DNA of 29,203 bases from NCBI GenBank assembly GCA_012797915.1, contig JAAZOE010000393.1:1-29203 (forward strand). The letters are read 5' to 3'. Each line of letters starts with the position of its first letter. The stretch's first letter is position 1. Source of the stretch: Candidatus Zixiibacteriota bacterium. GTDB taxonomy: Bacteria > Zixibacteria > MSB-5A5 > GN15 > JAAZOE01. The notes under the pieces are model-generated. The model ran no database searches, was not told the DNA's origin, and saw only the letters and a program-made list of their open reading frames with translations. Made by a program: the position numbers and the translations under genes. Below are positions 1-29,203 of this stretch, piece after piece.

Positions 1-594
1 GAGGGCTTTGCCTTTGATATTACTTTTATCCAGGCAGCCCCAGAAACGGCTGTCTTGGCTGTCGTCCCGGTTGTCCCCCATGACAAAATACTGACCATCC
101 GGCACGACCAACGGGCCGAAATTGTCCCGCGGCGACAGTTCCGCCGGGATAATCCGGCTGTCGATATTTTTCGAGCTTTCCGGAATCGGCGATATCTGCC
201 CGTCGACCACCAACACCTTGTCCACCACTTCGACCGTCTGCCCGCCGACGGCCACGATCCGTTTGATGTAATCCTTACCAGGGTCGTAGGGGTTGGAAAA
301 GACGATTACGTCGCCGATTTTGGGGGGCGAATATTCATAGGCCAGCTTGCTGACGAAGATGTAATCCCCGGCCAGCAGGGTATCTTCCATCGAGCCGGAG
401 GTGACATGATAGGCGGAGACGACGAAGAGACGCAGCAGCACCGCGGCCAGAAGCGCGATGAGGATGGTCTCGAGGTACTCGCGCAGGAGGGATTTGCCTT
501 TTTTCTGTTTCCGGCTGAGCTTATCCGCGACCGCCGTCCAGTCCGGCGGGCTGACCGGGTCATAGCCGGCCTGGGTCCCGAGTTGCTGATCCAT
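1..594 (-). CDS. lepB: Signal peptidase I (S26 family), 3' end runs off the window
   Basis: Manual translation from ATG at 594: MDQQLGTQAG...KGKSLLREYLETILIALLAAVLLRLFVVSAYHVTSGSMEDTLLAGDYIFVSKL...KDYIKRIVAVGG...YFVMGDNRDDSQDSRFWG. It has a TM anchor plus the SGSM (Ser), IKR (Lys) and GDNRDxSxDSR boxes. It is missing from the ORF track because there is no stop inside the window. Confidence 0.95.
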   Translation of the reverse strand, partial: MDQQLGTQAGYDPVSPPDWTAVADKLSRKQKKGKSLLREYLETILIALLAAVLLRLFVVSAYHVTSGSMEDTLLAGDYIFVSKLAYEYSPPKIGDVIVFSNPYDPGKDYIKRIVAVGGQTVEVVDKVLVVDGQISPIPESSKNIDSRIIPAELSPRDNFGPLVVPDGQYFVMGDNRDDSQDSRFWGCLDKSNIKGKAL

Positions 595-800
595 AGAATC
601 TGTATCGGCACCCGGGGCCAAAAATTGAGCCTGCCCCGGAAGCGAAATTGTATAATTCTCTGGGGTACAGACCGTTGGTGGCGGCACAGTGGTTTCGGCC
701 GGGATGGCATTTGGGGCGGGGTATAAATGAAGAAGGCGGGGCTCTGGTGGTAAGGTAGAAGGATGGTTAATGATCACTAATTCCATGGCGTTTGAAGATT

Positions 801-834
801 TTGCTTGACACCTTGGTCTTGAGGATAATACCAT
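801..834 (+). promoter_or_regulatory. Putative sigma70 promoter for the 931-3196 gene pair
   Basis: TTGCTT(801-806)-N17-GATAAT(824-829), or TTGACA(805-810)-N18-TACCAT(829-834). Confidence 0.5.
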
Positions 835-846
835 GAACATAGAAGG

Positions 847-884
847 GTCGTCGGCCGTCACTGGAATGAAGGACGGCAGACGGC
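847..884 (+). other. 5'-leader hairpin
   Basis: GTCGTC-G-GCCGTC (847-859) pairs with GACGGC-A-GACGGC (872-884): 12 bp including one G-U, around a 12-nt loop ACTGGAATGAAG. Confidence 0.45.
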
Positions 885-930
885 ACCGGCGCCAAGAAAC
901 TAAGGGTTTTCAAATAAATCGAGGTGGCAA

Positions 931-1743
931 ATGCGCGACCGAAGCAGATGCGCTGATATGTTGGCGTCCATGGTCGTTTTCTCCGTGTTCCTAATGATGG
1001 CTCTGATCATAGGCGGACGCCTTTTCGGGCAGGAGTTCCGTCCCGACAAAGATTATAGTCCGAATGAATTCGAAAAAACTCTGATTGACCGGATAAAAAT
1101 GGCCGCCAAACCAGATACAGGCGCAATGATGTTTATTTATCGAATGTCTCCGGCGATTGAAGACGCCTGTAAAGCGCTGGATAATCCAACACCGCAGGCA
1201 ATCGACAGCATCATGGAGTACGCCGGCGGTTGCCACAGGGTGATTTTTCGCGAATCAATGGTCAAACTTCAGGCCGATACTTCGGTGCTCGCAGAAATAA
1301 TGGCCTGTATGCCTCAGCAGGGACATTTCGCGGTAAAAACCGTCGAACTGCCAAAAGGTATATACCTTATCGTCTACTGGTCGCACATAGCCCAAAAGTG
1401 TCTCCCGGCGAAAGGGGGAATTGGCTATGGCGGAGGCATCTATCCGGGCGATCCCGATTTCTTTCGAATCGGGCTATCAGCAAGGGTTGATTCGGATTCA
1501 ATAAAGTACATACTGTACCGCGGCACAAGCAGCCTCACCGTACCATCTGATAGTATTGTTAAAATGGTCTCTTTTGCAACGGTTCATGATAGTTTCGATG
1601 TCTCGGTCGAATTCGAAAAAAGGCGTTTCGATATTTGGACTCTGAATCTCTATTCTCTCAATCGGACGACCAAACGGTATGATCTCATTGGCATTGCTAT
1701 CCCCGCTTGCGTTCTAGACGGCCCGCCGCGCCCGAGAAAGTAA
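931..1743 (+). CDS. Hypothetical exported protein, no recognised domain
   Basis: 270-aa ORF, GAGGTGG SD-like motif upstream, N-terminal hydrophobic stretch (MLASMVVFSVFLMMALIIGGRLFG-Q). It ends 23 nt before the next ATG. Confidence 0.7.
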   Translation: MRDRSRCADMLASMVVFSVFLMMALIIGGRLFGQEFRPDKDYSPNEFEKTLIDRIKMAAKPDTGAMMFIYRMSPAIEDACKALDNPTPQAIDSIMEYAGGCHRVIFRESMVKLQADTSVLAEIMACMPQQGHFAVKTVELPKGIYLIVYWSHIAQKCLPAKGGIGYGGGIYPGDPDFFRIGLSARVDSDSIKYILYRGTSSLTVPSDSIVKMVSFATVHDSFDVSVEFEKRRFDIWTLNLYSLNRTTKRYDLIGIAIPACVLDGPPRPRK

Positions 1744-1766
1744 GAGAGTCAAAAAAGGAGGAAAGG

Positions 1767-3196
1767 ATGCAACGGGCAATCATATATATTCTTATCGGGT
1801 TTATGGTTGAAACAGCGTATGCTGTTACGGGAACCGTGACTATTGGAGGGGAACAATCCGCGTCGGGTGTTCTTTCAATCCGGAATGGGATATATTTAGA
1901 GTCCAGTAAGCAAGGGGTTTGTGGCATAAGGCTAATTATTAAAAAAGTTCCCGACCAGCTTGCGGGGGGAAATAGTCCGGAATATTCCAATCGCGTTGTG
2001 ACGTTTGATGGGTCACAATCCGATATCATGCAGGAAATTGACGACGAGGTTGGGAGTCCGTGCTATTATCTCGTCTGGGGCGACACTATTGGCTCCACCG
2101 TTCACTTTCCAGACACGCATACCTTTGCGATTTGTCAAGACGCTATTATGAATCTTTCATCTATATTAGATGGTTTGGAAGACGGCACCCCATCTGATTA
2201 TACTAGTTGCCCTGACAGCCTGGCCTGCTTTTTGGCGGCGGTGCCTGGTGAAATCCAATCCGACACAGGCTATTATCGATTTTGCAGAGGCGGAGTTTAC
2301 GTACGGGTGCCAATACCGATATGAAGTGGTTTCGGCAGTCTTCAAATGGATAATAGAGAACTTGCGTTGGCGTTCTCCTTCGAATGATTCTGCTCATTTT
2401 GATGCACTCGGAATATTTTCGGATACTCTGGAACCAAGTCACTTCAATCGCTACCGCACCGACTGTAAAGGTTTTTCCCGCCTTTCAATTGCCTTTTTAC
2501 GAGCATTGGGTATTCCTGCCCGTTTTGTTTCCGGGACTACTTTTTAATGCCCTCTATGAAGTACCCATGGATGGTGGGGGTGTTATCGGCCTTACTTTTG
2601 GCCATGGCGCCCATGCTTGGGCGGAAGTCTATTATCCCAGCGCGGGGTGGATTCCGTATGATCCTCAAAGGTACTTGCACCATACCGATGTGCTCCGCTA
2701 TAAAAAGGCTCATGGAAGTCAGAACACCAACGTACATCCGGAATTATTCATGGTCTTGGTGCGAACTCCCAATATGTACGATTGGTGCGTTGTTCAATCC
2801 ATTAATGACGACTGGTCCACGCTTGATTGTTATTCCTCTAATATTTGCTCGATAGATAATCTGCATCTCCTGTCAATTGATCAGTCATACCCTACATATA
2901 AGATCGCAATTGCCGATTCGGCGTATGCCCCGGCGGGCGCCTGTTGCGTCGTGCCGGGGGATATCAACGACGATGGCAAGGTCACGGTTGGTGATCCGGT
3001 TTTCCTGATAACCTATATTTTCCGTGGAGGGCCGGAGCCAAATTGCGGGACCACCGCCGATACAAACAATGATTGTAACATAAACGTCGGCGATGCCGTC
3101 TACATAATCAATTATATCTTTCGCGGAGGTCCTCCGCCGGATTGCATTCCCTGTAAATCGTATCAGATGCCCGGCCAAGATATTGCATCACAATGA
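1767..3196 (+). pseudogene. Secreted transglutaminase-like (Cys-His-Asp) protein with C-terminal dockerin-like domain, split over three frames (frameshifts near 2263-2267 and 2541-2545)
   Basis: SD AAGGAGG and ATG at 1767 with a signal peptide. Frame 1 runs to ...FLAAVPGEIQSD. Frame 2 carries AIIDFAEAE...VFKWIIENL...DCKGFSRLSIAFLRALGIPARFVSG (Cys codon 2464-2466). Frame 3 carries HAWAEVYYPSAGWIPYDP (His 2612-2614, Asp 2660-2662) and then the dockerin. Confidence 0.85.
2942..3145 (+). other. Dockerin-like duplicated Ca-binding module (C-terminal domain)
   Basis: CCVVPGDINDDGKVTVGDPVFLITYIFRGGPEPNC...ADTNNDCNINVGDAVYIINYIFRGGPPPDC: two internal repeats of a DxNxDxxVxVxD loop plus helix. Confidence 0.85.
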
Positions 3197-3262
3197 GATC
3201 GTGCTTCCCGGAGCAGGTGTTTATACTACCGGCCCCATGCACCCCGTCAGTTCAACTTCCGC

Positions 3263-3293
3263 TTGACAAATCGGCCGATTCTTGGGTTATTTC
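3263..3293 (+). promoter_or_regulatory. Putative promoter with a perfect 12-bp palindrome in the spacer
   Basis: TTGACA at 3263-3268, AATCGGCCGATT palindrome at 3269-3280, weak -10 candidates TTATTT/TATTTC at 3287-3293. Confidence 0.45.
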
Positions 3294-3301
3294 GGGTGAG
3301 G

Positions 3302-3516
3302 AAGGTGCACGCGAGGCCGGTTCCGGAATCGGTCCGCCGCCCCGCGTAACGGCACCTTGGAGCGTCACGATACCAGACAACGCGTCGAAGACCACAATCG
3401 ACGCCGAACCGATTTCGACCCGGCCGGGGGAATGCCCAGTCGCGTTGTCGGAACGGAATCTGAACGCGACCACACGCTCGAGAGGGGAAGGGGCAAACGA
3501 TCCGGCCGGGCGAAAT
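3302..3516 (+). ncRNA. Candidate structured RNA / cis-regulatory leader of unknown family
   Basis: Hand-found helices: 3302-3308/3352-3358, 3309-3313/3343-3347, 3315-3322/3327-3334, 3382-3388/3398-3404, 3412-3417/3511-3516, 3419-3427/3502-3510, 3433-3437/3491-3495, 3439-3446/3463-3470. Long-range 3360-3365/3474-3479 and alternative 3376-3384/3441-3449. No riboswitch consensus that I recognise. Confidence 0.55.
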
Positions 3517-3540
3517 TAAATTTTCAACTGGGAGGGATGT

Positions 3541-3801
3541 ATGAAACGTTGGCTGACCTGGGGGCTGAGTTCACTCTTCGTGGCGGCCTTTGCCTTATCC
3601 ATGGTCGTGACCATGGCCCAACCGGCCGCGGCCACCGACAGCGGGGTGACTTGTTGCTTCATTAAACGATGTCCCGGCTTTCAACCGAGTGAAATGGGTT
3701 CAATCGGACCGGCGGGCTGCCTGCACTACGGCAACTCCTGCGACCGGTGGTGCGGTGAAGGCCCCGGAACCGAGCAACCGTTCCTGCCTCCGGACATTTG
3801 A
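3541..3801 (+). CDS. Small secreted cysteine-rich protein (86 aa, 6 Cys)
   Basis: SD GGAGGG at 3531-3536. Classical signal peptide MKRWLTWGLSSLFVAAFALSMVVTMAQPAAA. Mature part has CC-X4-C-X15-C-X6-C-X3-C. A hairpin follows. Confidence 0.8.
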   Translation: MKRWLTWGLSSLFVAAFALSMVVTMAQPAAATDSGVTCCFIKRCPGFQPSEMGSIGPAGCLHYGNSCDRWCGEGPGTEQPFLPPDI

Positions 3802-3820
3802 TGAAGTGATTTCTTTGTCT

Positions 3821-3851
3821 TCCTCCGGGCCGCAGTATCGGCCCGGAGGAG
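3821..3851. terminator. GC-rich hairpin between convergent genes
   Basis: TCCTCCGGGCCG / CGGCCCG(G)GAGGA, 12-bp stem with one bulge and a 6-nt loop. No strong U-tract. Confidence 0.5.
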
Positions 3852-3901
3852 CCTAATTCATCAATCATCTTTGGGGAAAAACGATCGCTCGGTCGGGCGC
3901 C

Positions 3902-4795
3902 TTACCGGGCGACGACATAAAGAAGCAGGAAAACCGTCGCCAGCCACAGCACCACCGTCCCCAGAAGCGGCCGGTCAGTCAGGAGTATCTCCGTCGGCGA
4001 CCCGCCCCGCTCCTCCTGATGAATCAGATACAGATAGCGGAAGAGACCGTAGATCACGAACGGCACGGTCAGGTAGAGATACTGCGTGTGCAGTTTCTGG
4101 GTCACCTCCGGCGAGATGACATAGATCAAATAACAGACCAGCACGGCCGGGGTGACCACGCCGATCAACTGGTCCAGGAAATAGCTCGAATACTGTTTCA
4201 AAATCCGCCGATGATCCACGCCGCCGTTTTCCAGCAGAATCAGTTCGTGGCGACGCTTGCCGAAGCCCAAAAACAGCGCCAGCAGAAACGAGGCGATCAG
4301 AAGCCAACCGGAGAAGAGCACCTTGATAACGACCGCCCCGGCCACCGCCCGCAGGACGAATCCGGCGGCAATGCACATCACGTCGATGATGACGATATGC
4401 TTGAGCCAGAGCGAATAGAGCAGGTTCAGCGCCAGATACCCGGCGGCGACGCCGAAAAACGGCAGGTCCAGGACGGCCGCCAGCCCCAGCCCGACGAGCC
4501 CCAGGAGACAGGCGGCGGTCAACGCCGCCCTTGGTGTTATCCGGCCGGCGGCGATCGGCCGATGGGCCTTGATCGGATGGTTGCGGTCGGCCTCGGCGTC
4601 GGCCAGGTCATTGATGATATAGACTGCCGATGATAACAGGCAGAAAAGCCCGGTGGCGGCCAGGGCGGTCAGCAGTCGGTGAGGGTCGTGGGCCGAGCCG
4701 GAAAATATCAGCCCGGCCAGCACCACGCCGTTCTTGACCCACTGCTGGGGCCGGAGAAGCTGGATAATATCCCGCGTTCTGGATTGATCGCTCAC
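3902..4795 (-). CDS. UbiA-family prenyltransferase (decaprenyl-phosphate phosphoribosyltransferase-like)
   Basis: LLRPQQWVKN, YIINDLADAEADRNHPIKAHRPIAAG, KHIVIIDV, GFVLR and GKRRHEL motifs, with multiple TM helices. GTG start. Confidence 0.92.
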   Translation of the reverse strand: MSDQSRTRDIIQLLRPQQWVKNGVVLAGLIFSGSAHDPHRLLTALAATGLFCLLSSAVYIINDLADAEADRNHPIKAHRPIAAGRITPRAALTAACLLGLVGLGLAAVLDLPFFGVAAGYLALNLLYSLWLKHIVIIDVMCIAAGFVLRAVAGAVVIKVLFSGWLLIASFLLALFLGFGKRRHELILLENGGVDHRRILKQYSSYFLDQLIGVVTPAVLVCYLIYVISPEVTQKLHTQYLYLTVPFVIYGLFRYLYLIHQEERGGSPTEILLTDRPLLGTVVLWLATVFLLLYVVAR

Positions 4796-4802
4796 AAGCG
4801 GT

Positions 4803-4830
4803 AAGATAGCATTCCGGCCGGGAAGTTCAA
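4803..4830 (-). promoter_or_regulatory. Putative extended -10 promoter immediately upstream of the UbiA start
   Basis: Minus strand: TTGAAC-N16-TATCTT with TGc just upstream of the -10, and only 7 nt between the -10 and the GTG. Confidence 0.5.
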
Positions 4831-4849
4831 CTAAAGATTTCGGCGGTCA

Positions 4850-4886
4850 CGCCGCGGCCGTTTGTTTCAAGCGAACGGCCGCGGCG
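4850..4886. terminator. 13-bp perfect hairpin downstream of the DUF5916 gene
   Basis: CGCCGCGGCCGTT (4850-4862) / AACGGCCGCGGCG (4874-4886). Confidence 0.6.
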
Positions 4887-4899
4887 CGTCGACACAAAT

Positions 4900-7197
4900 C
4901 TACGTCCGGAACAGGTATTGCAGCTTCATGAAAAACTGGCGCTGGGTCAGCTGCCACTCGGTCGGATGATCGGGGTTGACGGGCAACCGATCCAATTCGT
5001 TGTAGTCATAGGTCGACCCGACATAGAAGACCGAAAACGAGCCGAGCCGATAGGTCAGCAGCGGATCGACATCCCAGGCCTTGTCGAAATCGTTGTACTG
5101 CACGACCAGACGGAACGATAATTCCCGGGTGGCCTGGTATTGAATCCTGGTGCGGGTGATATACCCGTTGTAATAGCGCTCCTTGTGCTCCAGGCCGGTC
5201 ATGCGGGTGAAGTTGAAATTCGGTTCGATGGTCAACCGATCGATCGGCTTTAATGACATATATGCGCCGACCGTGGTTTCCTCGCCCTTGGCCATTTCGT
5301 AATACGCCAGACCCCGGCCATACTCCCAATAGAACCCGTACCCAAGTCCCTTGCCGGGCCGCCCGTCGATGTCGGCATAGATGTGCCACATATCGTCGAA
5401 CCCGACGCCTCGCCAGAGTTGATAGGCGTTGCTGTACCCCCCGCTGAATGAGGTCCCGGCCACCCGCGTGTTGACATTCAGGCTGGCGTTGATCTGGTCC
5501 GTCCGCTTGACCCCGGTAATGAAATCCCATCGCCGGAAGGCATACATGTTCGGGGTGATCGTCACGATCGGGCCGGATTTCGGGTAGATCGTGTAACTGA
5601 GCGCCGCCTCGCCGGTGCGATGGTTGTTGACCGGGTCATATCCGTTCTGCGTGCGGTAACTCGGTTCGATCTGGTTATACCCGAGGAAATAGTTCAGGCT
5701 GCGGGCGTCGCGATCGAAACGGACGATAAAGGCGTGGCCGGAGTAATCCTCGCCGTCGAGGCCGATGGTATGCTTATCCCGGTCAAACGTCCGGTCGCCG
5801 TACCCCGGGGTCAGCGACGGTTTGTCCGGCTCCAGCGTATGGGTGAACAACGCCTGTCCGACGATATGATACTGCGGCGACAAGCGCAGGTCGCCGTCGA
5901 CCGAGAATACCGTCCCCGACCCGCCGCCGTCGAAGCGGCGGTCCGTGAGCATGACACCCAGCCGGGAGTTGGCCCCGAACTGCTGGGACGCCCTCAGGAT
6001 GGTCGAGGTGCTCTTGCCGGTGTTCAACAGCACGCTGCTGGCGTCCAGCGGGATCATATACGGCGTGTTGTCGTCGCGGGCGACGACCGCTCCGATCGTG
6101 GTCCCCCCGGTCCGGCCGGTGACTTTGGCTGCCAGCGAGGGATCATTAATGGTGCGGGTGTAAAACGAATTGAACAGGGTGGCGAAAATGTCGCTCCCTT
6201 CCTGGAAAAACGGCCGCCGCTCGGGATACATCAGCGAGATGGTCGAGTTGACGTCGATCTGGTCGGCATCGGCCTCAATCTGGCTGAAATCGGGGTTGAG
6301 GGCCGCTTCCATGGTGATGTCCGAAGTCAGGGCGTATTTTCCGCCCAGCGACATTTCCCCTTTCGGCTTGCCGTTGTCAAAATTGTACGCCGGGTCGGCG
6401 GTCTCGGTCAGATGGCCCGATTGGGTGGCCACGAAGGCCGGCAGGATCTCGATCCCTTTGCCCGGTCGGACATCGCGGATGCCATCAAGGGTGCCCCATT
6501 GGCAGGAGCGGCAGCGCTCGTTCCGGTTGACCGCCGCCCAGGCGTATTGCTGGGTCGTCCCGCGCGGCCGGCTGCGGATAAACTGGACCCGCCAGTTTTG
6601 TTCGTCCTTGTTGGGAAAGCGCATACTGGCGAACGGAATCGCGATCTCGACCGTGTAGCCGGAATCGGTGATTTTTGCCGCCGATTCCCAGATCAAATCG
6701 TACCCGGAGTCCTCGCCCATGATGCTGGTCCAGAGCATGTCCTTCTGTACCCCGTACGGGTTGACCATAAACTCATACGCCCAGGAGGTGTTGTTATAGG
6801 TGTCCAGGCAGACGCCGACCATATCGTCGCCGGAATACCGGTCGCGCTGGCTCATGGTTGCCCGCAGTTGATCGGGATGATCGTCATAGCAGACGAAAGC
6901 GACATAGAGTTTGTCCGCATCGTAGGTGACCAACACGTCGGTTCGCACTTCCGGCCGGATGTTTTCCCCTGGCTGGACCTCGGCGAAGTTGCCGAACCGG
7001 GCGGCGGCCTTCCAGACGGGATCGTCTAGGGCGCCGTTGATATCGACGTCATCGGCGGTTTTGGCGATGGTGAGGCTCGGTTGCACTTGCGGCTGGAACG
7101 ATTCCTCCGTGGGGACGGCGAATGCGTTCGCGACCAGGACAATCATGAGGGCGGCGGTGAGGAACCGAGATGGTCGAAAAGAGACAATAGGTTCCAT
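4900..7197 (-). CDS. CBM9-like sugar-binding domain plus DUF5916 beta-barrel-like protein (exported)
   Basis: Signal peptide, then INGALDDPVW...FAEVQPGE...YDADKLYVAFVCYD, YTVEIAIPFASMRF, LEAALNPDFSQIEAD, YPERRPFFQEG, FYTRTI and a C-terminal FFMKLQYLF. Start placed at ATG 7197 (AAGGA SD); 7233 is an alternative. Confidence 0.85.
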   Translation of the reverse strand: MEPIVSFRPSRFLTAALMIVLVANAFAVPTEESFQPQVQPSLTIAKTADDVDINGALDDPVWKAAARFGNFAEVQPGENIRPEVRTDVLVTYDADKLYVAFVCYDDHPDQLRATMSQRDRYSGDDMVGVCLDTYNNTSWAYEFMVNPYGVQKDMLWTSIMGEDSGYDLIWESAAKITDSGYTVEIAIPFASMRFPNKDEQNWRVQFIRSRPRGTTQQYAWAAVNRNERCRSCQWGTLDGIRDVRPGKGIEILPAFVATQSGHLTETADPAYNFDNGKPKGEMSLGGKYALTSDITMEAALNPDFSQIEADADQIDVNSTISLMYPERRPFFQEGSDIFATLFNSFYTRTINDPSLAAKVTGRTGGTTIGAVVARDDNTPYMIPLDASSVLLNTGKSTSTILRASQQFGANSRLGVMLTDRRFDGGGSGTVFSVDGDLRLSPQYHIVGQALFTHTLEPDKPSLTPGYGDRTFDRDKHTIGLDGEDYSGHAFIVRFDRDARSLNYFLGYNQIEPSYRTQNGYDPVNNHRTGEAALSYTIYPKSGPIVTITPNMYAFRRWDFITGVKRTDQINASLNVNTRVAGTSFSGGYSNAYQLWRGVGFDDMWHIYADIDGRPGKGLGYGFYWEYGRGLAYYEMAKGEETTVGAYMSLKPIDRLTIEPNFNFTRMTGLEHKERYYNGYITRTRIQYQATRELSFRLVVQYNDFDKAWDVDPLLTYRLGSFSVFYVGSTYDYNELDRLPVNPDHPTEWQLTQRQFFMKLQYLFRT

Positions 7198-7342
7198 GAC
7201 CAGAATCCTTTGTTTCTGGTTGCCGCGGGTCATCGGTTGACCCGCACCAAAAAAAGATTGCAGTTGAGTTGTCTTGAGACGCTGCCCCTCCACCCGGATG
7301 CAGCGACTCCCGACGGCCCCCGGCGGGGAGAACCGCCACAGG

Positions 7343-7368
7343 TATCGATACGGGGAGGTGTATCAATA
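7343..7368. promoter_or_regulatory. Inverted repeat, possible transcription-factor operator
   Basis: TATCGATAC-N8-GTATCAATA (9-8-9, one mismatch) in the intergenic region upstream of the DUF5916 gene. Confidence 0.35.
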
Positions 7369-7473
7369 TGTTTCAGGATTTTAGCCGAGAGAACTGGGCT
7401 TTGTTGTTATGGAAACGAATATTTTGGTATCGCGCGGAAATACGCTGCTGACTGTTATTCGTCCGTTCCGGTG

Positions 7474-7839
7474 CTAGGGCATCAGCGTTTTCGGGTGGTC
7501 CAGCATCGCCCCGACAATGTCGCGCATGTCCGTGGCCGTCCCCACGACCAGCTTATCGCGACGTTTGTAGTATTCCAGACAGGTCGTACAGGAAGCCACT
7601 GTCGAGCCCCGCTCCACAAACTGCTTCAACTGCTCCTCCACCGGCGACCCCTCCGTCGACAGAAAAATTCCGCTGTTGACGCAGATGATCCGGGCCGGAA
7701 CCGTTCCCGATTCCAACAACATGGTCAGAAACGATTTGATCAGCCGTTCTCCCAGGTCCGGCTCACCATCCCCCAACCAGGCCGATTTGAGCAGAAGCAG
7801 CATATCTTTGTCCACACCCACGATGACACTCCTTGACAC
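7474..7839 (-). CDS. YedF-like / DsrE-family sulfur-selenium relay protein (DsrE domain only)
   Basis: LLKSAWLGDGEPDLGERLIKSFL, IICVNSGIFL, ASCTTCLEYY and VGTATDMRDIV resemble the C-terminal domain of YedF. Confidence 0.8.
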   Translation of the reverse strand: MSRSVIVGVDKDMLLLLKSAWLGDGEPDLGERLIKSFLTMLLESGTVPARIICVNSGIFLSTEGSPVEEQLKQFVERGSTVASCTTCLEYYKRRDKLVVGTATDMRDIVGAMLDHPKTLMP

Positions 7840-8084
7840 GACGTGACGGCGTTTAGATTTCCGCCAATTAACGCCTCCGTCGGGCCGGGGTCAAGCCTCT
7901 TCGGCGGATTTTTGGCTCCTCTCCCCCGCCGCCGGAAGATCGACCGCAATTGCCAACAACTTTTCGGCTGATTTTTCGTCTTTAGATACTAACGCCCGCC
8001 GACCGACAGGCGCGCCGGTCGGTCTTTGCCGCCGCGGAGAAAGTGGCTGTACAGCCTGAGCGTCTGGATGAAAGAGGAGAGACC

Positions 8085-10817
8085 ATGAAATCACTGGGTA
8101 GGCGCACGATCGTGATCGTGGCGATGCTGGCCTTTGCCGCCGGGATCGTTTCCGCCGGCGACTTGCCGGAAATCAAGTATGAGAAATACGAATTGCCCAA
8201 CGGCCTGGACGTCATCCTGCATGAGGACCATTCCATACCGATGGTTTCCGTGAACGTCTGGTACCACGTGGGATCGAAAAACGAAAAACCGGGCAAAACC
8301 GGGTATGCCCATCTGTTCGAGCATATGATGTTTGAGGGTTCCCAGCATCATCCGGTGGAATTCGACGACGGCATCGTCAAATACGGCGGTATCGACAACG
8401 GCTCGACCACCGAGGACCGCACCAACTACTGGGAAAACATGCCCAGCAACTACCTGGAAAAGGCCCTCTGGCTGGAGGCCGACCGGATGGGGTACCTGCT
8501 GCCGGCGCTGGATTCCGGCCGTCTGGTCAACCAGCGCGACGTGGTGAAAAACGAACGCCGCCAACGGGTGGACAACCAGCCCTATGGCCGGGTGGATGAA
8601 CTTTCCCGCACCCTGCTGTATCCCAAAACCCATCCGTATTCCTGGCCGGTCATCGGCAGCATGGCCGACCTGTCGACGGCCACGGTGGAGGACGTGTCGG
8701 ATTGCTTCCGCACCTATTACTCCCCCAACAACGCCTCCCTCTGTATCGCCGGCGATTTCGACCCGGCCCAGGCCAAAGCCTGGGTGGAAAAATATTTCGG
8801 ACCGATTCCTCCGGGCCCGACCATCGACCGCCTGACCTCATGGGTCCCGGTCCTGACCGACGTTCGACGGGCGAAACTGGAGGATAATGTCAGCCTGCCG
8901 CGCGTGTATATCGCCTGGCAGACCCCGGCCAACTACGCCCCCGGCGATGCCGAACTGGATCTATTGGCCAGCGTGCTGTCCTCGGGAAAATCCTCGCGGC
9001 TGTACAAAACGCTGGTTTACGACCAGCAGGTCGCTCAGGAGGTTTACGCCTATCAGTATTCGCGCGAACTGGGCAGCACCTTCAATATCATCGCCACCGC
9101 CAAGAGCGGCGGATCGCTGGATGAACTCGAACGAAAGATCGACAGCATCTTGAAGGAAATCACCTCCAGGGGGGTAACCGCCGGGGAACTGGCGCTGGCC
9201 AAGACCGACTGGGAAACCGGGTTCGTCCGCGGCCTCCAGCAGGTAGGAGGGTTCGGCGGCCGGGCCGATCGTCTCAATTCCTACAATACCCAACTGGGCG
9301 ATCCCGGCAAGATGCAATGGGATTGCCAGAGGTACACCAACGCCACCGCCGAGGGGGTCCGCCGGTGCGCCCTGCAATATCTGAAACCGGACGGCCGCGT
9401 GATTATTCAGGTCTATCCGAAAGGGGAACTGGCCACCGCCGGGGACACGGCCGCCATGGCGTCCGAGCCGGGCGGCGCCGCCGAACCGTCGTTCACCCCT
9501 CCGGTGATTCAGAATGGCACGCTGGCCAACGGCATGAAGATCATGCTGGTGGAAAAGCACGACCTGCCGCTGGTGGAGGTCGATCTCCAGATCAACGCCG
9601 GCTGGACGGCCGACCCGGCCGACCGTTTCGGCGTCAGCGCCATGACCGCCGACCTGTTGACCGAGGGCACCAAGACGATGAACGCGCTTCAGGTTTCGGA
9701 TGAGGCCCAGCGTTTGGGCGCCCAACTGAACTCCTACAGCGGATACGATATCGCCACGGCCGGCGTCAACGTCCTGAAGAAAAACCTCGATCCGGCGCTC
9801 AAACTGCTGGCCGACGTCGTCCTGACCCCGACGTTCCCGGCGGCGGAACTGGACCGGATAAAGGAACTTAAACTGGGTCAGATTCAACAGGAATCGAAAC
9901 AGGCTCTGAACATGGCCCGCAAGGTCTTCGCCCGCGAGCTGTATGGCGCCGATCATCCCTATGGCGAACCGGGATCGGGTAACGGCACCCCCAGGAGTCT
10001 GGCGGCGATCACCCGCGATGATCTGGTTAAGTTCTACAATACTTGGTATATGCCGAACAACACCACGGCCATTGTGGTCGGCGACATCACCATGGCCGAG
10101 GCCAAAGCCAAACTGGAAAAGGCGTTCGGCGGATGGAAGGGCGGCACAACGCCGGTCGTGGCGTTGAAACCGCCTAAACCTATTGCCAAGACGACCATTT
10201 GCATCGTGGACAAACCGGGCGCGGCCCAGAGCGCGATCGTTCTGGGGAACGTGGCCTTGCCGACGGCGGAACCCGATTTCCTGCCGACCGTTGTGGCCGT
10301 CCAGGTGCTGGGGGGCGGCAGTGCCGACCGGTTGTATTCGAATTTGCGTCAGGACAAGGGGTACACCTATGGCGCCTATTCCCGCCTGTCGTACCGCAAA
10401 GGCCCGGCGCCGTTCAACTGCTACGCCCAGGTGCAGACCGAGTTTACCAAGGAATCGGTGGCGGAGTTCGTCAAGGAAGTCCGCGGGATCACCGGCGAAC
10501 GCCCCATCACCGTTGATGAACTGACCAAGAACAAGGATAACATCATCAAGAGTTACCCGCAGAATTTCGAGACCTATTCCGGCATCGCCGGACAGATGGG
10601 CATCATCAACAGCCTCGGCCTACCGGAGGATTACTGGAATACCTACGTCAACGGCGTTCGCAACGTCACGGTTGACCAGGCGATGCGGATGGCCAGACAA
10701 TATATCCATCCCGACGCTCTGTTGATCGTGGTGGTGGGGGATCGTCAGAAGATCGAGCCGAGACTGCGCGAGTTGAACCTCGGCGAAATCGTCTTCCCCC
10801 CGGTGGATGACATTTGA
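8085..10817 (+). CDS. M16 family zinc protease (pitrilysin-like, fused two-module form), exported
   Basis: SD GAGGAG, signal peptide, WYHVGSKNE...GYAHLFEHMMFEGS (HxxEH), NGSTTEDRTNYWE, VVKNERRQ. The second module lacks the Zn motif. Confidence 0.95.
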   Translation: MKSLGRRTIVIVAMLAFAAGIVSAGDLPEIKYEKYELPNGLDVILHEDHSIPMVSVNVWYHVGSKNEKPGKTGYAHLFEHMMFEGSQHHPVEFDDGIVKYGGIDNGSTTEDRTNYWENMPSNYLEKALWLEADRMGYLLPALDSGRLVNQRDVVKNERRQRVDNQPYGRVDELSRTLLYPKTHPYSWPVIGSMADLSTATVEDVSDCFRTYYSPNNASLCIAGDFDPAQAKAWVEKYFGPIPPGPTIDRLTSWVPVLTDVRRAKLEDNVSLPRVYIAWQTPANYAPGDAELDLLASVLSSGKSSRLYKTLVYDQQVAQEVYAYQYSRELGSTFNIIATAKSGGSLDELERKIDSILKEITSRGVTAGELALAKTDWETGFVRGLQQVGGFGGRADRLNSYNTQLGDPGKMQWDCQRYTNATAEGVRRCALQYLKPDGRVIIQVYPKGELATAGDTAAMASEPGGAAEPSFTPPVIQNGTLANGMKIMLVEKHDLPLVEVDLQINAGWTADPADRFGVSAMTADLLTEGTKTMNALQVSDEAQRLGAQLNSYSGYDIATAGVNVLKKNLDPALKLLADVVLTPTFPAAELDRIKELKLGQIQQESKQALNMARKVFARELYGADHPYGEPGSGNGTPRSLAAITRDDLVKFYNTWYMPNNTTAIVVGDITMAEAKAKLEKAFGGWKGGTTPVVALKPPKPIAKTTICIVDKPGAAQSAIVLGNVALPTAEPDFLPTVVAVQVLGGGSADRLYSNLRQDKGYTYGAYSRLSYRKGPAPFNCYAQVQTEFTKESVAEFVKEVRGITGERPITVDELTKNKDNIIKSYPQNFETYSGIAGQMGIINSLGLPEDYWNTYVNGVRNVTVDQAMRMARQYIHPDALLIVVVGDRQKIEPRLRELNLGEIVFPPVDDI

Positions 10818-10840
10818 GCAGCAGCGCGTTTCGGTAGATT

Positions 10841-10883
10841 GTAGAGCCGGGTGGCACCCTCAAGCCTTGGGCGCGAGGGTGTC
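10841..10883 (+). repeat. REP-like palindromic element (single copy in window)
   Basis: GTAG at 10841 followed by stem GGCACCCTC (10853-10861) / GAGGGTGTC (10875-10883) with an inner GCC-TTG-GGC hairpin. Confidence 0.3.
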
Positions 10884-10923
10884 GGAAAGGCATATCAAGC
10901 TTCTCTCGGTATCACACACCCCG

Positions 10924-10970
10924 AAGGCGGCCCGAGTCCCAACCTGCTCTCTGGGCCGCCTTTACCTTTT
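10924..10970 (+). terminator. Rho-independent terminator for the M16 gene
   Basis: AAGGCGGCCC / GGGCCGCCTT 10-bp stem followed by TACCTTTT. Confidence 0.6.
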
Positions 10971-11047
10971 CATCCATCCAATTCCGATCACTCGATAGAG
11001 CCGTCGCCCCCAATGCTCCAGCGATTTCCACCGCATATAGTTTTTCC

Positions 11048-11518
11048 TCACCGGTTCAGGCGCCAGAGAGTGAACGTCAGCACCGAGGCAAAGGCCACCC
11101 AGGCGGCATAGGGAATCAGCAATATCCCGGCGGTCGTATTCTTCGGCCAAAAGGCGATTATCGTCGCCACGATCGACAGCCAGAGCACGACAATTTCGGC
11201 AAACGCCGCGGCCGGATTATGCAGGCCGAAGAATATCCAGGTCCAGAGACCATTAAGCAGGAGCTGGAAAAGGAATAATCCCAACGCCGGTCCAGCCCGC
11301 CTGAATCCATACTGCCGCCATACCAGCCACGCGGCCGTCCCCATCATAGCGTATAAAATCGTCCAGACCGGCCCGAATACCCAACCGGGCGGATTCCACG
11401 TCGGTTTATTGAGCGTCGCATACCATTCGCCGGGCACGAACCTTCCGGAGACAGCCGCCACGACGAAACAAAGGGCGATCCACCCAATCAATCCCAGAAT
11501 CGACTGCATTTTGGTCAT
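11048..11518 (-). CDS. tspO: TspO/MBR tryptophan-rich sensory protein
   Basis: WYATLNKPTWNPPGWVFGPVWTILYAMMG, QLLLNGLWTWIFFG and LLIPYAAWVAFASVL. SD GAGGAG precedes ATG 11518. Confidence 0.95.
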   Translation of the reverse strand: MTKMQSILGLIGWIALCFVVAAVSGRFVPGEWYATLNKPTWNPPGWVFGPVWTILYAMMGTAAWLVWRQYGFRRAGPALGLFLFQLLLNGLWTWIFFGLHNPAAAFAEIVVLWLSIVATIIAFWPKNTTAGILLIPYAAWVAFASVLTFTLWRLNR

Positions 11519-11583
11519 CGATATTCTCCTCTGCAATACCTCAACCGGTCAACCGCCCAATGGTTCCCGCGTGGGAAACACTC

Positions 11584-11612
11584 TTGACGGAAACGAAGGC
11601 CGATGGTATACT
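11584..11612 (+). promoter_or_regulatory. Sigma70 promoter for the radical SAM gene
   Basis: TTGACG-N17-TATACT with an extended -10 TGg. Confidence 0.75.
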
Positions 11613-11653
11613 GGTCGGGCGCTGAATACCGAACAGACAACAGGTGGTCATCC

Positions 11654-13087
11654 ATGAGCGGCAAGTCCGGCCCGTCGATTCTCGTGTTGTTTCCGTCATC
11701 GTATTACTACCCTGGCGGCCTGCCGCGGGATGAAATCAAGTCCTCGCCGCTGACCCTAGCCTCGTACCTGTCGCAATTTTTCCCGGTCGAATACGCCGAT
11801 TTCGAGTTCTCCATCGGACGCCCGGAAACCAACATCCAGATTCGACGGTTCGAACGAAAAGCACGGGAATTTTTCGCCGCCCGGACGTTCGATATCCTGG
11901 CCCTTTCCTGCTGGACCACCGTAGGGTACCAGGCCACCATGGCCGCGGCGAAGATCGCGCGGGAAGTTCACCCCGGGGCGTTAATCGTCGTCGGCGGGTA
12001 TCACCCCACCGCCCGGCCGGATGATTTCCGGGGACCGGACTCTCCGGTCGATTATGTCATCCGCGGCGAGGGGGAACTGGCCCTTCGGGAAATCGCCGAG
12101 GGGTTGGCCTCGGTTGGACGGCCATCACAGACCCGCGAAGTAATCGGTGCGCCGTTGACCGCGGATGACCTGGCCGTAATCGACTGGGATCTGATCGATG
12201 AACTGATCCAGACGACCTTCCCCGACGGGTTGAGCATGCTGACCACGTACCTTTCGCGCGGTTGTCCGTTCGAGTGCACGTTCTGCGTGGAGTCGCTGAA
12301 GAACCGCACCTGGCGGGCGCTCCCCACCGCGCAGGCGATAGAGCAGGCCCGGCAGGCGATGCGCCGATTTTCCATCCACGGCCTCGGGTTCGGGGATGCC
12401 TGTTTCGGCCTGCAGAAGAGCTGGCGCAAGGAGATGATCCAGCTTCTGGCGGCGGAGAGACCCGAATGCTGGATACTGTTCGAGACCCGGCCGGAATTTT
12501 TGGATGAGGATGATATCAAGCTCCTTTCGCAGATGAAAGTGGAAATCCAGTTCGGGGTCGAAAGCTGCTCGCCGGATATGCTCCGGATCATGAACAAGAC
12601 CACCCAGCCGGAAAAATTCCTGGCCAAGTTCCGGGAAACCAGCCATCGTCTGTCGGAATACGGCATCGTCCATGGCGCCAATCTTATCTTCAATCATCCC
12701 GGCGAGACGGAGAAGAGTCTCAAGGAGACGTTCGCCTTCATGGACGCCGAAGCAGCCCGCGGACCGTCATCGTTGATCTGGACCTGCCACAGCTATATGC
12801 ACTTTCCCGGCAGCGCCGTCGACCGCCATCAGGCGGAATACGAACGGCGGTACGGCGCGGTGTTCCACCAGCCCGAGTGGTGGAAGCAGGAGGGCAATCC
12901 ATTCACCGCCGCCCGGAAGGTGACTCCATCGCACGATCTGTCCGGCAGCCGTGCGGGAATGTGGCAGACGCTGTTCGATGCCCGTGAGGAGGCAATCAAG
13001 GATGCTCTGACTCCGACCGCCTTCAAGATAGCGGCTGACGCCCTCTATCCTGATTGGAGGAACGATCTTCGGTATCCGCCGGCGTGA
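11654..13087 (+). CDS. Cobalamin-binding radical SAM enzyme (class B methyltransferase-like)
   Basis: N-terminal B12-binding-like segment (DILALSC...ALIVVGGYHPT...DYVIRGEGE), SRGCPFECTFC (CxxxCxxC), FGVESCSPDMLRIMNK and PGETEKSLKET. Confidence 0.92.
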   Translation: MSGKSGPSILVLFPSSYYYPGGLPRDEIKSSPLTLASYLSQFFPVEYADFEFSIGRPETNIQIRRFERKAREFFAARTFDILALSCWTTVGYQATMAAAKIAREVHPGALIVVGGYHPTARPDDFRGPDSPVDYVIRGEGELALREIAEGLASVGRPSQTREVIGAPLTADDLAVIDWDLIDELIQTTFPDGLSMLTTYLSRGCPFECTFCVESLKNRTWRALPTAQAIEQARQAMRRFSIHGLGFGDACFGLQKSWRKEMIQLLAAERPECWILFETRPEFLDEDDIKLLSQMKVEIQFGVESCSPDMLRIMNKTTQPEKFLAKFRETSHRLSEYGIVHGANLIFNHPGETEKSLKETFAFMDAEAARGPSSLIWTCHSYMHFPGSAVDRHQAEYERRYGAVFHQPEWWKQEGNPFTAARKVTPSHDLSGSRAGMWQTLFDAREEAIKDALTPTAFKIAADALYPDWRNDLRYPPA

Positions 13088-13115
13088 TTATCGCTGAGGG
13101 ATCGGCGGAGGCGTT

Positions 13116-14381
13116 CTATTTCACGCCGAGTTTCGACAGCACCTGCACGGCGTTGGTGTTCTTCGGATTCAGCTCGAGCGACTTTTTGTAATGTATGACC
13201 GCCCGCGCCGTATCCCCCCTGGCCAGCAAGGCCTCGCCGTAGCTGTCATAGACGTTGAACGACGCCGGATAGGCCTCGACGTTCAGGCGGAAGATCGTCG
13301 CCGCCTCATTGATTAATCCCCGTGACAGCAGTTGATATCCCAGCGTGTTCATCCCCTCTTCGCCGAAATCGAAATCGTCGGGGCGCTCCTTCTTCAGTCG
13401 ATGATACTGCTCCACCGCCGGGCCGATTCCCTGAGCCACAATCATCGCCGTCAACGGCACGGCAATCGGCGGTTTAAGTTTGCCGGCGGACGCGGTCGTT
13501 TCCCGATACAGAATATCGGTCAGATAGTCTACCGTGGTCGTGGCCCAGGGGCCGTTCCAGGACGCCCAGGCGCCCAGCAGTTTTTCCGTCTTCATCTGCT
13601 CGGCGGTTTTCCCGGCGGCGGCCGCCCGACCGACCAGGTCGGCCATCTGCGCCATGGCCGCATGGTACTTTTCCAGATCGGCGCGGGAATAGACCCGCCC
13701 ATGACCGGCGATGTATTGCACCTCGGGCGGATAGGTATCGAGAAGCGTTTGCAGATTCCTGATATATCCGGCGGGAGAACCAGATAGCGATAGATCGATG
13801 AACGGGATATTATCGGGGAAAATCAGGTCGCCGACGCAGACGACGCCGGAGCCGACGAAATGGACGATGAGGTCGCCGTCGGTATGCGCGTTGGGCACGT
13901 GTTTCAACCGCACCTCTTCGCCGTTGAACTTGATCGTAAGGGTATCGTCGAAGACCTTCGTCGGGGAATTGTCGTTGCGGATCGGCGGCAGAGAATAATA
14001 TCCTCCCCCGATATTGCCGGCGGCGTTGCGCTGGGCGATGATGACTGCGGAATCCTTGAAGACGAAGTTTCCGGAGGCATGGTCGTCATGAGCGTGGGTG
14101 TTGATCACTATCCGGACGCGGCCGTTTCCCAGCTTTTTCAGCGTATCGGCCAGTGCGGGGGCCGTCCTGGCCAGGCCGACATCGACCAACAGGAGGCCGT
14201 CGGGGCCCACGGAGACAGTTTGGTTGGTTTCGAACTCCGCCTTACAGGTGGTCTTGTAGATATGGTCGGCCAGTTTGGTGACCGTGACCTTGATGGACGT
14301 ATCTACCGGTGTTGCCGCTTGCCCGAAGACGACGCCTGCACCGCCGATGATAATCGCGGCCAGCAACAGCATATTCTTCAT
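13116..14381 (-). CDS. Exported metallo-beta-lactamase-fold hydrolase with C-terminal TPR
   Basis: Signal peptide, LLVD, INTHAHDDHASGN (HxHxDH), AHTDGD, VGDL and AGHG motifs. TPR tail NVYDSYGEALL...YKKSLELNP. SD AGGAGG. Confidence 0.9.
   Translation of the reverse strand: MKNMLLLAAIIIGGAGVVFGQAATPVDTSIKVTVTKLADHIYKTTCKAEFETNQTVSVGPDGLLLVDVGLARTAPALADTLKKLGNGRVRIVINTHAHDDHASGNFVFKDSAVIIAQRNAAGNIGGGYYSLPPIRNDNSPTKVFDDTLTIKFNGEEVRLKHVPNAHTDGDLIVHFVGSGVVCVGDLIFPDNIPFIDLSLSGSPAGYIRNLQTLLDTYPPEVQYIAGHGRVYSRADLEKYHAAMAQMADLVGRAAAAGKTAEQMKTEKLLGAWASWNGPWATTTVDYLTDILYRETTASAGKLKPPIAVPLTAMIVAQGIGPAVEQYHRLKKERPDDFDFGEEGMNTLGYQLLSRGLINEAATIFRLNVEAYPASFNVYDSYGEALLARGDTARAVIHYKKSLELNPKNTNAVQVLSKLGVK
13125..13292 (-). 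repeat. TPR tail, copy 1 (homologous to 14516-14683)
   Basis: 43/56 identical residues between the two tails (hand alignment), also visible at DNA level, e.g. TCGCCGTAGCTGTCATA. Confidence 0.85.
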
Positions 14382-14506
14382 GATTCCGACCTCCTGAATT
14401 CCGATGCCTGCAGACCTGCCCGAAAGGGCGAGTCACCGACTGCCTCATCCTGTCATGAAAGACGAAGATACATCGCCTCATGTCAAGCAACAAAAAGGAA
14501 TCATGG

Positions 14507-15739
14507 TTACCGGTCTCCCAGTCGTTTCAAGATCTGCACGGCATTGGCGTTATCGGGATTCAATTCCAGCGATTTTTTGTAGTTGGAAATGGCCGACGCC
14601 GTGTCACCCTTGGCCAGAAGCGCTTCGCCGTAGCTGTCATAAACGTTGGCCGATTGCGGATAGGCCTCGATGTTCAAGCGAAACAGCGCCAGGGTGCCGT
14701 CGATATCGCCGTTCTGCATATACTCATAGGCGGTCCCGTTCAGGCTCACTTCCGTAAACAGGACCGCCTCGGGATCGGCCGCCCGGCGGCGATGGTATTC
14801 CTCGATCGCCTTGTCCGCGCCGGAAGTTTGCAGGAGTTTGAAGAACGACACTCCCTGCAGAGATGTCCGCACGCGGGTATTGAACTCCTGCGGCTGTTCC
14901 ATCTGGACCAGATGTCCGGACTTGTTGATGATGACTCGCTCGGCGCCGGGGATGCCGGTCTCGAATACTCCCGAATGCGCGTGAACATCGGGGTGGTCGT
15001 ATTCGCCGACTACGACCAGCGCGGGGATTTTGATTTCATGCAGGTTCCCAAGCGCCGGACGGTCAGGCGGCAGAACCATCGCGCCGTGCTCTTCGAAGTT
15101 TTGCGGGTTTTGTTCCAGCAGTTGCCGGACCCGTTTCCTGGCGGCGGTGTTTTCGGCATAGGTTTCATAGGGGTCTTTTTCCGACCAATAGGTGATTGCC
15201 CTTTGCAGATCGACCATATCGGCCGCCGTTAAACGGCCGCCGCGGGTGTACATGTGGTCGGTGAACCCGTACCCGCTCACCACCGCCCCCACCAGGACAA
15301 TCGCCGTAACTTTCTACGGGTATTTCAGGGTGAAGTCGATGGTCAGTCCGCCGCCGGCGGACCCTCCCATCACCACCGCGCTGTCGATTTTCAATTGATC
15401 GAACAGCGCCTTGAGGTCCTCGATGTTGGAATATTTCTTTTCCGCTCTGGGGGAACGGCCGTAGCCTCGGCGGTCGTAGCGGACGACGCGGTGATCGCGG
15501 GAGAAGTCGGCGAATTGGTCATCCCAGGTCTCCCGGTGCAGGATGCCGTCGTGGACGAGGACGATCGCCGGTCCCTGGCCGGCTTCTTCATAAAAGAGTT
15601 TGCCGTCGGGGACATCGATGTAGCCGGATGTGATTTCCATGGAATTTCCTTTCGAAATGGCGGTCGATTGTGGTTGGGCCGATACGGCGGTGAGAAAGAG
15701 AAGCACAAAACATGATACCGAAGTGATGAAGTCACGCAT
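14507..15739 (-). pseudogene. Exported alpha/beta hydrolase plus TPR, interrupted by one in-frame TAG at 15314-15316
   Basis: SD GGAGGGG and ATG 15739 with a signal peptide. IVLVHDG, VVRYDRRGYGRS and VMGGSAGG (GxSxG) are followed by LKYP-TAG-KVTAIVLVG in the same frame, then VVVGEYD and SGHLVQME. The ORF track shows the two halves as in-frame ORFs 15314-15907 and 14507-15292. Confidence 0.85.
14516..14683 (-). repeat. TPR tail, copy 2 (homologous to 13125-13292)
   Basis: FRLNIEAYPQSANVYDSYGEALLAKGDTASAISNYKKSLELNPDNANAVQILKRLG. Confidence 0.85.
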
Positions 15740-16011
15740 CACACCCCTCCTGATTATGCAGTAATATGCCGGGCCTATCCTGGTGCGGCAATAATAATAG
15801 TCGTCGGTCGCTATTCTTATCTTGTCATTACGGGTTGCGGCCGAAAGGGTTGCATTGGCGGTAAATTGATAGTATGTGGGAGTTATCGCCCCGGCCGCAT
15901 GACGCAACCATGACTTGGAATCCGACCAAACATATACAAGGTTTTTTTCGCACCCCTAAAGGGGCGCGCCACCATTGATATAACCATACAAGAAACATCC
16001 ACGGTTTTCTA

Positions 16012-16040
16012 TTGACAAGACCTCCACAGGGGTGAATCTT
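16012..16040 (+). promoter_or_regulatory. Putative sigma70 promoter for purL-purQ
   Basis: TTGACA-N17-AATCTT. Confidence 0.55.
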
Positions 16041-16101
16041 TCGCCTTTACCGACCGGCGATGGAACCCGGCCGGAGGGATTATCCAAGAGGATGCGGCAC
16101 A

Positions 16102-18981
16102 ATGATTTATAAAATCGTGGTGGAAAAGAAAGACAAGCAGTACGATGTCACCGGTCTCCACTTGATCGGCCAAATCGAACTGCTGGGAATACATGACGTG
16201 AAGTCGGCCCGGTTCGCCTACGCCTACTACCTGAAATCGGATCAGTTCACGCCGTCGGCGGTCTACGATATCGCTTCCCGCCTGCTGGCCGATCCGGTGA
16301 CCGAGATGTTCCATATCGAAGTCATTGACGGCACATCGGTCGGGAAAACGCCATCGGGCACGCATCTGTTGGAAATCGCCCTCAACCACGGCGTTACCGA
16401 TGCCACCGCCTCGCAGGTGAAGACGGCGGTGAAGCAGATGGGGTTCGACTGCGAAGCGGTGAAACTGACCCGCATCTACACTCTGGCCGGAAACCTGTCG
16501 GCCGATCAATTGTCGCAGATCGCCCGCAAGTTGCTTTACAACCCGGTCATCGAACATATCGTCGAACCGGGGGAACAACCGTTCATCACCATCGCCCAGA
16601 GCGAACCGCGTCTGGAAACATTCCCGATGGCGACGATGACCGACGATCAACTGATGTCGTTGAGTAAAAACCGTCTCTGGCTGAACCTGAACGAGATGCG
16701 GACCATCAGGGATTATTATGCGGCGCAGAAACGGGAAGCCACCGATGTCGAGGTGGAGACGCTGGCGCAGACCTGGTCGGAGCATTGCAGTCATAAGGTG
16801 TTCCGGGCGCGGCTGACGGTCGACGGGCAGCCGAAAGAATCGTTCATCAAGCGGATCAAGAAGGTCACGACCACGCTGAACAGGCCGTGGTGCCTGTCCA
16901 CGTTCGTGGATAATTCCGGAGTGATCGAATTCGACGACAACTGGGGGGTTTGTTTCAAGGTCGAGACGCATAACAAACCATCGAGCATCGAGCCGTTCGG
17001 CGGCGCGCACACGGGAGCCGGCGGGGTGATCCGCGATATCATGGGGACGGGCCTCGGCGCCAAGCCGGTGGCCAACACCGACGTGCTCTGTTTTGCTCCG
17101 CCGGATATGGACTGGAAAGATGTCCCCTCGGGGTTGCTTCATCCCAAGCGGGTGATGCAGCAGGTGGTGGCCGGAATCGAGGATTACGGCAACAAGATGG
17201 GGATCCCCACGGTCAACGGCGGGGTGTGTTTCTCAGAACGGTTCCTCGGCGTGCCGCTGGTGTATGCTGGATCGGTGGGGATGATCGAAAAGGAATGCGC
17301 GGCCAAGGGTCAACCGCAACCGGGCGACCGAATCGTACTGATCGGCGGCCTCACCGGGCGGGACGGGATCCATGGCGCGACGTTTTCATCGGGCGAACTG
17401 ACGCACATGTCGGAGACGGTATCGTCGCAATCGGTGCAGATCGGTCATCCGCTGGTGCAGAAGAAGGCGCTGGACGCCCTGCTGGACTTAAAAGCGGAAC
17501 GGCTGTTCCATGCGGTCACCGATTGCGGCGGCGGCGGGCTGTCGTCATCGGTCGGCGAGATGGGGAACCCCGGCGGGGTAGAAGTCGAGCTGTCGCACGT
17601 GCCGCTCAAATACCCGTTGCCGTTTGTCAGTGAATACTGGATATCGGAATCGCAGGAGCGGATGCTGTTCGCCGTGCCGCCGGAGCATATCGACCGATTC
17701 AAGGAAATTTGCCGTCGGCATGACGTGGAGATGGCCGATATCGGGCAGTTCAGCGATGACGGCAAATTGATATTAAAATTCAAAGGCAAAGAGGTCGCGT
17801 CGCTGGATATGGAGTTTTTGCACGAAGGGTGTCCCCATCGGGAGTTCGATTTGCGGTATCCGGCCCCGACGATCCGGCCGGAACGGTTCTCTTCCCCGCC
17901 GTCGGCGGATGGTCTGGCGCAGGGACTGTTGAAGACGCTGGCGCATCTGGATGTGTGCAGCAAGGAGCCGGTGTCGCGGGTGTACGACCATGAGGTCCAG
18001 GGCAAGACGCTGGTCAAGCCGTACATGGGCTCCAAGCAGCGGGGGCCATCGGACGGCGCAGTGCTGCAGCCGATTTATGATTCATCGCACGGCGTGATTA
18101 TCGCCAATGGGATCAATGTCCGATATGGACTGCTCGATCCCTACCGCATGGGATTGTCGGTGGTGGATGAGGCGGTGCGGCAGGTGGTGGCCCTAGGCGG
18201 ATCGGTCGACCGCACCGCGATTTTGGACAACTTTTCGCTTCCCAGCCCGGAAGATATCAAGACGGTGCTGGATCTGAACCGGGTGGTGGACGGATTGTGT
18301 GAAGCGGCGATGGCCTACGGCCTGCCGATCATATCGGGCAAGGACAGTTTCTACAACCAGTTCCAGACCGACAGCGGCAAGGTGATTGCCGTGCCGCCGG
18401 TGCTTTTGGTTTCGTCGATCAGCGTGATCGATAACGTTGATAAGATCATCCCCAACCATATCTATGCGCCCGAAGGAACGCTCTACCTGCTCGGCCTGAC
18501 ACGGGACGAGCTGGAGGGGAGCTGTTATTTCGCGCAGACGGGCCAGAGCGGCACGGCCGTGCCGACGGTGGACCTGGAAAAGGCGAAAAACATGTACGGC
18601 AAACTGCATCGCGCTATGCGCGACGGCCTGGTGCTGTCGGCGCATGATTGTTCCGACGGCGGTTTGGGAGTGGCGGCGGCGGAGTTGGTAATCGGATGCG
18701 ATTATGGTTTGGAGATCGACCTGGCGAAGGTCCCCTACGAGGGGCGGAAACGGGCCGATTTCGTGCTTTTCTCCGAATCGAACAGCCGTCTGCTGGTGGT
18801 GGTCGATCCGGGGTCGGCGGACGCGTTCGAGGAGACGATGGCCGGAAGCGCCTGCGCGCAGATCGGCACGGTTACCCAGCATAACGACCTGGTAATCGGC
18901 GAAGGAAAAACGCGGCTGGTGTCGCTGGCCGGAGAGAGATTACTGGCGGCCTGGCAGGCACCGATCGCCGCAATCATATAG
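16102..18981 (+). CDS. purL: Phosphoribosylformylglycinamidine synthase subunit PurL with fused N-terminal PurS-like repeats
   Basis: QTWSEHCSHK, FKVETHNKPS, EPFGGAHTGAGGVIRDI, GGLTGRDGIHGAT, DCGGGGL, ISESQERM, GKDSFYN and AHDCSDGG. Start placed at ATG 16102. Confidence 0.96.
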   Translation: MIYKIVVEKKDKQYDVTGLHLIGQIELLGIHDVKSARFAYAYYLKSDQFTPSAVYDIASRLLADPVTEMFHIEVIDGTSVGKTPSGTHLLEIALNHGVTDATASQVKTAVKQMGFDCEAVKLTRIYTLAGNLSADQLSQIARKLLYNPVIEHIVEPGEQPFITIAQSEPRLETFPMATMTDDQLMSLSKNRLWLNLNEMRTIRDYYAAQKREATDVEVETLAQTWSEHCSHKVFRARLTVDGQPKESFIKRIKKVTTTLNRPWCLSTFVDNSGVIEFDDNWGVCFKVETHNKPSSIEPFGGAHTGAGGVIRDIMGTGLGAKPVANTDVLCFAPPDMDWKDVPSGLLHPKRVMQQVVAGIEDYGNKMGIPTVNGGVCFSERFLGVPLVYAGSVGMIEKECAAKGQPQPGDRIVLIGGLTGRDGIHGATFSSGELTHMSETVSSQSVQIGHPLVQKKALDALLDLKAERLFHAVTDCGGGGLSSSVGEMGNPGGVEVELSHVPLKYPLPFVSEYWISESQERMLFAVPPEHIDRFKEICRRHDVEMADIGQFSDDGKLILKFKGKEVASLDMEFLHEGCPHREFDLRYPAPTIRPERFSSPPSADGLAQGLLKTLAHLDVCSKEPVSRVYDHEVQGKTLVKPYMGSKQRGPSDGAVLQPIYDSSHGVIIANGINVRYGLLDPYRMGLSVVDEAVRQVVALGGSVDRTAILDNFSLPSPEDIKTVLDLNRVVDGLCEAAMAYGLPIISGKDSFYNQFQTDSGKVIAVPPVLLVSSISVIDNVDKIIPNHIYAPEGTLYLLGLTRDELEGSCYFAQTGQSGTAVPTVDLEKAKNMYGKLHRAMRDGLVLSAHDCSDGGLGVAAAELVIGCDYGLEIDLAKVPYEGRKRADFVLFSESNSRLLVVVDPGSADAFEETMAGSACAQIGTVTQHNDLVIGEGKTRLVSLAGERLLAAWQAPIAAII

Positions 18982-19002
18982 AAGGTGTGAGGAGGTGCAG
19001 TT

Positions 19003-19779
19003 GTGAGCAGGCCGAAAGCATTGATTGTCTTCGCCCCCGGGACCAACTGCGACGAGGAAGCGGTCCATTGTTTCCGCAAGGCGGGCGCGATGGCCGACCG
19101 GGTGTTGGTGGCCGACCTGTTCGAGAACCGGGTAAACTTCCGGGACTATCAGATCCTGGCCTTTCCCGGCGGGTTTTCCTACGGCGACTGCATCGCGGCC
19201 GGGCGTATCCTGGCCAATTATCTGGAGACCCGTCTGGCCGACCTGGTGCGGGAGTTCGTGGAGAAGGACAAGCTGGTCATCGGCATCTGCAACGGTTTCC
19301 AGACGCTGGCCCGGCTGGGGGTGTTCAACACGGCCGGCGGGAAAGTGACGTTGGAGCGGAACGAATCGCTCAAGTTCGAATGCCGTTGGGTGCGGATGCG
19401 GACGCCCAAAAACGCCGACACGATATTCGTCCGAGGGATCACCGATATCTGGATGCCGATCGGGCACGGCGAAGGACGGGTGCTGACCAGCGGCCCGGCG
19501 GTAATGGATAGTTTGATAGCCGCCGGCCGCGTGGCATTGCAGTATGCGCCGCAAGAGAGCGACGGTGAGCCGGTGTATCCGGAAAATCCGAACGGGTCCG
19601 AGCGGGCGGTGGCGGGGTTGACCGATGCCACCAAGCGGATTTTCGGCCTGATGCCGCATCCGGAGCGGTTTTCCACCGCCCGGCATCTGTTTGTCCGTCC
19701 TGGTTTCCAAGCCAAGCTTCCTATGGATGCGACGCTGGGGATGAAGATTTTCCAGAACGCGGTGGGGTATTTCTCATAA
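19003..19779 (+). CDS. purQ: FGAM synthase glutaminase subunit PurQ
   Basis: PGTNCDEE, FPGGFSYGD, GICNGFQ (catalytic Cys), PIGHGEG, NPNGS and GLMPHPER (His-Glu). Confidence 0.96.
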   Translation: MSRPKALIVFAPGTNCDEEAVHCFRKAGAMADRVLVADLFENRVNFRDYQILAFPGGFSYGDCIAAGRILANYLETRLADLVREFVEKDKLVIGICNGFQTLARLGVFNTAGGKVTLERNESLKFECRWVRMRTPKNADTIFVRGITDIWMPIGHGEGRVLTSGPAVMDSLIAAGRVALQYAPQESDGEPVYPENPNGSERAVAGLTDATKRIFGLMPHPERFSTARHLFVRPGFQAKLPMDATLGMKIFQNAVGYFS

Positions 19780-19843
19780 ACCCGCGCCGCGACCGCCCCG
19801 TTTGCGGCCGTTTCCGACCGTCACCGCGCCACGCGCGTATCGT

Positions 19844-22183
19844 CTATTGCACTTGAAATATGATCGAGCTTGAGCGGCCGTAATCGTCGACGCACATCAG
19901 TTGATGCGATCCCTGTTTCGGTTCATAGAAAACCCGGTTCTCGCGCTCCGTCGTGGAGAACAACTGACCGTCGAGAAACCAGAACAATTTTCGGTTGTCG
20001 GCGGAGGAGGAGGCCTCGAATAAGATCTTCTGGTACTGAAGCGGCACGCTGGGCCGGAAAATATAGACGGCTTTGTCCTCCGGTGAAGTAATCACCGGTT
20101 TGTCGCCGGCAAAGACCTGCCGGCACTGCGGATTATGCGCCGGGATAAGGCTGATGATTCCCTTGGAAGCCATCCAGGCCGCCAGCCGCGGCGGCCAGTC
20201 TTCATAGATTCTCGTTTCCGTGTGTTTTTTGTCGTCGCACCAGCGGCAGACCTGATACCCGGTGCGGGTGTCGACCAGGATTTTCTTGTGGATGGCGCAC
20301 GGTTCCATCGGGGAGACGCCGGGGATATATGGTTCGAGGATTCGCTCCGGGCAATCATCGCCGGCGACCTGTCCGCTGACGGCGCAGACTTCCCGCGTCG
20401 AAATCCCTTTGGGGCGAGGGAACCACTGCCGGTCACCATCGGCGCAGAGCTGGGAAAAGATATCGAGCATCAGCGGGGCGGCCGTTTCGGCGCCGACGAT
20501 GGCGACTGAACCCTCAGCCGAAAAATTTCCCGCCCAGACCCCGACCGTGTAGTCGGGATTGTACCCGATAGCCCAGGCATCCTTGCGGCCATAGGAGGTG
20601 CCGGTTTTCCAGGCCACTTTCGGCATATCGGCGGTGAACTCCCAGCTGGCCGGAAGATCGGGACGTTTCAACTCGGTCAGAATTTCAGTGACCAGATAGC
20701 AGGCCTCCGGGGTCAGCAGGCCGGTCGGCTGCGCTATCGCATCCTCTTTGGTCAGACGCACCGGCAGGTACCGGCCGCCGCGGGCCAGCGTCGCGTACAG
20801 GTTGGTCAGTTCCAGCAGGGTCACTTCGCCCGAACCAAGCACCAGCGGCAGGCCATACTCGAAATACCGTCGGTTCAGCGTGGTGAGGCCGCCGCGCCGA
20901 AGCAGGTCATGGAATTCTTTCAAGCCGACGCCGGAGGTCAGGTTAACCGCCGGGACGTTCAGCGATTGAATGAGCGCCTCGCCGACCGAGACGACGCCGT
21001 GGTACTCGTTATCGTAGTTTACGGGGATATAACCGGCGTAGTTGGCCGGAAGGTCCTCCACTCTCAGTGCCGGTGAGATGATTCCCTTTTCGAACCCCAG
21101 AGCGTACACAAATGGTTTGAGCGCCGAGCCGGGAGATCGCGGCGCCAGGGCGCCGTTGATCTGGCCGTGGTTGGCGACGTCGCCGAAATCGGGCGACCCG
21201 ACCATGGCCAGCAGGTCGCCGGTGCGGTTGTCGATGATCACCACCGACAGGTTGTTGATTCCCTTCTGCATCAACTCGCCGTGATACCCCAGGGCCAACT
21301 GCTCGCAGGTGGTTTGCAGTTTAAAGTCGATGGTCGATCCGATCTCCGGCACGCCCGGCCTCGCCGCGACGATGCTCTGGCAGAAGTGCGGGGCGGTGAC
21401 CGAGGCGGCCACGCGCCGGTGCGGCAGTTCCTCGGTCAGCGCCTGCTCATAGTCGGATCGGGAGATGACATCGTTATCCAGCAGATACCGCAGGACGCGG
21501 TTGCGGCGGTTGAGGCAAGTCTTGGGGTCGCGGTCGGGACGGAACTGCGACGGCGACGACGGCACGGCGGTCAGAAGTGCGGCCTCGGCGATCGACAGGG
21601 TATCGGGGGACTTGTCGAAGTACATGTAGGCCGCCGCCCCGATCCCCTCAATGTTGCCGCCATAAGGAGCGAGGTTGAAATAGATCTCCAGCAGCTGTTT
21701 CTTGGAGCAGGTCAGCTCCAGTTGCACCGCGCGCAGAATCTCGATGAGCTTGTTCGGGATGGTGCGGGGTTTGGGTTCCATCATGCGGGCGATCTGCATG
21801 GTGATGGTGGAGCCGCCGCGGACATACCGTCCCGCTTTCAGGTTATCTATCGCCGCCGAAACCAGCGACACCGGATTGAAGCCGGGATGCCAGTAGAACC
21901 AGCGGTCCTCGCAGGCGATGACGCTACGAATCAGGTTGGGCGAAATGCGTTCCAACGGCACCGGTTTGCGCCAGAATCGGTCGGAGGAGGTAAAGCAGTT
22001 GAGCAGGCGGCCGTCGCGGCTGTAGACGAAGGTTGACAACGGCCGATGGAGCTTATCGGTCGGCAGAGGAAAGATGATCCAATGGAGCAGGCCTAATGTG
22101 ACCATGACGGCGGCGGCGGATATCCACCATCGCCTGTGTCGGCCGCGCCACACCCGGGCCGGGTATGTTGTCCATTGCGTCAT
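19844..22183 (-). CDS. pbpC: Penicillin-binding protein 1C
   Basis: N-terminal TM helix; transglycosylase EDRWFYWHPG and GGSTITMQIAR; transpeptidase SPGSALKPF (SxxK) and KTGTS; PBP1C-type C-terminal domain. Lies directly downstream of alpha-2-macroglobulin. Confidence 0.95.
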   Translation of the reverse strand: MTQWTTYPARVWRGRHRRWWISAAAVMVTLGLLHWIIFPLPTDKLHRPLSTFVYSRDGRLLNCFTSSDRFWRKPVPLERISPNLIRSVIACEDRWFYWHPGFNPVSLVSAAIDNLKAGRYVRGGSTITMQIARMMEPKPRTIPNKLIEILRAVQLELTCSKKQLLEIYFNLAPYGGNIEGIGAAAYMYFDKSPDTLSIAEAALLTAVPSSPSQFRPDRDPKTCLNRRNRVLRYLLDNDVISRSDYEQALTEELPHRRVAASVTAPHFCQSIVAARPGVPEIGSTIDFKLQTTCEQLALGYHGELMQKGINNLSVVIIDNRTGDLLAMVGSPDFGDVANHGQINGALAPRSPGSALKPFVYALGFEKGIISPALRVEDLPANYAGYIPVNYDNEYHGVVSVGEALIQSLNVPAVNLTSGVGLKEFHDLLRRGGLTTLNRRYFEYGLPLVLGSGEVTLLELTNLYATLARGGRYLPVRLTKEDAIAQPTGLLTPEACYLVTEILTELKRPDLPASWEFTADMPKVAWKTGTSYGRKDAWAIGYNPDYTVGVWAGNFSAEGSVAIVGAETAAPLMLDIFSQLCADGDRQWFPRPKGISTREVCAVSGQVAGDDCPERILEPYIPGVSPMEPCAIHKKILVDTRTGYQVCRWCDDKKHTETRIYEDWPPRLAAWMASKGIISLIPAHNPQCRQVFAGDKPVITSPEDKAVYIFRPSVPLQYQKILFEASSSADNRKLFWFLDGQLFSTTERENRVFYEPKQGSHQLMCVDDYGRSSSIIFQVQ

Positions 22184-22205
22184 TGCCGCTCTCTGCTTTT
22201 CGATA

Positions 22206-25200
22206 CTATCGCACCACCGTCACGACGCCGGAGGAGGCGCTTCCGGCCACCAGCGGGTTGTACATGCACTCGGCCGCCACCGGCGGCAGGGTAAACTGCC
22301 CGGCGCAGACGGCCCGCAGGCTGTAATAAAACTTCAGCGGTTGCCCCGGATTAAGGGAGGCGAACAGCAAAAGGCGATCATCGCGGATATCCTGGAAGTC
22401 AATTCGTCCCGCCTGCTTCGGGATCCATGACAACCGGGCGGTGGTTTTCAGGCGCGGGTTCTCGATTTCGAACCCGGCCGGAAAGAGGTCATTGATGACC
22501 ACGTTCGAAAGCGACTTGCCGATCGCCTCGGCGGTGATTACCCCGACGACCTGGCTGCCCAGTTTGATCGCCGAGAGATTGATCGGCACGCCGTTTTCGT
22601 CGAGGTATTCCCGGCGCACTCTGATGCCCCGGTCGAATTCCGGCGCGGGACCGCCGATCGGTACGCCGCCGGCCTGCCAGTAATAGAAGCAGGTCCCCTC
22701 GCCGGAGGTGACGGTGACCTGCACCGCGCGGCCGCCCAGGTCTTTGCGGGAGAGCGAAAAGCCGGTCGAGTCGATGGCATAACTCTTGTCGCCGTCGATG
22801 GCGATGGTCCCGGTGTATCCGAAGCTCGCATGTCCCTTGAAGTACCGACCGAGCGCCATCAGGGCGAAGGCATTGTCCTGCGTGGTGTACCAGCGTCCGG
22901 CATGGCTGTCGTCCATCAGCGACTTGGCCAGCGCCGGAATCGAGGTATTATTCGGGTCGACATCCAACAGGACATCCAGGAGAATGGCGTTGGTGCGGAC
23001 GCCGGAACTGAAATTGCCGCCGGTTTCCGGTTCGATGACATCCGGTTGGATTTCGATTGGCACCAGCTTGGCGGCCTCGGCCAAGCTGCCGGACAACGCC
23101 AGCGCCCCGGCCAGTTGATAGCGGGAGTATGATTCCAACCCGGTCGGGTCGAGATTTTTAAGGTAGGTGACAATCCGCGACGACAGCTTGTCGGCTTTGG
23201 CCAGGGCATAGGCGGCATAAATCCGATGGGCGTCGGCCAGATTGCGTGCCTTCTTTCCCTGAGCCAAGTCATTCAAGTGGTCGCGGACGTCGTCCAACAG
23301 GTCTTTATCCACGGTATATCCGGCACGGGATGCCTCGATCAAGAAATGCGAGGCATAAATTGTGCTCCAGTTGTCGCCGGAGGTCCCCCCCGGCCAGAAG
23401 GCGAAGGTACCGTCGGCCAGGCGCATGCCGGCCAACCGCAGGATTCCCTCCTGGATAAAATACTCCGGTCCCTTGCCCCCGAACAAGGCGGGATCAGCCA
23501 CCTTGACCAAGTCATTGTAGTACAACAGCGGGAACACACGCGAGGTCGTCTGTTCGATGCACCCATAGGGATACGACAGCAGATACTGGACGTTGCGGGC
23601 GAACGACATCGCCGGCAAGGATGATGTTTTGAGGCTGTACTGGTCGGTGGTCGGCAACCAGTCGGCGGGGAAGGTGAACTGCCCGGGGGTCCCGACCGAG
23701 GCCGAACCGGAGCCATAGAGCGTGGTCAACGGCCGGGCCGGGCGGTTGGCCAGGTCGACAGAAGCCACGGCGGTTTCATCGCCGGCTTTGGCCGTGATGG
23801 TGAAGGCAACCTTCCCCGGCGCCGGTTTGGCCTTCATCGTAAACACAACCGAGCCTTCGCGGTTGTTGTCGAGCCTGACATGGGCGGTTGCGGGGGATAT
23901 CAGTTCGACCGGGCCCTCGGCGGCCAGGGTGACGGTGATATCGGCAGCGGCGCCGGTGTTGTTGAATAACGTGACCAGGCCGTCGAACAGATCATTGGGG
24001 CTGATGAAGCGCGGGAAACTCTCCTGGATGACGATCTTGTCGCGGACAATCATTTCGGTCGTGGATGATCCGAAGCGGTCGTTCTGCGCCGCCACGGCCA
24101 TGATGATCAGTTTGCCGTTGAATTCCGGAAGGGTAAACGAAGCCGTGGCTTTGCCGACGGCATCGGTCTTGAGCAATCCCGACCAGAGGGCGGTCGATTT
24201 GACGCGATGGGCGGTGACCGGGTTGACGTGCCGCTGACGGGCGGCAGCCAAGTATTTGTCCCCGGCGCCGAGGTGGCTTTCCGATTGCGCGACTCTGGGG
24301 TAGATGAACGAGTACAGGTCATACGGTTTCAAGGCCGGTTGTTTCTTGCCGTAGAAAAACTCCATGGGGTCGGGGGTTGCGTAATCGGTCAACTGCAAAA
24401 TACCCGCATCCACCAGCGCGACGGCGACATCGGCCGATTTGGCCTGCGGAATCGATATCTCGACCGAAACGTTGCTTTTCGGTTTTATCACCCCTGGGGC
24501 GGTAACGGTCATCCCCAACCGTTTTTCCTCGACCGACAGACGGAGCGGCACGATACCGAAGGCGCGGGCCAGCATGTTCGGTTCCAGCTCGGCGGCGGGA
24601 CGGATAATCGTGGCGGTGATATAGGCATTGGGGAAATAGTCCCGCTTGATCGGAATTTCCAGCGTGGCCGTGTTTTCTTTCATGTCGCGGGTCATCACCT
24701 CCCGCACGGCGGTCTGTTCCACGGTCACCAGCAATTTCCCGCCGAACGGCGCCCGCACCTGCAGAACGGCCTTCTCCCCCGAATCATAGGTCTTCTTGTC
24801 CAATTCCAGTTCGATCTTGTCAGGACTGGTCATCGCCCAGGGGGCGTATCCCCACCCGGAGACATAGAAATCATCCGAGGCCGAATGTCCCCCTTCGGGG
24901 TCTTTGGCGACGATGGCATAACTGCCGTAGTCGGTGGGGGTGAATGAAACCCGGCCGCCGTCGAGACCAAGCGGCACGACGGCCGAATCGATCAGGATGG
25001 TTTTCCGCTCGGAAACATAGCGATAGACACCGGTCTGATCTCGTTTCAGGATGGTATTGTAGATGACACGATAGAAGCCGACGTTGCAGGCGGACAAGGC
25101 GACCGGTTTGCTATCGGTTCCCACCGCGACCAGCGAGGCGGACACGGTTTGCCCCGGCTTGGCGTACCCTTCCAAATCGAGTTTCATGCCGATGTATCGC

Positions 25201-27671
25201 GGCCGGGGATGGATGACGATTTCGGTATAGGCGCTGACGCCGCGCCCCCCCTGTTCGGTGACGGTGGCCGACAGCAGACCTTTCAGCGCCGATGGCGCGA
25301 TCAGGTTTTCCGGCAGTTGATGGGTGTAGGTGTATCCGCCGGTGTCGTCGAGCACTGCATCCGGCAAGTTGATATCCATCCGGGTAAATTTCACATCGGG
25401 GTTGATGAAGCGGTACTGCGACCATCCCTGGGGAGAGAATGTATGCGGTTCGATGGTCAGATGGCCGGAAACCTGATGCCCGGCGGCCGGGGGCCCGAAG
25501 AGGAACTTGGCCCCGACCTCGGCGGTCACCGTCTCTCCGGCGCAATAGGCGGTTTGGGGTGTGGAGAGGTCGACTTTAATCCGGTCGGGCATGAATTCTT
25601 CGGTCAGGAACGTGATTTGGCCGAGGCGGATATCTTCGCCGATGGTCGCCGTTACCAGGTATTTGCCGGTGGCGGCGAAATCGGGCACCGGCACATCCAC
25701 CGCGGCCATGGCGGAAGTCCCGGTGGTGAGCCGATAGCTGGAGAATTTGCGTCCCTGGTTGTCGAAGATAGTCAGGAAATATGGAAAATCGGGCGGCAGG
25801 GTCGCCGACACGCCGCGCACCAGCGAGACGATATGGACGGTGTCGCCGGGGCGGTAGACGCCGCGATCGGTGTAGAGGAAGGCTTCGTAGCCGGATGACA
25901 GGTACGATCTCCCGGCGACATCGAAGTCGCTGATCGGCAGGAGCGTTTCATCGAGCCGCAGGTACGACATATCGCCATCGCGGACGGCGACGATGACTAA
26001 CGGTTCGAACCCGGCCAGCTTGTCCTTGATGTTTTCGAAGATGGCCAGGCCGCGCGAATCGGTCTTCCCTTCCACCAGCGTTTGATTGTTTTTGCTCACC
26101 AGGGTGACGGCGACGCCGGACAACGGTTCGGCATCGGTCAGCGAGTTGGCCCAGACCATCAGGTAATCGCCGGACAACCGGGCCGACAGGCCGATGTCGG
26201 TGATCATGGCATAGCGGCTGTCGCCGATCCAGCGCTCATCCCGATTGCGGACCGAAACCTTGAAGATTCCCTGCGCGGTCGGCCCGACGATCCCCTTGAG
26301 GTCGATGGTCGTGGTCAGGCGCTCGTTGAGGCGCGAGTCCAGAGTTTTTTCCCGGATGAACAGCGACCGGCCGTAGGGACTGGAACCGGATTCCCATCCG
26401 CGGTACTCGCCGTACCCGGTGCTCAGAAAATAGACGAGGTTGTTGGCGAACACCTGTTCGACCTCGATGGCGATCTTCCCGACATTGGTGGTCTGGAACT
26501 CCATCAAGCCGTTGCCTTGTCGCGGCAGGAACATCGCCCGGGAGGAGAAAGCGACCGAGGGACGCAGGTCGGCGATTTTAACTTTTGTGGAGAAATCCTC
26601 CTCCAGCACGGCGCCGATGGTCGAGGGAAGCCCTTTGGCGATGGAGACGGTGTAACTTTCGCCCGGTTTGAAGCCGCCCCGCAGAATCATCCCGTCCCAG
26701 TATTCTTCCAGGGAGAAATCGGTCGGCGGATCGATCGAGATATATCCCTTCGCTTCGGATACGGCCACACCGCCGGAGATGGAAATGAGGATGGTTCCTT
26801 CCTCTTCATTTTCGTCGCTGTGCACGGAGCGAATTACCAGCCGTTCTTTCGGCTGGACGATGGCCGAGGTGGTTACCGGTTCGGCCAGCGGCAGACCGCA
26901 GTTCTGACAATCAAGTCCGGAGGAGATGGTCATGGTATAGGTTTGGGCGGAAGTCGTCCGGGGGAACGATTCGGTGAGCAGTTCGAACGTTGTGGTCCGG
27001 ACGGTCTTTGTCCCCAGGTCGGTCGAGGGTTGGACCGGCCGTTCCTGGCCGGCCGGCCAAACGGAGAAATAAAGGGATGATTTGACCGCGTCCTTGTCCC
27101 CCTTGATGGTTATGTTTTTCTGCAATTGCTCCGGGTCGACCGGATAATTGAACCGCAGGCGGCCGTTGAGACGGACCGACCCGACCGAGGCCGGGTCGAC
27201 ATCGTAGTACAAGCGCAGGTCGCTCAGTTTCAGAAGCGGAGTCTGGAACCGATAGACCTCCTGGTTGACGATCTTGTATCCGCAGGCCCAGGTTTTGTTC
27301 GATTCCACGCGGACGACGTACTTGGTGGCGGGAAGCAGTTCGGCGTCGGGGAAAAACCGCAGGACATCGGTGTCCACCCACCGGGCTTGCCCGTGGACCA
27401 TCGGCATGAACACCAGCGGCGGATCGAGGACCGGTCGGTCGAGGCTGTCCTTGGAGACCATATCCTTGGAAAAGGTGATGGTGAAGTTGGTTTTCAGGTC
27501 GACATTGCCGCTCGGCTCGAACGATTCGACCCGGATTTCATTGTACGGATAACTGGTCGACACGGTCGCGAGGATGGTCACCATCGCCGCGACGGCCGCC
27601 AGGCCAAGACCGATGAATCGATATGGATGCGACGCCAACTGCGCGCCAAAATGATGAAATTGTCCGGACAT
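22206..27671 (-). CDS. Bacterial alpha-2-macroglobulin (YfhM-like), thioester-containing
   Basis: FLYTDRGVYRPGDTV, EEFMPDR, AVALVDAGILQLT, LWSG, LPEFNGKLIIMAVA, YPYGCIEQTTS (CxEQ at 23550-23561), TTQDNAFALMAL, DIRDDR and ECMYNP. SD GGAGG precedes ATG 27671. Confidence 0.95.
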   Translation of the reverse strand: MSGQFHHFGAQLASHPYRFIGLGLAAVAAMVTILATVSTSYPYNEIRVESFEPSGNVDLKTNFTITFSKDMVSKDSLDRPVLDPPLVFMPMVHGQARWVDTDVLRFFPDAELLPATKYVVRVESNKTWACGYKIVNQEVYRFQTPLLKLSDLRLYYDVDPASVGSVRLNGRLRFNYPVDPEQLQKNITIKGDKDAVKSSLYFSVWPAGQERPVQPSTDLGTKTVRTTTFELLTESFPRTTSAQTYTMTISSGLDCQNCGLPLAEPVTTSAIVQPKERLVIRSVHSDENEEEGTILISISGGVAVSEAKGYISIDPPTDFSLEEYWDGMILRGGFKPGESYTVSIAKGLPSTIGAVLEEDFSTKVKIADLRPSVAFSSRAMFLPRQGNGLMEFQTTNVGKIAIEVEQVFANNLVYFLSTGYGEYRGWESGSSPYGRSLFIREKTLDSRLNERLTTTIDLKGIVGPTAQGIFKVSVRNRDERWIGDSRYAMITDIGLSARLSGDYLMVWANSLTDAEPLSGVAVTLVSKNNQTLVEGKTDSRGLAIFENIKDKLAGFEPLVIVAVRDGDMSYLRLDETLLPISDFDVAGRSYLSSGYEAFLYTDRGVYRPGDTVHIVSLVRGVSATLPPDFPYFLTIFDNQGRKFSSYRLTTGTSAMAAVDVPVPDFAATGKYLVTATIGEDIRLGQITFLTEEFMPDRIKVDLSTPQTAYCAGETVTAEVGAKFLFGPPAAGHQVSGHLTIEPHTFSPQGWSQYRFINPDVKFTRMDINLPDAVLDDTGGYTYTHQLPENLIAPSALKGLLSATVTEQGGRGVSAYTEIVIHPRPRYIGMKLDLEGYAKPGQTVSASLVAVGTDSKPVALSACNVGFYRVIYNTILKRDQTGVYRYVSERKTILIDSAVVPLGLDGGRVSFTPTDYGSYAIVAKDPEGGHSASDDFYVSGWGYAPWAMTSPDKIELELDKKTYDSGEKAVLQVRAPFGGKLLVTVEQTAVREVMTRDMKENTATLEIPIKRDYFPNAYITATIIRPAAELEPNMLARAFGIVPLRLSVEEKRLGMTVTAPGVIKPKSNVSVEISIPQAKSADVAVALVDAGILQLTDYATPDPMEFFYGKKQPALKPYDLYSFIYPRVAQSESHLGAGDKYLAAARQRHVNPVTAHRVKSTALWSGLLKTDAVGKATASFTLPEFNGKLIIMAVAAQNDRFGSSTTEMIVRDKIVIQESFPRFISPNDLFDGLVTLFNNTGAAADITVTLAAEGPVELISPATAHVRLDNNREGSVVFTMKAKPAPGKVAFTITAKAGDETAVASVDLANRPARPLTTLYGSGSASVGTPGQFTFPADWLPTTDQYSLKTSSLPAMSFARNVQYLLSYPYGCIEQTTSRVFPLLYYNDLVKVADPALFGGKGPEYFIQEGILRLAGMRLADGTFAFWPGGTSGDNWSTIYASHFLIEASRAGYTVDKDLLDDVRDHLNDLAQGKKARNLADAHRIYAAYALAKADKLSSRIVTYLKNLDPTGLESYSRYQLAGALALSGSLAEAAKLVPIEIQPDVIEPETGGNFSSGVRTNAILLDVLLDVDPNNTSIPALAKSLMDDSHAGRWYTTQDNAFALMALGRYFKGHASFGYTGTIAIDGDKSYAIDSTGFSLSRKDLGGRAVQVTVTSGEGTCFYYWQAGGVPIGGPAPEFDRGIRVRREYLDENGVPINLSAIKLGSQVVGVITAEAIGKSLSNVVINDLFPAGFEIENPRLKTTARLSWIPKQAGRIDFQDIRDDRLLLFASLNPGQPLKFYYSLRAVCAGQFTLPPVAAECMYNPLVAGSASSGVVTVVR

Positions 27672-27900
27672 GACTGCCTCCCTTGGAATGACATTCCCTG
27701 CAAACGCGCGCGGAATCCGGCTGCGGCCGTGTGAATGACTCGATGGATCCTTGTCGGCCGGTGAGAACACCGGCGCCGATTCCTCCTGTCCGCGATGATT
27801 CTCCAGTATAATCAGCCGACCGTCGGCCGACAAGAGGTTTCGCCAATGGGCCTTCTGACGGTACGGGGGAAGATTCTCTTCGTAACGACCGGAAAAAAAC

Positions 27901-27928
27901 TTGCGTCGTTGTTTCAATATCCGATAAT
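27901..27928 (+). promoter_or_regulatory. Putative promoter whose start site would coincide with ATG 27935
   Basis: TTGCGT-N16-GATAAT. The A of the ATG is 7 nt after the end of the -10, and there is no SD. Confidence 0.45.
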
Positions 27929-27934
27929 AGAGAC

Positions 27935-29197
27935 ATGTTTTGCCCGAAATTAACCGCCCTTAGGCGTTTGAGGGGCTGGATCGTACCGCTGATTATCATC
28001 GGCGCGAGTTTTTTGCCGGCCGATGCCGGTGCGACCGGCCTCAGCGGTCAGATCAGTTCCGAATGCTATATCATCGATGAAAACGACAGCATCCATGTGC
28101 GTCCTTTCGAGCGGTTGCGGGCCGACCTGCTGGCCTGGAAAGGGGTGGAGAAACAATCCCTGACCTTCCACACCTATTTGCGCTGGACCGGCGACTGGTC
28201 GAGTGATAAATTGACCGACCCGCAAACCTTCGTCTACGACGCCTATATTAAGCTGGCGGGTGTTCCGAGGGGAATGACCTTCCGGGCCGGACGGCAGTTT
28301 GCCTACAACGGCATCGGCAGCGCCCTGGTGGACGGACTGCGGGTTCAATTTCAGAGAAACCGGCGCATCCAGATCGACCTGTTCGGCGGCAGCACGGTGG
28401 CTGGCGATGATCCGGAAACGATTCAATCGCCGGGAGATTTTGCCGTCATCGGAGGACGGCTGTCGGGGCAACCATACCATCGGCTTCGCCTGGGGCTGAA
28501 TTGGTTTCTGCGCCGGGCGGATGGTTTCACGGCGGCGCACCGCGCCGGGGTGGATGCCGAAACCGATATCAACCGTTTCCATCTCTATGGGCGGTTCATA
28601 TATAATGTGGCCGGGCTCCGCGTCGGCGGTCTCCTGCTTCGGGGATCGTATGCTCGGCCCAAGTGGTACCTGTCGGGTGAATTCGACTGGCGGGAGCCGT
28701 CGGTTTCGGCCAATTCGATTTTCAGTCTGATCGACTTCCGCCGGTATCGGGAGCTTCGGTTCGAAGCCCAGCGGACCGTCTGGCGACGGCTGGCGGTCGT
28801 GGGGCAACTGCACGCGGGACTGTTCGAAAACGATGATTCCTGGCGAGCCGGGATTGGCGTCCGGACCGACAACGTCTCAGTCGTCTGGCGCCATAAGGAA
28901 GGATACGGCGGTGAAAACGACGGTCTCTATGGTTTCGCCAATGTCCGGTTGGCGCGGCAAAGGGATTGCTTCGCCACGGCCAACGCCGGGCGGTATCACG
29001 TACAGGAGGAGCAGACCGATAAGAACGACGCCTACTCCGGGAGCCTCGGTTTGCTGTGGCGTTCCGGACAAGGCTGGTCGGCGCGGGCGGAGGGGCAGTA
29101 TTTGCGGAACGCCGTCATGAAAAAGGACCTGCGTCTGCTGATTCGGGTCAGCAAGGATTTCTCCGTGGGTGAAACGATCGGGATAGGGATGTTATGA
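27935..29197 (+). CDS. Hypothetical exported protein, probable outer-membrane beta-barrel
   Basis: Signal-peptide-like N-terminus and many alternating Gly/aromatic amphipathic strands (FRAGRQFAY, VDGLRVQF, IDLFGG, LRLLIRVSKDF). The stop overlaps an ATG (ATGA 29194-29197), suggesting a coupled downstream gene. Confidence 0.7.
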   Translation: MFCPKLTALRRLRGWIVPLIIIGASFLPADAGATGLSGQISSECYIIDENDSIHVRPFERLRADLLAWKGVEKQSLTFHTYLRWTGDWSSDKLTDPQTFVYDAYIKLAGVPRGMTFRAGRQFAYNGIGSALVDGLRVQFQRNRRIQIDLFGGSTVAGDDPETIQSPGDFAVIGGRLSGQPYHRLRLGLNWFLRRADGFTAAHRAGVDAETDINRFHLYGRFIYNVAGLRVGGLLLRGSYARPKWYLSGEFDWREPSVSANSIFSLIDFRRYRELRFEAQRTVWRRLAVVGQLHAGLFENDDSWRAGIGVRTDNVSVVWRHKEGYGGENDGLYGFANVRLARQRDCFATANAGRYHVQEEQTDKNDAYSGSLGLLWRSGQGWSARAEGQYLRNAVMKKDLRLLIRVSKDFSVGETIGIGML

Positions 29198-29203
29198 GGC
29201 GGA

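What the first reader, a model, noticed from the sequence alone, without database searches (positions are those of the whole stretch)
3302..3516. Unrecognised ~215-nt multi-helix RNA leader with mutually exclusive pairings and a possible pseudoknot
Seen: between a TTGACA promoter and the SD of the Cys-rich peptide gene there are at least eight helices. Domain 1 is 3302-3358. Domain 2 is closed by ATTTCG-a-CCCGGCCGG (3412-3427) / CCGGCCGGG-CGAAAT (3502-3516), which ends 14 nt before the SD. GAGCGT (3360-3365) can pair with ACGCTC (3474-3479), crossing domain 2 as a pseudoknot. GACAACGCG (3376-3384) is perfectly complementary to CGCGTTGTC (3441-3449), which competes with two local hairpins (3382-3388/3398-3404 and 3439-3446/3463-3470). 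Known: I could not match it to cobalamin, c-di-GMP, c-di-AMP, SAM, T-box, RNase P, tmRNA, SRP or group II intron consensus. Inference: a new riboswitch-like or conformational-switch leader, or an independent ncRNA.
Basis: partly seen in the sequence, partly recalled or inferred. Interest (0 to 1): 0.78.

Follow-up and report, generated by a model that had tools for sequence, protein, structure and literature searches.

The report
New structured RNA before peptide gene
This is a real, previously undescribed folded RNA of about 220 bases, found only in one small group of uncultured Zixibacteria; it usually sits in front of a small secreted peptide gene but is kept even where that gene has been deleted, so it probably has a job of its own.

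Summary
The region (about 3297-3518, + strand) folds better than shuffles (z about -3) and matches no Rfam family.

I found seven further variants: one same-genus genome, five metagenome or Logan contig types and one variant read from laid contigs. Covariance models found nothing else in 14 family, 151 order and 151 phylum genomes.

Comparison supports these parts:
- a conserved promoter footprint;
- a fast-evolving 5' domain (P2, P3);
- a slowly evolving 3' domain (P4-P5-P6 plus an invariant purine-rich strand), at 84-95% identity against 63-84% at four-fold sites of the neighbouring UbiA gene.

Five pairs show compensatory changes, and many G-U changes fit only the + strand.

Neither proposed switch pairing is supported. 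The 9-bp alternative helix is perfect only in this window. The pseudoknot is lost in three variants.

Six variants carry the Cys-rich peptide gene just downstream, and an RNA-library contig bridges leader and ORF. Two variants share a clean ~290-nt deletion of SD plus ORF, yet keep the RNA and a degenerate copy of the hairpin; the promoter is seen kept in G001 only.

Best reading: a lineage-specific RNA with its own function that also serves as the peptide mRNA leader. No conserved riboswitch expression platform is visible. Function is unknown. Interest is moderate.

The parts
3253..3293 (+). Promoter footprint: an invariant 24-nt block containing the -35 TTGACA (3263-3268), a variable spacer, and an invariant GTTATTTC (3286-3293) as a weak -10.
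   Evidence: Blocks are identical in the window, G001 and L027 while the spacer and discriminator vary. Homology in the relative seen in run X14 begins exactly at 3253. The consensus scanner found no 9-of-12 sigma-70 site, so the -10 is weak or non-canonical.
3297..3417 (+). 5' domain of the RNA. It evolves fast (52-84% identity) and contains P2 and P3. The 5' end (3297-3300) can pair with 3414-3417 (P1).
   Evidence: P1 shows U-A / U-G / C-G variation. MFE folds of this domain differ between homologs.
3304..3356 (+). P2 hairpin. The base GGUGC/GCACC (3304-3308/3352-3356) is invariant, P2b is 3309-3311/3345-3347, and the apical part varies in sequence and length (9-nt insertion in the G001 type).
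3382..3404 (+). P3 hairpin (GCGUCGA / UCGACGC) with a free-varying 9-nt loop.
   Evidence: Pair 3385-3401 runs U-A, U-G, C-G across variants. Three further pairs change to G-U, which would be C.A mismatches on the - strand.
3419..3510 (+). 3' domain, the conserved core: P4 (3419-3427/3502-3510, 9 G-C pairs, invariant except that L047 lacks the first C, 3419, leaving 8 bp), internal loop GGGAA, P5 (3433-3437/3491-3495), then P6 and the purine-rich strand.
   Evidence: The same fold appears in every MFE prediction and in RNAalifold. P5 has two compensatory pairs: 3433-3495 U-A/C-G and 3435-3493 C-G/U-A. Identity is 84-95% against 63-84% at four-fold sites of UbiA.
3439..3470 (+). P6 hairpin: an 8-bp stem, a 4-bp upper stem (CGGA/UCUG with G-U) and the hexaloop ACGGAA. 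It is invariant except T/G at 3448 and C/U at 3454.
   Evidence: No covariation is possible because the stems never vary.
3471..3490 (+). Long 3'-side internal-loop strand ending in the invariant AGAGGGGAA. It is predicted to be mostly unpaired.
   Evidence: The 3-bp mini-hairpin predicted here loses its first pair through deletions in L027 and L023.
3511..3540 (+). Linker and Shine-Dalgarno site (GGGAGGG 3530-3536). 3511-3516 can extend P4 by pairing with 3412-3417.
   Evidence: The extension is kept in all six peptide-bearing variants (C-G to U-A compensatory change in L027 and L047). It is broken in the two ORF-deleted variants. The rest of the linker is variable.
3541..3801 (+). Gene for an 86-aa secreted peptide (Sec signal, six conserved Cys in the mature part).
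   Evidence: Third-codon-position excess and conserved Cys across three orthologs. Only two clusters in the 5.8-billion protein set. A fourth, more divergent ortholog lies in L047. No Pfam family.
3821..3850 (+). 12-bp G+C-rich hairpin between the peptide gene and the convergent UbiA gene. It is a probable terminator, but lacks a U-tract.
   Evidence: The hairpin is conserved in L022 and L027. A degenerate copy remains in G001 and L023 after the ORF deletion.

Best explanation
This is a new, lineage-specific structured RNA of about 220 nt, transcribed from its own conserved promoter. It has a fast-evolving 5' domain (P1-P3). It also has a strongly constrained 3' domain: a 9-bp all-G-C closing stem P4, then P5 and the P6 hairpin, plus invariant unpaired purine-rich segments (GGGAA, ACGGAA, AGAGGGGAA).

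In most members it forms the 5' part of the mRNA of a small secreted six-cysteine peptide. It also has a function that does not depend on that gene. In two variants one clean deletion removed the SD and the ORF; the RNA remains in both and the promoter in G001 (the L023 contig ends at the RNA's 5' end). The 3' domain stayed under purifying selection.

Inferred mechanism (not shown): the RNA, either as the leader or as a stable fragment of the transcript, acts through the constrained 3' domain by binding a protein or another RNA. This would make it a dual-function or 5'-UTR-embedded sRNA rather than a metabolite riboswitch that gates the peptide gene.
For: Real and conserved:
- Eight sequence variants exist (window; L030-36; the X14/X20 variant; L022; L027-29; L047; G001; L023).
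- 98.4% of pair cells form standard pairs, against 32-46% when partners are slid.
- Compensatory changes occur at 3297-3417, 3385-3401, 3416-3512, 3433-3495 and 3435-3493.
- The G-U changes fit only the + strand.

Not coding:
- Substitutions show no 3-periodicity (21/20/25), unlike the peptide ORF (13/15/32).
- Indels of 1 and 2 nt occur between homologs.

Promoter: there is a -35 / variable spacer / -10 / variable / conserved-transcript footprint.

Own function:
- G001 and L023 lack the SD and ORF through the same ~290-nt deletion.
- Its boundaries lie about 10 nt after P4 and at the stop codon.
- In that ORF-less pair the 3' domain is 91% identical. Four-fold sites of UbiA are 68% and the RNA's own 5' domain 72%.
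- G001 keeps the promoter blocks unchanged.

No cis platform:
- No terminator lies between RNA and ORF.
- L022 and L027 have no U-tract after P4.
- The SD's predicted partner differs in every variant.

RNA libraries (weak):
- One contig (X9) runs 3310-3810 across leader and ORF.
- In another study (X20) a contig of the ~95% variant holds 3326-3536.
Against: - There are only eight variants from a shallow clade, so covariation has no formal statistical power. The stems of P4 and P6 never vary.
- The ORF deletion is a single event shared by G001 and L023, so 'kept without the gene' is one natural experiment, not two.
- No trans partner was found. Hfq was not detected in either genome (87-89% complete). 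A k-mer look for complements of the invariant strands gave only background.
- Two features persist only in the peptide-bearing variants: the A-U extension of P4 and the 7-bp core of the alternative helix. This hints at an additional cis role.
- Logan contigs cannot show RNA ends, strand or abundance, and DNA can contaminate RNA libraries.
- Fold z-scores are weak in L027 and L023.
Confidence: 0.5

Rival explanations
1. It is a purely cis-acting regulatory leader for the Cys-rich peptide gene: a riboswitch-like aptamer, or a binding site for a regulatory protein. Its retention in G001 and L023 would then be a leftover that has not yet decayed.
For: - It sits immediately upstream of the peptide gene in six of eight variants, with P4 ending 13-25 nt before the SD.
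- An RNA-library contig bridges leader and ORF.
- The P4 extension 3412-3417/3511-3516 is kept, with a compensatory C-G to U-A change, only where the ORF exists. The same holds for the 7-bp core of the alternative helix.
- 3412-3417 has two possible partners, the 5' end or 3511-3516, so a switch is conceivable.
Against: - The 3' domain is 91% identical between the two ORF-less variants. Four-fold sites are 68% and the RNA's own 5' domain 72%. That is not the pattern of a decaying relic.
- The G001 promoter is untouched.
- No conserved terminator or SD-sequestering helix is tied to the conserved core.
- P4 is nine invariant G-C pairs, which makes a poor switching helix.
Confidence: 0.28
2. It is a regulator of the convergent UbiA-family (decaprenyl-phosphate phosphoribosyltransferase-like) gene. 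Transcription from the RNA promoter would run toward the 3' end of that gene and act by antisense pairing or transcriptional interference, possibly gated by the structured domain.
For: - The right-hand neighbour is always the convergent UbiA gene, while the left-hand neighbour varies: TGase-dockerin, lepB or something else.
- In ORF-less variants the RNA ends only about 100 nt from the UbiA stop codon.
Against: - A G+C-rich hairpin lies between the two in all variants.
- Within one genus, conserved synteny is expected anyway.
- The closest UbiA relatives outside the clade (76% identity, L025 and L026) lack the RNA. For L024 (83%) the available flank is only 75 nt, so nothing can be said.
- The RNA shows no complementarity to UbiA.
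Confidence: 0.07
3. It is a CsrA/RsmA-sequestering sponge RNA of the CsrB/RsmZ type, acting through GGA motifs.
For: - Several invariant GGA motifs lie in unpaired contexts: 3300-3302, 3429-3431, 3455-3457 in the P6 hexaloop (A-N-GGA), and 3486-3488.
- CsrA is encoded in G001.
Against: - There are only about six GGA motifs in 220 nt, close to the roughly four expected from composition (my estimate). Only one sits in an apical loop.
- CsrA lies 2.4 kb from FliW. To my knowledge, this is the partner-switch type, in which a protein rather than an sRNA antagonises CsrA.
- CsrA was not found in G000 (87% complete).
Confidence: 0.05
4. It is not a functional RNA. The conservation would reflect recent common ancestry or a DNA-level element, and the helices would be chance features of G+C-rich sequence.
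For: - The clade is shallow.
- Fold z-scores are only -1.05 and -1.65 in two homologs.
- P4 and P6 never vary, so they give no covariation signal.
Against: - The 3' domain is clearly more conserved than four-fold sites of the adjacent gene in every pair.
- Five compensatory pairs and many strand-specific G-U changes are present.
- A promoter footprint is present.
- The sequence occurs in contigs from RNA libraries of two studies.
Confidence: 0.05

Closest known systems
Orphan riboswitch candidates / structured 5' leaders (the kind of motif catalogued in Rfam as 'Cis-reg; leader' or 'riboswitch')
   Same: A conserved multi-helix domain lies between a promoter and the SD of a gene. It has invariant unpaired nucleotides in internal loops and a variable peripheral hairpin.
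   Different: - It matches none of 4227 Rfam models, even at E up to 10.
- There is no conserved terminator/antiterminator or SD-sequestering helix.
- It is retained under selection where the downstream gene was deleted.
- It is known only from one genus-level clade.
Dual-function leader/sRNA elements, such as riboswitch elements that also act in trans. One example is the SAM-I element of Desulfovibrio vulgaris described in bioRxiv 10.1101/803072, of which I saw only the title and abstract.
   Same: One RNA is both the 5' leader of an mRNA and a candidate stand-alone regulator. This would explain selection on the RNA without its downstream ORF.
   Different: No ligand, target or discrete short transcript has been shown here. 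The resemblance is one of logic, not of sequence or structure.
CsrB/RsmZ-type protein-sponge sRNAs
   Same: A promoter-driven, structured, non-coding RNA with repeated GGA-containing purine-rich unpaired segments.
   Different: GGA density is low and mostly not in apical loops. The genus has a FliW-linked CsrA. There is no Rfam match.
6S RNA (RF00013)
   Same: About 200 nt, own promoter, highly structured. No 6S was detected by RF00013 in four genomes of this family, so that slot is formally open.
   Different: The 5' and 3' ends do not form the long closing helix with a central bubble that defines 6S. The RNA was not found outside this genus in the other 12 genomes of the family, whereas 6S is a housekeeping RNA.

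Membership tests
Any Rfam 15 family | Covariance-model score at or above the family's gathering threshold | tested here: not met
   There were 0 hits over the whole window at gathering thresholds. In sensitive mode on 3150-3900 the best hits were chance-level miRNA or isrJ matches of 11-16 bits, E = 5-8.
Riboswitch (as a class) | Conserved structured aptamer-like domain in a 5' leader | tested here: met
   The 3' domain P4-P5-P6 is conserved, with two compensatory pairs and invariant loop nucleotides.
Riboswitch (as a class) | Conserved expression platform (terminator/antiterminator or SD-sequestering helix that competes with the aptamer) | tested here: not met
No terminator-like site lies between RNA and ORF. 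L022 and L027 have no U-tract. The SD's predicted partner differs in each variant.
Riboswitch (as a class) | Consistent association with the gene(s) it controls | tested here: inconclusive
   Six of eight variants have the peptide gene downstream. Two lost it through one shared deletion yet keep the RNA under selection.
Riboswitch (as a class) | Direct, selective ligand binding | not testable with these tools
   This needs in-line probing or ITC. The peptide's unknown function gives no clue to a ligand.
6S RNA | 5' and 3' ends paired into a long irregular helix with a large central bubble, and an RF00013 match | tested here: not met
   The consensus fold is two side-by-side domains. There is no RF00013 hit in G000, G001, G004 or G007.
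CsrB/RsmZ-type sponge | Many GGA motifs presented in hairpin loops, with a CsrA that is regulated by sRNAs | tested here: inconclusive
   About six GGA motifs are present, one of them in an apical loop. CsrA is present in G001 but lies next to FliW.
Intrinsic terminator at the RNA's 3' end (stand-alone sRNA gene architecture) | Compact G+C-rich hairpin directly followed by a U-tract | tested here: not met
   P4 encloses about 75 nt. The tail is A/U-rich only in some variants and absent in L022 and L027. The next hairpin lies after the ORF, or about 35-60 nt downstream in ORF-less variants.
Protein-coding sequence (ORF 3193-3519) | Frame conserved and third-position bias in substitutions | tested here: not met
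   Substitutions are evenly spread over the three positions. Indels of 1 and 2 nt occur between homologs.

The most novel reading that the evidence does not exclude
The constrained 3' domain is the aptamer of a new riboswitch or ligand-sensing RNA class that works both in cis and in trans. In cis it would act on the secreted peptide mRNA, through the choice of 3412-3417 between the 5' end and 3511-3516. In trans or on its own it would explain survival in lineages that deleted the ORF.
Probability: 0.12. Interest if true: 0.7.

Novelty: new member of a known kind. Interest (0 to 1): 0.45.

Why it matters
Zixibacteria are uncultured, and I found no described regulatory RNA for them; one full-text search for Zixibacteria with sRNA or riboswitch terms listed no paper that mentions them.

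This locus offers a natural experiment: the same RNA with and without its downstream gene. That is a clean way to ask whether a 'leader' has a life of its own. If the RNA proves to be trans-acting or ligand-binding, it would add a new RNA family.

The reach is limited. The motif is known only from one genus-level clade in digesters, sludge and sediments. The peptide's function is unknown, and the organism cannot yet be manipulated.

Tried and rejected
- **Known RNA classes.** Rfam at gathering and at E up to 10 gave nothing. ARAGORN found no tRNA or tmRNA.
- **Collection scans.**
  - The first metagenome pattern scan gave 0 hits.
  - The second gave one new homolog, L047.
  - The genome-contig scan only re-found G001's contig, which is named a Candidatus Zixiibacteriota MAG.
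- **Covariance-model searches.** R1, R2 and R3 over 14 family, 151 order and 151 phylum genomes found only G000 and G001. Weak hits (E 0.04-0.9; L018-L021, L038-L040, L043) were treated as chance.
- **Synteny outside the clade.** Relatives with 76% identical UbiA (L025, L026) have no RNA and no room for it, as the intergenic space is 113 nt. For L024 (83%) only 75 nt of flank is available.
- **Coverage gaps in RNA libraries.** The X9, X13 and X20 contigs do not extend into the flanking genes. Contigs cannot show transcript ends, so I draw nothing from the uncovered parts.
- **Target hunt.** Counts of 9-11-mers complementary to the invariant single strands in G000 were within the range of ordinary k-mer bias.
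- **CsrA sponge.** Weak, see rivals. Hfq was not found. 6S was not found in the family, but this RNA is not 6S-like.
- **Coding reading of ORF 3193-3519.** Rejected.
- **P4 plus A/U tail as an intrinsic terminator.** Rejected.
- **SD sequestration by the conserved core.** Rejected, because the partner differs in each variant.
- **Tertiary pairings between invariant segments** (CCCC 3340-3343 with GGGG 3484-3487; the P6 loop with UUCC segments). These are untestable because the segments are invariant or not in register.
- **Protein look-up P0003.** It returned no DNA.

Full report
**Observation**

The + strand of 3295-3545 folds at -105.3 kcal/mol, with z = -3.1 and 0 of 200 dinucleotide shuffles as good. 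The - strand gives z = -2.0. The RNA proper (3297-3518) gives z = -2.9. Rfam finds nothing at gathering thresholds over the whole window, and only chance-level hits (E = 5-8) in sensitive mode. ARAGORN finds nothing.

**Organism and habitat**

The nearest named relatives of the adjacent UbiA-family protein are Zixibacteria or FCB-group MAGs. The same-genus genome G001 is titled Candidatus Zixiibacteriota. Runs holding the stretch come from anaerobic digester, sludge, wastewater and soil metagenomes.

**Homologs**

- BLAST over 61 relatives found one homolog, in the same genus: G001, 73% identity, L009:986-1221 on the - strand.
- Contigs carrying close UbiA or peptide orthologs gave more variants:
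  - L022, cut at its 5' end;
  - L023;
  - L027-29;
  - L030-36, which are the window's own population and carry G at 3448.
- A second metagenome pattern scan gave L047.
- Laid contigs revealed a ~95% variant in runs X14 (DNA) and X20 (RNA library).
- Covariance models of the whole RNA and of the 3' domain alone found nothing else in 14 family, 151 order and 151 phylum genomes.
- At the same site, relatives with 76% identical UbiA have no such RNA.
- As far as searched, the element is confined to one genus-level clade.

**Anatomy supported by comparison**

1. *Promoter footprint.* An invariant 24-nt block holds TTGACA (3263-3268). It is followed by a variable spacer, an invariant GTTATTTC (3286-3293) and three variable bases. 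The conserved transcript then starts at about 3297. The -10 is weak by the E. coli consensus. In X14's relative, homology starts exactly at 3253.
2. *5' domain (3297-3417).*
   - The P2 base GGUGC/GCACC is invariant, with a variable apex.
   - P3 is 3382-3388/3398-3404. Pair 3385-3401 runs U-A, U-G, C-G, and three other pairs turn into G-U.
   - A short P1 joins 3297-3300 to 3414-3417 (U-A/U-G/C-G).
3. *3' domain (3419-3510).*
   - P4 has nine G-C pairs, invariant except that L047 lacks the first C.
   - P5 has two compensatory pairs: 3433-3495 U-A/C-G and 3435-3493 C-G/U-A.
   - P6 is invariant.
   - A 20-nt 3'-side strand ends in the invariant AGAGGGGAA.

Overall, 98.4% of pair cells form standard pairs, against 32-46% when partners are slid by one to three columns. 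Five pairs show changes on both sides. The alignment was fitted to the model and the sequences are few and related, so this is supportive rather than statistically decisive. The G-U changes would be C.A mismatches on the other strand, which fixes the + strand.

The region is not coding. Substitutions are evenly spread over the three codon positions (21/20/25 against G001). In the peptide ORF they are 13/15/32. Indels of 1 and 2 nt also occur.

- *Alternative helix 3376-3384/3441-3449.* It is perfect only in this window. Seven other contigs of the same population and all relatives have G at 3448. G001 has two mismatches and L023 three. A 7-bp core (3378-3384/3441-3447) persists in the peptide-bearing variants. 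It arises because the 5' strand of P3 and the 3' strand of P6 share the word AACGCG. A 7-bp match is expected by chance in a sequence of this size.
- *Pseudoknot 3360-3365/3474-3479.* It has a mismatch in L022, shrinks to 4 bp in G001 and is absent in L027 and L023.
- *A-U extension of the closing stem (3412-3417/3511-3516).* It is kept in all six peptide-bearing variants, with a C-G to U-A change in L027 and L047. It is broken in G001 and L023.

**Relation to the peptide gene**

The 86-aa ORF is a real gene:
- It has a Sec signal and six invariant Cys in the mature part.
- Substitutions show a third-position excess.
- Orthologs lie in L022, L027 and L047.
- It falls in only two clusters in the 5.8-billion protein set and has no Pfam family.

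In six variants the ORF starts 25-40 nt after P4. G001 and L023 share one ~290-nt deletion that removes the SD and the ORF. It runs from about 10 nt after P4 to the stop codon and leaves a degenerate copy of the downstream hairpin.

In this ORF-less pair the 3' domain is 91% identical. Four-fold degenerate sites of the adjacent UbiA gene are 68% identical (n = 139), and the RNA's own 5' domain is 72%. The promoter blocks of G001 are unchanged; the L023 contig ends at the RNA's 5' end, so its promoter is not seen. In every pair of variants the 3' domain (84-95%) is more conserved than four-fold sites (63-84%). The 5' domain (52-84%) is not. The 3' domain is therefore under selection that does not require the peptide gene.

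**Transcription**

- In an RNA library (X9) one 502-nt contig covers 3310-3810, bridging leader and ORF.
- A second run of the same study (X13) holds 3530-3795.
- An RNA library of another study (X20) holds 3326-3536 of the ~95% variant.
- These are contigs. They show that the sequence is present in RNA libraries and that leader and ORF are contiguous there. They do not show ends, strand or level.

**Mechanism**

- No terminator lies between the RNA and the ORF.
- The tail after P4 is A/U-rich only in some variants.
- The SD is predicted to be partly paired in each variant, but with a different partner each time: the 5' domain in the window, and local linker hairpins in X14, L022 and L027.
- P4 is too stable and too invariant to be a switching helix.
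- I therefore see no conserved expression platform.

The best-supported reading is an RNA with its own function that also serves as the leader of the peptide mRNA. It would act through the constrained 3' domain and its invariant unpaired purines by binding a protein or RNA. That last step is inference. I found no partner:
- Hfq was not detected.
- CsrA exists in G001 but sits 2.4 kb from FliW, and the GGA density is low.
- A k-mer look for complementary targets gave only background.

A purely cis-regulatory role remains the main rival. It is kept alive by the two features that survive only where the ORF exists. However, these rest on a single deletion event.

**Verdict**

The 'conformational switch plus pseudoknot' interpretation is not supported. 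'A novel structured RNA, possibly independent' is supported. This is a new RNA family of an ordinary kind (bacterial structured leader or sRNA) with a very narrow distribution and unknown function.

Noticed in passing
window 1707-3196: The transglutaminase-like/dockerin gene upstream is split over two or three frames. The same split (185-aa and 264-aa calls) appears in independent assemblies L030-L033. G001 has an intact 471-aa gene (L009:1324-2739, - strand). The break is therefore real in this population and not an assembly error.
   Followed up: partly
window 3541-3801; L022:3999-4262; L027:2501-2764; L047:497-757: The secreted six-Cys peptide falls in only two clusters in a 5.8-billion protein set and has no Pfam family. 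It has been deleted in two related variants. A more divergent ortholog in L047 keeps all six Cys.
   Followed up: partly
window 861-3253; L027:2146-2250: The left neighbour of the RNA varies. In L027-29 the divergent lepB (S26) gene lies directly beside the RNA promoter. The window lineage has about 2.3 kb inserted there (a 270-aa ORF plus the TGase-dockerin gene). In run X14's relative the sequence left of 3253 is unrelated.
   Followed up: partly
window 3448: The window has T at 3448.
   Followed up: yes
L009, L023, L027 (UbiA and RNA locus): G001 is closest to peptide-bearing L027 in both UbiA and the RNA (UbiA 4-fold sites 84%; RNA 88%). Yet it shares the ORF deletion and its junction with the more distant L023. 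This suggests recombination at this locus.
   Followed up: no
G000, G001, G004, G007 (whole genomes): No RF00013 (6S RNA) match in four genomes of the family. No Hfq Pfam match in G000 or G001. CsrA and FliW lie 2.4 kb apart in G001.
   Followed up: partly
L047:2-519: The UbiA gene on this JGI contig reads in two overlapping frames (2-229 and 220-519). This is either a frameshift or a sequencing error.
   Followed up: no
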